From an uncultured Nitrospiraceae bacterium (GTDB lineage Bacteria > Nitrospirota > Thermodesulfovibrionia > Thermodesulfovibrionales > Dissulfurispiraceae): 64,000 nucleotides of DNA. Where the stretch lies: contig CAVSHF010000005.1 of NCBI GenBank assembly GCA_963727805.1, positions 928,001 to 992,000 on the forward strand, given 5' to 3'. Below the pieces are notes generated by a model that saw only the letters and a list, made by a program, of their open reading frames with translations, ran no database searches and was not told the DNA's origin. This document shows positions 1 to 64,000 of this stretch, piece by piece. Each line of letters begins with the position of its first letter. The first letter of the stretch is position 1. The translations under genes were made by a program, and so were the position numbers.

Positions 1-2680
1 TATCCCTCACAAAAAGACGTTCGAGCAGGGCCTCAGTGCATGCGGCAACATTGATATCCCGTTCCCCTCGGCAGTGCCGCTCCTTCCAAGCATCGACCGG
101 ACTAATTGCATCCATTTCAATATCGGGTCGGATGCCTGCAAGATCTGCAAACAAGTATGTCCTCCGGGCGCCATTACTTATGAACAGGAAGATATAGAGG
201 AAGAACTCGAAGTCGGAGCAGTCATCATGGCGCCGGGTCTGGAGCGTTATAATCCCCAGGTCAGGGGCGAACTTGGTTACGGCCGGTGGCCCAATGTTGT
301 CACATCGCTTCAGTTCGAACGCATCCTGTCTGCTTCGGGTCCGTTTCAGGGGGTCGTACAACGGCCCGCCGACGGCAAGCATCCTGTCAAGGTCGCCTGG
401 ATCCAGTGCGTAGGCTCTCGTGATGCTCATAATGCCAACCCCTGGTGCTCGTCAGTTTGTTGTATGTATGCCACCAAGCAGGCGGTGATAGCGCGCGAGC
501 ATGATAAGCACATCCAGCCCACTATTTTCTACATGGATATGCGGGCTTTTGGCAAGGATTTCGATAAATACGTAGAGCGCGCCAAAAGTGAGTATGGTGT
601 GCGGTATATGCGGGCAATGGTCTCTGCTGTCCGCGAAGCCCCCGGTACCAGTGACCTCGTGCTTCGCTATGCGCTCGAAGATGGTTCACTTATCAATGAA
701 GAGTTCGATATGGTAGTTCTCTCAGTTGGCCTAGAACCGCAGAAAGACGCGGCCAAACTTGCGGAGATTTGCGGCGTCGATATGACCAATTATCTATTTC
801 CACAGACCTCTACCTTCGAGCCTGTCGACGCGAGCCGTCCGGGCGTCTTTGTAACCGGCACTTATCAGGGGCCAAAAGACATTCCCGAGACAGTTATGCA
901 GGGCAGTGCAGTAGCAGGGCAGGCGATGGCCCTTCTTGGCGAAGCGCGTTGGACGGAAACAATAAAAAAAGAGACGCCGCCTGAAAGGGACATTTCTGCA
1001 GAAGAGCCGCGGCTCGGCGTCTTCGTCTGCTCATGCGGCATAAATATCGCCGGCACCGTCGACGTTGCAAAGGTAGTCGAGGAGATGAGAGATATCCCCG
1101 GCGTGGTCCATGTAGAAAACACACTTTACACCTGTTCCCAGGACAGCCAGGAGAAGATAAAGCAGCTGATAAAAGAAAAGGGAATCAACCGCGTGCTCGT
1201 TGCTTCATGCACGCCTCGTACCCATACCCCACTATTCCAGGAGACTCTTCAGGAAGCCGGCCTCAATAAGTACTTGTTCGAGCTTGCAGATATCCGCGAG
1301 CAGTGCTCATGGTGCCATATGGGCCAGCGTGAAGAGGCGACAAAAAAGGCGATACGTCTCGTAAAAATGTCGATCGCCAAGGTAAAGCTCCTCCAGCCGA
1401 TTAAAACCGAGACAGTGGGCGTAACCCCGGCGAGTCTCGTCATTGGTGGCGGTGTAGCCGGAATGACCACTGCTCTTTCACTTGCTGAGCAAGGGTTCGA
1501 CGTCCATATCATAGAGCGCGAAAAGGAACTTGGAGGCCTTGCCAGGAATCTTTATTTCACTCAGGACGGCAGTGACGTTCAGGGCTACCTGAAGTCGCAG
1601 ATCGGTGCAGTCATGGCCCATCCTCGCATAACGGTGCATACTGGGGTCGAGGTCCAGAATACCGAAGGATTCATCGGCAACTTCGAGACGGTACTTACTG
1701 ATGGGAAAACCATCTTACACGGCACTATAGTTCTGACGACAGGCGGCATCGAGTACCAGCCGACGGAATACCTCTATAACGAGAGCGACAGGGTAGTCAC
1801 CCAGCGAGAACTTGAAAAGAAGATCTTTGAAGGACTCCAGCCCGGCTCAGGCGAACGGTATGTAATGATCCAGTGCGTCGGCTCACGTGAAGAGCCTAAC
1901 CAGTACTGCTCCCGCATCTGCTGCCAGGACGCCGTGAAGAACGCCATCGAGATCAAAGCACGGAACCCAAAGGCCCAAGTGGCCATCCTTTACCGGGATA
2001 TGAGGACCTACGGCCTTCGCGAGGATTACTATACAAAGGCCCGCGACCTCGGAGTCCTCTTTATCAGATATGATGTAGATAAAAAACCCCAGGTCGAAAA
2101 GATAGGTGAAAAACTCCGTATCAAGACCTGGGATTACATGCTGGATAAGGAACTCGTAATGGATGCCGAGTGGGTGGTTCTCTCAACAGGTCTGAGGCCG
2201 CACCCAACGACAGAAAAGATTGGTTCGCTTTACAAAGTCACCCGCAATCCTGACGGCTATTTCCTTGAGGCCCATGTAAAACTCCGTCCAGTGGACTTCC
2301 CGAGTGAAGGCATCTTTGTAGCCGGTCTTGCACACGCTCCCAAGAATCTGGATGAGACAATCAGCCAGGCACTTGCCGCAGCTGGCCGGGCGGGCGTCGT
2401 CCTTTCTCATGAGAGGCTGGCGATATCCGGTCTCATCGCCAAACAAAAGCGCGAGCTCTGCATGTCGTGTCTGAGTTGCCTCAGGATATGCCCCTTCGGG
2501 TCACCCTTTATCGACGCAGACGGCAAAGTCAGCCATAACGAGATCAAATGCCACGGATGCGGTCTCTGCGCAGGTATTTGCCCGGCAAAGGCCTTCCAGA
2601 TCAACGGCTTCAGTGATGAGCAGATGCTCGCCATGATCGACGTGGCTGCTGATCTTGAAGAAGGCGGGGTAGTCAATTAG
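1..2680 (+). CDS. hdrA: Heterodisulfide reductase subunit A-like flavoprotein (large, duplicated HdrA modules); 5' end lies outside the window
   Basis: The frame is open from base 2 (IPHKKTFEQG...), upstream of the ORF-track start at 74. It has two IQCVGSR...CS-x-x-CC HdrA motifs, GVFVCSCG and SCTP motifs, a VIGGGVAG FAD motif and C-terminal 4Fe-4S motifs. Confidence 0.92.
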   Translation, partial: IPHKKTFEQGLSACGNIDIPFPSAVPLLPSIDRTNCIHFNIGSDACKICKQVCPPGAITYEQEDIEEELEVGAVIMAPGLERYNPQVRGELGYGRWPNVVTSLQFERILSASGPFQGVVQRPADGKHPVKVAWIQCVGSRDAHNANPWCSSVCCMYATKQAVIAREHDKHIQPTIFYMDMRAFGKDFDKYVERAKSEYGVRYMRAMVSAVREAPGTSDLVLRYALEDGSLINEEFDMVVLSVGLEPQKDAAKLAEICGVDMTNYLFPQTSTFEPVDASRPGVFVTGTYQGPKDIPETVMQGSAVAGQAMALLGEARWTETIKKETPPERDISAEEPRLGVFVCSCGINIAGTVDVAKVVEEMRDIPGVVHVENTLYTCSQDSQEKIKQLIKEKGINRVLVASCTPRTHTPLFQETLQEAGLNKYLFELADIREQCSWCHMGQREEATKKAIRLVKMSIAKVKLLQPIKTETVGVTPASLVIGGGVAGMTTALSLAEQGFDVHIIEREKELGGLARNLYFTQDGSDVQGYLKSQIGAVMAHPRITVHTGVEVQNTEGFIGNFETVLTDGKTILHGTIVLTTGGIEYQPTEYLYNESDRVVTQRELEKKIFEGLQPGSGERYVMIQCVGSREEPNQYCSRICCQDAVKNAIEIKARNPKAQVAILYRDMRTYGLREDYYTKARDLGVLFIRYDVDKKPQVEKIGEKLRIKTWDYMLDKELVMDAEWVVLSTGLRPHPTTEKIGSLYKVTRNPDGYFLEAHVKLRPVDFPSEGIFVAGLAHAPKNLDETISQALAAAGRAGVVLSHERLAISGLIAKQKRELCMSCLSCLRICPFGSPFIDADGKVSHNEIKCHGCGLCAGICPAKAFQINGFSDEQMLAMIDVAADLEEGGVVN

Positions 2681-2743
2681 ATTAGTGATGAATAGTTCGA
2701 CGAGCGTCTATGCCCGTCGGCGATATAACAGGAGGAACATTTA

Positions 2744-3262
2744 ATGGCGACAGTTGCTGAAGCGCCTGTAAAGGAAGCGGTTTCGACAATCGAGAAACCC
2801 CACGAAATAAGCGAGGGTTGGCAGCCGAACATTATCGCCTTGGCTTGCCATTACTGCGCGTTTGCCGCGGCAGACCTGGCCGGGGTCATGCGCCTTACTT
2901 ACCCAACGGGCGTCAAGATCATCCGCATGCCCTGTACGGGAAAGCTCGATCACATCTATGTGCTTAGGGCCTTCGAAAAGGGCGTTGACGGCGTCTTCGT
3001 CGCCGGTTGACTCGAGGGGCAATGTCATTACCTGGAAGGTAATACCAATGCAGCAAGAAGGGTAAAGCATATAAAAAAGCTTTTACAACACGTAGGAATC
3101 GATCCCGCACGACTCGAAATGTTCAATCTCTCTGCGGCGATGGGGCCACGGTGGGCTGAAATATGCATCGATTTCACCGAGCGTGTCAAGAAGCTCGGCC
3201 CCTCTCCCGTCAGGATTGCAAAAGAAAAACAGGCCAGAAACAAAAGGAGTGACAACCAATGA
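2744..3262 (+). CDS. mvhD: MvhD-like [2Fe-2S] subunit, selenoprotein (in-frame UGA at 3008-3010)
   Basis: CHYCAFAAAD, RMPCTGK and DGVFVAG-(TGA)-LEGQCHYLEGN motifs. MvhD similarity continues in frame past the TGA to a stop at 3260-3262 that overlaps the metV ATG (ATGA). Total 172 aa. Confidence 0.9.
3027..3043 (+). promoter_or_regulatory. Candidate bacterial SECIS hairpin
   Basis: ATTACCT-GGA-AGGTAAT is a perfect 7-bp stem with a G-containing loop, starting 16 nt after the in-frame UGA. Confidence 0.65.
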
Positions 3263-3972
3263 TCGTCGGCGAACAGAAGCCAATTGAAGAAATCTGGAAT
3301 ATGGTCAAGGGTCTTAAAAAAGTCTTGGTGTACGGCTGCAACACCTGTGTTGCCGTCTGCCATGCCGGCGGCGCCAAGGAGGCTGAGATCATCGCCTCTC
3401 TTCTGCGCATCAGGGCCGCGGAAGAAGGGATCGAAATGGCGGTTGAACACGGGGCATGCGAACGACAATGTGAACCCGAATTCTTTATGCCCTCTATAGA
3501 AAAATTCAAGGCGCAGGATGTAGTACTCTCGACCGCATGCGGCGTTGGGGTAAACCTCATGTCCGCTGAAATCGGCGATATCGCCGTCTATCCTGCTCTT
3601 AATACCGAATTCTACGGCGCCGTGCCCAAGGCTGGGCTCTTTGTCGAGATGTGCGGGGGCTGCGGCAACTGTATCCTCCACCTTACCGGCGGTATCTGCC
3701 CCATCGTCCGTTGCTCGAAGTCGCTTTTAAACGGTCCCTGTGGCGGCACCAACAACGGCAAGTGCGAGATCAGTAATGAGGTAGACTGCGCCTGGTACCT
3801 GATAGTTGAACGTATGAAGAAACTCGGCACTCTTGATAAACTTCTGGAGATACAGCCCCCGAAGAACTGGGCAACAGCAACTGCCGGCGGACCCCGCAGA
3901 ATCGTAATCGAGCATATCGCTGAATTGGAAGAAAAGGAAGAAAATAAGGCTGCGGGGGAGGTCAAGAAATGA
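3259..3972 (+). CDS. metV: MetV, Cys-rich partner subunit of methylene-THF reductase
   Basis: GCNTCVAVC, ERQCE, CGGCGNC...GGICPIVRCSKSLLNGPCGG...CAW motifs; lies directly before metF. Confidence 0.88.
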   Translation: MIVGEQKPIEEIWNMVKGLKKVLVYGCNTCVAVCHAGGAKEAEIIASLLRIRAAEEGIEMAVEHGACERQCEPEFFMPSIEKFKAQDVVLSTACGVGVNLMSAEIGDIAVYPALNTEFYGAVPKAGLFVEMCGGCGNCILHLTGGICPIVRCSKSLLNGPCGGTNNGKCEISNEVDCAWYLIVERMKKLGTLDKLLEIQPPKNWATATAGGPRRIVIEHIAELEEKEENKAAGEVKK

Positions 3973-4949
3973 AATCTGGAAGCAATCTCGAACGGGTCAT
4001 CCTGAGCGGAAATCCGGCTGTTACAGCGGAACTTGGACCTCCCATGAGTGCATCACCCGATGAGATAGTCCATAAGGCTCATACGTTGAAGGGTTTTTGC
4101 GATGCGGCAAACATCACCGATTGTCAGACAGCAGTCGTGCGCATATCCAGCATAGCTGCAGCCTTCATCGCCTTTCGTGAAGGGCTCGAGCCGGTCATGC
4201 AGATGACCTGCCGCGACAGAAACCGCATTGCTATACAGGCCGATCTGTTAGGAGCAGCAGCACTTGGACTGAAAAACTGCCTCTGCATCGCAGGCGACCA
4301 CCAGAAATTCGGCGCTGCAGGAAAATTGAAGGGCCATCCCGGAGCAAAAAACGTCTATGACGTCGACACCACACAGCTCGTTGGCATCCTCAAGAAGATG
4401 CGCGACGAAAGTCTTCAGGAAGGCGGCGACAAGCTCGAAGTGCCCCCGAAGTTCTTCATCGGCGCGACGTGGACACCCATGGGCGACCCGATGGATTTCA
4501 GACCTTATAACCTGAAGAAAAAGGTCGATGCGGGAGCTGAATTTATCCAGACCCAAGGCATCTATGACATGGAGCTCTTCAAGTCTCAGTGCGAAAAAGC
4601 GCGGAACCTCGGCGTCCTTGAAAATACTGCTCTATTGGCCGGCATCATCGTGCCGAAGAGCGCCATGATGCTCAAATATATGGACGCGAGCGTTTCAGGA
4701 GTGACTGTACCTAAGCCACTGATCGACCGCATGGCAAAAGCGAAAGCGGCTGCCGGAGATGACAAGAAAAAGGCCAAGCTGCTCCAGGAGGAAGAGGGAA
4801 TAAAGATCACCATCGAGCTGATCCATCAGGCTCTTGAAATACCCGGCGTCAAGGGCGTCCATATTCAGGCAATCGATTGGGAATCAGCCATCGAGAGGAT
4901 TGTCAAGGATGCCGGTCTTTATCCGAGACCGACTTTCCCGGCAGAATAG
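3969..4949 (+). CDS. metF: Methylenetetrahydrofolate reductase
   Basis: VTAELGPP, EPVMQMTCRDRNRIAIQADLLGA, KKVDAGAEFIQTQ and GVHI motifs. Confidence 0.93.
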   Translation: MKSGSNLERVILSGNPAVTAELGPPMSASPDEIVHKAHTLKGFCDAANITDCQTAVVRISSIAAAFIAFREGLEPVMQMTCRDRNRIAIQADLLGAAALGLKNCLCIAGDHQKFGAAGKLKGHPGAKNVYDVDTTQLVGILKKMRDESLQEGGDKLEVPPKFFIGATWTPMGDPMDFRPYNLKKKVDAGAEFIQTQGIYDMELFKSQCEKARNLGVLENTALLAGIIVPKSAMMLKYMDASVSGVTVPKPLIDRMAKAKAAAGDDKKKAKLLQEEEGIKITIELIHQALEIPGVKGVHIQAIDWESAIERIVKDAGLYPRPTFPAE

Positions 4950-4960
4950 CTTCATTGTAC

Positions 4961-4996
4961 AAAAAAGGGCGGTGGTTAACTCCATCGCCCTTTTTT
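4961..4996. terminator. Bidirectional intrinsic terminator
   Basis: AAAAAAGGGCGGTGG-TTAACT-CCATCGCCCTTTTTT hairpin with A and T tracts, located between convergent genes. Confidence 0.85.
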
Positions 4997-5144
4997 GTTG
5001 CCAGACACCATCCCCCGTAAACGTGTTAGCATTGTTAGTGAAGAAAAGGTATAACGGGGGTCTGCCGCACCTTTCGTTAGAGTACAGCAGAGGTCAATAA
5101 AAGCTTACAGCTCGTTGCAGTCCAGAGTCTATATATTAATGTAC

Positions 5145-5819
5145 TTATTCGCCTGTCCTACTCGTCATACCATCCGCCGCCGTCATTTCCACTGACAGAG
5201 ATACAAGCTGAAACGCCTTACAAAAATCATTACTAAGCAAAGCACCTATTTCAATAGGTCCATTATTAAAAAGAATTTTCGTGCATCCCTTCAGTAAATC
5301 ATGATGCTCTTTCATAAAGTTTTTGAGCTCACAAGCGTTTACGAGTATACCTTTCGTCAACAAAGATGGCCCGAGATCCTTCATCACAACATTGAACAGC
5401 TTCAGATGTACTACTCCTTCGCCGCCGGCTCGTAGACCTGACTCTCTGTAAGTGATCGATCTGCGGAATGATGCAAAGACGCTTCCCTGCCTCATGGTTG
5501 CTCCAACCAGGCCCGGCAATGCAGAGGATAGCGCTAATCTCGATTCGTTCCTGATGGTCGCCGAATCAAGATCATCCACGGGCTTGCCATCAAGGAATAC
5601 GGTGCTTATATGGTCTCGGATATACTCCGGGCTTATACCGAGTTGCCCGGTCAAAAACGCCGAGACACTGCAGCCGACCTTAACGTCTCTCACAAAAAAG
5701 CCGCCTTGCACAAAACTGAACAGTTCTGATACCTTCCTCTTATCAAGCTCCAACACCAAGTGCGGAAGGATGTTACTGAACCCTGATTGATCCAACAAAA
5801 CAGTTTCACTATCGCTCAT
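5145..5819 (-). CDS. Hypothetical protein (possible ThiS/MoaD-like beta-grasp segment)
   Basis: 224-aa ORF. TVFLDGKPVDDLDSATIRNESRLALS resembles a ubiquitin-like fold segment. Function unknown. Confidence 0.6.
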   Translation of the reverse strand: MSDSETVLLDQSGFSNILPHLVLELDKRKVSELFSFVQGGFFVRDVKVGCSVSAFLTGQLGISPEYIRDHISTVFLDGKPVDDLDSATIRNESRLALSSALPGLVGATMRQGSVFASFRRSITYRESGLRAGGEGVVHLKLFNVVMKDLGPSLLTKGILVNACELKNFMKEHHDLLKGCTKILFNNGPIEIGALLSNDFCKAFQLVSLSVEMTAADGMTSRTGE

Positions 5820-6026
5820 CGTTCCCCATTATTTAACAATATGGTATGCATTTGTCTTATATTGTAATGATAGTTCAAAATAGCCGGTATGCCTAAACCG
5901 GGTCAATCTTCAGGAGCGGGGCAGGAGCAGGTTGGACTATGGATATTCCACAACAAGGCACTAAATCCCAATAATCCAGCCTGCTTCCTGAAGTCAAAAA
6001 TACATCATTCTCCTATAAATTAATAA

Positions 6027-6506
6027 TCAGACGACTTTTACGTTCATGATTCCTTCCCAATAGCCATGCAGATTGCACCGCTGATGTGCGACCAGAGTTA
6101 TCATGCCGGCAGGAGCGGACTCCTTTGTAACGACTACGGTAAAGGTTGCTTTTGGCTGAAGATATCCCTTGGGCTGAAAATCGATCCTGCCTGCAGGCTC
6201 ATTGCCTATGTTGAGTTCGATATATTCTATCCAGTGGGTAGGTCCCATTGAATGGACCTTCTCTCCCACGCTTACCTCAACGGTGAACGGTTCTCCAGCC
6301 TTAACTTCCGAGGGTACGGTCAGAAAGGGTGCGTGGGTTTTTTCGAGGGGAGTCTTATTAGAAACATCCTTTACCTTGTTGATAGCCTCAAACAGTGCAG
6401 CATCGACCTTCACCGGATAATTGGTATCGAGTGCAAAAGCTCCTTTCGCAAGTCCCACTACCAGCGTCCCCATTGTAGCAGTCTTTAAAAAAGTCCTTCT
6501 ATCCAT
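6027..6506 (-). CDS. Neelaredoxin-type (1Fe) superoxide reductase with Tat signal peptide
   Basis: N-terminal MDRRTFLK...AFA; iron ligand motifs EKTHAP, VHSMGPTHWI and RCNLHGYW. Confidence 0.85.
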   Translation of the reverse strand: MDRRTFLKTATMGTLVVGLAKGAFALDTNYPVKVDAALFEAINKVKDVSNKTPLEKTHAPFLTVPSEVKAGEPFTVEVSVGEKVHSMGPTHWIEYIELNIGNEPAGRIDFQPKGYLQPKATFTVVVTKESAPAGMITLVAHQRCNLHGYWEGIMNVKVV

Positions 6507-6650
6507 CTTGCAGATCCTCCTTTTGATCGCTTTCTTATAAGTATCACATCAAAATATGGAGCATTCAAGTCCAGCGTACGGTCCTGATATGTGCTATGGC
6601 TATTCCTCATTTGCCTTTATTCGGTCAAATAGGTAATATATCTTTCCGTT

Positions 6651-8663
6651 ATGGATAAAGAAATCGCCCGTCTCAACCCGCGACAGAAGGAGGCAGTCCT
6701 GTATACTAACGGGCCTCTGCTGATACTGGCCGGAGCTGGCACCGGCAAAACACGGGTAATCACGACACGCGTCGCGCACCTTCTCTCCAATGGCATGCCA
6801 TCTGATGCGGTCCTCGCTGTCACATTTACAAATAAAGCTGCCAAAGAGATGAGGGAAAGGGTCATGTCCATGCTGTGTGGCAAGGGATATAGAACGCCCA
6901 TAATTTCCACCTTCCATTCACTATGCCTGAACATCCTCAGGCGCGAGATAGAGAATCTGGGCTACCGGAAAGATTTCACCATTTATGACGTCTCCGACCA
7001 GCATTCACTCCTGCGCAACATCCTGTCCGAAATCAACTTTGAGGACAAGAGCTTCAAGCCCGAAAACATCATGGAGAGAATCAGCATGGCGAAGAACCAG
7101 ATCGCACCTTCTAGGGGGGGGGAATCCGCCGCCCCTAACGATCTGGAGATTATTTCTGACGCTGTGTATCCCAAATACCGCGAGGCTATGAAGACCCTCA
7201 ATGCGGTGGATTTCGATGATCTCCTTTTACTGACACTTCAATTGTTCAGGGAGCATTCAGCTATCCTGGATAAGTACCGTGAAAAGTTCAGGTATATCAT
7301 GATAGATGAATACCAGGATACCAACCGGGTCCAGTACGACCTGGTGAGGCTGCTGGCCGGTGAAAGAAAGAATTTGTGCGTTGTCGGAGATGACGACCAG
7401 TCCATCTATGGCTGGAGGGGCGCTGACCTCGGCAATATTCTCGATTTCGAAAAGGATTTTCCGGGGACCATGATTGTAAGACTGGAGCAGAACTACCGGT
7501 CATACAGTTACATCCTGCAGGCGGCAAATGGGATTATAAAAAATAACAAAAAGCGAATGGAGAAGTCTCTCTGGACACAAAGGGGCGAAGGGACTAAAGT
7601 AAATTGCTTCAAGGCATCCGACACTGGGGATGAAGCAAAGTGGGTGGCTGACAGGATCGAGCTTTTGAAATTCGAGAAGAAAGCGTCCTATGATGATATC
7701 GCTATTATTTACCGCGCAAACCTCTTCTCCAAACCCTTCGAAGAGGCCCTCAGGGGGAAAAGGATACCATACACGGTGGTTGGCGGCACGAGCTATTTCG
7801 AGCATCGTGAGATTAAGGACTTGGCAGCATATCTGAAAATATGTGTGAACCGCAGTGATGATTTAAGCCTCTTACGAATAGCCAACGTCCCGAAAAGAGG
7901 CCTCGGCTCATCAACTCTAGGCAGACTGGTTTCCTTTTCCAGAGATAAGTCGATAGATCTGCTGGAGGCATTTGAGAGGGTTGGAGAAATACCAGACCTT
8001 GGCGGCAGAATCAAGAGTGCTGCCTCAGACCTCGCGGGCCTCATCGCCAAATATGCGAAACTCTTTAAAGCCAATAGGGAGATGAGCAAGGTCTTCAGAT
8101 CGCTGATCGGAGAGATAAATTACCGGGACTATCTCCACGAGCTACACAGTAACCCCCAGGCTTCGCAAAGAAGAATAGAGGCCTACGAGGATTTCATCTC
8201 TTCCCTTGCCCGTTACGAGTCGCAGGAGCCGGCCCCATCGCTCCACGGCTTTCTGGAGGCATTGGCATTAATGGACCTGATGAACGAAAAAGATGAGAAG
8301 AAATCGTTCGGTGTCACACTGATATCCTTACATTCATCGAAAGGGCTGGAATTCCCGGTCGTTTTTATTGTTGGAGTCGAGGAGGATATTCTTCCCCATA
8401 AAAAATCGGTCGGTGATATTGAGGAGGAGCGAAGGCTGTTCTATGTGGGCATAACGAGGGCAATGCAAGAGTTGTATATTACTTATACCGCTGGCCGATC
8501 GAAGTATGGCAAAAATGTGCCTTCCACCCCCTCGCGATTTCTGAAAGAGATCCCTGACGAAGTGATTCAACCAGTTGCCAGGTTCGAAAAGGAAGAGCCT
8601 GAGCAGGCGGAAAAATCCGCGAAGGCGTTCTTTGCGAATATTCAGGAACTGCTGGGGCCATAG
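6651..8663 (+). CDS. UvrD/Rep/PcrA family ATP-dependent DNA helicase
   Basis: AGAGTGKT, VTFTNKAA, IDEYQDTN, VGDDDQSIY, LEQNYRS, HSSKGLEF and EERRLFYVGITRA motifs. Confidence 0.95.
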   Translation: MDKEIARLNPRQKEAVLYTNGPLLILAGAGTGKTRVITTRVAHLLSNGMPSDAVLAVTFTNKAAKEMRERVMSMLCGKGYRTPIISTFHSLCLNILRREIENLGYRKDFTIYDVSDQHSLLRNILSEINFEDKSFKPENIMERISMAKNQIAPSRGGESAAPNDLEIISDAVYPKYREAMKTLNAVDFDDLLLLTLQLFREHSAILDKYREKFRYIMIDEYQDTNRVQYDLVRLLAGERKNLCVVGDDDQSIYGWRGADLGNILDFEKDFPGTMIVRLEQNYRSYSYILQAANGIIKNNKKRMEKSLWTQRGEGTKVNCFKASDTGDEAKWVADRIELLKFEKKASYDDIAIIYRANLFSKPFEEALRGKRIPYTVVGGTSYFEHREIKDLAAYLKICVNRSDDLSLLRIANVPKRGLGSSTLGRLVSFSRDKSIDLLEAFERVGEIPDLGGRIKSAASDLAGLIAKYAKLFKANREMSKVFRSLIGEINYRDYLHELHSNPQASQRRIEAYEDFISSLARYESQEPAPSLHGFLEALALMDLMNEKDEKKSFGVTLISLHSSKGLEFPVVFIVGVEEDILPHKKSVGDIEEERRLFYVGITRAMQELYITYTAGRSKYGKNVPSTPSRFLKEIPDEVIQPVARFEKEEPEQAEKSAKAFFANIQELLGP

Positions 8664-8798
8664 GATGTTAGTTGGCAGTGCCATACTGACAGATAGCTTG
8701 TAGTCGGCTAAACACGATCAATCCTGATTTCCGTCAAAAGCACCGCCGGTTTTGCATCGAGATTGAATCGGCCTCACATACTTCGATTATAATCCTTG

Positions 8799-8827
8799 CT
8801 TACAGCTTTTTTTTACGACTTTTTTAT
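8799..8827 (+). promoter_or_regulatory. Possible KdpE-binding T-rich direct repeat
   Basis: CTTACAGCTTTTTTTTACGACTTTTTTAT upstream of the kdp locus resembles the E. coli KdpE site TTTATACTTTTTTTACA. Confidence 0.4.
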
Positions 8828-8895
8828 CGCCCAGTGTCGTTTCTTAACACATATTTGACATCCGTTGTTGATACACTTAATAAATGGAGGTGCGT

Positions 8896-9429
8896 ATGGA
8901 TCTGAACTATCTCGAGATCATTGCAGCTTTCTTCGGACTCACATGGCTACTGATCTTCCCTGAACAGGTGACCGGCGGCTTGATCACGAAGAATAGCAAA
9001 ACGGTAGGATCCTCTCTAATCGGGCAGCCCTTTGATGATCCAACATATTTCTGGGGAAGACGATCAGCGACATCGCCCTTTCCATATCATTCGGCCTCTT
9101 CGTCTGGCACAAATCTGGCCGAGACGAACCCCGACCTTGTGAAAAATGCACGGGGACGGATAGACGCCTTGAAAGCCGCTGACCTGCAGGCAGGGAGACA
9201 GGTACCAGTGGATCTTGCGATTGCATCTGGAAGTGGTCTCAATCCTCACATTAGCCCTGCTTCCGCCATATATCAGATAACTAGAGAGGCAAAAGCACGC
9301 GGGATGGATGAAGCAAGGGTGGGCACACTCGCCGCTCAATATGTGGAAGACCGTCAAGTCGGAATTCTCGGTGAGCCCAGAGTAAATGTACTCAGGTTGA
9401 ATCTAACCTTGGATGACCTACAAAAATAA
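8896..9429 (+). pseudogene. kdpC: KdpC with replaced N-terminus (probable deletion/fusion product, degenerate)
   Basis: GSSLIGQPFDDPTYFWGR, SGSGLNPHIS and GILGEPRVNVLRLN identify KdpC. The normal N-terminal anchor is absent and some conserved motifs are altered. SD GGAGGT at 8886. Confidence 0.65.
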
Positions 9430-9442
9430 AGGAGGAGACTAT

Positions 9443-9838
9443 ATGAAAATGAAGATAACCAGAATCATTCTGATGCTAGTGCTTTTGGCATCTGTTTGTG
9501 CTCCATTGACCGTTTCTGCTGTTTCCTATCCGCCCGCTCCGCTCTATCATCATCCGCAAAAAGCTGAAACAATTTTGACATCTGGTGCCATCGTCTATTT
9601 GTTTCACAGCGGCACGGATGAGATTAATAGTGCTATTCATGCCAATGACATCCTCACTGTATATAGAATCAACACTTTATGCGAAGTCAGGGAGGTTGGG
9701 AAAATCAGAGTAATCTCCCATATCGGAGAAACATACCTTAAATGCGAGGTAATGGAGGGTGAGATCACGCCTAATGATATTGCTAAGAAAGGAACTGTCG
9801 CACTCCTTGTAATTTCAGCTGGCACATGCGACCATTAA
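9443..9838 (+). CDS. Hypothetical exported protein
   Basis: SD AGGAGGAG and a signal-peptide-like N-terminus; 131 aa between kdpC and kdpD. Confidence 0.7.
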   Translation: MKMKITRIILMLVLLASVCAPLTVSAVSYPPAPLYHHPQKAETILTSGAIVYLFHSGTDEINSAIHANDILTVYRINTLCEVREVGKIRVISHIGETYLKCEVMEGEITPNDIAKKGTVALLVISAGTCDH

Positions 9839-9897
9839 TCGGCAACTTTACTTATGATATCAACCACCAGATAGAATGAGACAGAGCTATTTAACTG

Positions 9898-12579
9898 ATG
9901 GAAGATCAACGACCTGATCCTGAGTTGCTACTCGATCAAATGCGCATGGATGCTGAACGCAGCCGCGAGGGACAGCTGAAGATATTCTTCGGAGCTGCAC
10001 CGGGCGTTGGCAAGACCTATGCCATGCTAGAAGCTGCTCACCAAAAGATTTCTGAAGACGTCAACGTTGTGGTAGGACTCGTCGAGACACATGGACGCAA
10101 AGAGACTGAGGCATTGCTTGAAAGATTGGAAATACTGCCTCTCAGAAGTGTCGAATACCGCGGTACCATCCTGAAGGAATTCGATATTGATGCGGCCCTT
10201 ACCCGTAAGCCCTCAATCATCCTTGTCGATGAACTTGCCCACTCAAATGCCGAAGGGTCACGTCATAAGAAACGCTGGCAGGACATATACGAACTCCTGG
10301 GGGCCGGCATTACGGTCTATACGACACTGAATGTACAACATCTGGAAAGTCTCAATGACGTAGTTGCCCAGATCACCAGCATCAACGTTCGTGAAACAGT
10401 GCCTGATTTTCTGCTCGACCGAGCCGACGAGATAGAGCTTATCGACCTACCGCCTAACGATCTGCTGCAAAGGCTGGCCGAAGGAAAGGTATATGTGGCC
10501 GAACTCGCCGTGCAGGCACGCAGAAATTTCTTCAGGAAGGGCAACCTCCTTGCCCTGCGCGAGCTTGCACTGCGCCGCACGGCGGAACAGGTTGATGTCC
10601 AGATGCAGGACTACCGGCGGATTAAGGGCGTAAAAGATGTCTGGCCGGCGGCTGAGCGCATTCTTGTATGCGTTGGTCCGAGCCCTTTTGCTGTCCGCCT
10701 GATTCGCGCAGCCAAGCGAATGGCCGCGGGGCTTCGCGCCGACTGGATTGCGGTCAATGTAGAAGCACCCGGAAAGATACAGCCGTCGGAGAAAGACATC
10801 AAAGGACTTACCGAAAACATGCGCCTTGCCGAAAGCCTCGGCGCCGAAACTGTCGTCCTTTCGGGTCACAAGGCAAGCGAGGAGATCTTGAATTATGCTC
10901 GAAACCGCAATGTCACCAAGATTATCGTAGGGAAACCGACCCATCCCCGTTGGAAGGACAAACTGTTTGGCTCCATGCTCGACGAGATCGTACGCGGAAG
11001 TGGGGACATCGATGTCAATGTCATATCAGGAGACATCACGGCCCCCTCTCGGATATCCCCGCCTAAAACCGCCCCCAGCAAAACCCCAGCAAAAGAATGG
11101 ATCACGAGCATCTTCGGCGTTGCGCTCTGCACGGTCATAGCAATCCTGATGTTACCCTACTTCACTTTGGTCGACATTGCAATGGTCTATATACTTGGGG
11201 TTGTAGTGGTTGCAATCCGCACAGGCAACGCCCCTTCCCTTCTAGCCTCTCTTTTGAGCGTAGCTGCTTTCGATTTCTTTTTCGTTCCGCCCTACTATAC
11301 TTTCGCGGTGAATGATGTGAAATATTTCGTAACATTTATCGTGATGTTCATTGTTGCATTCGTGACCAGCAGGCTCACCCTGCGTGTGCGTGAACAGGCG
11401 GAATCAGCACGGCGAAGGGAGAGAAGCACTGCCGCACTGTATCGCCTGAGCAGGGAGCTCACACGAGAACGGGAAATAGAGCGTCTGAGCACCGTCTCAA
11501 TCAAACATATAAGCGAAGTCTTCTCAAGCGAGGCGGTTGTGCTCGTCCCGGATCAATGGGATAGACTGACATGTGCAGTAAGATGCACAGGAACTTTTAT
11601 CGTCGATGACAAGGAGATGAGCGTTGCCCAGTGGGCGTTTGATCATAGTCAAAAGGCTGGCGCCGGTACCGATACACTGTCGGGTGCCAAGGCCTTTTAC
11701 ATCCCCCTCATTTCCGCCTCAAAGACTGTCGGGGTAATCGGCGTTATTCCCGGCCCTTCCGTTAGCTTCTACGACAGCGAACAGGTCCATGCCCTTGAAA
11801 GTTTTACGACTCAGACGGCAATTGCCATTGAGAGAGCCATTCTTGCCGAAGAGGCGCAGCAGGCCATACTGAGGGCTGAGACGGAGATGCTTCGCAACAC
11901 GCTGTTGAGTTCGGTCTCTCATGACCTGCGCACGCCTTTGGCTGCGATTACAGGGGCAGCGTCCACAATTCTGGAAAACGATTCTACGCTGAACCAGTCA
12001 GATAGGCATGAGCTGACACTTACGATTTACGAAGAAGCGGAGCACCTAAATCAGATCATTCGCAATGTGCTTGATATGACTCGCCTCGAATCGGGCGCAA
12101 TAAAGGTCAAAAAAGAGTGGCAATCCATCGAGGAGATTGTGGGGGCAGTGTTGAACCGTCTGGCCGATAAACTTAAAGATCGCCCTATCTCGATCAGGCT
12201 TCAGAAGGATTTACCCCTTGTACCTTTCGATCCACTGCTCCTTGAACAGGTCCTTATGAACCTGCTGGTCAATACCATAAAATATACACAGCCTGAATCC
12301 GAGATTGATATCTCGGCGGTGGTCAAAGGGCAAGAAGTTTTGGTAGAATTGGCGGATAGAGGCCCTGGAATACCTTCCGAAGACGCAGATAGAATATTCG
12401 AGAAATTTGTACGAGGTCCCTCTACCGGCGGCATAGGCCTGGGCCTTACAATTTGCCGGGCGATTGTTGCTGCCCACGGTGGACGTATCTGGGCCGAAAA
12501 CAGGCCGGGGGGCGGAGCAGTATTCCGTTTTACACTCCCCATAGTGGAGCAGCCGCCCATGGTCGAAACCGATGCATAA
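9898..12579 (+). CDS. kdpD: Sensor histidine kinase KdpD
   Basis: LKIFFGAAPGVGKTYAML, LVDELAHSN, Usp domain, four TM segments, SHDLRTPL H-box and GLGL. Confidence 0.96.
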   Translation: MEDQRPDPELLLDQMRMDAERSREGQLKIFFGAAPGVGKTYAMLEAAHQKISEDVNVVVGLVETHGRKETEALLERLEILPLRSVEYRGTILKEFDIDAALTRKPSIILVDELAHSNAEGSRHKKRWQDIYELLGAGITVYTTLNVQHLESLNDVVAQITSINVRETVPDFLLDRADEIELIDLPPNDLLQRLAEGKVYVAELAVQARRNFFRKGNLLALRELALRRTAEQVDVQMQDYRRIKGVKDVWPAAERILVCVGPSPFAVRLIRAAKRMAAGLRADWIAVNVEAPGKIQPSEKDIKGLTENMRLAESLGAETVVLSGHKASEEILNYARNRNVTKIIVGKPTHPRWKDKLFGSMLDEIVRGSGDIDVNVISGDITAPSRISPPKTAPSKTPAKEWITSIFGVALCTVIAILMLPYFTLVDIAMVYILGVVVVAIRTGNAPSLLASLLSVAAFDFFFVPPYYTFAVNDVKYFVTFIVMFIVAFVTSRLTLRVREQAESARRRERSTAALYRLSRELTREREIERLSTVSIKHISEVFSSEAVVLVPDQWDRLTCAVRCTGTFIVDDKEMSVAQWAFDHSQKAGAGTDTLSGAKAFYIPLISASKTVGVIGVIPGPSVSFYDSEQVHALESFTTQTAIAIERAILAEEAQQAILRAETEMLRNTLLSSVSHDLRTPLAAITGAASTILENDSTLNQSDRHELTLTIYEEAEHLNQIIRNVLDMTRLESGAIKVKKEWQSIEEIVGAVLNRLADKLKDRPISIRLQKDLPLVPFDPLLLEQVLMNLLVNTIKYTQPESEIDISAVVKGQEVLVELADRGPGIPSEDADRIFEKFVRGPSTGGIGLGLTICRAIVAAHGGRIWAENRPGGGAVFRFTLPIVEQPPMVETDA

Positions 12580-12645
12580 GTAATTCCACGCTTCCTCCCT
12601 TTAAATAAATGGGATTGGAGGAGGAGTGAAGCAGGGCAATATTTT

Positions 12646-13365
12646 ATGACACATGACAATAGACTCATTCTCCTGATTGAAGATGAACCGCAGATGCGGC
12701 GTTTCCTGCGTGTTACGCTGCAAAGCAACGGTTATGGCCTGATCGAGACGACCACGGGACAGGATGGACTCGCCCAAGCGGCAACACGCAACCCTGATGT
12801 GGTGCTTCTCGATCTGGGGCTGCCGGATTGCGACGGGCTCGAAGTACTCTCAGAAATAAGAGAATGGTCGCAGACGCCTGTGATTATCCTTTCGGCGCGG
12901 GGCCAGGAGCAGGATAAGATCAAGGCGCTTGATGCGGGCGCAGACGATTATCTGACCAAGCCCTTCGGCGCAGGAGAGTTACTAGCAAGGATCCGCGTAG
13001 CACTGCGCCATATCAATAAACAGCAAATCGAGCAGACTGAACCGGTTTTTGTTATTGATACGTTGCGTGTCGATCTATCAAAGAGACAGGTCTTTATAAA
13101 AGATACCGAGGTCCACCTGACTCCGATCGAATACAGGCTGCTAACATATTTGATCAAAAATGCGGGCAAGGTCGTCACCCACAATCAGTTGCTAAAGGAG
13201 GTATGGGGGCCTGCATATGCTGGTCAGACCCATTACGTACGCGTCTATATGGGCATGCTCAGGCACAAGCTTGAAGAGGACCCTTCGCGCCCCCATTTTT
13301 TCATTAACGAGCCAGGAGTCGGCTACCGATTGCGTTTCGAGGATCTGGCTGAACACGATTCCTGA
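12646..13365 (+). CDS. kdpE: Response regulator KdpE (OmpR family)
   Basis: LLDLGLPD, ALDAGADDYLTKPF, LRHKLEEDPSRP...EPGVGYR. Confidence 0.94.
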   Translation: MTHDNRLILLIEDEPQMRRFLRVTLQSNGYGLIETTTGQDGLAQAATRNPDVVLLDLGLPDCDGLEVLSEIREWSQTPVIILSARGQEQDKIKALDAGADDYLTKPFGAGELLARIRVALRHINKQQIEQTEPVFVIDTLRVDLSKRQVFIKDTEVHLTPIEYRLLTYLIKNAGKVVTHNQLLKEVWGPAYAGQTHYVRVYMGMLRHKLEEDPSRPHFFINEPGVGYRLRFEDLAEHDS

Positions 13366-13569
13366 CATCAACTCCAAAAGGCTACCCCTTCATCTACACC
13401 AGGGCAAACTTCCTTCAGAAAGTCACGCAAGAGAGACTTCTTCTCTGCCGATTAGAATGCCAATCCATAGTAGGCTCTGTCTATCTGCGAAAATTGGATA
13501 TTTCTAATTTTGAGCAAATGACTCACTTAATTGAACGGTGAGGTCCCTGACCAGGGGTCGCACTTATCC

Positions 13570-13890
13570 TCAACAAGGGACGTAGTTTATGTCATAACCA
13601 TGTCGTCGAAAAGCTCTCTTTAGTTGCTCTTTTTCCTCCGGCGTAAAGAAGGTGTATATTGCAACTACTTTTTCCTTTGACTGTTCATGTGTGCAGTTAT
13701 ACCGATAAAATTCATCCTTAAGATAGTCAGGCATAGATGTCTCGGACAGAATATGCTCCAAATCGCCACTCATACAGACCATAGCGTGCAGACTCTTACT
13801 TTTGCTCCCGAGGTAATACGCCCTTCCGTCCTTGCTAATGATAAAAGTGGTCGCTCCACAGCCTGCGAGTATCAGTGTGGCTAGGACCAC
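13570..13890 (-). CDS. Hypothetical lipoprotein
   Basis: LILAGC lipobox; the exact start is uncertain. Confidence 0.6.
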   Translation of the reverse strand: MVLATLILAGCGATTFIISKDGRAYYLGSKSKSLHAMVCMSGDLEHILSETSMPDYLKDEFYRYNCTHEQSKEKVVAIYTFFTPEEKEQLKRAFRRHGYDINYVPC

Positions 13891-13928
13891 CGTTAACAGT
13901 ATCTGATAACTCTTTATTGTTTTAACCC

Positions 13929-14438
13929 TTACATAAGATTTTCTATCTTTTTCACAAAAGCCGCCGAACTGAAATCAATCCGGCCGATTATCCTTTCCAC
14001 GACAAGACCATTCCTGTCTATGACAACAGTCGTGGGAAGTGCAATGACTGTATAGCGCTTGATAAACACGCCCCCGCTTGTATCGAGGAGCAGAGGGTAT
14101 GTTATATCGATCTGCTTTAGGATCTTCATGACAGCTTCTTTATTCCTGTCAGCCGATATTCCGAGCACGACTAGGCCCTTTCCTTTATATTTCTTATAAA
14201 TTATGCTTAGCGATGGCATCTCTTCAATGCACTCCGGACACCAACTTGCCCAGAAGTTAATCATTACTATTTTCCCCCGGTAATCCGATAGCCTGTGATG
14301 CTGCCCGCGAAGATCATCCAGCTCAAATTCGGGTGCTTTAACTGACTGCTCTGCAAAGTCATATGGCGGGATGAAAAGCTGAAAGAGCACTATGAGTACA
14401 ATCCCAAAACCGCCTAACATTAATTGTTTCATCTTCAA
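13929..14438 (-). CDS. TlpA/ResA family thiol-disulfide oxidoreductase
   Basis: INFWASWCPECIEEMP motif and an N-terminal membrane anchor. Confidence 0.9.
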   Translation of the reverse strand: MKMKQLMLGGFGIVLIVLFQLFIPPYDFAEQSVKAPEFELDDLRGQHHRLSDYRGKIVMINFWASWCPECIEEMPSLSIIYKKYKGKGLVVLGISADRNKEAVMKILKQIDITYPLLLDTSGGVFIKRYTVIALPTTVVIDRNGLVVERIIGRIDFSSAAFVKKIENLM

Positions 14439-14613
14439 TCCTTATCGTCTACTCACAAACGAAATCTCTTGTTTATCACAGAATAACATATTTCCAGTGT
14501 GTTTCAATATATCGACTTACTAGACTAAGACAGATAACTGGGTCATGTCGTATTCTTGTCATATCTACTGTTTGATCCTCGGCATATATGCTGCGGTTTT
14601 ATGGCATCATCGG

Positions 14614-14859
14614 CTAACTGTAGTCAGGCTGCACTTCCCGGAGGATCCCGATGAGATTCGTCGAGTGTGTCCGATCGCAGAAGAAAAGGTAAAAATTGAT
14701 AGTCTTCTCATAAGGATCATGATAGAGGATCAATCCCACCGGTATTGAAAACAAAGACCTCTTATCAGCCCCATGCACCTGATATTATTTCTCAAGAAGA
14801 AACTTGGCAAGATACGCGCCGTTTTCCCCGATTATTCCCATGATGAGCGTTCATTTCAT
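14614..14859 (-). pseudogene. gmd: GDP-mannose 4,6-dehydratase N-terminal remnant
   Basis: Translation MK*TLIMGIIGENGAYLAKFLLEK*YQVHG...LYHDPYEK...STNLIGILREVQPD matches the Gmd N-terminus, with internal stops and truncation. Confidence 0.75.
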
Positions 14860-14892
14860 ATGTCCCCCAACCAAGTAATCAGCACCCGTTCA

Positions 14893-15909
14893 CTAATCAC
14901 GGTCTTTATAGTACTCTTTGTACCACTCAATAAATTTTTCTATCCCTGCCTCGATGGATGTAGCCGGCTTAAACCCGACATCACTTATGAGATCGTCCAC
15001 ATCTGCATATGTCGCGGGCACATCTCCTGCTTGGAGGGGCAAGAAATTCTTTATGGCTTTAATACCGAGGCAGCCTTCGATGACCTCGATGAACTTCATG
15101 AGTTCGATGGGATTGTTATTTCCAATGTTGTAAAGCCGGTAAGGAGCATAACTCGTTGCAGAATCGGGATGGTCGCCGCTCCAGTGCGGATTGTGCTGCG
15201 GAATACTGTCGATCACCCTGACCACGCCCTCGACGATATCGTCTATGTAGGTAAAATCCCTTCTCATCTTCCCGAAATTAAAAACATCGATAGGCCTGTT
15301 GCCGAGCATCGCTTTGGTGAACAGAAAAAGCGCCATGTCAGGCCGCCCCCATGGGCCATAAACTGTAAAAAACCTAAGGCCGGTGCAAGGGACCTTATAC
15401 AAGCTGGCATAGGTATGGGCCATAAGTTCGTTGGCCTTTTTAGTCGCTGCATACAATGATACAGGATGGTCGACATTATCATGAACGGAAAAGGGCATCT
15501 TGGTGTTGGCGCCGTACACTGAGCTTGAAGAAGCAAAGACAAGATGCCCAACACCGTTGTGCCTGCAACCTTCAAGGACATTGAGGAACCCGACGATATT
15601 GCTGTCGATATAGGAGTAAGGGTTTTTGAGGGAATATCTTACGCCCGCCTGCGCCGCCAGATTCACTACCGCGTTGTATCCCCCCTCTGCAAAAAGCTTT
15701 TCCATTGCCGCCCGATCCTGAAGGTCGAGCTTGACGAATGCAAATCCTTTTTTTACTTCGAGCCGCTTAAGCCTTTCGAGCTTCAGTTTAACATCGTAGT
15801 AGTCGTTTATATTGTCGAGCCCGGTAACAACATCTCCCCGTTCAAGAAGTCTACTGCTGAGATGGAACCCGATGAAGCCTGCTGCGCCGGTAACGAGTAC
15901 CTTCTTCAA
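14893..15909 (-). CDS. NAD-dependent epimerase (UDP-glucuronate 4-epimerase type)
   Basis: [28 protein letters not shown] and [15 protein letters not shown] motifs. Confidence 0.92.
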
Positions 15910-15910
15910 T

Positions 15911-16774
15911 TTATCCTCCCCTAATCTTACACTGATTTTTTTTCAGGTACCGATCCACTGCATTTTCCCAGTCCGGTATTTCATACTTCAGTTCGGAGGT
16001 AATCTTCGCATTGGACATAGCAGAAAAATATGGCCTCTTTGCAGGCGTAGGGAAAAGATCCGTCGTGACGGGCAAGACGATATTATTCGCTCCGATCTTC
16101 TTAAGAAAGTATCGGGCCACTTCATATCGTGAGGCATAACCCCCGTTAGTCAGATTGTAAAGCCCTATTAACTGCTTCTCGATAGCCAGCATGGTGACTC
16201 GTACGATATCTTCCGTATACGTGGGCACCGAAACCTGATCACTCACTATCTTCAGCACCGGATTTTTCCTTGCCCATTCAGCCAGCTTGTACAGGAAATT
16301 CTGCTTGCCGTCTCCAAAGACCCAGCTCAATCTAAATAACAGATATTGTTTCGCCTCGTTTATCACAAAGAGCTCGCCGGCCCTCTTCGTCTCTCCATAA
16401 CAGTTGATCGGAGAAGGCATGTCATCTTCCGTATAAAAGTCCTCTTTCCGGCCATCAAAGACATAATCAGTGCTGTAATGCACCAGTAGGGCACCACTCT
16501 CTCTGCATGCAATCGCGAGGTTTTTCGGCCCGAGGGCATTCACCCTATAAGCTGTGTCGTAATCATCCTTTTCGGCCTTGTCCACGTTGTTATACGCGGC
16601 ACAGTTCAGTACAACATCAGCGCGGTGAGTTTCCAAGACATCCTTGATAACAGCACTATTGGAGATATCCAGGGATTCCTCGGAGGGGGCCTGCACATCA
16701 TGACCTAATACAGGAAGTACCCGCTGAAACTCTTGCGCAAGCTGGCCACTAGCGCCAGCTATGAGAATTTTCAC
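15911..16774 (-). CDS. rmlD: dTDP-4-dehydrorhamnose reductase
   Basis: [31 protein letters not shown] and AKRP motifs; GTG start. Confidence 0.92.
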
Positions 16775-16814
16775 TCATTAACCTCCATGAACAACAAAAC
16801 GCGAGACAGACAAT

Positions 16815-17030
16815 TTAAGCTTCATGCATCATAAAATCATAGTCGGCATTATTAAGCAATGGGTGCCGAGAATCTTTATCGGAGAGAAGCAACTTGCACA
16901 GCGGCCAGTCAATAGCGATGACGGGATCGTTCCAGGCTATCCCCCTGTCATAGTTGGGAGAATACTCCTTCGCGCATTTACAGGAGGTGTCGCCAAGCAT
17001 TGCCAGATCAATAAATTTAAAATTGCTCAT
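16815..17030 (-). pseudogene. rmlC: dTDP-4-dehydrorhamnose 3,5-epimerase with large internal deletion
   Basis: The 71-aa ORF keeps a short N-terminus joined to the RmlC C-terminus (KCAKEYSPNYDRGIAWNDPVIAIDWP...LSDKD). The catalytic core is missing. Confidence 0.8.
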
Positions 17031-17898
17031 CGAGCATCCTCAGCAGATATTGGCCGTACCCGTTCTTTTTTAAAGGCCCGGCGAGCTTCAAGACCTGATC
17101 TCTGTCGATATAGCCAAGCCGGTACGCTATTTCTTCAATGCATGCCATCTTAAGGCCCTGCCTTTTTTCAATGGTGGCGATGAATTCTCCCGCCTCAAGG
17201 AGGCTCTCGTGGGTCCCGGTATCGAGCCAGGCAAAGCCTCTTCCCATAAGTTCGACTCTGAGTTTTCCCCTCCTCAGATATTCCCTGTTCACATCCGTGA
17301 TCTCAATCTCTCCCCTTGCGGATGGCTTTACCTGCGCTGCTATGTTTATAACGTCATTGTCATAGAAATAAAGGCCTGTAACTGCATAGTTCGATCTCGG
17401 CCGCTCCGGTTTTTCTTCTATCGAAAGAACTTTGCCCTTCTTGTCGAATTCCACTACTCCGTATCGCTCTGGATCATTTACATAGTAACCGAAAACAGTC
17501 GCGCCTCCCCGCTGTTCGACATCATCGACGGCCTTCCTGAGCATTCCGGTAAGGCCATGGCCGAAAAAGATGTTGTCGCCGAGGATGAGGCAGGCGCCGT
17601 CATTCCCGATAAATTCTTCCCCGAGAATAAACGCCTCCGCAAGCCCTCGTGGGGCAGGCTGCACTTTATACGAGATACTGAGTCCCAAGTGTAAGCCATC
17701 TCCAAAGATGTCCCTGAACCTGGGCAGATCCTGCGGGGTCGAGATGATCAGGATATCCCTGATAGCAGCGAGCATAAGGGTCGCGAGCGGATAATAAATC
17801 ATAGGTTTGTCATAAACCGGTAATAGCTGCTTACAGACCGCCATCGTAACCGGATAGAGACGCGTACCGCTTCCACCGGCAAGAATAATTCCCTTCAT
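17017..17898 (-). CDS. rmlA: Glucose-1-phosphate thymidylyltransferase
   Basis: [38 protein letters not shown] and AWLDTGT motifs. Confidence 0.96.
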
Positions 17899-18312
17899 TC
17901 TATGCTCCTCCAGTCAACTCAAGTCAAAAACCGACTCGCTTACTCAATTTTTATTATAATCGATTCCGTAGATCCTTGACAGGGTTTAGATGGAATGACT
18001 CAAAAGGGGCAGGGCTCCGAGACATTTAATGATCTGAACTATTTCCGTGTTCGACTTCCCATGCGTTGATAATCTTCAACTCCGCACCTGGGAGTATCGG
18101 AGTCACGTATAAGCATTTTTGACGGCATATTGGAAATTTTCTTGTAAGTATAGCTATCCATCTTCGCAAGAAATTCCAGAGCCTATTGAAAGCAGTCGAT
18201 ATTTCTCATATTTTCAGAAATCTCCCGCTGATCTGCCTCCGCGCGATTATCTCCCTGGCGATAAAGACATCAACTAACGGACACGATCATGCCGCTAATC
18301 GCATCGTACCTG

Positions 18313-19047
18313 TCACGACACGACACGAACAATGTTCTCTCTTGGGACCTTTTTGAGAAGTATTCTCAGAGCAGAATCAAGACCCTCCTCATCAGTGGAT
18401 TCGAGCGTCACCATCACAGAATGATCCCGATTATTAACGACAGGATAAGAGCCGACCTTGACGCCACTTTTGAGTCCTACAATCTCGTCAAGATAAGGCG
18501 CAAGGAGTGATTCGGCCTCGTTGAAATAAACCTTCTTGAGAAAGATTTTCGGCCCGCTAAAACGTTTCTCAACAGCAAGGAATTTCTTTCTCAGCAGTTC
18601 AGGTATGCCGGGGAAGATGAAGATGTTTTTGAACTTGATTAGGGGGAAAATAAGGTCCCCGTCGTGGAGGAGTTCGGCTCCTTCGGGGACCTCCGCCATC
18701 TTTAGCTGGGCGGGGGTGAGGTTTTTATGTCTTTGTTCAAGAAATCCCTTCAGGATGTCGTTTATCACTGGCCTGACTCCAAAAGCCTGCGAGATGCCCT
18801 GTATAGTAATATCGTCATGGGTCGGCCCGATGCCGCCCGAGGTAAAGACAAAATCAAATTTGTTTGAGAAGTCCCGCACTTCACGGGCTATTTCATCCGT
18901 CAGGTCGGGGATTACCGAAATACGACAGACCGTTATCCCGCGGGTCCAGAGCTCCTTCGTCATAAAAAAGGTATTCGTATCCTGGACCTTTCCAGTCAGA
19001 ATCTCATCACCGATAATAATTATGCCAGCTGTTTTTACCGAGGCCAT
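18313..19047 (-). CDS. CinA-like molybdopterin-binding-domain protein
   Basis: IIIGDEILTGKVQDTN, TSGGIGPTHDDIT and FPGIP motifs. Confidence 0.85.
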   Translation of the reverse strand: MASVKTAGIIIIGDEILTGKVQDTNTFFMTKELWTRGITVCRISVIPDLTDEIAREVRDFSNKFDFVFTSGGIGPTHDDITIQGISQAFGVRPVINDILKGFLEQRHKNLTPAQLKMAEVPEGAELLHDGDLIFPLIKFKNIFIFPGIPELLRKKFLAVEKRFSGPKIFLKKVYFNEAESLLAPYLDEIVGLKSGVKVGSYPVVNNRDHSVMVTLESTDEEGLDSALRILLKKVPRENIVRVVS

Positions 19048-19112
19048 CGAATCAATTATAGCACGTTATGTTCCCGCTGCTGTCCGAGAATCATCCCTGA
19101 CTCCGACTTAGA

Positions 19113-20003
19113 TCATTTGCTCTCAGCCTGAATTCTCCCCGTTATTATTAAGCAGTCGTCGAATACGGCGATGGGCTTTTCAGAGGATTGCACCTCGCGG
19201 ATAACAAGCTCCTTCTGCCTGTCGATAAAGACTTGGCGGTGATCCACAGCAATCCCGGCGGCATCGAGAAGATCGAAGAACAGGTATCCGGGGATGGCCG
19301 CTTCGAGAATTCCTCCACCCTTCAGGAAATCCGAAAAGGCAGTCTGTCTTTTGAGTTCATGGAGTATCTTCATCATGAAAGGTTTCTGCCGCAAAAGACC
19401 GCTGCGGAATGCCGAAAAAGCAGTCCCATAATGCCGATCTGTAAACTTGCCGTTTCGCCAAACCTCACATGACGCTTTATCAGAAGACTGGAAGCCCCGG
19501 CATCGGGAAAATGCGCCCTTCTTCTGTTCTATAAAGACGGAATCTTGTCTCTCCTCGGGATAGATGGCACAGAATGGGACAAGTGAGCATTGTATTGGTT
19601 TTCTGCCTTCTTTATGCAGCCCGCAGAGATTATCGCCCCCCAGGACAGCGCAACGCCGGCTACGCCAGTTCCCCGCAATAAAATCGCCAACGATGAAATG
19701 CCTACCCGTCCCGATACCGATGGCTTCTAGAAAGTTTTCGTGTTCGGCATCAATTGGTATATATTTTCTAAACCCGACGGTAATAGGGAAAACATCATAA
19801 AGCTTGCCTATTTCGTCTATTGTAATCATCGTTGCTCCGCCACAGCACCAACTGGAGCAATCCCTAGCACAATCGAAGTTGCAGACGCCAGCGGTTAAAA
19901 GTACTTCTGTAGACGGCACTTCTGCCGAAGACGGACTTCCACAACACCGCTTGTATTTCTTCCCACTTCCGCAAGGACATGGGGTGTTTCGTTCCGGTTT
20001 CAT
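19113..20003 (-). CDS. SEC-C motif / YkgJ-like Cys-cluster protein
   Basis: RNTPCPCGSGKKYKRCC followed by C..CC, LCGLH..KPIQC..VPF motifs. Confidence 0.75.
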   Translation of the reverse strand: MKPERNTPCPCGSGKKYKRCCGSPSSAEVPSTEVLLTAGVCNFDCARDCSSWCCGGATMITIDEIGKLYDVFPITVGFRKYIPIDAEHENFLEAIGIGTGRHFIVGDFIAGNWRSRRCAVLGGDNLCGLHKEGRKPIQCSLVPFCAIYPEERQDSVFIEQKKGAFSRCRGFQSSDKASCEVWRNGKFTDRHYGTAFSAFRSGLLRQKPFMMKILHELKRQTAFSDFLKGGGILEAAIPGYLFFDLLDAAGIAVDHRQVFIDRQKELVIREVQSSEKPIAVFDDCLIITGRIQAESK

Positions 20004-20082
20004 TCTAAATCTATGGTAACAGAGTTTCAGGATAATAGTCATTTCCTTGCCCAAAGCTTTCTACGGATGTTATTTTAAAAGG

Positions 20083-22644
20083 ATGAACTTTTCCCGTTTC
20101 CAAAAACCAAGCCGCTATATAGACAGTGAATTCAATGTCCTGAGGAAAGAGTCCCCCCGTGATGCCGTGGATGTTACGGTGGCTCTGTCTTTCCCCGATA
20201 CTTACGAGATCGGAATGTCCCATCTCGGGCTTCGCATTCTCTACGAGATCATCAACAATCTGCCCTTTGCGACTGCCGAGAGGGCCTATGCGCCATGGAC
20301 AGACCTTAGAGACTATATGAAGAAAGATGGGGTTCCTCTTTGTTCCCTTGAGACAAAGAAGCCCCTCTGCGAATTTGATGTCGTCGGCTTCAGCCTGCAA
20401 TATGAGCTTTCCTACACCACCATTCTCGACATGCTCGACCTGGCGGGAATCCCTATAAGGGCTGCTGAGAGGATGCAATCAAAAATAGTGCAGCCTCTCA
20501 TCGTTGCCGGTGGCCCCTCTGCTGTGAATCCCGCGCCGATGGCCTCGTTTATCGATGCTTTTCTGATCGGTGACGGCGAAGAGGCGGTTGTAGAACTCAT
20601 CGAAGCGGTGCGGCAATGGAAGGACGGCGGCGGCAGCAGAGAAGACCGCCTGCGGACAATTTCTCAGATCGAGGGGTTTTATGTTCCTTTCATTCACGGC
20701 CATGCTAGCAAGATAAAACGCAGATTTGTCGACGATCTCAACTCTGCCCCCTTCCCTGAAAGACCGATTGTTCCCTATGCTCAGATCGTTCATGACCGGA
20801 TCAGCATCGAAGTGGCAAGAGGCTGTACGATGGGCTGCAGATTCTGCCAGGCGGGGATGATTTACCGTCCATTGCGCGAGCGGAGCCCCGAAAAGGTACT
20901 CGAAATCGCCGAAAAAACGCTCAAGAATACCGGCTATGACGAGGTTTCCTTTTCGTCTCTGAGCACAGGCGATTACCAGTGTCTTCTGCCGCTCATCAAG
21001 GAATTCAATCTCAGATTTCGTCCCATGAGAACAGCGGTGTCGCTCCCTTCGTTGCGAGTCGCATCGGTGAGCAGGGATGTGCTGAAAGAGATTCGGTCGG
21101 TAAGAAAGACCGGTTTTACGATGGCCCCTGAGGCAGCGACCGAACGGCTTCGCAATGTCATAAACAAGGACTTCACTGACGCCGACTATGAAAGCGCACT
21201 TACAGCCCTCTTCGAAGAAGGGTGGCTCACCCTCAAGCTCTATTTCATGATAGGACTGCCGACGGAGCGTGAAGAGGACATCGAAGCAATCAATGATATG
21301 GCCATGCGGGCACTCAAGATTGCAAAGAGGAACAGCGGGAAGTTCGTTAATATCAATATCACCGTTTCGCCTTTTATCCCTAAACCCCATACTCCTTTTC
21401 AGTGGTACGGGCAGATAAGCCTTGACGAGATGAAACGAAAACTTGGATTTCTGAGACGATCGATCAATTCAAGGAAATTTAAATACAAGGGTCATAACGA
21501 AGAGATGAGCTTCCTCGAAGCAGTCTTTGCGCGTGGTGACGAAACCCTCTCCCCTCTCATTGAGGAAGCTTGGAGATCGGGATGCAGGCTCGACGGTTGG
21601 TCTGAATTCTTCGACTTCAACAAATGGCTGCAGGCTATGGACAGGACCGGTGTCGAAGGCGCTGCCTATGCCGGCAGACAATTCGACAAGGATGATCCTT
21701 TGCCTTGGGATAACATCGATGTAGGGGTCAGCAAGGATTTCCTTTACCGGGAGTATGCAAAAGCTGTCGAGGGAACCATGACGGCGGACTGCAAAAAAAG
21801 CTGCTCGGCCTGTGGCCTTGCATGCAAACAGACTGTTGGTTCAGGGCTTGCCCTGCTCGGGCAGAAATCGGAAGCTGCGGCATCTCTCAACGCGCCGGCT
21901 CAGGAAACCGTTTCACAGTCGGCGCAGCACGTCAGGCCGAAGGTACGGGTCAGGACTGAGTTTTCGAAGACCGGCATGCTCCGCTACCTCTCTCACCTCG
22001 AACTTGTAACAACCATCATGCGAGCATTGAGACGGGCGGGCGTACCCCACGATTTTTCAAAGGGCTTTCATCCCAAGCCTGAGATATCCTTCGGTCCTTC
22101 CCTCAGAGTGGGTGTTGCGGGGACCAGAGAGTATTTCGATATGGAGGTCTTCACGCCCTTTGATGTACAATTATATAGTGCATTATTGAATAGCACATTA
22201 CCCGACGGAATCAAAGTCAACTCAATGCAGGTAATCCCTATGACGGAACCTTCGCTCACCGGCTTTGTCAGCAGGTATGAGTATATCGTTGGATATCTGG
22301 CGTCTCCCGACAGTAACGGGGGCCTAGAAACACGCTTGCCAATTATGCCTGCTCAGGGTGATAAAATCATTGTCAGGCGCGAGGATAAGGAAGTTGACCT
22401 GTCGCCCTGCATCGAATCAGCGGAGAGTATTGAGCTCTCAAAGTCTGAGGCGGGGCTTATGTTCGGACATGATATCAACTGGGCATACCGGCTGATTCTC
22501 AGGGACCGGGACGATATTAAGGTCAGACCCGGCGAAATCACCGAAGCGCTCTTCGGAATAAAAATGGAAGACCTCACGGTCATCAGGACACGCCTGTACG
22601 GGTGGAAAGAAGGATGGCCAGAGGGATGGAAGGAGCCGCTATGA
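20083..22644 (+). CDS. Radical SAM protein (TIGR03960-type) fused to DUF2344-like domain
   Basis: FPDTYEIGMSHLG and RGCTMGCRFC; C-terminal RYLSHLEL...FSKGFHPKP; conserved position before rng. Confidence 0.88.
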   Translation: MNFSRFQKPSRYIDSEFNVLRKESPRDAVDVTVALSFPDTYEIGMSHLGLRILYEIINNLPFATAERAYAPWTDLRDYMKKDGVPLCSLETKKPLCEFDVVGFSLQYELSYTTILDMLDLAGIPIRAAERMQSKIVQPLIVAGGPSAVNPAPMASFIDAFLIGDGEEAVVELIEAVRQWKDGGGSREDRLRTISQIEGFYVPFIHGHASKIKRRFVDDLNSAPFPERPIVPYAQIVHDRISIEVARGCTMGCRFCQAGMIYRPLRERSPEKVLEIAEKTLKNTGYDEVSFSSLSTGDYQCLLPLIKEFNLRFRPMRTAVSLPSLRVASVSRDVLKEIRSVRKTGFTMAPEAATERLRNVINKDFTDADYESALTALFEEGWLTLKLYFMIGLPTEREEDIEAINDMAMRALKIAKRNSGKFVNINITVSPFIPKPHTPFQWYGQISLDEMKRKLGFLRRSINSRKFKYKGHNEEMSFLEAVFARGDETLSPLIEEAWRSGCRLDGWSEFFDFNKWLQAMDRTGVEGAAYAGRQFDKDDPLPWDNIDVGVSKDFLYREYAKAVEGTMTADCKKSCSACGLACKQTVGSGLALLGQKSEAAASLNAPAQETVSQSAQHVRPKVRVRTEFSKTGMLRYLSHLELVTTIMRALRRAGVPHDFSKGFHPKPEISFGPSLRVGVAGTREYFDMEVFTPFDVQLYSALLNSTLPDGIKVNSMQVIPMTEPSLTGFVSRYEYIVGYLASPDSNGGLETRLPIMPAQGDKIIVRREDKEVDLSPCIESAESIELSKSEAGLMFGHDINWAYRLILRDRDDIKVRPGEITEALFGIKMEDLTVIRTRLYGWKEGWPEGWKEPL

Positions 22645-24158
22645 CAAGTGAACTCATCATCAACGTGACGAGAGAAGAGAGCAGGGTCGCTCTGCTTGAA
22701 GGCGGCCAGGTTGTCGAACTCTATATCGAGCGAAAGAAAGACACCAGTCTAGTCGGAAATGTCTACAAAGGCAGAGTCCTTAAAATTCTGCCTGGCATGC
22801 AATCCTCATTTATTGACATCGGCCTCGAAAAAGCTGCGTTTCTTTATGTTTCTGACATCATGCCGAATGACGAAGATTACTACGCGCCATTCATCGAGAG
22901 CAAATCGGATGAGGTACCCAGCGTGGACAATCCCCCGATCGCCACGGAGGCACCGAAACCTCTCCCCATCGAGGAACTGATCCAGGAGGGCCAGGAAATT
23001 CTCGTACAGGTGGCAAAAGATCCGATGGGCACCAAGGGAGCACGGGTCACTTCCTATGTTACGCTGCCTGGACGTTACTGCGTCCTTATGCCGAACGTGG
23101 AACATGTCGGCATATCCCGGAGGATTGAGAACGAACAGACGCGAGAACAGCTCAAATCAATCGCAAATGAAATGAAACCGAAAGGTTTTGGCATCATAAT
23201 GAGAACGGCGAGTGAGGATGCCTCTGCTGAAGAGATCAGGCGCGATCTCGAATTCCTGCTACTCGTCTGGGAAAATATCCAGAGGAAAAAAGATAAGGTT
23301 TCAGCCCCAGTGCTCCTTTACAGCGACCTCGACTTGGTTTTCAGGAGCATCAGGGATTTTATGAGTCATGAGGTGGAAAGGCTCGTCATCGACTCTCCGG
23401 ACGAGTTTGAACGGCTCAGCGAGTTCGTAAAGAATTACTTCGAAAGACTACTCGAAAGGATTGAGCTTTACGAAGGCAGGGAGCCGATCTTTGATGCTTT
23501 CGCAATCGAACACGATGTCTCGAGGGCCCTCGAGAGAAAGGTCTGGCTAAAGTCGGGAGGGTATATCATCATCGACCAAACCGAAGCGATGACTGTCATT
23601 GATGTAAACACCGGCAAGTTCGTCGGCAAGGAAAACCTCGAGGACACCATACTTAAGACTAACCTCGAAGCAGTCAAAGAGACCGCTTATCAGATACGGC
23701 TCAGAAACCTTGGCGGCATCATTATCATGGACTTCATCGACATGGAAAAGATGGAGAACAGAGAGAAGGTGTGCAATGCCCTGGTCGAGGCGATGAAAAA
23801 AGATCGAGCCAAAAGTACCATTTACAACATATCGGAACTTGGCATCATTCAGATGACACGCAAACGCGTGAGAGAAAGTCTCGGTCGGGTCCTCTGCGGG
23901 CAATGTCCCTATTGCGAGGGCAAGGGCTTCGTAAAATCCGCTCGAACCGTGGCTTACGAGATATTCAGAAAGCTCAGAAAAATGAACCTACCAAGCGGGA
24001 AGATGGCAGTAATAACAGCGAATTCAGCCGTGGCTGAACTCCTTTCGGACGAAGAACGGTATGGTATCGAGGAGATAGAGAACACCTTCGGTATAAAGCT
24101 TATTGTAAAAGAAGACTTCAGGCTGCATCAGGAGCATTACGAGATTATAGTACTGTGA
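22641..24158 (+). CDS. rng: Ribonuclease E/G family
   Basis: GNVYKGRV S1 domain, IDVNTGKF, RLRNLGGIIIMDFIDM and CPYCEG motifs. Confidence 0.93.
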   Translation: MTSELIINVTREESRVALLEGGQVVELYIERKKDTSLVGNVYKGRVLKILPGMQSSFIDIGLEKAAFLYVSDIMPNDEDYYAPFIESKSDEVPSVDNPPIATEAPKPLPIEELIQEGQEILVQVAKDPMGTKGARVTSYVTLPGRYCVLMPNVEHVGISRRIENEQTREQLKSIANEMKPKGFGIIMRTASEDASAEEIRRDLEFLLLVWENIQRKKDKVSAPVLLYSDLDLVFRSIRDFMSHEVERLVIDSPDEFERLSEFVKNYFERLLERIELYEGREPIFDAFAIEHDVSRALERKVWLKSGGYIIIDQTEAMTVIDVNTGKFVGKENLEDTILKTNLEAVKETAYQIRLRNLGGIIIMDFIDMEKMENREKVCNALVEAMKKDRAKSTIYNISELGIIQMTRKRVRESLGRVLCGQCPYCEGKGFVKSARTVAYEIFRKLRKMNLPSGKMAVITANSAVAELLSDEERYGIEEIENTFGIKLIVKEDFRLHQEHYEIIVL

Positions 24159-24415
24159 TAGGATTCTTATCCCATGGTATCTTTATTAATCTGAGTCCGA
24201 CACCTAATGACAATGGCGCCGGGGATGACTCTCTTCCGCTCAAATGCTCTCTTTTAACAGTTCTAAGCTCATTACGCTGCAGCCGCAAAGCTCTCCTGTA
24301 CAGGGCCTAGATAGTTGCGGCTGTTTAACACTCTATTTCAGTAAGGACGGTTGGCAAAGGCGGAGCAATTCGCTCCAGAGCGTCATCCGGCTGGCCGACA
24401 ACGCAGTAAGAAGAT

Positions 24416-25207
24416 ATGAACAATAAATACGAAAAACTACTCGTTCTTTTGAGCGACATGCAATCAGTCGTGCTTGCTTTTTCGGGAGGGGTGGACAGCA
24501 CCTTTCTGCTCAAGGCGCTGAAAGACTCGGGCGCTCGGACCATAGCCGTAATCGCCTCTTCCGAAACCATGCCGGAAACCGAATTGAAACATGCCGAGAA
24601 CATGGCCGCGTCAATCTGCGTTCCTTACCGGATAATAAGGACTTCTGAGCTGGATAATCCTGACTTTGCCCGGAATCCGGTGAATCGCTGCTTTTACTGC
24701 AAAGATGAACTCTTCATGAAACTGTACAGGATAGCCGATGCAGAAGGCTACGCAGCAGTCGTTGACGGAAGCAATGCAGATGATCTCTCCGACTGGAGGC
24801 CAGGCAGGGAAGCAGCCGTAAGGCATGGAGTGCGAAGCCCCCTCATTGAAGCAAGTTTTTCGAAAGATGAAATTAGATCTCTCTCCAAGAGCATGGGATT
24901 GCCTACATGGTCGAAGCCTTCGTCGCCCTGTCTTTCATCTCGCTTCCCCTATGGTATTGCGATCACAAGGGAAGGACTCCGGAGGGTCGAAGAGGCCGAG
25001 GCATTTTTAAAAAGCCTGGGCTTAACTGAATTGAGGGTGCGGAGCCATCATGGAGACCTCGCGAGGATAGAAGTAAAGGCCGCCGAAATTGATTCTCTCT
25101 TGCATACCGGTCTGAGGACAAAAATCGCCAATCGCTTCAGAGAACTTGGATTCAAGCATATCACCATCGACATTGAAGGCTTCAGAAGCGGGAATCTCAA
25201 TGGCTAG
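24416..25207 (+). CDS. larE: LarE-like ATP-dependent sulfur transferase
   Basis: AFSGGVDS PP-loop, RCFYCK, DWRPG, PCLSSRFPYG and GFRSG motifs. Confidence 0.9.
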   Translation: MNNKYEKLLVLLSDMQSVVLAFSGGVDSTFLLKALKDSGARTIAVIASSETMPETELKHAENMAASICVPYRIIRTSELDNPDFARNPVNRCFYCKDELFMKLYRIADAEGYAAVVDGSNADDLSDWRPGREAAVRHGVRSPLIEASFSKDEIRSLSKSMGLPTWSKPSSPCLSSRFPYGIAITREGLRRVEEAEAFLKSLGLTELRVRSHHGDLARIEVKAAEIDSLLHTGLRTKIANRFRELGFKHITIDIEGFRSGNLNG

Positions 25208-26384
25208 AGATTCCAATCTCAACCTTTGCGTGCGGTGCGGAAACTGCAAGGCCCTCTGTCCGACCCACATTGAATTCAGGAGTGAAGGAATGAGCGCCCG
25301 CGGCCGCGTCGTGCTCCTGAAAAAACTCCTTACGGGAGAGATCGAAACATCTGACACCCTTGACCAAAGAATCTTCAGCTGCCTGCTCTGCGGCTCTTGC
25401 AACAGCCTCTGTCCCCTGGACATATCAGTTACCGATGCCGTTTACGAGGGCCGGAGAAAGCTGGCAGGCCGAAAGAAACGCTGGCTCTTCAGGGCGATTA
25501 TGAAATATGTCTTTACGGATCCTGAGAGGACACTACGGATGCTTCAGTTTCTTGAAAACGCGGGACTGCTGTCGCCGTTAAGCCGAATGAGGCCCTTCAA
25601 GGCCTTGCGCGAGCTTCGTATCAGGATTCCCAGGACACGTCTCAGAAACGAAGCCACGATCTTTAAAGTCTCTAATCCAAAAGGGAGGATCGCCCTCTTT
25701 GCCGGCTGCACGGTCGACTTCCTCTATCCTGCCATGGGCTTGTCGCTTATATACACGCTTAACGCCCTCGATTATGAGGTGGTAATGCCGAAAGGAGAAG
25801 TCTGCTGCGGCGCTCCACTGCTTGCCATGGGGCTCAGGGATGAGGCCGCTGCCCTCGCAGACAAGAACCTTAATGCATTTAAGAATCTTCAGGCCGAGGC
25901 CGTAATAAGCCTTTGTCCGACCTGCACGCACTTCATCAAAACCGAATACCCGAAGATCATCGGTGACGGCATCTGTAATGCCATGGATATATCACAGTTT
26001 CTTGGCGATAAGCCTCTCGATTCAATCCTTATGCCGCCTGAGAATCATAGTGGTACGATCACTTACCACGATCCCTGCCATTCAATCAATTATCTGGGCG
26101 TAAAAGAAGGACCTCGTAAGATTTTAAAGAACATGGGATTCGGGATCGTGGAACCGGCGGAAAGGGGTTGCTGCGGACTTGGCGGTACTGTTAGACTATT
26201 GCACGACGATGTCTCCATGGCTATCCTCGCAAATAGGGTAAAGGCCCTCGAAGGAACAGAAACACCGGAGATGATAGTCACATCCTGTCCCAACTGTGTC
26301 CTGCAACTCGAAAGCATGATCACAGACAGACCGGTAAAACACATAATAGAAATCATCGCCGCAAATATAAAAAGGAGAGCATAA
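25200..26384 (+). CDS. Fe-S oxidoreductase with CCG domains (GlcF/HdrD-like)
   Basis: CVRCGNCKALCP, CLLCGSCNSLCP, CCG motifs and YHDPCH. Confidence 0.85.
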   Translation: MARDSNLNLCVRCGNCKALCPTHIEFRSEGMSARGRVVLLKKLLTGEIETSDTLDQRIFSCLLCGSCNSLCPLDISVTDAVYEGRRKLAGRKKRWLFRAIMKYVFTDPERTLRMLQFLENAGLLSPLSRMRPFKALRELRIRIPRTRLRNEATIFKVSNPKGRIALFAGCTVDFLYPAMGLSLIYTLNALDYEVVMPKGEVCCGAPLLAMGLRDEAAALADKNLNAFKNLQAEAVISLCPTCTHFIKTEYPKIIGDGICNAMDISQFLGDKPLDSILMPPENHSGTITYHDPCHSINYLGVKEGPRKILKNMGFGIVEPAERGCCGLGGTVRLLHDDVSMAILANRVKALEGTETPEMIVTSCPNCVLQLESMITDRPVKHIIEIIAANIKRRA

Positions 26385-26386
26385 TA

Positions 26387-27136
26387 TTGGACAACAGCAA
26401 GACTGACAAATTCGAAATCGTCACCCCTCAAGGATATGAAGAGGGCGACAAGCCCAAAAAGATGAAATTCGTCAAGAAGACCTCCTGCGACCGGTGTGGT
26501 AGCTGCTGTACCGCCAGCACGCCTTCTCTCTTGAAGCAGGACCTGGACCTTTTTCGATCGAGCATCCTCTCGTTTGACAACACTTATACAATCCGGGAAG
26601 GCGAACTATTCGTCGTGCCCGGTGAGGAAGACCCCTATCGGTCGGCAATGGAACTCATCAAGGTCAGGTCGAAGGAAGGCACCACGGAATGTATTTTTTA
26701 TCATGAGGATGAGGGGTGCACGATCTATGACCGCAGGCCATCCCAGTGCGAAACCTTTGCGTGTTGGGAAATGCGGGAAGCGTTGACCGGACTCGAAGCG
26801 GATGCACTTCGGCGGGAAGACCTCTTCGGTGATATCGAATTGATTGCCGATATAATCGACCGTCATGAAGACCGCTGTTCTTACGAAAAACTGGCCCTCG
26901 CCGTGGAAAAAGCAACTGGGGGCGATGAAGCTGCAGCCGAGGAGATCGTTGATAGACTTCAGTATGATATGTTCATCCGGTCTTATGTCACTGAAAAATT
27001 CAACATGCCAGAAAGCTCCCTCGATCTTGTTTTTGGAAAGCCGATGACCGAAAAGATCAAAGAATTCGGGGTGAAGGTCGAAAAAGAGGGGGACGAATTC
27101 ATATTACTGCCAATAAATCATAAGGAGGGAGAATGA
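26387..27136 (+). CDS. YkgJ family Cys-cluster protein
   Basis: CDRCGSCC...CIFY...[11 protein letters not shown]. Confidence 0.8.
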
Positions 27137-27783
27137 AATTTTTTATTGACACAGCTAATATCGAGGAGATCAAAAAGGCCTGGGAGCTGGGGGTTATCGA
27201 TGGTGTGACGACAAACCCTTCACTGATCTCGAAGGAAAAAAAAGACCCTATCGCTCTTTTTAGGGAAATCTGTGCAATAGTTGACGGGCCCATCAGTGCT
27301 GAAGTGCTAGCTACTAAAACGGAAGATATGGTCAAAGAGGCTGAACAGCTTGCAAAGATCCATGAGAACATCGTTGTCAAGATCCCGATGATCGAGGACG
27401 GGCTCAGGGCTGTTAGGAGGCTCACCGCTGCGGGGATCAGGACCAATGTAACCCTGATCTTTTCGTCGACTCAGGCGCTTTTGGCTGCTAAAGCAGGCGC
27501 GACTTATGTGAGCCCGTTTGTCGGAAGGCTTGATGATATTAGCCACACAGGGATGGACGTCGTCGCGGATATCCAGACTATTTATGAGAATTATGTGTTC
27601 GATACACAGGTAATCGTAGCCAGCATCAGAAATCCCCTTCATGTGGTTGAAGCGGCCCGCATAGGTGCAGATATCGCCACAATACCATACAGTGTGATCG
27701 GCCAGCTCATCAAGCATCCGCTCACAGACATCGGGCTCGCAAAATTCCTGAAAGACTGGGAAAAGGTCAAAGCAGCAAAATAA
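27133..27783 (+). CDS. tal: Transaldolase / fructose-6-phosphate aldolase family
   Basis: [29 protein letters not shown] and [11 protein letters not shown] motifs. Confidence 0.93.
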
Positions 27784-27967
27784 GCTGACTGTAATCATAC
27801 ATAAGGCAGTCCGACTTTCAACAAAGGATATCAGTACTTGGGTACTAGTTTGAGTTTTGACCAAGATAGACCTACTATTTCTTTTGAGTTAATCCCGAAC
27901 CGGATAACTCAGGCTATTTTACTTCAATCCGGCATGCCTTATGCGGTAATAGACAACAAGAGAGGGC

Positions 27968-28198
27968 ATTATTAAAGACGAAGCCTGGACGGTAATTTAC
28001 GTAACCTACGACTCCCTTGAGGCCGAGATGATCAAAGACCTTCTTGAAAGCGGTGAAATCCCTGTTGTCCTCAGATCATCAAAGGTGAGTCCCTACCCCG
28101 TCAACGTCGGCAAGATCGGAGAGATCAAAATTCTTGTGAACGACAACGACAAAGAGATAGCAGAAAAACTGATCAAGGAAGAAATCGATAACGATTAA
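27968..28198 (+). CDS. Small DUF2007-like protein (not in ORF track; start probably non-canonical)
   Basis: Translation IIKDEAWTVIYVTYDSLEAEMIKDLLESGEIPVVLR...GEIKILVNDNDKEIAEKLI. In-frame TAG at 27950 upstream; purine-rich SD-like AGAGGG precedes ATT ATT. Confidence 0.6.
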   Translation: MIKDEAWTVIYVTYDSLEAEMIKDLLESGEIPVVLRSSKVSPYPVNVGKIGEIKILVNDNDKEIAEKLIKEEIDND

Positions 28199-28371
28199 CT
28201 TAATATACTGTTGATTGCTGGAACAAATCACTTGGTAACCGTGCACTAAATATTTTTTGCGGCGCTCGTACAAGCGGAATTTACGTAATGTGTCGTTGTG
28301 AAATTTCCCCCAATTCACTCAGCCATTACTTTCAGTTCACATGGAATTTAAAGACCCCAGTTTATTCATCC

Positions 28372-29151
28372 TTAATTCGTTGTCCTTATATTATTAATGG
28401 CTTCAGATCGATTTCCGCCTTTTCTCTTTGCTTTATACATGGCATCATCTACCCTCTTCAGAAGGGAATCTTCCGTATCGCTATCAAGAGCCTCTACCAC
28501 ACCTAAACTTATTGTTAATTGCCCGACTTGATCGAATATATGCCCTTCTACCATTTTTCTTATTTTCTCTGCCACTATGTATGCTTCATCCATTTTGCTA
28601 TCCGAACAAATTATGAGGAATTCCTCACCACCCCATCTCACAAAGTAATCTAATGTCCTTATATTCTCTCTTACAAAATCAGCTATCGTTCTCAAAACAT
28701 AATCACCACCATTATGACCGTAGCTATCATTCACCTCTTTGAAGTGGTCAATATCAAACATTAGCATGGAGAATGGCCGACGATATCTTCTGATTCTTTC
28801 TATTTCCCTTTCTATTATTTCATCAAATTTCATTCTGTTATAAGCTCCCGTCAATTTATCTATAGTTGCCAGTTTCTCTAATTCTCTATTTTTAACATTG
28901 ACAATCTCTCTATATTCGATCAATTGTTTATGAATAATTGCGAAAGTATCTCTGATAGTTGCATTCTTGAAGTTGGCTAGAAAAACTCCACAGGAAAGAC
29001 ATATCTCTATCTTCTCTAAGAACGTTCCCTGAAGCTCCCCTCGACAATAGGTTCCTGAAAACAGCCAGCATCTGAGATCTTGAGACATAAAAGCAGGACA
29101 TGAGTTATTTTGACATTTAAAAAGTTCCCAGCATTTAGGCTTTATTTTCAA
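28372..29151 (-). CDS. Diguanylate cyclase with Cys-rich N-terminal domain
   Basis: DKLTGAYNR, DIDHFKEVNDSYGH and RWGGEEF; N-terminal CW...C...CP...CW...C...C..C. Confidence 0.88.
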   Translation of the reverse strand: MKIKPKCWELFKCQNNSCPAFMSQDLRCWLFSGTYCRGELQGTFLEKIEICLSCGVFLANFKNATIRDTFAIIHKQLIEYREIVNVKNRELEKLATIDKLTGAYNRMKFDEIIEREIERIRRYRRPFSMLMFDIDHFKEVNDSYGHNGGDYVLRTIADFVRENIRTLDYFVRWGGEEFLIICSDSKMDEAYIVAEKIRKMVEGHIFDQVGQLTISLGVVEALDSDTEDSLLKRVDDAMYKAKRKGGNRSEAINNIRTTN

Positions 29152-29315
29152 TTTCTCTCCTAACCCAGAAACTTGTCCTCAAGATGCGTGGAAACGGTAA
29201 TGGGGATAACTCTTCTCTCTATCACTTCATCGTCCTCTTCTAATATCTACCCCACAACTTTATTGCCGCATGAATCTTGTATCATTTACTGCTGGCGCAA
29301 ACTCTGCACACCTGG

Positions 29316-30542
29316 CTACTTCTTGATGCCGCCCATCCTGCCGCCTCTCGGGATGATCCCGATTCCGGAAGACTGGTCGATGTGACAACGGAAGCGGTCC
29401 TTATCGGGATCGAATCCGATCTGCTCGCATTCGCTGACCACATTATATTTATCAACGATGACCTTACGAAGCTTGCACCCTTTATTAATAGTGACCCGAT
29501 CCATGATGATGCATTCTTCGATTGAGACACCATCCTCGATCGTTACTCCGCTCTGTATGATAGAATCCCGGATCTTTGCCTTCCTGATTATCGACCCTTC
29601 GGCGATAAGGCTATTCTTGATCTGGCTATCGATTATTTTAGTCGAAGGCCCTTCGTACCCCGATGGATGAATAGGCCAAAGAGTGTTATGAGTATCAAAG
29701 GGCGGCGACGCGCTCAGTAAATCCATGTGAGCGTCGAAATAGGCGGCTATTGTCCCTACATCCCGCCAGTACCCTTTTTCTTCGTATGGCTTTGTGCCCG
29801 GAATGATATTGGTTGCAAAGTCATAAGCAAAAACCTTCCCGGTATCAACAAGGTTTGGAATGATATGGGCACCGAAGTCGTGCTCCTTTTTCTTCTGGGC
29901 CTTTACCAAGGCATCGATGAGAACATCAGTCCTGAATACATAATTCCCCATCGATACAAATGACCGCAAAGGATCATCCGGCATCGCTGCAGGCTTTTTA
30001 GGTTTCTCCTGAAATCCAGTAATCCTCTTGTCCGCATCGGTTGCAATAACTCCGAACGCTGAAGCCTGCTCAATCGGCACGGGACGCGCAGCGACGGTGA
30101 CATAGGCGTCGTTTTTCAGATGGAAATCGATCATCTGCCGGATATCCATTCGATAAATGTGGTCAGCGCCGAAAATAACGACGAGGTCGGCGTTGTGGTC
30201 CTTTATGAGGCTTATATTTTGATACACGGCATCGGAAGTGCCCTGGAACCACTCGGGCCCCATTCTCATTTGTGGAGGAACAACAGCAACAAAATGATCC
30301 TTAACGATGGAGGAGAAATTCCAGTGCTGCCTCACATGCTCAATAAGCGACTGTGATTTATACTGAACGAGAAGATAGATGGAATAAACATGGGAATTTA
30401 GGAAATTGCTGAGGACAAAGTCCACAATCCGGTATCTGCCGCCGAACGGCACCGATGGCTTTGAACGGAAGACCGTCAGGGGGAAAAGTCTTTCCCCTTT
30501 TCCGCCGGCAAGAATGAACGCGAGAACCTTTGGATGTGCCAT
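29316..30542 (-). CDS. glgC: Glucose-1-phosphate adenylyltransferase
   Basis: ILAGGKGERLFPLT, KPSVPFGGRYR, ADHIYRMD, SMGNYVF and YWRDVGT motifs. Confidence 0.95.
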   Translation of the reverse strand: MAHPKVLAFILAGGKGERLFPLTVFRSKPSVPFGGRYRIVDFVLSNFLNSHVYSIYLLVQYKSQSLIEHVRQHWNFSSIVKDHFVAVVPPQMRMGPEWFQGTSDAVYQNISLIKDHNADLVVIFGADHIYRMDIRQMIDFHLKNDAYVTVAARPVPIEQASAFGVIATDADKRITGFQEKPKKPAAMPDDPLRSFVSMGNYVFRTDVLIDALVKAQKKKEHDFGAHIIPNLVDTGKVFAYDFATNIIPGTKPYEEKGYWRDVGTIAAYFDAHMDLLSASPPFDTHNTLWPIHPSGYEGPSTKIIDSQIKNSLIAEGSIIRKAKIRDSIIQSGVTIEDGVSIEECIIMDRVTINKGCKLRKVIVDKYNVVSECEQIGFDPDKDRFRCHIDQSSGIGIIPRGGRMGGIKK

Positions 30543-30590
30543 ATATGCCCCCTCAACCGATTTGATTGCATCAATGCGGTTATTATTATA

Positions 30591-31295
30591 TCACTTTTCG
30601 GCGGCGACGGATAATATGTTGAACATGTCCAGTCGCATCAGACAGGCTATCGTTTTTGATTGCATAAAAGCGTTGTCCCTACTTCTTTTGATGAGGTCGA
30701 CGACGTCCTCCGGCCTGTCGATGTCCCTCCAAAATGGCAGTTGTCGGACCTCGCACCCTTCTTCCCTGAGAATTTCTATGGTCCTCGTAAAGACAACAGC
30801 GGTACTCCAGGGGATGTCATCGAAGATCCGAGGCAAGAAACTGTCGTTACTAAATCCTATCAGATAATATCCGCCATCCCGCGCAGGACCTATTGCTGCA
30901 TCATAGTCCTTGAGGGATGTGAAGGCATCTTTGATGATCTCAACAGGAAGATCAGGAACGTCACTTCCGATAAGTACCACTCGCGAACACTCTTGAGCAA
31001 AGGCCCGCGTAAAAGCATTCTTCATCCTCGTTCCAAGATCGGCACCCGTTTGAGGCATATAAATATACTCATCACCGAGCCATTCAGCAATTTTATCCCC
31101 TGCCTCCGAAGGATAGAACGCTATGATGGGCCGAAAGCCAGCTCGTTTCAGAGTTTGCAGCAAGTCTTCGACAAAACATTTATACAGGTCGCGTACCACA
31201 TTTTCATCCAGACCGGCTGCAAGGCGTGACTTGACCTTCCCCTTCTCAGGCCACTTCATGAATATTATCAGGCAGTCGTTTTTGTCCATCTTCAT
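30591..31295 (-). CDS. TIGR04282/DUF2064 family transferase
   Basis: KWPEKGKVKSRL, QTGADLGTRM, LIGSDVP, GPARDGGYYLIG, IPWST and DIDRPED motifs. Confidence 0.85.
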   Translation of the reverse strand: MKMDKNDCLIIFMKWPEKGKVKSRLAAGLDENVVRDLYKCFVEDLLQTLKRAGFRPIIAFYPSEAGDKIAEWLGDEYIYMPQTGADLGTRMKNAFTRAFAQECSRVVLIGSDVPDLPVEIIKDAFTSLKDYDAAIGPARDGGYYLIGFSNDSFLPRIFDDIPWSTAVVFTRTIEILREEGCEVRQLPFWRDIDRPEDVVDLIKRSRDNAFMQSKTIACLMRLDMFNILSVAAEK

Positions 31296-32002
31296 TTATA
31301 CACTTCAATATTGCTGATATATGAAACAGAGTTTTCACCGGTATTGTCGGAGTCATTCATGATCGCGATACTTGCCATCAAAGGCGGTTCTGTGCCAAAG
31401 GCCTTTCTGTAATCTTCGAGGATATCGACCGATTCTTCGACCCATTCGCCAACCCTAGTAGATCCACGCTCAAGCGCGATAAGCTGCGCCCTGTCGGTAT
31501 AAGGACTGGGCATAATCTTTGGATTGTCGAGACTGCTTGCCCATATATAGTTAAGCGTGCTGTCGGGGGGGTACTGGCCGTAAATTGCCCTGATTGCTTC
31601 ATATTTGATCTTCCCGAAAAAGCTGTCCCTGGCGGGATCGTATTTAAAAACGATATAGATGCGAACGGGATAATCGTCGCCCTCTTTTGTCCCCGGCAAA
31701 GCCTTCTTGTAAACATTGCTCACCTTCCAGCGCCATTTCGCCTTCGGATATTCATATACGTTGAATTCCTTCCTGTAAACCAGGGCAGATGCGGAGGCAG
31801 TGCTTTCAGCTTTCAGATAATGAGTCCCTCCCTTCGTTTCAATACTATACTTCGTGTGAGCCTTGATCTTCGGAAAGTAAAGCGGTTTCCAGTTGTCGAG
31901 TGAATAAAAGTCTTCGCGGAGAAAAACCGCATCGTTGGCAAAAGCCGACGATACTATAATGATGATACAAATAATAAGAACAAGATACTTTTTGATCAAC
32001 AC
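31292..32002 (-). CDS. DUF3047-like exported protein
   Basis: Signal peptide; WRWKV, DDYPVRIY, LNYIW and IMNDSDNTG motifs. Confidence 0.8.
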   Translation of the reverse strand: MLIKKYLVLIICIIIIVSSAFANDAVFLREDFYSLDNWKPLYFPKIKAHTKYSIETKGGTHYLKAESTASASALVYRKEFNVYEYPKAKWRWKVSNVYKKALPGTKEGDDYPVRIYIVFKYDPARDSFFGKIKYEAIRAIYGQYPPDSTLNYIWASSLDNPKIMPSPYTDRAQLIALERGSTRVGEWVEESVDILEDYRKAFGTEPPLMASIAIMNDSDNTGENSVSYISNIEVYK

Positions 32003-32030
32003 TGCTATCTGTATAACTCTGGGATTAATA

Positions 32031-32726
32031 TCACTTATAAAACCTGACCAAAGTATCGGGCCTCACGCCTAATAAATATAATGTCACGAGCATCCAGTTC
32101 CTGACCGTGCAATATATGATACCTTCCCTTTCCCACCGCCTCGACGATGTTTTCACCTTTGTCGCAATGATAAAGATTCGGTGCCCGATATTTTTGATAC
32201 TCCTCATCAGCTCCACATCTTCCATAATCGGGAACTCCCTAAAACCGCCAAGGCCATCGAAGATATCCTTTCTGATAAAGATAGCCTGGTCTCCATAGGG
32301 GATGCGAGTGAGTCTAGACCTGTAAGAAGCCGCGCGTTCGATGATCCTGTAAGACGTTCTGCCGGAATCGAACCCGAGATCGAAGGCACCTCCAGCATAG
32401 CGGCCGGTTCTCATTACCGCCGTGATCTTTTCAAAGGCGCCTACCGGAAGGAATGTATCCGCATGAAGAAACAGGAGGATGTCCCCCGTGGCTACTGCCG
32501 CCCCTTTGTTCATCTGCCTTCCCCTGCCCTTTCCCGATAGGACCCTTATCACTTTTTCGCGAGAAACAGTTTTTATGGTACTGCCACATGGATCTCCATC
32601 TGCAACAATAATCTCAACGTTAGTATTATTGTTCAAACTGCAGACGTGTTCGATGATCTGATTGATTATCTCCGCTTCGTTAAGAACAGGGATGATTACC
32701 GAAATGTTCGCGTTGCTATTATTCAT
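32031..32726 (-). CDS. TIGR04283 family GT2 glycosyltransferase
   Basis: ISVIIPVLNE, GRGRQMNKGA, LFLHADT, PYGDQAIF, MEDVEL and TSSRRW motifs. Confidence 0.88.
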   Translation of the reverse strand: MNNSNANISVIIPVLNEAEIINQIIEHVCSLNNNTNVEIIVADGDPCGSTIKTVSREKVIRVLSGKGRGRQMNKGAAVATGDILLFLHADTFLPVGAFEKITAVMRTGRYAGGAFDLGFDSGRTSYRIIERAASYRSRLTRIPYGDQAIFIRKDIFDGLGGFREFPIMEDVELMRSIKNIGHRIFIIATKVKTSSRRWEREGIIYCTVRNWMLVTLYLLGVRPDTLVRFYK

Positions 32727-32748
32727 TGTATAGCTATTATAGCCGATA

Positions 32749-34200
32749 TTAAGCCCCGCAGGCCCTGCCCCGCAGACTGAAGAAAAACTTTAATCCCTTT
32801 TTCACGTTGTCGGAAAATATTTTCTGCGGAAAGAAATTTGCTGCCACTTTCTTGTTAATCTCGCCAATGGTCGGATAGGGATGGACAGCAGATACTAGCA
32901 GCGAAAGCTTCACACCGCCGTTCAATGCTGCCACCCATTCGCAGACAAGCTCTCCAGCGCGTGGCCCGAAAATCTGAACACCGATAGGCATCTCCTTTTC
33001 ATTCAGGATCATCTTGATCTTTCCCGTCTCTTCGGCTTCAGCAAGGCTTCGGTCGTTTGCTCTGAATTCTTCCGTCCACAGGGAATACGCAATACCGGCC
33101 TTCTTTGCTGCTGTCTCATTCATCCCGATACTTGCCAACTCCGGATCAGTATAGGTGCACCAGGGAAGAAAGGTATAGTCTGCCTTTCTCGGCAGATGAA
33201 AGATTGCGTTAGTCACAACAATGCTGGCTTCATACCCGGCCGCGTGAGTGAAGAGATAGCCTCCGTTCACATCGCCGGCGGCGTAAATATGCGTTTGAGC
33301 TGTCCTCATTCTCTCGTCGACCTTGATGCCCTTGTCATCAAATGCGACCCCGATCTTATCGAGTCCGAGGCTTTCGATATTCGGCTTTCTCCCTGTGGCG
33401 ACAAGAATGGTCTCAGCCTTCAGAGTAACCGTGGTACCTTCACCAGTCCTGATGACTACTTCACGCTCTCTGCCGAGGTCCTGTGTGCTCACGATCGAAG
33501 TGTTCAGATAAAACCTGACTCCTTCCGTTTTGAGCACATCCATTACCTGAACGGCCATGTCCCCGTCCTCTTTGGGGAGGATCTGGCCAGAACGCTGGAT
33601 AACGACCACCTGTGTCCCAAGCCTGTTAAAGGCCTGAGCCATCTCTATCCCGATAGGTCCGCCTCCGAAAATAATCAACGATGAGGGAAGTCGCTCGAGA
33701 TAAAATATTTCTCTGTTAGTCAAGTACGGTGTCGTATCGAGCCCCTTAACCTGCGGAATCAACGGGGATGATCCTGTAGCGATGACCCAGTTCTTTGCAG
33801 AATAGGTCTGTCCGTTTAATCTCACGGAGTGCTCATCTACAAATGCTGGTTTGCCGAATTCGACCCTCGCGCCGAGGCCACAAAACCTCTCGACAGAATC
33901 ATGTTTCTGGATCTTTGAGATAACCGATTTGATCCTGCAAGAAACATCTTTGAATTCGATGGGTTTCAGTTCAACGTCGGGTAGACCGAAGTCAGTAGCC
34001 CGCTTCATAAGGTGATACACGTGAGCGATTCTGATCAGGGTCTTGCTCGGTATACAGCCACAATGACGGCAGTCTCCGCCGAGCCTGCCGTCCTTCTCGA
34101 TGAGCAGGGTTTTTGCCCCCAATTGCGCGCTGCCTGCGGCGACCGTCAGACCTGCTGATCCGCCGCCGAGCACCCCTATGTCGAAATCATATGATGCCAT
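32749..34200 (-). CDS. Pyridine nucleotide-disulfide oxidoreductase (LpdA/MerA-like class I)
   Basis: GGGSAG, GGDCRHCGCIPSK, GGGPIGIE, AAGDV and VHPYPT motifs; SD AGGAGG before ATG 34200. Confidence 0.88.
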   Translation of the reverse strand: MASYDFDIGVLGGGSAGLTVAAGSAQLGAKTLLIEKDGRLGGDCRHCGCIPSKTLIRIAHVYHLMKRATDFGLPDVELKPIEFKDVSCRIKSVISKIQKHDSVERFCGLGARVEFGKPAFVDEHSVRLNGQTYSAKNWVIATGSSPLIPQVKGLDTTPYLTNREIFYLERLPSSLIIFGGGPIGIEMAQAFNRLGTQVVVIQRSGQILPKEDGDMAVQVMDVLKTEGVRFYLNTSIVSTQDLGREREVVIRTGEGTTVTLKAETILVATGRKPNIESLGLDKIGVAFDDKGIKVDERMRTAQTHIYAAGDVNGGYLFTHAAGYEASIVVTNAIFHLPRKADYTFLPWCTYTDPELASIGMNETAAKKAGIAYSLWTEEFRANDRSLAEAEETGKIKMILNEKEMPIGVQIFGPRAGELVCEWVAALNGGVKLSLLVSAVHPYPTIGEINKKVAANFFPQKIFSDNVKKGLKFFFSLRGRACGA

Positions 34201-34339
34201 GGTACCTCCTGTCCTTTGATAATCACACCTTGAAATACAAAGTCTGGCTCCAATGCGGGCACTTCTCCATTTCACAGAGCAAATCCACTAATTTCTACAC
34301 CGTGATCGTAAATTCCGCATGGCTCCGCACGAGCGGTGA

Positions 34340-34464
34340 GACAGATACATGCTCCTTGTGCATAGTTCTCAGCCCCGACGTTAGGGAGTACTGTTTTCTC
34401 ATGTCCCTGTTCTGTCATAAGTGATGAGAAGCGAATTATTGCCGATCAGGATATCCCTGAGCAT
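34340..34464 (-). pseudogene. Glycoside hydrolase family 15 N-terminal remnant
   Basis: MLRDILIGNNSLLITYD, followed after a frameshift by NVGAENYAQG, resembles GH15 N-termini (MPRDIPVGNGSLLITFD...PHVGxENH). Confidence 0.45.
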
Positions 34465-35181
34465 TTATCTTTCTCCCGCGCAGTCTGAACTATGTCCGTT
34501 CATCCTTTTTTTCAATTTGTACCAACCGAGTATCTTCTTTGTAGCGAGGGGGAATAGACCGAGAAGTACAAAAGAGAGAATTACACCCGGAGAGAGAATT
34601 CCCGAGACAGACTCTATTTTCGACAATTCCCTGCCAGCAATGACATAGATGATAGTCCCCGGAAGCATTCCGATCTGAGAGACCCAGTAAAAAGTTCCGA
34701 GGCTCATGTGAGTCAGTCCCATGATGAGATTGATTATAAAAAAGGGGAATACCGGCACAAGTCGCAGCGAAAAAAGATAAAAGGGCCCTTCCTCTTCGAT
34801 CCCTTTGTGGAGCTTCGCAAACCTGTCACCGAACCTCGTCAAAACCCAGTCCCTGAGGAGATATCGCGAAATAAAACAGGCCAGCGTCGCCCCGATAGTG
34901 CTCGAGAATGAGACGATGAGTGTGCCTGTGATAACGCCGAAGAGTGCTCCACCGGCGAGTGTCATGATTGCTGCCCCCGGCAGCGCAAGAGCGGTGAAAA
35001 GAATGCAGACAACCATATAGGCCGCGATAACAGCTACTTTGTGTTCACCGTAGAGCATCCGGAAGCGCTCCTGGGAGTTCTTGAGATAAGCAAGATTGAT
35101 GTACTGACCCGGATCGAAAAAGAAATAAGCCGCAATGATAATAGCCGCTGTAACAATGATCAAGAGTTTTTTTAGGTTCAC
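34465..35181 (-). CDS. TVP38/TMEM64 (DedA/VTT) membrane protein
   Basis: LPGAAIMTLAGGALFG, LRLVPVFPFFIIN and SQIGMLPGT motifs. Confidence 0.9.
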   Translation of the reverse strand: MNLKKLLIIVTAAIIIAAYFFFDPGQYINLAYLKNSQERFRMLYGEHKVAVIAAYMVVCILFTALALPGAAIMTLAGGALFGVITGTLIVSFSSTIGATLACFISRYLLRDWVLTRFGDRFAKLHKGIEEEGPFYLFSLRLVPVFPFFIINLIMGLTHMSLGTFYWVSQIGMLPGTIIYVIAGRELSKIESVSGILSPGVILSFVLLGLFPLATKKILGWYKLKKRMNGHSSDCAGER

Positions 35182-35255
35182 TAAAGAATAGTATACGGGT
35201 TTTGTATCTTTAGAAAAAATGGGGAACCTATGTATGGATCATATAAGACAAAAAT

Positions 35256-35285
35256 GAGGGACCGTGGCCTTAGCCACTGCCCCTC
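35256..35285. terminator. Probable intrinsic terminator downstream of the XRE gene
   Basis: GAGGG..GTGGC-CTTA-GCCAC..CCCTC hairpin flanked by A and T tracts. Confidence 0.5.
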
Positions 35286-35347
35286 TTTCTTTTTCTTCCC
35301 CTACTGCGGCACTTCGGAAATCGACGGTTAATCCAACGTGCGGCAAT

Positions 35348-35746
35348 CTACCTGCAACAGTCCTTCAATGGGCATATCTGGCGAAGCAACTTCTTGTTTT
35401 TCGCAAGCAGCCTCGAAAATTCAAAAAAGGCTGTCCGCGCTTTTTTGCCTTTGACGTTTCTGAAATTCTCCAAAATCACCTGCTCCTCTTTCGACATTTT
35501 CACTGCGAGTTTCGACTCCTTGAGGGAGCCTTTCTTCTCTACAGGGAAAAACGTGAAGATTGTTACATCGAGGGCTTTGGAAAGCTGCTTCAACCTATCG
35601 ACGCTGATACTGCTCGCTCCTTTCTCGTATTTTTGAATTTGCTGATACGATACCCCGACCAGATCTGCTAACTTCATTTGAGACATGTGCCTGGACTTCC
35701 TGATTTCCCTGATAAGCTGCCCGATTTGATTATTATCCCTTCCCAT
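35348..35746 (-). CDS. XRE-family HTH transcriptional regulator
   Basis: IREIRKSRHMSQMKLADLVGVSYQQIQKYEKG. Confidence 0.88.
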   Translation of the reverse strand: MGRDNNQIGQLIREIRKSRHMSQMKLADLVGVSYQQIQKYEKGASSISVDRLKQLSKALDVTIFTFFPVEKKGSLKESKLAVKMSKEEQVILENFRNVKGKKARTAFFEFSRLLAKNKKLLRQICPLKDCCR

Positions 35747-35980
35747 GTTAATACTATACAATAGGTTACGATAAAAATCCAGACCCATTTGCAGCACTTG
35801 TTAATCACTATATAATGCAACAAATACTCTTAATTGGTGCATTAATTTCGTCCATGAGACAGGACCCGTGATTTGACCGGCTGCCAGATCTTTTTCACAA
35901 GGCGTTGTATTTCTGCCCGCTTATGCATTACGCTTTTCAGAATGAACGATGCATGATTGCGCAGACCAAATTCGAACCGG

Positions 35981-36865
35981 ATGGATGGCGTGTATAAAGA
36001 ATACTTCAGGCTGAAGGACCTTCCTTTTTCGATCGCTCCTGATCCAACTTATCTCTACATGAGTGAAAAGCACCGCGAGGCACTTGCACACTTGCTTTAC
36101 GGGGTCAACTCCGAGGGGGCATTTGTACTTCTCACCGGCGAAGTGGGTACCGGCAAGACGACAATCTGCCGATGCATGATTGCGCAGCTTCCGCAAAACT
36201 GCGACATTGCCTTTATCATCAACCCAAGGTTGACAGAGATGGAACTGCTTGCCACCATCTGCGAAGAAATCGGCATCGAGCGCATGGCCGGCATGGCTAG
36301 CATCAAGGCCTTTGTCGACAGGATCAACCGTCACCTTCTCGATTCCCATGCGGCAGGGCGCAAAACACTGCTCATCATAGACGAAGCTCAAAACCTCACT
36401 TCCCCCGTTCTGGAGCAATTGCGGCTCCTCACCAACCTCGAGACAAGCCGCTGCAAGCTCCTCCAGATCGTTCTCATCGGTCAACCGGAACTCCGAGACA
36501 TGCTGGCGCGTCGCGAGCTTCGCCAGCTCTCCCAGAGAATTACCGCCCGATTTCATCTCGATCCTCTCTCCAAAGGGGAGATAGCCGACTACGTTGCTCA
36601 TCGATTGACGATTGCTGGCGCACGTCGTGTGCTTTTCCACCCCGCGGCCATAGCCCAGTTGTTTCGCCTGAGCGGAGGAATTCCCCGCATCATCAACCTT
36701 ATCTGCGACCGCGCACTGCTTGGCGCCTACGCGCAGAGTAAGGCGCGAGTCGACAAAACAATTATTCGCAGAGCGGCCAGCGAAGTCCTGGGAGATTTGC
36801 TATCCAAAAGCCGAATGAACAGTCAATTCGAAAGATTCAGGTTGTGGCTAAAAAGAAGATTTTAA
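35981..36865 (+). CDS. exeA: ExeA/GspA-type AAA ATPase (short form)
   Basis: YKEYFRLKDLPFSIAPDP, TGEVGTGKT, IIDEAQNL, LIGQPEL and GIPRIINLICDRALL motifs. Confidence 0.88.
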   Translation: MDGVYKEYFRLKDLPFSIAPDPTYLYMSEKHREALAHLLYGVNSEGAFVLLTGEVGTGKTTICRCMIAQLPQNCDIAFIINPRLTEMELLATICEEIGIERMAGMASIKAFVDRINRHLLDSHAAGRKTLLIIDEAQNLTSPVLEQLRLLTNLETSRCKLLQIVLIGQPELRDMLARRELRQLSQRITARFHLDPLSKGEIADYVAHRLTIAGARRVLFHPAAIAQLFRLSGGIPRIINLICDRALLGAYAQSKARVDKTIIRRAASEVLGDLLSKSRMNSQFERFRLWLKRRF

Positions 36866-36923
36866 GAATGATACATAAACAAGGCCTTGGACTAGAAAAG
36901 ACCACAATAAAGAGGGGAAACGG

Positions 36924-37709
36924 ATGTCCTATATTCTCGATGCATTGAAAAAGGCTGAACAGGAACGGAGGCGTGGCAAGGCCCCCGATATCATGACCAC
37001 CCCGGAAGGCAGTAGCTCCAGACCACAGAAACTCCTCTGGCCATATGCAGTCCTGATTATGCTGGTAGCAGCTGCCGGAAGTGTTGGCTGGTTTTTCGGC
37101 CATGAAAAAGCAGACACCTCTGCGCCCATTTCCCCGCAAGGCACACAGAATTATGTTGTGCCAGTGAATCCACAAACACACGTGACAGCCCAACCTGCAG
37201 CACCTCTCACTGAAACGGCACCGGCAAATCAACCCACAACTACATCTGAGGGGAGCCAAGCCGAAAAAGAGGAAAAATCAACTTCTACTAATACTACTTT
37301 AGGGCCTCTGAACGATAAGCGGACCCTTTCAAAAAGCCAGGTAATGCAACTGCCGGCGCACAGCAAGGGAACGTCGACTAAAATAAAACCGGGGTCGGTC
37401 ACAACGTCAAAATCCACAGAGGACAGCGCCCTCGAAGAAATCCGGCCTCAGCCGGAAAAGAAGATGGTACCCGACAACAAGATATATGCGATTAGCGAAT
37501 TGCCCGAAGCAGTCAGGCAGGGCTTGCCCTCCATCACTATTTCTACACATATTTATTCGCCGGACAAGTCGGAACGGCTCGCTGCAATCAACGGTCATAT
37601 CGGTCGCGAAGGCCAGGAGGTCATGACAGGTATCACGCTTGAATCTATCACGCCTGATGGAGTTATACTTCGCAACCAGGGCTATAAATTCAGAATTGGC
37701 CTGAAATAA
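36924..37709 (+). CDS. exeB: ExeB/GspB-type protein
   Basis: MSYILDALKKAEQER, a TM segment, a low-complexity linker and C-terminal HIYS...INGH..REG...ITPDGVIL. Confidence 0.85.
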   Translation: MSYILDALKKAEQERRRGKAPDIMTTPEGSSSRPQKLLWPYAVLIMLVAAAGSVGWFFGHEKADTSAPISPQGTQNYVVPVNPQTHVTAQPAAPLTETAPANQPTTTSEGSQAEKEEKSTSTNTTLGPLNDKRTLSKSQVMQLPAHSKGTSTKIKPGSVTTSKSTEDSALEEIRPQPEKKMVPDNKIYAISELPEAVRQGLPSITISTHIYSPDKSERLAAINGHIGREGQEVMTGITLESITPDGVILRNQGYKFRIGLK

Positions 37710-38170
37710 GGCTCTTTCATGTTGTTATGAAAAATGCTGCTACAGAGGTATCTTTAATTGCAATGGGATGCGTGGAATTGCAATTAAAATGATGTTTAAT
37801 TCAGCAAAATTTCCCAAATAAATGCATTGCCCTTACTGTAATTATTGACATAAATCCGAATGATATAATGTTAATATAACACAGGATTTCATTATTTGAC
37901 CGCTCAACCACAAACGATACAGAAACAACAAGAAAGCAACCGCTAATCAACTGGCAGAATTACACAAACAATTTGAGGAATTAAGAGATTCGCAACCGAG
38001 CACAAATAAGCATAAGTGACTTTTAGAGCCGCCGTTATCTCCGCCAATAATAAGAGGTGACATTCAGGATGCTGAGTATAGCCTTTCTTGTTCAAATCTG
38101 CCTCTTTTGGTAAAAAGTGCCCAGATACAATTTAATATCTAGACTGGTTAAAGGGGGCGGTCAGGCATCG

Positions 38171-38708
38171 CTATTTCTTTTGTGAAGGCAACTTGATTGT
38201 CTCACCGGCAACCATAAAAGCGCCTCTCCCTCGATGATGAATGTTCCACGGTTTTTTCTTTGCCGGGGTTATCCACGCCTTGAGCACCTCAAGGATGAAG
38301 AGGCTATAATTAACTACAAACTTGCCATCGACAACCTTGCATTCAAGATTCGCATAACACTCGTCGATGAGCGGTGCTTTCACATATGAGGCAGTTGCCT
38401 GCGTGAGCGCAAAGACCTTGAACTTATCAATCTTTCGTCCAGAGGTATTCCCGCAGCCCACCACTTTTTCCGCCAGCTCCAGCGTCGGGATGTTGATGAC
38501 ACACTCCCTTGCAGACTTCAGAATGTCGAACGTATGGCTTCGATTACTGATGATGCATCCCACAGTCGGCGGCTCAAACCCCATCATTGTATACCATGAC
38601 ATGGTCCATAATGTTCGCCTGCCCCTCTCGCACTGTCGTACCCATCACAACCGGCCCCGGTTCGAGTAATCCATATACTTTTGACAATAGGTAGAATTTT
38701 TTCGCCAT
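38171..38708 (-). pseudogene. Flavin reductase family protein, frameshifted
   Basis: MAKKFYLLSKVYGLLEPGPVV...NIM shifts by one extra G into TMSWYTMMGFEPP...GCGNTSG...HHRGRG. Confidence 0.78.
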
Positions 38709-38761
38709 ATCGCAACCCCAGTTCAACGATCTTTAAAGACCGCCTTCTAAAAGAATCTACG

Positions 38762-39416
38762 CTATTTTTTAGGATATCCAACTGACTGCGTCAGAATGAT
38801 CTTCTGATCAGATCGTAACCTCATCGTTTTTGATAGTGCTTCCTTGTCAATCGACCCACGCACGACCGTCGCTATCACCTGGGAAGCACAATACAGGTAC
38901 ACGCTCTGGCTGATAAATCCTATGTCTGCAGCTGAATAGAGTTTCTTGTCTTCCTTCGTTGCAGTGCCCATCTTCGAGAAGTCCGCTACATAGATAAGAT
39001 TAACAGGAGCTTCCTTTACGTAATCCTGTTTGCCAGTATATGAGCTGATGTCTCCGGAGAGAATAGGTTCTAGGCTTGAGTCTTCGCATCATATAAGTAA
39101 AAGCCTTCGACAATAGCAACATAGATATCGATTTCCTGCCAATTGACGGCAGATGGCGCAGTGCACTTTCCTGTGATTGAGCTATTTATTCCAAAGGCAG
39201 CCCAAAACAGATTTGAGAGTGTCTGATCAGGCAACTTCTCCGAGCCGAATGAACGGGAAGAGTTTCTGTCTCTCAGCATCTGCATAAGAGGTCTTCCGCC
39301 TTCGACTTGCGAATTAGGAAGCTTGATAAGTTTTAGCTCATCGGGATAGCTAACAGTTACATACATGATTGAAATAACCCACACTATGAACGTGATAGAA
39401 AAAACGTTCTCTGCAT
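38762..39416 (-). pseudogene. Nitroreductase (SagB/ThcOx-like), two frameshifts
   Basis: WAAFGIN...TAPSAVNWQEIDIY and APVNLIYVAD...QSVYLYCAS...QSVGYP lie in different frames; 1-nt losses near 39400 (T run) and 39073. Confidence 0.8.
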
Positions 39417-39609
39417 GACACTCCTCCTTTCGTCATTAGCAGTTCATTTACTAGCTGTCTACTCAAATTATAGCAACGTATAAAGGCTGTTGTGAGGAAG
39501 CAGAGTATAAGGCTATGTAATGGCAAGAAAATCAAAGTTGCGTGCGGTAATCTGCATCCACGGCGAGATGTCAGAAGTGAGGTTTGTCAGGTGGACATTA
39601 TACCATGAC

Positions 39610-40782
39610 TCAGGTAGCGGGATCACTCAAAAGAGGCAAGAGATACCCATGGGGAGACAGGCTGGTAGCGAGCATTACCATATTGATGTCGCGATGCTCC
39701 GTCCAGCTGCGGGATTCTCTATTTTTGATCGCAAGCCAAAATATATTGATTAGCTCGCTTAAATGGGTGTACTCCATGAGGCGTTGCACACGGGAACGGA
39801 CATCATACTGCTTCTTAAAGACAGCTGCATGTTGGTCAATCAACCCTTGCAGTTTCACAATGGCCTGCAATCCGATCGACAATCCCAACTCTCGAAATGC
39901 CAGTCGGTAATTGGAGGGGAGATTGAGGGACGACTTTCTTACAAAGTAGTTCAGGCTCGTTAGGGAATCATCCAAAACAGTCTTTAAGAGGTCCGGCAGT
40001 ATGAAGCTGTCTGCAACTATTAACTGTGCCATCTTGTAAGCACCAATCAAAAGACCGCCAATGCCCAAGGAGTCATCAGTAGTCCAGCTGTTCCCCTCAC
40101 AAATCAATGCCATGTCGGCAATCTCCGCACTCAGATTCTGCAGCGCTGATCGCTCCAAATATCTCCCAGCAGTTGTCTGGAGCTCGCTGTAAGTTATCAG
40201 TCCGTCAACAGGATCATGATGTCCCACGGACGACACGAGAGGATACGAGAGATCTATACTCATTTTCCAATATAGGCGTTTCTCTCCTCCGTGCGACGGC
40301 AGGTAAGTGAACTTTTCATGGGCCGTCTTTGCCATCTCTATTGCCCACTTGCTGAAGGTCAAATCTCCAATAATCCTGCTCGCGCAATCGAGGGCATGCA
40401 TCCATTGCGTCAAGTAATGATAATACTGCCCATCCCGATCCCATTCAAAGCGCTCATCAAAGGGCTCTTCAAGTCCCCGTTCTTTCATCTCCTTCCCGAT
40501 CCTCAGCCCCCCTTTTGTGGGATGTCTACGACCTTCCTCCTCAGCTAACCCGCTGATCCAACCCGTCCGAGGCTCATCCCGACGGTGTCGGCCCAGCGTG
40601 GCATGCACCTGATCGATCAGGAGCAACGCGAAATGCTTGTACAGCTCATTATTCGTCTGACGATAAAGTCCGAGAAAATTACAGACCGCATAGGCATCAG
40701 TCCATAGATAACGCGTCGGAATGGAACTCTCCGGCGAGAGTCCCGTCTTCTTCGCAAATTCGATCATGATTTCATGAACCAT
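39610..40782 (-). CDS. Hypothetical protein, 390 aa
   Basis: Long intact ORF with RYLWTDAYAV, DGQYYHYLTQWMHAL, YWKMSIDL and YRLAFRELGL motifs. Function unknown. Confidence 0.75.
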   Translation of the reverse strand: MVHEIMIEFAKKTGLSPESSIPTRYLWTDAYAVCNFLGLYRQTNNELYKHFALLLIDQVHATLGRHRRDEPRTGWISGLAEEEGRRHPTKGGLRIGKEMKERGLEEPFDERFEWDRDGQYYHYLTQWMHALDCASRIIGDLTFSKWAIEMAKTAHEKFTYLPSHGGEKRLYWKMSIDLSYPLVSSVGHHDPVDGLITYSELQTTAGRYLERSALQNLSAEIADMALICEGNSWTTDDSLGIGGLLIGAYKMAQLIVADSFILPDLLKTVLDDSLTSLNYFVRKSSLNLPSNYRLAFRELGLSIGLQAIVKLQGLIDQHAAVFKKQYDVRSRVQRLMEYTHLSELINIFWLAIKNRESRSWTEHRDINMVMLATSLSPHGYLLPLLSDPAT

Positions 40783-40996
40783 AAAATTCCTTCTTCTATA
40801 ACAATCAGATACAAAGAGCGGGCCAACGTGAAATGTTCAGAGAGACTTCGAGATTCGAAGTATCGAGTCGCGCCGCAACAGTTCCCACGGTAATATTATA
40901 CGCTCTGCGATTGCACTCGGGTGCGGGATAGCCGGTAAACGCTTCATTCGTGTTCCCCTTCCGTCAGCGATAATTGACGATTGTAATCTAGTTCCA

Positions 40997-41653
40997 TCAG
41001 CCAAGAAACTTTTCAATCCCCATCATTATGCGTTCAAGGGCTTGAAGAGATTTTATTGCGTCACCGTCAATTTCGAGACTGTGATCAGCGGCGTCAATGA
41101 TGATGCTCTCTCCTCCAGTTACCTGCAAAAGTTCATCCAGATTTCTCCGATCATAATAAGGATCGGCTGTGCCGATAACAAAAAGTGCTCTGTGCTTTAC
41201 CTGCTTTATTTGCGAAAGCAGATGTTCATTTTTCAGAACAGGAGTTAGCCAAAGGCACTGAAATTTCGGCAAGTTCTGAATCGACGTAATAAGATGTCCC
41301 ATAGATACAGTGCCGATTGACTTTCCCACAAGGGTTACTGTGTCATACTGTCGTTGCCTCATAGCAGTGGTATAGATCACGGAAGCATCGGCCGCAGCCC
41401 AGCGTCTGCGTTCATCCTGCGGCAGTGCCATAAAATCCGGAAGCTTAACATAATTGTACTCCGCCCGCAGAACATCTGCTCCCCGGGAAAGAAGAGCTAA
41501 AAAGGGGTAATACATAACCGGCATATGAGAAGTGTACCCGAGCCCAGGAAAGAAAATGGCCAAATGTCTCGTCCTATCTTTTTGACGGAAGAACGTATTC
41601 GGCACATCTGCATTTTGATTGCCGATAATAGTAAGTGTTTCGATGGAATACAT
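40997..41653 (-). CDS. Alpha/beta hydrolase family protein
   Basis: FPGLGY, GKSIG nucleophile elbow, GTAD and ADHSL motifs. Confidence 0.8.
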   Translation of the reverse strand: MYSIETLTIIGNQNADVPNTFFRQKDRTRHLAIFFPGLGYTSHMPVMYYPFLALLSRGADVLRAEYNYVKLPDFMALPQDERRRWAAADASVIYTTAMRQRQYDTVTLVGKSIGTVSMGHLITSIQNLPKFQCLWLTPVLKNEHLLSQIKQVKHRALFVIGTADPYYDRRNLDELLQVTGGESIIIDAADHSLEIDGDAIKSLQALERIMMGIEKFLG

Positions 41654-42137
41654 GTAACGATTCTCTGCTTTCTACGATGCATCCGTATTATAGCGGGTAT
41701 GCTATTCAATTATAATCTAAAATGGACTGCAAAGTCCTACCCGTACAAGAAGGCCAGAAAGCAAGTTGCCAAGAGGTTAGCTTGTTACTCCATAATAAAG
41801 ATGGTCTGTTGGCGATAACATCTGAGAAGAAAAGAGCTGGGCAGAGGCTCATGAGTCTGAAACATGAGGAAATGTTCAGGGATTGCTCATTTAAAAATCG
41901 ATTCCTCTATACCCAAATCGCATATAAATACTAATATGGATCGTGTGTGGACACTGAACTACTACGGTAGTGGGCATGGCATTTAATCTTAGATCACGCA
42001 GCATACTCTGGAAATTTATTTTTTATCTATGTCATTTCTAAGATAACTGAGCTATAATAGTGCAATTTTAAATGGTAAGTGTTTCTCATTTGTGTTTTGC
42101 ATTTAACAGCCTTTTCTCGTGTCTTAGGGGATGCTCA

Positions 42138-43045
42138 TGGGTAAGTTTCGTAAGGAGATTGTTTTAACTCTTTCGCTGCTTTTCGTGCTATGTTTTCCAG
42201 TAGCCGGACTGTGTACTCCTGAATATGCCGAGCAGACTAGTAAAAGTTGCGGTGACTGTCACGTTGATCCCGCGGGAGGCGGCAGTCTGACAAAAGATGG
42301 GTATGCATTCAAAGGACAATTGCGAATAAAGGGACTGTACAAGCCTCTTACAAACAGTCAACGTATTATCAGGTTTATCATAGGTTATGTTCACTTAATA
42401 ACAGCCATAATGTGGTTTGGTACCATTCTTTATGTACATCTCATTCTGAAGCCTGCTTATGCCGCCCAGGGTCTGCCACGAAGCGAGTTGCTAGTTGGAT
42501 GGAGTTGCATAGCTATAATGGCGTTAACAGGCACACTTCTTTCCATTGCGCGAGTGTCGAGTTGGTGGATGCTTTTTAATACAAGATTTGGAGTTCTGCT
42601 TACAATAAAAATTGTTTTGTTTCTAGTAATGGTTTTTTCGGCTATCTTTGTAACCTTCGTCATCGGACCGAAACTTAGGAAGAAAAGGAGTCTGGCTTTT
42701 GATCAGCAGAAACAAAATTTCATATCCGATGAGCTTTCGCAGTTTGATGGAAAGGAAGGACGTCCCGCGTACTTAGCGCTTAAAGGCAATATTTATGATG
42801 TCTCGAGCAGTAAACTTTGGCATGGCGGAGTACACATGAAGAGGCATTCTGCCGGCCTTGACCTGAGCGATGCTCTGAAAGCTGCACCCCATGGCGAGGA
42901 CAGGGTGCTCAAGATGAGGATTGTCGGTAAGCTGTTAAAAAGCGAACAAGCAAAAAAGCCAAAGCTCTTTTATATTCTGGCCTATACAAATCTAATAATC
43001 GTATTTCTCATAGTATTTGTTATCTGTCTCTGGCGTTGGTGGTAA
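42138..43045 (+). CDS. Membrane protein: CxxCH heme-c motif + CopD-like TM region + cytochrome b5-like domain
   Basis: Signal peptide then CGDCH; several TM helices; GRPAYLALKGNIYDVS...WHGGVH..RHSAGLDLS...APHG. Confidence 0.8.
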
Positions 43046-43094
43046 GGGTTCGACGCTGTCATTATCACTTTTTTACGTCCGCGTTGCATACAGT

Positions 43095-43290
43095 TCAGGA
43101 GTGATATTCGTCCTCCTTCATTTCTTCATGCTGGAAATGAGTAGGTTTGTTGTAGCATCGCGATAGAACCGTTTTCACGTAATGAAGAAATATTATGTAA
43201 TCTCCCATAAATTCTCGACCCGCCTCCGCATTTTCGTCAGCATGTTTTTTGCATCTTTTGCCTTGTCGCAATTTTCCCTGATTGTCCGGG
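43095..43290 (-). pseudogene. C-terminal remnant resembling DUF6448-type proteins
   Basis: KKHADENAEAGREFMGDYIIFLHYV segment with no coherent N-terminus. Confidence 0.35.
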
Positions 43291-43701
43291 TTACATCCGG
43301 AATCGCTATTCGAAATTCCCCTGAATATGCGGACAAAATACTCTATTAAGAGCAACAATGGGAATACCTCTGGGTTTAAAGTGGTATGAATTTAGCTGGT
43401 ACTTTATGTATCTGCACTTTCCTTGTTTTGGCAGGAGAATAGTTTTGGTATATGACTGCGAATTTCGGACCATGCCGAACACTCATTTCGGAGCAAAGCG
43501 AACACCTGTTTCGGTCTGAACGCGAACACTGATATCGGAGTCATGGCGAACACTTTTGGGTAATCCCGATATAGGTGTTCGCCATGAGACCGAAATAGAA
43601 GTGTTCAGACTACCTGACGAAATAAACATAGCCGAAGCTGGATAAATTCCACACAAATACGCCATTGTCCTTCTTCTACGAACTTTGACGAAGGAGAAGC
43701 G

Positions 43702-45240
43702 ATGGCTAATAGGGGTATATCCATGCGGATGGTTAGAGAAATCTTAAGACTGTATTATGGGCTGCATCTTGGCAAACGACAAATAAGCCGGTCCTGCAAA
43801 GTGTCGCCGAGCACAGTAGTAGATTATGTCCAGAAGGCCCAGGATAAGGGCATTTCATGGCCACTTCCTGAGGACCTTGATGACGCAAAGCTTGAAGCTA
43901 TGCTCAGTGAACGCAGTAGTCGGAAGACAGCCCTTCGTCCGCTGCCCCCAATGGAGGAGATTCATCGCGAGCTTCGCAAAAAGGGCGTCACCCTTCAACT
44001 GTTGTGGCTCGAATATAAAGAACGGCATCCTGAGGGGTATCAGTTTACGCAGTTCTGCGAGCATTATCACCGCTGGGAGAAAAACCTTGAGATAAGTTTA
44101 CGGCAGGAGCATCGCGCCGGCGAGAAGATGTTCATCGACTTTGCCGGCAAAGGGATACCCATCGTCGACTCTTTCACAGGCGAGAGCACCGAAGCTCAGA
44201 TCTTTGTGGCAGTCCTTGGAGCAAGCAACTATACCTATGTCGAAGCGCTCCCATCGCAGAGTCTCCCCTTCTGGATCAAGGCTCACATCAATGCTTTTGA
44301 ATACTTTCACGGTGTGAGCCAAATCCTTGTCCCGGACAATATCCGAGCAGCCGTATCGAAGTCCTGCCGATACGAACCCGACCTCAACCCCGTATATCTG
44401 AGTCTGGCGCAGCACTACGGTACCGCCATTATCCCTGCACGTCCGTATAAACCAAAAGATAAGGCAAAGGTGGAAGCCGGAGTATTGCTGGTCACCCGAT
44501 GGATCATTGCGGCATTGAGGAATCACACATTCTTCAGTATCGAGGAGCTTAATGCCAGCATCAGGGAACTTCTGGAACGCTTGAATACCCGGAAGTTCAG
44601 GAAACTAAACAGTACCCGCAGAGAACTCTTTGAGACCCTTGAGAGGCCGTATCTTAAGCCTTTGCCCGTTGAGCGGTATCGATACATCGACTTCAAGCGG
44701 CCAACGGTTAACATCGATTACCACGTCGACGTAGCGGATCATTACTACAGCGTTCCTTACCAGCTTCGTGGCAAAAAGTTAGAAGCCTTCCTCACTGTCG
44801 ATACGGTGGAGATCTTCCACAATAACAATCGCATTGTGACTCATCAACGCAGCTTCAAAGCAAGAGGATATACGACCATTGCTGAGCACATGCCGAAAGC
44901 GCATCAGAAGCATCTTGAGTGGACTCCATCGAGGATCATCCACTGGGCGGAGCAGACCGGCGCTGCCACAGCAAAGCTTGTCGAGACCATCCTGACGACG
45001 CGACCGCATCCGGAGCAGGGATTCAAATCCTGCATAGGCCTGTTGAGACTCGGCAAGAAGTACTCGCCGGAGAGACTGGAAGCAGCCTCTATGCGGGCGG
45101 TCCATATCAAGGCTTATTCATACAAGAGCGTCAAGTCGATGCTTGAAACCGGATTCGACCGTACTCCGATCACCGAACAAAAGGAGGTGACCCCGCCCTT
45201 ATATCATGACAATATCCGCGGTAAAGAGTACTTCAGTTGA
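43702..45240 (+). CDS. istA: IS21 transposase
   Basis: HTH N-terminus; FIDFAG, LVPDN and PKDKAKVE DDE motifs; HDNIRG C-terminus. Confidence 0.95.
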   Translation: MANRGISMRMVREILRLYYGLHLGKRQISRSCKVSPSTVVDYVQKAQDKGISWPLPEDLDDAKLEAMLSERSSRKTALRPLPPMEEIHRELRKKGVTLQLLWLEYKERHPEGYQFTQFCEHYHRWEKNLEISLRQEHRAGEKMFIDFAGKGIPIVDSFTGESTEAQIFVAVLGASNYTYVEALPSQSLPFWIKAHINAFEYFHGVSQILVPDNIRAAVSKSCRYEPDLNPVYLSLAQHYGTAIIPARPYKPKDKAKVEAGVLLVTRWIIAALRNHTFFSIEELNASIRELLERLNTRKFRKLNSTRRELFETLERPYLKPLPVERYRYIDFKRPTVNIDYHVDVADHYYSVPYQLRGKKLEAFLTVDTVEIFHNNNRIVTHQRSFKARGYTTIAEHMPKAHQKHLEWTPSRIIHWAEQTGAATAKLVETILTTRPHPEQGFKSCIGLLRLGKKYSPERLEAASMRAVHIKAYSYKSVKSMLETGFDRTPITEQKEVTPPLYHDNIRGKEYFS

Positions 45241-45333
45241 AAATCGGCTCTATGGGACAGCCAATAATCGACTAAGAGGCATCGACCAAGGGGTAAGTAT
45301 ACCCCACAAACATACTATAAGGAGGAGACAGCG

Positions 45334-46083
45334 TTGAATCACACTATCGAAAAACTCTCACAGATGAAGCTCTACACAATGGCAACGGCAGTGAAGGAGC
45401 AGCTTGAAAATCCTTCCCTTAGCAAACTGAGCTTTGAGGACAGATTCTCCATGATCATAGACCGGGAGTGGACTTCCAGGGAAGACAGAAAACTCACCAG
45501 AAGACTCAAGTCGGCACGCCTGAGGACCAATGCCACTATCGAAGATATCGACTATCAGCACCCCAGGGGATTGGACAAGTCGGTCGTCAGATCCCTGGCT
45601 TCTTGTCAGTGGATCTCTTCTCACCATAACGTGATCATCACCGGGCCGACCGGCATCGGCAAGACTTACCTTGCTGAGGCATTTGCAAACAAAGCCTGCC
45701 GAGAAGGATTCACTGCTGTACAATACCGGTCAACAAGACTCTTTGAGGAACTGAGGATCGCAAAAGCTGACGGCAGTTTCTTCAAGGTCCTCGGAAGACT
45801 TGCAAAGACGGACCTCCTCGTCATTGACGACTGGGCCGTGGACCCACTGACCGAAGATGAGCGCGGCCACTTCCTGGAAGTCATGGAAGACAGATACGGA
45901 CTGAAGGCGACAATCATTACCAGCCAGTATCCCGTCGCCAAATGGCATGATCGCATCGGAGAGCCTACAAAAGCCGACGCCATACTCGACAGGATCGTCC
46001 ATAACTCACACAAGATAGCTTTGAAGGGAGAATCGATGAGAAAAACTAAGACAAACTTGACGAAAGGCGAACGCTCTTCGTAA
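45334..46083 (+). CDS. istB: IS21 helper ATPase
   Basis: GPTGIGKT, LLVIDDW and ADAILDRIVH motifs; TTG start after AGGAGG. Confidence 0.95.
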   Translation: MNHTIEKLSQMKLYTMATAVKEQLENPSLSKLSFEDRFSMIIDREWTSREDRKLTRRLKSARLRTNATIEDIDYQHPRGLDKSVVRSLASCQWISSHHNVIITGPTGIGKTYLAEAFANKACREGFTAVQYRSTRLFEELRIAKADGSFFKVLGRLAKTDLLVIDDWAVDPLTEDERGHFLEVMEDRYGLKATIITSQYPVAKWHDRIGEPTKADAILDRIVHNSHKIALKGESMRKTKTNLTKGERSS

Positions 46084-46261
46084 GATGTTTTGGTACGGCT
46101 TCGCTATGTTTCACAAGTGTTCGCCATCCTCCGGCACGACTGTTCGCCATCACCGGAATTCGCAATATGACCAAAAGCATGTCAATAATTATTTGATATA
46201 TGGAGTAAAATAAATTTTATATGAGCATATGTGCATAATAAATTTATGGGAGGGGAGGGTA

Positions 46262-46578
46262 ATGAAAATATGTTTCCAAGTGTTAGAAAATAAGGATTGG
46301 ACCAGTATGGTCTATAACCATTTGGATCCGCGCCGGCCTTTGCTGTTGTCAATACTGAGACAGGAAGTGTATCAACGATCAGCAGCAGTAATCATCACCA
46401 TGTGCATGGTGCATGGAACCCTGTCATGGCTATGAACGGCCAGCAGTCAGATGCTGTGATAGTGGGGAGTATCGGGACAGGTGTTTTAAACAAACTGAAT
46501 CAGAAAGGCATGAGGGCTTTCCAAGCACAGAAGGCAACAATATCTTTCCCTTTTAAATGTTATCGCATTGAAGATTGA
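46262..46578 (+). pseudogene. NifB/NifX-family FeMo-cofactor-binding-like protein, frameshifted
   Basis: MKICF...VYNH shifts (one T missing) into FGSAPAFAVV...HHHVHG...DAVIVGSIGTG...KG. Confidence 0.75.
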
Positions 46579-46678
46579 ATCTTATTCGTACCACTCAAAT
46601 AAGGGAGGTATGATTACTGCGTGGATTACTATAATTAAGTGGAGTTGTCCGTTATGTGAAGTAAACGTTGCAATGCGG

Positions 46679-49315
46679 TTAAGACGTCTTGCCTGAGACT
46701 CCTTCCGGCTTGCTCATCAGCTCGTAATTACCGTTTTTGAACCTTTGGGCATAATGCGTGATGGTGGTATCATCGCGCAGCAGTGCATCAAGTTTCCTCG
46801 CAAAGGCGATGAGCCTTCCGAGCTGGTCGAGTACATCCTCCATCTGTTCCCGGCTGATATTGGCCAGCCTCGCGATGAGCAGATCTCCCTTCGTCCAGAT
46901 CGTGAAACCGTAATCCTTAAGAATTGAAGCGATGAACTGCACCCTCCGCGAGCGCTGAGATATATCGGTCGCCCCCCCGGAGAAACGAAAATAGATATGA
47001 TTGTTTCTGGGGTTCTCGCTACAATAACAGTCCACGATATTGAAGTGGTATCCGAACTTCAGGCTGAGATTTACATACTCTCTCGATACAACGGCCACAT
47101 TCATAAGAGGGGAACTCATGCTCTCCGAGTGGATATCGGGCATGCGTGTCATGCTCATAAAAAAGTCCTTCATCTTCAAGGGTACCGTCTCATTATGCCA
47201 TGCGCCCGGATGCATCATCCCCCCCACAATCGCCTTAAGTGGGATTGAAACAATTTCGTTTACCGTCACCGTTTCCCTTGAGCCCTTTGTCCCTTTGGAG
47301 ACACTTCTGTCTAGGCCACCGCCCATGTCAATTATCACAATGCCGGCTGGGACAGGCAGGTCCAGTGTTATGGCAGCGTAGTCTTTCAGACTTGCCCTCC
47401 TATGTCGGGTGCAGTCAACTAGTTCCATGATCGATTTTTCATGAATGAACCTGAGGATGTCATGCATGGTCTTGCATTGCTCAGGCAGGAAATTACTATG
47501 CAAGGGTTCGATTAGATTAAGGGGTGAAATATGCGTCAACACATACCTTTTCTTCAGGTATTCATGTCCCTCGGTTATATCCGGCACATTTGCAGAAGAG
47601 CAATCGCGCACTTCATCAACGATTCCCTCGTATACGGCGCTGCCCTCGTCGTCCACGATTACCGTTACCTTCATTCCGTCTTTAAGTATTCGCGTGGCGT
47701 CATCCGTGTTCACGATAGTCGGTATCCTGCACTCCCTAGAGAGTGAAGCCATATGACTGGTAGGGGTACCGATGTCGGTGATTATAGCTGATACGTCATT
47801 CATCAGGCGTACGAAAACCGAGAAGTCGCGCTTTGAGACGAGGATTGCGCCTTTAGGAAAATCTCCGGCATCGTCCGGTGTCATTGCCACAAAGACCTTT
47901 CCTGCGCCGATGCCCTTTTGGACGCTGATACCTTTATTCCGCATCAATGTCGGCCTTGATTCAAAATGCCTCACGACGGACGAGCAATTACTGCCTTCAC
48001 CTTCTCCCATCCGCAGTTCCCTTGCCTGCAATATAAAAATCCTTTCATCTCGGTCAAGCGCCCATTCGATATCCTGAGGCCTCCTGCAATGCTTCTCGAT
48101 TAACTGGGCCTGAAGTGCGATTTCAGTCACAAGCCTCGGATCAACTACCATTTTGTCCCTCATCTCACGAGGAGTCGCAATCGTGTCGATTCCACCCCCT
48201 GGTATGAACACAGTCATCGATTCCTTCATGCCGCATCTCATGTCAGTTATTTGAGGAGATGCACCCCTGTTGACTCTGTAGATATCCGCTTCAACCAACC
48301 CTTCGACGATGGTCTTGCCGAGGCCCCAGTTAGCGCTGATCAAAAGGGTGTCCTTGTTGCCGATCGGTCCGCTCGGGTCCACGGAATACACAACCCCGCT
48401 CGATACCGCCTCCACCATCGCCACGCACCCGACTGACATTTTCATCTTACTGGCATCATAGCCAAATCGCTTCTGGTACGCCATGGAATGCAGCGAGAAG
48501 AGGCTCGCGACTACCTTTTTATAAGCCTCCTTTATGGCCAAGGCTTCCAGTGGAACATTCAGCAGGGTGTCGAATTGTCCGGCGAATGAAAGCTTGCCGT
48601 CTTCTTCCTCAGCGCTGCTTCTTACCGCGATGGAGCAAGATGCCCCGCATTTTATCTTCATCCTCCTGATTGCAGCATCGAACTCTCTATCCAGTGCCGG
48701 AGGTATTTTACCAATGATAATCGCAGTGCGCAGCGCAACAAAGTCCTCTTCGGATATCTCACCTTTTTCCATTAGAGACTCAACCTTGTCATTGAGTCCA
48801 TTGAATTGCAGAAATTCGTCGAACGAGCGTGTAGTGATAAAAAAGGCATCTGGGACATTGAGGTCGAGCACATTTTTTAGCTCGGCGAGTCCGGCATTTT
48901 TGCCCCCTACATCATAGTACATATCCCATGATGTATCTTCGATGAAAACAACCCTTTCACCGGATGTAGAGGCCGAGTCCGACAACATCTCCACGATCCT
49001 GCCGTCTATTCTGATGAAGGCATCGCGCAGCCCCGGATATCCGTTGCGTGTGAGCATGTCGAAGTTTTTTATTGAACTCGAGACGTCAGCGGAAAGCTCC
49101 GCGTATGCGCTCTCGATATAATTGATATCGAACAGATATTCGCCGCTGAGTTTCTCTCCCATCTCGGCGATCATCTCAATAGCTCTGTTGTGGCTTGTGA
49201 GGACCTGCCGGAACCTGCTGAACAGGACTTGAAATGGCAGTGGTGGATGGAGCGACCTCTTCATTTTCCTGCTGATGCTGCTCAATAAACCTGCAAGACT
49301 ATGATTCATTATCAC
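46679..49315 (-). CDS. PEP synthase/PPDK-like dikinase (ATP-grasp + phospho-His domain + atypical C-terminus)
   Basis: VGGKNAGL, AVRSSAEEED..SFAGQF, SANWGLG and PQDIEWA..ILQAR; GTPTSHMASLSRECRIP His motif. No recognisable PEP-binding barrel. Confidence 0.85.
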   Translation of the reverse strand: MIMNHSLAGLLSSISRKMKRSLHPPLPFQVLFSRFRQVLTSHNRAIEMIAEMGEKLSGEYLFDINYIESAYAELSADVSSSIKNFDMLTRNGYPGLRDAFIRIDGRIVEMLSDSASTSGERVVFIEDTSWDMYYDVGGKNAGLAELKNVLDLNVPDAFFITTRSFDEFLQFNGLNDKVESLMEKGEISEEDFVALRTAIIIGKIPPALDREFDAAIRRMKIKCGASCSIAVRSSAEEEDGKLSFAGQFDTLLNVPLEALAIKEAYKKVVASLFSLHSMAYQKRFGYDASKMKMSVGCVAMVEAVSSGVVYSVDPSGPIGNKDTLLISANWGLGKTIVEGLVEADIYRVNRGASPQITDMRCGMKESMTVFIPGGGIDTIATPREMRDKMVVDPRLVTEIALQAQLIEKHCRRPQDIEWALDRDERIFILQARELRMGEGEGSNCSSVVRHFESRPTLMRNKGISVQKGIGAGKVFVAMTPDDAGDFPKGAILVSKRDFSVFVRLMNDVSAIITDIGTPTSHMASLSRECRIPTIVNTDDATRILKDGMKVTVIVDDEGSAVYEGIVDEVRDCSSANVPDITEGHEYLKKRYVLTHISPLNLIEPLHSNFLPEQCKTMHDILRFIHEKSIMELVDCTRHRRASLKDYAAITLDLPVPAGIVIIDMGGGLDRSVSKGTKGSRETVTVNEIVSIPLKAIVGGMMHPGAWHNETVPLKMKDFFMSMTRMPDIHSESMSSPLMNVAVVSREYVNLSLKFGYHFNIVDCYCSENPRNNHIYFRFSGGATDISQRSRRVQFIASILKDYGFTIWTKGDLLIARLANISREQMEDVLDQLGRLIAFARKLDALLRDDTTITHYAQRFKNGNYELMSKPEGVSGKTS

Positions 49316-49679
49316 TCTTCTCTAGTGCACGCAGTATGGACGCCTTTAAATCCTTGATCCTGACCGGCTTCGGGAAAAAGTCGAAAACGTCTCCCCTCAA
49401 GGCCTCGATGGCTGTATCCAGATTGGCAAAAGCTGTAATCATTATGACCTTAGTCGTAGGGTTTAGTTCCTTTACAGTTCTGAGAACCTCCATTCCATCT
49501 ATGCCTTTCATCTTGAAATCGGTAATGACCACATCAAAAGGTTTTTCCTTGAGCCTGGCCAGTGCTGATTCGCCATTGAGGAATGTCTCCACGTAATATC
49601 CGTCATGCTCCAGTGACATTTTTGCCATGTCCCCAACTATCTTTTCGTCATCGATGACCATGATGTTATATTGACTCAT
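49299..49679 (-). CDS. Single-domain response regulator (REC)
   Basis: IMVIDDE, VVITDFKM, MITAF and FFPKP motifs. Confidence 0.9.
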   Translation of the reverse strand: MSQYNIMVIDDEKIVGDMAKMSLEHDGYYVETFLNGESALARLKEKPFDVVITDFKMKGIDGMEVLRTVKELNPTTKVIMITAFANLDTAIEALRGDVFDFFPKPVRIKDLKASILRALEKSDNES

Positions 49680-51081
49680 GTCTTGCCTCCTTTGCACGTT
49701 TGTAAGATGGTAACTCTATTGTAAAGGTGGTGCCGAGGCTTACCGTGCTGTCAACCTTTATATTCCCATTGTGGTTCATTATGATCCCGTAACTGACAGA
49801 CAGACCGAGACCAGTACCGCTGCTCTTGGTGCTGAAGAAGGGGTCAAAAATATTAGGCAGATATTCCGGAGGGATTCCCTGGCCCGTATCCTGAACACGT
49901 ATCATAACTGTATCTTCTCCCACGGCTTTAGTCTCAACCGTCAGAGTACCACTCGGAGACATAGCCTGCACCGCATTTGCAATAAGGTTTACCATTACCT
50001 GTTCTATCTGATGCTCATCGATGTAAACATGTGGCAGACCTTGTCCGAAAATCAGCTTCGACTCGATATTAGATATGTCCAGAGTATTCTGCATGAGCCG
50101 TACCGATTTCCTCACTATCTCATTGATGTCCGCTTTTTTTAACCTCGCCTCCCTAGATTTCGAAAAATCAAGAAGGTTTTTGACGACATCCTCCATCCTC
50201 TTTGTTTCCTCATAGGCTTTGCTGATCAAAGATAGTCTGCTCTCTTTATTGAGAAAATCATAAAGATCCAGATAATTCTGGGTTATCATCGAGATGTTAT
50301 TAAGGGGATTGGTCAATTCGTGGGCAACCCCCGCTGTCAGAACGCCAAGGGATGCAAGCTTCTTAGCCTGGATTATCTCCTCTCCCTTATTCTTCAGCTC
50401 TTCGGACATACGATTTATTGCAAGTATTACCGACCCAAATTCATCTTTGGATCTCCCGTCCTCAATTTTGCTGAAATTTCCTTCTGCTATGGACATTGCC
50501 ACTCTTTCAATAGCCCTGAGGGATATTGATATCTTCTTTGATACGAGCCTTCCCAAGACTATGGATAGAAACAGTATACACAGGAAAGAGATGAACAGGA
50601 GCCTTTTGGCATTGAAAATGATGTCGTTGACGCGCTTCCTCTCAAGTTGAGTTTTAGCCTTAAAAAAATCTCTTAACTTCCTGCCCACCGTGCTCAATTC
50701 TGATTTGAGCCTCGGATCTTTCCCATGGGTCCTGTCAAGTTCATCGATGACTTTTGAATATTCGTCCAGATACGACCTCAACAACTGAAGATTGTTGTCC
50801 CCTATGACGCGAATCAGATCTTCTTTGGTCGCATCGATGGATTTCATCGAGTCCCCTATGTTTTCATGAATGTTGATAAGCCATTTCTCGTCGTTGTAAA
50901 GCAGAAAGTTCTTTTCCGAAATCCTCATTTCGAGGAAGGATGCGTTCAGGTCATCCGATATCTCCACAAACCTGAGCTTTGCCAAGACTTGGTTCATATT
51001 TTGAAAGGCAAAAAGGCCTATCATGATAATAAAAGCTACATTAAAGAAAAAAGAAAGCTGTATTTTATGTTCTATTTTCAT
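49666..51081 (-). CDS. Membrane sensor histidine kinase (2 TM, HAMP, HisKA, HATPase)
   Basis: AGVAHELTNPL, NLIANAVQAM, DTGQGI, FDPFFSTK and GTGLGL motifs. Confidence 0.93.
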   Translation of the reverse strand: MKIEHKIQLSFFFNVAFIIMIGLFAFQNMNQVLAKLRFVEISDDLNASFLEMRISEKNFLLYNDEKWLINIHENIGDSMKSIDATKEDLIRVIGDNNLQLLRSYLDEYSKVIDELDRTHGKDPRLKSELSTVGRKLRDFFKAKTQLERKRVNDIIFNAKRLLFISFLCILFLSIVLGRLVSKKISISLRAIERVAMSIAEGNFSKIEDGRSKDEFGSVILAINRMSEELKNKGEEIIQAKKLASLGVLTAGVAHELTNPLNNISMITQNYLDLYDFLNKESRLSLISKAYEETKRMEDVVKNLLDFSKSREARLKKADINEIVRKSVRLMQNTLDISNIESKLIFGQGLPHVYIDEHQIEQVMVNLIANAVQAMSPSGTLTVETKAVGEDTVMIRVQDTGQGIPPEYLPNIFDPFFSTKSSGTGLGLSVSYGIIMNHNGNIKVDSTVSLGTTFTIELPSYKRAKEARHESI

Positions 51082-51090
51082 ACATTCCTT

Positions 51091-52299
51091 TTAATGCGGC
51101 ACGGGGCATCTGGGCATCTCAGACTGTTCCTTCCGCACAGGAAGATACCACAATATGCCGTCGACAATCATCAATAATCCGGCCGTTATCAGCATTGCAT
51201 CGACTATGATCAGCGAGCTGACAGCAAAGTAACTCACGAACACAATTCCCATACTCGAAAAGGAGACGCCCGTTCTTGCCAATGCAAGACCGGTTCTCGC
51301 CCTAGCATATATAGACCGGTAGCATGCAGCAACAGTCCGTTGCCCCGCAAGGACATTTCTTTCCCGTGCTAGCTGGGTCCGCACCTTGCTTGCCGGTTTG
51401 GGATAAAGGATTGTGCAATGGTCCGCCAGGAAATCCCCAAGGCGCGCGAGCATCGTCCCCTTTGTTACAACATTTATGCCACTATCCTCTATAAAGTGAT
51501 AATTCTCCAAAAAGGATAAAGTCGCGGATGTGACCTCAACAAGGGTCTGATGCTCGTGAGGCTTTATCCACGATTTCCTGATCCTTATATAACCGAATAG
51601 GCCCAAAGCCCCGACAAGAAGGCCCACCACAAGCATGGCCCAATACAGATAAAGATGATCTCCCAGCTTAAATGTGTGCAAGAGTATATCCGCCACCGCT
51701 ATGGTTCCAAGTCCCCACCTGAGAACGGCCAGACTTGTCCTTCCCTTTGATAAGTCATTCCTGTAGCAGGCAAGCCTCGTTCTCCAATGGGCCATGGTAT
51801 TTCGCCATAGAGCAAGGCCGGTCCTCTCTGTCCCGGCAAGACGCCCGGGTTTGGCGTGAAGAAAGTCCTTTATAAACCAGCGGATGTCCTCCCGAAGTGC
51901 AAACCACAACTCATATTCGTTCACCCCGAAAAATCTCCTCGCTTCATTTACAATCATAGGATCTTCCGGATTGTTAGCTGCTATTATAATCTTATTGCCT
52001 TCGCTCGCAACGGGAAACCAGTAACTCATAAAAAGCCTGTCGTCATCGACTCCATCGAGCAGTTCCCGGGGTATGGGCAATCTTTCATCGTATTCGATAT
52101 GCGGACAATGATAATAATCCGAACAGGCCTGCAGGAGTGCATGCCTGGTTACTCCATATTCCCTTATGAGCACCGTCTCAATATCGACAGACCTGGCCTC
52201 AGCTGAGTTTATCGCCTCGAATATTTTGTCCTTGCCCAGGATGCCGTTATCGGACAGAAGGAGGAATCTTTCGGCCTCTGTTTTAATCATTGTTATCAT
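51091..52299 (-). CDS. T2SSE_N/MshEN-like domain + 2 DUF202-like membrane repeats
   Basis: N-terminal GspE-N-like domain (YYHCPHIEYD...YWFPV...AANNP); repeats RTGLALWRNTMAHWRTRLACYR... and RTQLARERNVLAGQR...RTG. Confidence 0.75.
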   Translation of the reverse strand: MITMIKTEAERFLLLSDNGILGKDKIFEAINSAEARSVDIETVLIREYGVTRHALLQACSDYYHCPHIEYDERLPIPRELLDGVDDDRLFMSYWFPVASEGNKIIIAANNPEDPMIVNEARRFFGVNEYELWFALREDIRWFIKDFLHAKPGRLAGTERTGLALWRNTMAHWRTRLACYRNDLSKGRTSLAVLRWGLGTIAVADILLHTFKLGDHLYLYWAMLVVGLLVGALGLFGYIRIRKSWIKPHEHQTLVEVTSATLSFLENYHFIEDSGINVVTKGTMLARLGDFLADHCTILYPKPASKVRTQLARERNVLAGQRTVAACYRSIYARARTGLALARTGVSFSSMGIVFVSYFAVSSLIIVDAMLITAGLLMIVDGILWYLPVRKEQSEMPRCPVPH

Positions 52300-53929
52300 C
52301 GCTGAATATCACTTTTTCCCACATATAGACAGGTTTTCCGTAATCAGGAATTGGAATTTCCATCTCGCCAAGGCAATATGGGAATTGTCTCCGTGCTTTC
52401 TCGGCAGGGGCATACCAGTAGAGCCCATCGGCGATGAGAAACAATCCCACAACGATCAACAGGCAGTACAAGACAGTCCATGCTATGACATCCGGACCGT
52501 AATAAGCCAGCAGCGCTATTCCGACAGCTGCCAAACTCATTCCAGTCCTGATAATTGCAAGCCCGGTCCGTGACCTCGCCATCATGGTACGCAGTCTTGC
52601 CATAACATTTCGCCTGTCCGCCAACATCGTCCTTTCTAGGGCGAGGCCGGTTGTCGCCCAAATGCCCCGTATATGCGATTGCCTGACAGGCGGCACGTGG
52701 GCGTGCAGGTCCCTAAAATAAGTTCTTTTGTGTACTGGCGGAAAAACTATATCCCAAATATTGATCTTCTCCTCAGCTTCTTTGACTGAGTCGACACACA
52801 CGATGCCCGCGCGCCGGCCGGGCAAGTACCAGTAAAAACCTTCCAATGCCATCATGATCCCTGTCACGATGAGGCCTGCATCGAAAAGGGTCCATCCACC
52901 CGTGGGGAATTGCCTGAGCAGCACTATGCCAAGTCCGGCAAATGCAACACCGGTACGCGTAAAGGCGAGTCCGTTGCGGCCCCTCGCCATTAATGTCCTG
53001 TGGCAGGCAAGTGTCGTCCTTTCCTCTGCCAGATCCGTCCTGTCGCTGGCCAGGAATCGCCGACGCATTACCGGCGTCAGATTGCTCCAGTCTGCTCGCA
53101 ATTCATCAGCGCCCGCCGCAGGTCTGGTTCGGAAAAAACATGGATCATTGCCAGGATTCGACACTTCAAGCACAGTCGAATTTCCCGTTGGATGTGTCGA
53201 TACGCACTCAGGCATCTTCTTGCCAGTCCTCCTAGCTGGTAAATACCACAAAAATCCGTCGACGGCCATCACCATGCCGGCGACAAGGAGTGCTGCCTCA
53301 AGGACTGTCGAATATCCAATCCCAAATATCCTGAAGAGAACTATCGAAATTGTAATAAAAGAGATCCCGGTTCTCATGAAAGCGAGGCCTGTCCTTCCTT
53401 TGGCTAGGGAAGTCCTGTAACATGCCAGCACCGACCGTCTTTCCGAGAGAAATGTCCGCACTAACGCGAGAGGCGTTCTAGCGGCGGCAACGCCGAAACT
53501 AGGATTCAAATCCAGGTTGTTCTCGATGAGCCTGATAATGTCTGAGGGAAGCGCTACCAGCAAGTTGATTCTCTTTACATTCAGCGTCTTCTTTATTTCC
53601 CCGATAGTAGACATGTCGGGATTGTACGCAATAACTTCTGCTTGGTCATTGTCGAAATAGAGGGGTATCCAAAGGGCGCCTTTCAGTCTCTCCAGTTCCA
53701 GCATTCGCACTATCTTTGAAGAGACCATTATATCCTCATCGTATTCCACGAAAGGATATCCGTAATATTCGGTCAGACAGAACAGTATTTCATGTTTGGG
53801 GATGCCCCTTGACAGTAAAAGATCTTCAGGGTATTTACCTGCAGCCGAGGATTCGTCTGTTATGTGTAGCAGGTCTTCCTCGGTGATGAATCCCTGCCTG
53901 ATCAGTCTTGAAAACTTTTTGTCAAACAT
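52283..53929 (-). CDS. T2SSE_N/MshEN-like domain + 3 DUF202-like membrane repeats
   Basis: N-terminal domain paralogous to the downstream gene; three LAxxRTxLA..RTG repeats, each ending (D/E)GxxWYxP. Confidence 0.75.
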   Translation of the reverse strand: MFDKKFSRLIRQGFITEEDLLHITDESSAAGKYPEDLLLSRGIPKHEILFCLTEYYGYPFVEYDEDIMVSSKIVRMLELERLKGALWIPLYFDNDQAEVIAYNPDMSTIGEIKKTLNVKRINLLVALPSDIIRLIENNLDLNPSFGVAAARTPLALVRTFLSERRSVLACYRTSLAKGRTGLAFMRTGISFITISIVLFRIFGIGYSTVLEAALLVAGMVMAVDGFLWYLPARRTGKKMPECVSTHPTGNSTVLEVSNPGNDPCFFRTRPAAGADELRADWSNLTPVMRRRFLASDRTDLAEERTTLACHRTLMARGRNGLAFTRTGVAFAGLGIVLLRQFPTGGWTLFDAGLIVTGIMMALEGFYWYLPGRRAGIVCVDSVKEAEEKINIWDIVFPPVHKRTYFRDLHAHVPPVRQSHIRGIWATTGLALERTMLADRRNVMARLRTMMARSRTGLAIIRTGMSLAAVGIALLAYYGPDVIAWTVLYCLLIVVGLFLIADGLYWYAPAEKARRQFPYCLGEMEIPIPDYGKPVYMWEKVIFSDDNND

Positions 53930-54154
53930 ACCGAATTCAAGGTCTTCTATTCTGAAATTACCCGTTTGACTTTAAGTTTATACCTTTGCCGCCATGATAT
54001 GCAAATATTCGGATATGAGGCTCATAAATCCGATATTTATGCATTGATGGTTTATGCGTTATGGATAAAGAGATTTTTGTGTTCACGGAATATCGGGTCA
54101 TTGCGGGTTTCAATGGCAAGATTTTCAAATCTTACTTGAAAGGAGGTGAAGAGA

Positions 54155-54322
54155 ATGAAGAAGGTAGTTGCCATGGTTATAGCAGTTATTTTTGTTATGG
54201 GTCTTGCCTCCTTCGGCTTTGCGGCGGGACTTGAGAAGTGTGACAAGTGCCGCAAAACCGAAGAGGCAGTAGACAACATGAACCTTCGGTCTTTGTATCC
54301 GGTTTATGCGATGATGGCTTGA
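54155..54322 (+). pseudogene. Small exported protein, probable degenerate cytochrome c (CDKCR)
   Basis: Strong SD AGGAGGT, a signal peptide ending GFA, then CxxC-R (CGC, one base from His CAC); 55 aa. Confidence 0.45.
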
Positions 54323-54352
54323 AGTTAGTAGAGACATGTCTATCGTTTTTTT

Positions 54353-54760
54353 ATGTATAATGCAGCTATGACTGCGGATAAGATCAACACAGACCACAAG
54401 AAGCCTAAAAGAACACATGTTTATCGTATCATCGTTCTCATCTCGGCATCTCTTACAAAGCTGATCAGCACATTGATCATCTGCCAGAATTCTCTCAAGG
54501 CGGCCGAAGAAGCGCTTAAGCTTCAGGCCTTAGGAATCGCCGCCAGCTTTGAACCTTCCCTAGTAGATGTGAAGGGGAAAGAAAATATCTTCAGGGATAT
54601 CATCAGAGAGGCATCATGGGAAGGTATCGCCTTCACTGCTCTTTATGACCGGCACGGGGTACCCCCTCTTCATTCATATAAAAATCTTGTCGGCCGCAAA
54701 GAGAGCAATTCATTACAGGGCACGCGAAAAACCCCATCTGTTGGTATGCTCAAGGTATAG
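54353..54760 (+). pseudogene. Probable truncated N-terminus of a membrane sensor kinase
   Basis: TM segment followed by a periplasmic-sensor-like region (EGIAFTALYDRHG); no kinase core follows. Confidence 0.35.
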
Positions 54761-55060
54761 CCTGCGATCTAAACCGCGGAGGGACAGGTGGAGTAGCAAA
54801 ATAGGCATGAATTTCCGGGCAAAAGATTCAATGTCTGGCAGCAGGAACTTTCCGCAATAGCATTTCCTCTTCTGACGAAGAATTAAACACTTCTAAGACC
54901 GAGTATAATCATGACGATTAGATCTCTGAGAGCAGCGCAAACTATCAACAGAGCGTCACTGCGTTATTTTCTCCATGGCAATTTTTCACTGCATGTTGTT
55001 TTTTATTTCTGTTTTGATACCATATGGATATAGACATAGATTTCGTTAAAAGGAGATAAC

Positions 55061-55552
55061 ATGAGAAAGATATTGGCAATATTATTTTCAGTTTGTACTT
55101 GTGTATTTTTTATTACGTTCACAGCGTCATCCGAAGAAAAAACGACAGCACAGGCAATGAAACCGTGCGACGGCTGGACTCTCCACATTGATGCAAAAAA
55201 ACACATTCCTAAGATGCCTGATATGATCGTTCACCATTACTGCAAACAAGTATCAGGTGGGCTTACTGAATGTCAACTCTATGATAGCGACAAGCCGGAT
55301 GCTCGGCTTGTAGGAGTTGAGGTTGTTGTCGATAAAGAAACTTGGAAGAAATTCTCAAAGGAAGAGAAGTCACTCTGGCATTATCACAAGACTGAGCTTC
55401 TGAAAGTAGAGCCTACGCTTCCTGACGTTTCTGCTGAAGAAGGGACAAAGACGTTGAAAAGTATGGAAGAGACTTACGGCAAGGTTTTTATCTTTTGGAA
55501 TCCGGCCAAAAGTGATCCGACCGGAAGGCCTGTGGTATCGATCTTGCGATAG
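55061..55552 (+). CDS. DUF1264/OBAP-family exported protein
   Basis: VHHYC...ECQLYDSDKPDARLVGVE...LWHYHK...TYGK; signal peptide. Confidence 0.8.
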   Translation: MRKILAILFSVCTCVFFITFTASSEEKTTAQAMKPCDGWTLHIDAKKHIPKMPDMIVHHYCKQVSGGLTECQLYDSDKPDARLVGVEVVVDKETWKKFSKEEKSLWHYHKTELLKVEPTLPDVSAEEGTKTLKSMEETYGKVFIFWNPAKSDPTGRPVVSILR

Positions 55553-55944
55553 CGGTAGGTTCAAGATAGCAGCATGACCTTCGGAAATTTATAAGTACTG
55601 CTAGGTATTAGGTGTTATTATGCCAATGTGCATATAGGCAGGAAGGTGACGATACCGAAAAGCCCCGAGGTTCTACTCAGGGAAACAAGGAACCTCGCGT
55701 AGAAAAACTTCATGCTCTCTTCCTTCCCGAAGCACACTATCATTTTTTTGCCACAAGTGTCACTTTTCCCGGGTATGCAACAGACATCGTCATTTGAAAT
55801 ATTGCCACCTCGTGTAATAGCGAACAGCGTTATAAGATCAGAAGTTGAGGCAAATGTTTCCTCGCCGAGTCCTTGAAGCCGAAGGTCGCCTGGGGTTGTT
55901 CATCACGCATTCGAAGCCTTAATATAAAGAAGTTTCTATGCACA

Positions 55945-56560
55945 TTATGCAGGAAAGAGTCGTGAACATTCACTACACTTGTATATCAAGACCTTCCCCC
56001 ATCTTTTTGAGGAGCGTCGACGGGGTAATAGTTTAAGAAGAAATTTAATTCTAGGCTTGAGCAGGCCTTTTTTACTGATGATGTCCTCTGGATAAACGCT
56101 AATATAAATTGCTTTAGCACGGAGGCCTACTCGACTAATCTCATCAGCCGCTTTTCCTGTTTTTGTTCGGCATAATACCATCAAGGATTATCAACTCCAC
56201 GCGAGCACTATTCTCTCTATATTTTGCGCCTGCATCTTCTCCGTCGACTGCTTCGATCATGCTGTACCCATAATGTTCCAGTAAGGTAGACCCCAGCTTC
56301 CGCAGCGCTATATCACCCTCTGCCATGAATATAGTTTCAGAACCGCACTTGTTCTGGGCGACTGCCGTTTCGCTCTGCTCCCCCCTGAGGTCTCCCCTAT
56401 AGAGGGGGAGATATATCTTAAATATCAAGCCAGGCCCAGTTCGCCACACATGTCAATATATCCGCTGTCCTGCTTTATAATGCCCTATATCGAAAGACCA
56501 AGCCCCGTTCCCCTTCCCTGCTCCTTTGATCGTAAAAAATGGGTCGAATATTCTCCCACT
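55945..56560 (-). pseudogene. Hybrid histidine kinase C-terminal remnant (HATPase + REC), fragmented
   Basis: GKGTGLGLS...GIIKQ, FKIYLP, GSETIFMAE...EAVDGEDA...LIILDGIMP spread over several frames. Confidence 0.7.
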
Positions 56561-56990
56561 TGTCTTTTACGGACAGAGGATTGTAGAGATGTTTATCATG
56601 CCGATCAAACCGAGTATCATGAACAGACTCGGCGTAAATAGGTACACGAGATGGTCTGGGAAAACGACATGCTTATACGGGACACTATCAAAGAGTCTGC
56701 GAAGGTGAGAAATACGAAAGAAAATATTCTTAAGACAGCAGATGAGATTTAGCAAGCAAACAGCCCGGAATGAGTATTCTGTGAAATACTTTAAAATAAG
56801 GAAACATCGGGGAGAGACAAATAGATCCTTCCCGATATTTTCTTTGAGTAAGACAAGCGCTGACAGGATACTTCTTAATTCCCTACAACAATATCAGACG
56901 CTATCGGATATTATTAAAGTCCATAAACATCTATTGTATATATGATTACAGACGTAGAACATATTCCATATGAGAAATGGGGGATTGTGC

Positions 56991-57185
56991 ATGAAGATCC
57001 AGGCTATCAGAACAATTGCCAAGAAGATTGGCATGACAGTCGGACGTCAGGGCAAAATTGAGCTCATCAGATCCATTCAGAGAGAAGAAGGCAATAATGC
57101 CTGCTTTGCGACGCCTTATGTGAGCGCATGCAATCAAATCAATTGCCTCTGGCTGGAAGATTGTCTCAAAGCTGCATCAGCATAA
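56991..57185 (+). CDS. Small Rho-N/SAP-like Cys-containing protein
   Basis: MKIQAIRTIAKK...KIELIRSIQREEGNNACFAT...CNQINCLWLEDC. Confidence 0.7.
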   Translation: MKIQAIRTIAKKIGMTVGRQGKIELIRSIQREEGNNACFATPYVSACNQINCLWLEDCLKAASA

Positions 57186-57270
57186 CCGAAATATTAGTCC
57201 TTATGGGGAACAAAAGATTGTGCATAAAAGACTATTTTCTGATATCCCGTATTAGGAGGGTAATTGTAAC

Positions 57271-57666
57271 ATGAACCAGCTGATGAAGCGTCCTGAAGAA
57301 TACAAAATATGGCGGAAAGTACTGGAGCTCGCAGAGACAATACAGATGGCTACAGAAGACCTCTCTACGTTAGGGTCCGGAGATGTCCGTAGTACAGTGA
57401 GAAAAATCACTTTTACCGTCCCATCCCACCTCGCTGAAGGGTTTATGATGATAGATTCAAACGACAGAAAGGACTCTTTTTATAGGGCACTTAATGGGCT
57501 AGATGAGATTCTCAGAAGTCTTGTCCTGACAGAACAGATAGGGCATGTCAAGAGGATTCATATCCATAAGATAAAGAAAGACATCTACGAACTCAACAGG
57601 ATGATTGGTGAACTTATAAGCCCCCTAGCGGAGAGTTTTGTCACAGCGGAAGTTTCCGAACGATAA
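57271..57666 (+). CDS. Four-helix-bundle protein (23S rRNA IVP-like)
   Basis: YKIWRKVLELA...VPSHLAEGF...FYRALNGLDE; SD AGGAGG. Confidence 0.6.
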   Translation: MNQLMKRPEEYKIWRKVLELAETIQMATEDLSTLGSGDVRSTVRKITFTVPSHLAEGFMMIDSNDRKDSFYRALNGLDEILRSLVLTEQIGHVKRIHIHKIKKDIYELNRMIGELISPLAESFVTAEVSER

Positions 57667-58008
57667 AAATACAATCCCGCTCTTGCGTAGCTGAGTATTC
57701 ACAACACCCTCAGTCATCTAACTAATGGGCCTTTGATGTCAAATGTAAATATCGCTGATACGCTTTTATCAATAGATGACAAACTCGCCAAGTTCACACA
57801 AAAGTCGGAAGCACCAAAATAACGAGTGATATTATGTGGAAATAATGGCAAACAATGACTTTGATTCATAGCTTGGTTTTGATAACCTAAAATTGACCAG
57901 CAAAGCGGGGTTTTGATAACCGAAAATTGATCATCCCAAGCATATCTCCTCATGATGAAGTGGGGCATAGTTTCCAAGTTGCCCCATTTTTATGCTGAGG
58001 AGGAAGGA

Positions 58009-59508
58009 GTGCTCAAGATGGATCAGTATGAATTGGTCAGGACGGGTCATCGGGTGTACGGACAGAACATCAGTGAGTTATCAAGATTAACGGGCCATTC
58101 TCGGAACACGATCAAAAAAGCCATACGCGGAGAGCCGTGGGGGTACAAGGAAAGGAGCCATCAGCCGTTTCCTGCCCTTGGCGATTACATGGTGGCTATC
58201 GATAACTGGCTTAAGAGCGACAAAGACAAACCGAAGAAGCAGCGGCATACGGCGCACCGGATATACAATAGGTTAGTGGATGAGCGTGACTATAAAGGAG
58301 GAGAGTCCACTGTTCGCCGCTATGTGAGACTTGCCAGGGTGATTTTGGGGATCGAAACACCGCGCGTCTTTATCCCATGCAATCCAGAGGCAGGGCAGGA
58401 AGCGGAAGTTGACTGGGGCACTGCGACGGCGATCATTGCAGGGGAAGAACTCCGGCTGAAGTTTTTCTGCATGCGCAGTAAGTATTCCGGCAAACACTTC
58501 GTACGTTTCTATCTTTGTGAGAGACAACAGGCATTCCTGGATGCGCATATCCACGCGTTTTCCTTCTATGACGGTATATTCCCGGTCCTAATCTACGACA
58601 ATCTAACGACAGCGGTACAGAAGGTGTTGCGAGGGCGCGATCGCATCGAGCAGTCCGGATTCAGCAAGTTCAAGGCCTACTACAGCTTTGAAGCCCGGTT
58701 TTGCAATCCCGACAGCGGTAATGAGAAAGGCGGCGTTGAAGGACTGGTCGGTTATGCACGACGCAATTACATGGTCCCTATACCGGAGGCAGCTAGCCTG
58801 GAAGAGCTGAACGAGGAGATTCTTCGGCAGTGCGTCGCTTACGGCGATCACAAGATGGCTGGACGCGACCTCACCGTGAACGAATTATACGAAGAGGAGA
58901 AAGGGCATCTTCTTGCCCTTCCCGAAGCTGTATTCAGCAATGTGCAGACATCAGTGGGCCGGGCCGACAAGTATGCCACGGTCATCGTGGATAAGAACCG
59001 ATATTCGGTACCAAGCCGTTATGCTGGGTTCAGAGTGAAGGTGCTGCTCCGTGCTGATCGGGTGGAGATCTTTACAGGCACGAAGAAACTGACAACGCAT
59101 GAGCGTTTGTACGGCAACAACAAATGGGCTCTGAAGGCTGACCATTATCTTGAACTTATCCAACAGAGGCCGTTGGCATTCAATAGTGCACGGCCAATCC
59201 AGCAATGGAGGAAGAGCTGGCCGCAGTTCCTGCACCTTCTTTTGGAGCGTTTTTGCCGTTCCCAGGGTGAAACAAAAGGAATCAAGGACTTCATCACCGT
59301 TCTTATGTTCTATCGTGATTATGAGGCCGGCGAGATTGAAGCGGCAGTGGAACTGGCCATAGAGAACAACATCAGCACCAGCGACGGCGTGCATCATGTG
59401 CTCGCTTACACGGGTGACACCGTCAGCCCCATACCCCCATTGGCCTGCTGGCCGACGCTGCCACCTCCGGATTTGGCTGTCTATGCGCAGTTTGGAGGTG
59501 TTCAATGA
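58009..59508 (+). CDS. istA: IS21 transposase
   Basis: PKKQRHTAHRIY, AEVDWG, LIYDN and GNEKGGVE motifs. Confidence 0.95.
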   Translation: MLKMDQYELVRTGHRVYGQNISELSRLTGHSRNTIKKAIRGEPWGYKERSHQPFPALGDYMVAIDNWLKSDKDKPKKQRHTAHRIYNRLVDERDYKGGESTVRRYVRLARVILGIETPRVFIPCNPEAGQEAEVDWGTATAIIAGEELRLKFFCMRSKYSGKHFVRFYLCERQQAFLDAHIHAFSFYDGIFPVLIYDNLTTAVQKVLRGRDRIEQSGFSKFKAYYSFEARFCNPDSGNEKGGVEGLVGYARRNYMVPIPEAASLEELNEEILRQCVAYGDHKMAGRDLTVNELYEEEKGHLLALPEAVFSNVQTSVGRADKYATVIVDKNRYSVPSRYAGFRVKVLLRADRVEIFTGTKKLTTHERLYGNNKWALKADHYLELIQQRPLAFNSARPIQQWRKSWPQFLHLLLERFCRSQGETKGIKDFITVLMFYRDYEAGEIEAAVELAIENNISTSDGVHHVLAYTGDTVSPIPPLACWPTLPPPDLAVYAQFGGVQ

Positions 59509-60278
59509 AAGCCGGAGAGTCGATGGAACTGCAGGCAAATCTCAGGGCGCTGAATCTATCAGCCATGGCTCGCGACATTGAGGGGTTCGTGCGTCAAGCC
59601 CGGGAAGCCGGGATCGGCTATGACGAGTTTCTCCTCAATCTGACCGTAGCAGAACTGCAAGCCAGATCGGAAAGCAGGTTGAACCGCCGCGTCAGGGAGG
59701 CAAAGTTCCCCATTATCAAGCCACTGGAGACCTTCGATCTTGCAGCAGTACCGGAACTGGACCTTCGGCTGTTCCGGGAACTTACCGCAGAAGGCTATAT
59801 AAAGGAGTGCCGGAATGTCATCTTTCTTGGAAGAAGTGGCACTGGCAAGACGCATATGTCCACTGCCCTGGGGATCGAAGCCTGTAAAAACAACTTTCGG
59901 ACCCGGTTTGTCACCTGTTACGGCCTGGTCAACGAACTGATCGAAGCAAGACAGCAGCGGACGCTACAGCGTCTTATCCAAAGGTATGTTCGCTACGATC
60001 TGCTCATTCTGGACGAACTGGGGTATATACCTTTCTCCAAGGAAGGAGCGGAACTACTGTTTCAGGTTTTGGCGGAAAGGCACGAGAAAGGGTCAGTGAT
60101 GATCACAACCAATCTTGGGTTTGCCGACTGGACCCAAGTATTTGGCGATCCGGTAATGACCGCCGCGCTGCTGGATCGGCTGACCCATAAAGCCCATATC
60201 ATTAACTGCACCTGGGACAGCTATCGTCTGAAGCAGAGCCTTAAGGAAAAAAGAAAACATGGAGGCAAGGAGAAATAA
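59505..60278 (+). CDS. istB: IS21 helper ATPase
   Basis: GRSGTGKT, LILDELGY and AALLDRLTH motifs. Confidence 0.95.
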   Translation: MKAGESMELQANLRALNLSAMARDIEGFVRQAREAGIGYDEFLLNLTVAELQARSESRLNRRVREAKFPIIKPLETFDLAAVPELDLRLFRELTAEGYIKECRNVIFLGRSGTGKTHMSTALGIEACKNNFRTRFVTCYGLVNELIEARQQRTLQRLIQRYVRYDLLILDELGYIPFSKEGAELLFQVLAERHEKGSVMITTNLGFADWTQVFGDPVMTAALLDRLTHKAHIINCTWDSYRLKQSLKEKRKHGGKEK

Positions 60279-60281
60279 CTT

Positions 60282-60533
60282 ATGGAAACCACAGTGTACA
60301 ATCCTCAAAAAGGCAGACTTGAAACGGTTGAAGTCGCATTCACCAGAGACAATACGACCTGGTTCAAGCAATGCAGCAATGCCGGCGATATCTCGATGAT
60401 AACGGATCTCGACGGCGATATGCTGATCAGCGAGTCCGGGTACGCCTATCCACTCAGGGTTCCTGATACTTCGAGGGCTGATATCGGGTATGACCGGAAG
60501 AAAGCAAGGCAACTGAGACGCCAGTACGAATAA
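60282..60533 (+). CDS. Hypothetical IS passenger protein, 83 aa
   Basis: ATG 3 nt after the istB stop, with SD AAGGAG; lies inside the IS ends. Confidence 0.7.
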   Translation: METTVYNPQKGRLETVEVAFTRDNTTWFKQCSNAGDISMITDLDGDMLISESGYAYPLRVPDTSRADIGYDRKKARQLRRQYE

Positions 60534-61125
60534 ACGGCGGGATGATTACCCACTATCATCCCTGATTATCAACTAGCTTAGGGTGATCAATATTCGGTGA
60601 TCGCAGATGGTCAAATTTCGGTTGCTTTTTCGAATAGCTTTCTAATGAGGCATATTGGAGCTATTGGAATACTATATAGGTATGGGTGTGCAAGAATGAG
60701 CCGAAGTGTTCAAGCAGAGGCAGAGGCAAATCAGTGCCCTTTTCTCAGTCGCTTTAACATCTTAATCAATTGTCTTAGTCTGCCCTTTTCTTTGGTTTCA
60801 TGAATGGATGGGTAGGTTCTGATAAATCCTTCATTGGTTGATTCAAATGATTTATTTCTCTTTTGTTTCATGAATTCATTTTAGCAAAGAGGATATATCT
60901 TATCCAAATTGCTTTAAGATTTATGCCGTAGAGATGCGCGTCCTGTTGACCTGCAACAGCCTTTATTCTTGGCTTCGTGTGCTAGACACGGGGTAAGATA
61001 ATGGAAGAATGCCCCTTGTAGACTTAAACATTGGGGGATAACCTGTTGCCTTTCTATTGTCTTACTTAATTTAACGGAATTGTATATTTGGAAAACCCAA
61101 TAGCGCAGGTCAGTTTTGAAAAGTT

Positions 61126-61569
61126 TTATTTCTCGCTGGAATATGGCAACCAAATATATTTTCCTGATGTTGTTGAATCGGTCTTGAACCTAATTTCTTC
61201 TGTCATTGTATATGGTATTAGATATGGGCTATATGATAAGTGGATGTTAATATCGGCACGGTCGATTGAACTTGGCGGCAGATCAATTTGTCCTTTCAAA
61301 AAAGTAGTAGCTGACTTATTGGGGCTTAGGGTAGACACATAATAGAAATATTTCTCGCCGTTGCCTGAAAAGGAGGAGTTATTAATGGTCAGGCCGCCAG
61401 CCTCTAAATGTGTAACATTTAAAGAGATATTAATATCTCGAACCGGTAAGTACCCGTCATTTTTAATAATAAAGGGGGTCTTGAATGGAGCGTGTGGATC
61501 TAGGATTTCGCCAGGCGAAACAGAAAGTCGAGGATAAGCAGCAAATAAGAAACAGACAGCACCCATCAA
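61126..61569 (-). CDS. Passenger: membrane-anchored hypothetical protein (true start uncertain)
   Basis: Hydrophobic segment followed by a beta-rich domain (PFIIKNDGYLPV); the frame stays open upstream to about 61700. Confidence 0.6.
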   Translation of the reverse strand: MMGAVCFLFAAYPRLSVSPGEILDPHAPFKTPFIIKNDGYLPVRDINISLNVTHLEAGGLTINNSSFSGNGEKYFYYVSTLSPNKSATTFLKGQIDLPPSSIDRADINIHLSYSPYLIPYTMTEEIRFKTDSTTSGKYIWLPYSSEK

Positions 61570-61986
61570 AAAAGAAATTACTGCAACGAGTTTTATGGGA
61601 ATTTTATGATATATTGAGATTGTTTCTGGGGGTTCTGATAGGGCTTTCTTTCGCTGTTGTATTTGCTTGGATCGTTTTAAAGCTTTTGCTTTAGACCCAT
61701 TTTTTTGCCATGCGCTATTATGACATAAATAACTATGAAATCCAAAGGCTTTGAAAACATTTTCAAACTAACTCGTACCATTATTCCAAACTGATCTGCT
61801 TTTTTGAGTTTTTGCACAGTTGTGCAAATCTGCCCACCATAAAACCACAAGATATTGAGTCCAACCATCTGCATTGTAACAAGCCCATCTTCGTAAATCA
61901 CCCCATTAATTTTAATTGACAAATGCGATGGCGAGTATTTATTATTAATGGGGTACATAGAAATCCAAGCAGGGGGTGATGGGGAT

Positions 61987-62370
61987 ATGCATGCGGACAT
62001 CGAAAAAGCCATTGAGCTTATTGATGAAAAAATTAAAGAATTGCGCCAAGCTAAACATGCTTTGTTTAATGCCTTTGGCAATAGTCAACAACAACCAGTC
62101 ACTGCAGAGGAACGCCCAACCTTAACAGTAACTAGAACATTCGGCAGAATGAATGCTGCACCGGGATCAAGAAAGGGGGAGGTTGTTAAGTTGCTTAAGG
62201 ATAGGGGGCCATTAACCCGCAGTGAAATTAGAGATGGTGTAAGCTTTCCTGAAGGGACCATTTCCTATGTTTTGACGGATGCTACATTATTCGCAAACAA
62301 AGATGGAAAATGGTACTTAAAGGAGCAAATGGAAAAGCAGGGAGGAGATATCGAAGATGTTAAAAGTTAG
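61987..62370 (+). CDS. Passenger: coiled-coil + winged-helix-like putative DNA-binding protein
   Basis: MHADIEKAIELIDEKIKELRQAK...VVKLLKDRGPLTRSEIRDG..FPEGTISYVL...KDGKWYL. Confidence 0.6.
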   Translation: MHADIEKAIELIDEKIKELRQAKHALFNAFGNSQQQPVTAEERPTLTVTRTFGRMNAAPGSRKGEVVKLLKDRGPLTRSEIRDGVSFPEGTISYVLTDATLFANKDGKWYLKEQMEKQGGDIEDVKS

Positions 62371-62398
62371 AGGCGTATAGGTAGCACTATACGCCTCT
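62369..62398 (+). terminator. Strong hairpin after the passenger gene
   Basis: AGAGGCGTATAG-GTAGCA-CTATACGCCTCT, a 12-bp perfect stem with no clear U tract. Confidence 0.5.
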
Positions 62399-62561
62399 GA
62401 TAGGGTGCCCTTTGAGCAGGGCTAAGACTCTTTCTAGTTTTAGTCTAGCATATTTCCTGCTCAAAATCCATAGGGGCACTAAATACGGGAGGTGCGCCAT
62501 GAGGCGTCCACCCAGGAAAAAGGAAGAAATAGTGAGGCCAAGACCAAAGCCAAAGCCGGTC

Positions 62562-62729
62562 TTAGTGCTCAGGTTGTAATCTTCCTGTCTTCTTTAAAAG
62601 AGGGGACTGCTTTTCAGCAGTCCCTTTCTTTTTCTTTACTGGTGGCACGTCTAAGAGTGCTGATACGATCCTATCGAAATCCTGATTCTCTATTTGTTCT
62701 TTAGCCTTTTCTTTTTTTTCTTTAGTCAT
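62562..62729 (-). CDS. Small basic protein directly downstream of the IS1595 transposase
   Basis: ATG 1 nt after the transposase stop; MTKEKKEKAKEQIENQDFDRIVSALLDVPP...; 55 aa. Confidence 0.55.
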   Translation of the reverse strand: MTKEKKEKAKEQIENQDFDRIVSALLDVPPVKKKKGTAEKQSPLLKKTGRLQPEH

Positions 62730-62730
62730 A

Positions 62731-63633
62731 TTAGTCCCGGTAGTAAAGCCTCTTACCTTCAATGCCCTTCAATGCTGCATCTGTTCTTACGCTATCGCTT
62801 ACTTTTCTATAATTATATCTAAAATCAAATTCAGTTGTGTATTTCTGTAAGTGTTGCTCACCAACATGATGGAAGGTTCCAACTAGTCCGCGCTTCAATA
62901 AGCTGAAATAATTTTCCGCTGTATTAATATGCGCTATCCCCTTTACATATTGCTTATGGCTATGAAAAACCTTGCCGTGATCGGCAAATTCTGTTCCAAC
63001 TTTGTTATAGCTTTTATGCTCATCGGTCATTAAATGTGATTCCTTATTTATTTGTTCAATTAGGATACTTCTTAATGTCTTTGCGGTTACGTTAGGTACA
63101 TGAAATGACCGTGCATCACCATTCCGTTCTACCAGTGTTAGGATTTTCATTTTATGATCTGCGCCACGTGCGCCTTTTTTCTGAGTGTCATTATTGCCCC
63201 AATACGTTTCATCGGCTTCTACGATTTTGCCCTTACCGCCGAGCTTATTGATAAATTCAGGGGACTTCATGGCTTCTCTAATTCTATGAGTCATGAACCA
63301 CGCGCTCTTGTATGTGATGCCAAGCATGCGGTGTAACTGGTGTGAGCTCATGCCTTTCTTAGAGGAGCAAATAAGATATGTCGCGTATAACCATTTATCA
63401 AGAGAGAGATGACTACCCTCAAACAGAGTGCCGACAGTTACAGTAAATTGCTTTCTACATTTGCCACACTTCAATACACCCTTTCTTGTGGCCTTACCTT
63501 CTAATCGATATATCTTTTCAGTATTTCCGCAATGAGGGCAAACAGGGCCATTAGGCCACCTGATAGATTCAAGATATTCCCTTGCTGCTTCTTCACTTTT
63601 AAAATGATCTGCTAATAAATTTGATGTTCCCAT
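62731..63633 (-). CDS. IS1595-family transposase
   Basis: Zn ribbon CPHCG...CGKC, HTH, VEADETY, LMTDE, HINTAENYFSLLKRG and EFDFRYN motifs. Confidence 0.95.
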   Translation of the reverse strand: MGTSNLLADHFKSEEAAREYLESIRWPNGPVCPHCGNTEKIYRLEGKATRKGVLKCGKCRKQFTVTVGTLFEGSHLSLDKWLYATYLICSSKKGMSSHQLHRMLGITYKSAWFMTHRIREAMKSPEFINKLGGKGKIVEADETYWGNNDTQKKGARGADHKMKILTLVERNGDARSFHVPNVTAKTLRSILIEQINKESHLMTDEHKSYNKVGTEFADHGKVFHSHKQYVKGIAHINTAENYFSLLKRGLVGTFHHVGEQHLQKYTTEFDFRYNYRKVSDSVRTDAALKGIEGKRLYYRD

Positions 63634-63657
63634 TTTTTATTCCCTCCTGATACTATA

Positions 63658-63686
63658 ATTGTATCAGATATAAATGGGTTTGTCAA
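63658..63686 (-). promoter_or_regulatory. Sigma70-like promoter for the transposase, overlapping the terminal IR
   Basis: TTGACA-N17-TACAAT on the minus strand, followed by SD AGGAGG. Confidence 0.7.
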
Positions 63687-63737
63687 GTATATAATTGCGT
63701 AATTTAAAGCTAACTCATTGATTAATATACATCAAGA

Positions 63738-63829
63738 TGGCGGAGGGGGTGAGATTCGAACTCACGGTAAGGGTCGCCCCCTACAACGGTTTTCAAGACC
63801 GCCGCTTTCAACCGCTCAGCCACCCCTCC
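63738..63829 (-). tRNA. tRNA-Ser (anticodon TGA)
   Basis: GGAGGGGTGGCTGAGCGG...GGTCTTGAAAACC...long variable arm...GTTCGAATC...CTCCGCCA; encoded CCA. Confidence 0.96.
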
Positions 63830-64000
63830 ATTCGCAGAAATATTATCGTACCAAACTCGTGTTACAAATTTCTACTTGAAGTACCGGTTTACTGTATCGG
63901 GCAATACACCCATCATCATGAAAAATCTATAGATATCAGATGAATCCCTAACTCTGTACTTAAGCCGGAGAGTTGGGGTCGGCTTTGATCAAAACCCTGT

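Follow-up and report, generated by a model that had tools for sequence, protein, structure and literature searches.

Two overlapping genes on the reverse strand of the window (the whole stretch of 64,000 nucleotides analysed here) encode paralogous proteins. On our tentative reading, one copy of each combines to form a pseudo-pentameric barrel of the inner membrane, lined by arginines, through which small oxyanions rather than polyphosphate would pass under the control of a phosphorelay. The parts of this reading can be weighed separately: a five-helix barrel with inward-facing arginines is probable, anion conduction is likely once such a barrel is granted, and a conducting barrel could well be expected to carry a small oxyanion, most likely of sulfur and possibly phosphate. 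No description of the pair was found in the literature searched. If true, a natural five-helix barrel whose every heptad has a core arginine would stand out among coiled coils and could guide the design of anion pores, and two tractable forms are on offer, the 3+2 pair and a single-hairpin chain. Two questions also become testable, namely the cargo of bacterial VTC-type pores and the movement of sulfur oxyanions in sulfate reducers and disproportionators, and a widespread, unexplained TauE/USP/receiver/PEP-synthase-like module is linked to a candidate membrane output.

Arginine ladders in a paired gene set

The 548-aa protein and its gene are called A, and the 402-aa protein and its gene B, throughout. 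Their features are as follows.

Gene A, 52283..53929, reverse strand: 548 aa; MshEN-fold N-domain and three arginine-ladder/two-TM hairpin repeats
N-domain of A, 53510..53929, reverse strand: residues 1-140; MshEN/GSPII fold (PF05157, E 8.6e-7), without the RLG c-di-GMP motif
Repeat A1, 53234..53488, reverse strand: residues 148-232; R151-R186 ladder, TM1, R200 of the outer ring, TM2
Repeat A2, 52817..53071, reverse strand: residues 287-371; R290-R325 ladder, TM1, R339, TM2
Repeat A3, 52400..52651, reverse strand: residues 427-510; R433-R461 ladder (five Arg), TM1, TM2
Gene B, 51091..52299, reverse strand: 402 aa (399 from Met4); MshEN-like N-domain and two repeats
N-domain of B, 51856..52299, reverse strand: residues 1-148; MshEN-like (PF05157, E 9.2e-9), without the RLG motif
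Repeat B1, 51577..51834, reverse strand: residues 156-241; R159-R194 ladder; most diverged of the five repeats
Repeat B2, 51133..51390, reverse strand: residues 304-389; R307-R342 ladder

The overlap reported in the first-pass annotation is confirmed, with 17 nt shared by the two reading frames (8 nt with Met4 as the first residue of B), and the two proteins share 31% identity in an alignment of 381 columns. Every ladder position listed, 17 in A and 12 in B, is indeed arginine, and these residues form unbroken heptad chains of 6, 6 and 5 in A and of 6 and 6 in B. Among 20,000 composition shuffles, a chain of at least six arose once for A and once for B, and one of at least five 26 and 17 times, respectively. 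Across 146 A homologues, 14 of the 17 ladder arginines are invariant and the other three occur in 143-145; across 127 B homologues, the figures are 9 of 12 and 123-126. The (D/E)GxxWYxP ending ascribed to most repeats fails for B1, which ends in GLFGY.

Each repeat of A and B contains two hydrophobic helices, and the linkers hold none (hydropathy at most 0.79). An AlphaFold2 model of A alone (pLDDT 83, pTM 0.77) has two long helices per repeat, with unbroken helices at 151-202, 286-340 and 427-477; each ladder of A is thus predicted to form, together with its TM1, a single helix of 51-55 residues. Conservation follows the heptad arc g-d-a-e (L/M, R, A/S, T/N), and positions b, c and f vary. 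This arc supports the earlier proposal that the arginines lie on a lumen-type face, an orientation that we infer from the pattern. Beyond the arginines, this face of the helix crosses the membrane part with small or polar residues and then reaches a further basic ring in ladder register (R200 of A in 135/146 homologues, R339 of A in 141/146, R208 of B in 103/127).

The survey of homologues bears out the fixed 3+2 repeat count and the strict pairing. Among the matches listed, 120/120 A homologues have three repeats and 120/120 B homologues have two. B lies immediately 3' of A in 76 of 79 A loci, the remaining three running into a contig end, and all 80 B loci have an A-type gene upstream. Since these loci were gathered with A/B-derived patterns and overlap one another, the locus counts are not independent. 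A single-repeat profile run over 151 class genomes was positive in 20, of which 15 carry five or ten strong repeats, one has three repeats at a contig end and four give a single weak match; the short ORFs examined in two profile-positive genomes are plain DUF202 proteins. Paired alignment yielded 104 unique pairs (effective number 63, 950 columns). No natural five-repeat fusion scored among proteins of 705-2010 aa, which is weak evidence, and plasmids gave no match to A. Two apparent B-kinase fusions are likely frameshift or assembly artefacts: in L056 the last hairpin is garbled, and the L175 locus is rich in frameshifts. Promoter-like sites occur at chance level (18 against 13.7 +/- 4.6 expected), as does a sigma-54 pattern, whose 3 matches (3.7 expected) all lie away from the operon.

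Kinship with DUF202 proteins

The DUF202 kinship proposed earlier stands for A, in which the Pfam model PF02656 matches three stretches above the gathering cut-off (53.4 bits, E 3.5e-14), but B itself falls below it (16.3 bits against 23.4, E 0.014). B is therefore tied to the family through A, and PF02656 is present in many B homologues. An ESM Atlas search returned DUF202-family clusters only and offered no structure. The LAxERT words once taken as the DUF202 signature proved to be the wrong ones, as the family's ANERT aligns to the fifth arginine (KGRT, RGRN, RSRT or RART in the repeats) and not to the words upstream; the motif glutamate has thus been lost in A and B.

According to structural reports, K24 and R31 of Vtc1 line the VTC pore (PMC9911596; bioRxiv 2023.01.27.525886). 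They map onto ladder arginines 4 and 5 via the genome's own YidH, through a bridge whose alignments are weak (E 0.12-0.18; hhalign probability 53%). The repeat profile retrieved no VTC chain from PDB sequences, only two chance matches. Fold searches with the whole A model matched helical bundles of a generic kind, with Z values of up to 10.9, and no VTC chain stood among the matches listed; as a multi-repeat query is here set against single three-helix chains, this absence carries no information. VTC is the sole solved member of the family, and no bacterial DUF202 protein with an established function was found in the literature searched. YidH surfaced in an Escherichia coli D-alanine export screen and is reported to have had no effect in the transport assay (PMC10299036). 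The stand-alone YidH of the source genome is placed between TauE/USP and YeeE genes.

Operon context and single-hairpin relatives

The A/B pair heads an operon that the first-pass annotation had not described, continuing as follows.

HAMP histidine kinase, 49666..51081, reverse strand: 4HB/HBM-like periplasmic sensor; starts 9 nt past the B stop
Receiver-only protein, 49299..49697, reverse strand: probable start codon ATG 49679, which overlaps the stop of the kinase gene
PEP-synthase-like protein, 46679..49315, reverse strand: PPDK_N, His mobile domain (TSH motif kept) and a C-terminal domain

The last of these domains has no PDB sequence match. Among 54 A/B loci with enough flank, the kinase lies downstream in 45, the receiver-only gene is nearby in 48 and the PEP-synthase-like gene in 44. 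Upstream, TauE and Alph_Pro_TM genes occur in 37 of 62 loci and a USP gene in 36 of 62. The TauE block of the source genome sits apart from the A/B operon (C3:1.89 Mb), and TauE/PPDK clusters without ladder genes also exist. As evidence of context, adjacent TauE, TM-partner and PEP synthase proteins of Dissulfuribacter thermophilus are reported to increase under thiosulfate disproportionation (PMC13490349).

A sister family of single-hairpin relatives (n=61) carries ladders of 2 to 25 arginine heptads, the longest about 260 Å in length, and has no MshEN N-domain. All nine tested pass the PF02656 cut-off. Nearly all other charges in their 665 heptads fall at b, c or f, with no acid at a, e or g. 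No single-hairpin relative was found in viral contigs, and one (L218) belongs to the cultured Desulforhopalus vacuolatus. As each protein has one hairpin, these relatives fit a homo-oligomer. Unpaired homologues of freely varying repeat number were named earlier as evidence against the channel model; a counterpart exists in this sister family only, where the proteins stand unpaired and it is ladder length that varies freely. The enzyme that follows the receiver fusions in this family is 29% identical (854 columns) to the PEP-synthase-like protein of the A/B operon.

The most credible alternative, though unlikely, is a non-conducting five-helix barrel that acts as an anion-binding sensor or scaffold, in which phosphate, pyrophosphate or sulfite would fill the arginine rings and the stalk would signal to the receiver, kinase or dikinase. 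A receiver is fused to the hairpin in 24 of the 61 relatives, 22 of these directly 5' of a PEP-synthase-like gene, and kinase, receiver and dikinase are all present in 43 of 54 A/B loci; the variable ladder length and the MshEN-fold putative docking domains suit a sensor as well. However, the conserved small/polar lumen and outer arginine ring of the membrane part would be superfluous in a sensor confined to the cytoplasm, and the VTC homologue conducts.

Quite unlikely, in our judgement, is an enzyme-coupled polyanion translocase, in which the PEP-synthase-like protein would take the role of the Vtc4 catalytic domain and feed a polymer or phosphorylated product into the tube. Polyphosphate from a novel pathway is one possible product, a different polyanion the other. 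One enzyme family adjoins two different ladder architectures, retaining ATP-grasp and His domains beside the unmatched C-terminal domain; very long ladders would suit a polymer, and the known polyphosphate synthases are missing from most carriers. Yet the enzyme is not nearby in 10 of 54 A/B loci or in 29 of 37 non-fused single-hairpin loci, it has paralogues in TauE clusters without a ladder gene, and the PEP-synthase-like fold is not known to carry out polymerase chemistry. A full bacterial analogue of VTC, with a receiver-switched ATP-grasp/phospho-His enzyme of this type making a polyanion and threading it through an arginine-ring tube of 60 to 260 Å, is of similarly low probability. The tube would then come in two forms, a single-hairpin homopentamer and the 3+2 heterodimer, in sulfur-cycle bacteria mostly without any known polyphosphate synthase.

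Stoichiometry

It is improbable too that the sum 3+2=5 arose by chance and that the proteins assemble otherwise, whether as homo-oligomers, as A2B2 or as a 3+3 hexamer. The Type II barrel-like heptad pattern, which resembles the A/B register, is compatible with pentamers to heptamers (PMC9523718), and an extra A copy (A+A'+B) occurs in 4 of 79 loci and in two further genomes. Against this, no unpaired full-length A or B away from contig ends was seen in any survey, the five repeats form five separate clades in the repeat tree (support 99-100), and the solved homologue is a pentamer.

Cargo

Genes for polyphosphate synthesis and dsrA were surveyed in 60 carrier and 20 non-carrier genomes, 13 further non-carriers being left out. 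PPK1 was found in 3/60 carriers, PPK2 in 0/60 and the VTC catalytic domain (PF09359, above cut-off) in 0/60; the source genome (100% complete) has none of the three. As carriers mostly lack known polyphosphate-making enzymes, small anions are probably the cargo. The channel for ordinary polyphosphate from PPK or a VTC-domain enzyme, as first proposed, is thus disfavoured and in our view very improbable, although DUF202 homology, five units, the K24/R31 equivalents and a phosphate-ABC-like cluster near three Desulfobacterota-type loci (L075, L078, L081) speak for it; TM3 and the E30-R83 ionic lock, needed by VTC, are missing as well. Co-occurrence with dsrA (54/60 carriers against 19/20 non-carriers) does not set carriers apart and was rejected as lineage background.

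N-terminal domains

Both proteins open with a MshEN/T2SSE_N domain of about 140 aa that the first-pass annotation had not mentioned; that of A matches MshE (5htl) in a fold search with Z 13.5 and rmsd 3.5 over 137 residues. The c-di-GMP motif of such domains is RLGxx(LVI)(LVI)xxG(LVI)(LVI)xxxxLxxxLxxQ (PMC5013675). It occurs in 0/146 A and 0/127 B homologues, even in the loose form [RK][LI]GxxL, and the reading as a c-di-GMP receptor was rejected on this absence from all 273. Least probable of all is an accessory of type II secretion or pili, suggested by the database names of B, the GSPII-fold domains and Tad-like genes before the pair in L066, L069 and G085, but opposed by the absent ATPase domain, the rarity of Tad-like neighbours (2/79 loci) and the single-hairpin relatives without an N-domain; a secretion-system reading was rejected on the neighbour tests.

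Proposed mechanism

In the favoured reading, a gated conduit for small oxyanions, A and B would assemble 1:1 in the inner membrane into a five-helix barrel, the five long helices packing round a common axis by analogy with VTC. Rings of Ala (a) and Arg (d) would alternate along a cytoplasmic stalk of about 60 Å, and in the membrane part rings of small or polar residues would follow, up to a basic ring at the outer mouth. The outer ring of the barrel would consist of the TM2 helices, and the fixed linkers would return along the stalk and limit its length. Because the inside-negative potential would expel anions, the pore would need a gate. The likely switch is the receiver protein, which in the sister family can share one chain with the hairpin; the MshEN domains, blind to c-di-GMP, probably provide the docking sites. 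Counted against this reading are the 25-heptad ladders, which exceed the length that a small-ion pore needs, the fit of Type II patterns to hexamers and heptamers, the A+A'+B loci and the TauE block located elsewhere.

Comparison with known systems

The closest known system is the VTC transmembrane ring (Vtc1 x3, Vtc3, Vtc4; PDB 7YTJ, 8I6V, 9UMG), which shares with A/B a DUF202-type TM1-TM2, five units (in A/B by repeat count alone), TM1 basic residues seven apart (K24/R31, Arg 4/5 of each ladder) and an asymmetric hetero-assembly, proposed in the case of A/B. VTC places its five units on five chains, whereas A/B put them on two, with two TM helices per repeat instead of three. The inter-subunit lock E30-R83 is lost in A/B; the E30 equivalent is mostly G, A or S, with no E listed there for any of the five repeats. 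Two basic rings in VTC compare with 5-6 arginine rings and an outer ring in A/B, and the gate level, M42 in VTC, is S, A or G and is followed by small rings. A/B have neither an SPX nor a TTM catalytic domain, add MshEN-fold N-domains and reside in hosts mostly without polyphosphate synthases.

YidH and other stand-alone DUF202 proteins share the hairpin with its RT-x-LA-xx-RT-G/S core, and the neighbours of the plain copy in this genome likewise include TauE, USP and YeeE genes; unlike the A/B repeats, YidH keeps ANERT and is a single unit without a ladder. The N-domains share the fold of the MshEN/T2SSE_N (GSPII) domains of MshE, PilF and XpsE over about 137 residues, but there the domain is joined to an ATPase and in A/B to membrane hairpins, and the RLGxx..Q motif is missing in 273/273 A/B homologues. 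Finally, designed and natural Type II α-helical barrels (CC-Pent and others) likewise conserve g-a-d-e and leave b, c and f free. Their lumen is hydrophobic, whereas the corresponding positions in A/B hold Ala and Arg, in an assembly that is membrane-anchored and proposed to be heteromeric.

Arginine ladders and domain organization of A and B

The pair under study and the genes that follow it in the window are as follows, all on the reverse strand:
52283-53929: A, 548 aa, with an N-terminal domain and three Arg-ladder hairpin repeats (A1-A3)
51091-52299: B, 402 aa, overlapping A, with an N-terminal domain and two repeats (B1, B2)
49666-51081: kinase
49299-49697: receiver
46679-49315: PEP-synthase-like protein

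Both reading frames and their overlap are as the first-pass annotation stated, and all 29 of its 29 Arg positions are present, in unbroken chains of 6, 6 and 5 in A and of 6 and 6 in B. A chain of six arose by chance in 1 of 20,000 shuffles, for A and B alike. Among 146 A sequences, 14 of 17 ladder positions are invariant, as are 9 of 12 among 127 B sequences, and the remainder are conserved in at least 97% of either set. Kinship with DUF202, also proposed earlier, was recovered by Pfam for A, in which three stretches exceeded the cut-off; the match of B was sub-threshold. Both proteins start with an MshEN/GSPII domain that had been overlooked. In the AlphaFold2 model of A (pLDDT 83, pTM 0.77), this domain is followed by unbroken helices at 151-202, 286-340 and 427-477, after each of which comes a second long helix, and it superposes on the N-domains of MshE, XpsE and PilF (Z 12-13.5). 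The c-di-GMP motif of MshEN domains, as defined in PMC5013675, is absent from all 146 A and all 127 B sequences checked. Elsewhere in the window's own genome (G000:C5:4351-4850), the first 167 codons of gene A recur as a truncated copy with frameshifts (65-68% identity).

Repeat count and gene pairing

Protein searches returned 917 matches for A and 969 for B; among the 120 listed of each in which repeats were counted, every A has three and every B two, upholding the 3+2 arrangement first suggested from the window alone. The pairing is equally regular: in 76 of 79 A loci, drawn from the 80 best of 234 on genome contigs, B lies directly 3' of A (the other three end at contig ends), and an A-type gene is upstream in all 80 B loci (best 80 of 169), in sets that overlap, were gathered with A/B patterns and thus are not independent. 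Four of the 79 A loci (L018, L032, L036, L049) and two further genomes (G322, G386) carry a second three-repeat A paralogue between A and B, which is probably an alternative subunit. Across the phylum, matches at E < 1e-70 occur in 60 of 401 genomes, with B adjoining in 58 and cut by a contig end in 2.

A single-repeat profile run over 151 genomes of the class matched in 20, namely exactly five times in 12, with five strong matches and one weak in two, ten in one, three at a contig end in one, and one weak match in four. The short ORFs examined in two genomes are plain DUF202 proteins. Ten repeats sampled from each position and 21 single hairpins make up a tree of 71 repeats (just 88 columns), in which every one of the five positions forms a separate clade with support of 99-100. 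The named loci belong mostly to Nitrospirota, and some to Thermodesulfobacteriota and Myxococcota.

Helix register and probable lumen

Within the heptad, A or S occupies position a (91%), R position d, T/N/S position e and L/M position g, while b, c and f vary. The four conserved positions form a single contiguous arc with R and A central, a pattern described in PMC9523718 as typical of five- to seven-helix barrels. In 665 single-hairpin heptads, where d is R by construction, non-ladder charges fall nearly all at b, c and f, and no acid occurs at a, e or g. Through the membrane, the ladder face carries S/A/G at the level of VTC M42, then T/G/A/S, then mostly small residues, and lastly an outer-end Arg, found in three of the five repeats (R200, 135/146; R339, 141/146; B208, 103/127) and in 59 of 61 single hairpins; of the other repeats, B356 is often H/R/K and A475 is hydrophobic. 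That the same face stays small or polar across the membrane and ends in Arg favours a through-going polar lumen, with the Arg orientation deduced from residue patterns. The repeats are tightly spaced, with 97-114 residues between the last Arg of one and the first Arg of the next, a spacing that would keep the stalk to no more than about six heptads, or some 60 Å.

Single-hairpin relatives

A profile search for relatives gave 1169 matches, and the 150 listed include single-hairpin proteins whose ladder is longer. A genome scan found 65 loci; in 61 the motif lies in an ORF of at least 170 aa, as an uninterrupted run of 2 to 25 Arg heptads, and 24 of these 61 proteins have a C-terminal receiver domain fused to the hairpin. 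The collected loci include:
L223-L247, match at about 6001: receiver-fused single hairpins, Desulfobacterales/Desulfobulbales contigs
L187-L222 and L248: unfused single hairpins with 7-25 Arg heptads, Thermodesulfobacteriota, Myxococcota, Acidobacteriota and one Thermoplasmata bin

A PEP-synthase-like gene of ~855 aa comes next, at most 400 nt away, after 22 of the 24 fusions, the remaining two ending at contig ends, and its product is homologous over its full length to the window's enzyme (29%, E 1e-120). The receiver-fused group is sister to A1, A2, A3 and B2 (95/89) in the repeat tree. On the simplest reading, the single hairpin would be a homo-oligomer and A plus B its tandem, length-fixed version. 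A cytidylate-kinase-like gene is present in 10 of 37 non-fused loci, and a redox cluster adjoins two of them (L208, L212) in divergent or opposite-strand orientation.

Operon and neighbourhood

The five operon genes overlap or nearly abut, and of 54 loci with sufficient flank, 43 have kinase, receiver and PEP-synthase-like genes all 3' of the pair. On the 5' side, TauE and Alph_Pro_TM occur in 37 of 62 loci and USP in 36 of 62; the block usually found there, which includes a kinase and a sigma-54 regulator besides TauE, Alph_Pro_TM and USP, is in the window's genome on another contig (G000:C3:1888082-1894796). The operon's kinase has a 4HB/HBM-like sensor. No Pfam or PDB sequence match was obtained for the last ~290 aa of the PEP-synthase-like protein (window 46679-47560), which are conserved in a distant homologue. 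A second, 859-aa paralogue sits without a ladder gene in a TauE/USP/kinase/receiver/CBS cluster (L253 5808-13530; G000:C5, about 612-619 kb), which, together with the absence of the enzyme from 10 of 54 A/B loci, argues against a tight link of the module to A/B.

At three loci (L066, L069, L254), Tad-like pilus genes and an AAA ATPase take the place of the TauE block ahead of the pair, or ahead of an A that is cut short. Two distinct IS21-family elements (istA/istB; window 43702-46083 and 57952-60278) flank the operon at a distance; window 54353-56449 holds short ORFs resembling signalling-gene remnants, of which one matches a receiver weakly, as well as a DUF1264 gene at 55061-55552.

Proposed mechanism, cargo and alternatives

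The A/B architecture is unusual, well conserved and testable. Our tentative reading, which we place a little short of evenly balanced and whose key structural and functional steps we infer, is that A and B would join 1:1 as a pseudo-pentamer, that its Arg rings would form an anion conduit gated by the receiver, and that small oxyanions may be the cargo. Given an inside-negative potential, anions would leave through such a conduit, and a gate would be needed.

A non-conducting anion sensor, for which the same Arg face and signalling genes could serve, is unlikely. A polyanion translocase coupled to the enzyme, usually but not always encoded beside the pair, is improbable, and another stoichiometry slightly more so. 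A classical polyphosphate channel is very improbable: polyphosphate, first envisaged as one possible cargo, fares poorly, with PPK1 in 3, PPK2 in 0 and VTC in 0 of 60 genomes carrying the pair (controls matched). The window's genome (100% complete) has none of PPK1, PPK2 or a VTC domain. As 20 non-carrier relatives also score 0 for each, this near-absence is a lineage trait. A pilus accessory is scarcely credible.

The dsrA gene is present in the window's genome and in 54 of 60 carriers versus 19 of 20 non-carriers, and so does not single out carriers. As reported in PMC13490349, D. thermophilus under thiosulfate disproportionation raises the adjacent TauE (+1.56), TM-partner (+1.79) and PEP-synthase (+3.40 log2) proteins, which supports a sulfur-oxyanion role for that module, not for A/B specifically.

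Comparison with VTC

The family was not met in the titles or abstract openings listed for DUF202, YidH, MshEN+DUF202 or bacterial Vtc1 homologs, a survey mostly of papers outside subscription; PMC4400040 gives DUF202 as a Vtc4 domain. A plain YidH-type DUF202 gene (L004 1390-1830, reverse strand; G000:C5, about 571 kb) lies between TauE/USP and YeeE (Sulf_transp), accompanied by a divergent kinase and sigma-54 regulator.

In the cryo-EM work of PMC9911596 and bioRxiv 2023.01.27.525886, VTC is a 3:1:1 pentamer of three-TM units. Its pore is lined by five TM1 helices; Vtc1 K24 and R31 form rings, M42 serves as a gate, and E30 and R83 make up a lock. No direct VTC match came from the repeat profile, and among the fold matches listed for the A model, those to its helical part were generic helical bundles. 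The genome's own YidH matches VTC alone, weakly (E 0.12-0.18), and also aligns to the A/B repeats; across this weak bridge, K24 corresponds to the fourth ladder Arg, R31 to the fifth and N38 to the sixth. Where VTC has E30, the repeats have mostly G/A/S, and they lack the third TM of the VTC unit. Judged by these alignments, the A/B pair is thus related to VTC through YidH, but is not a VTC member.
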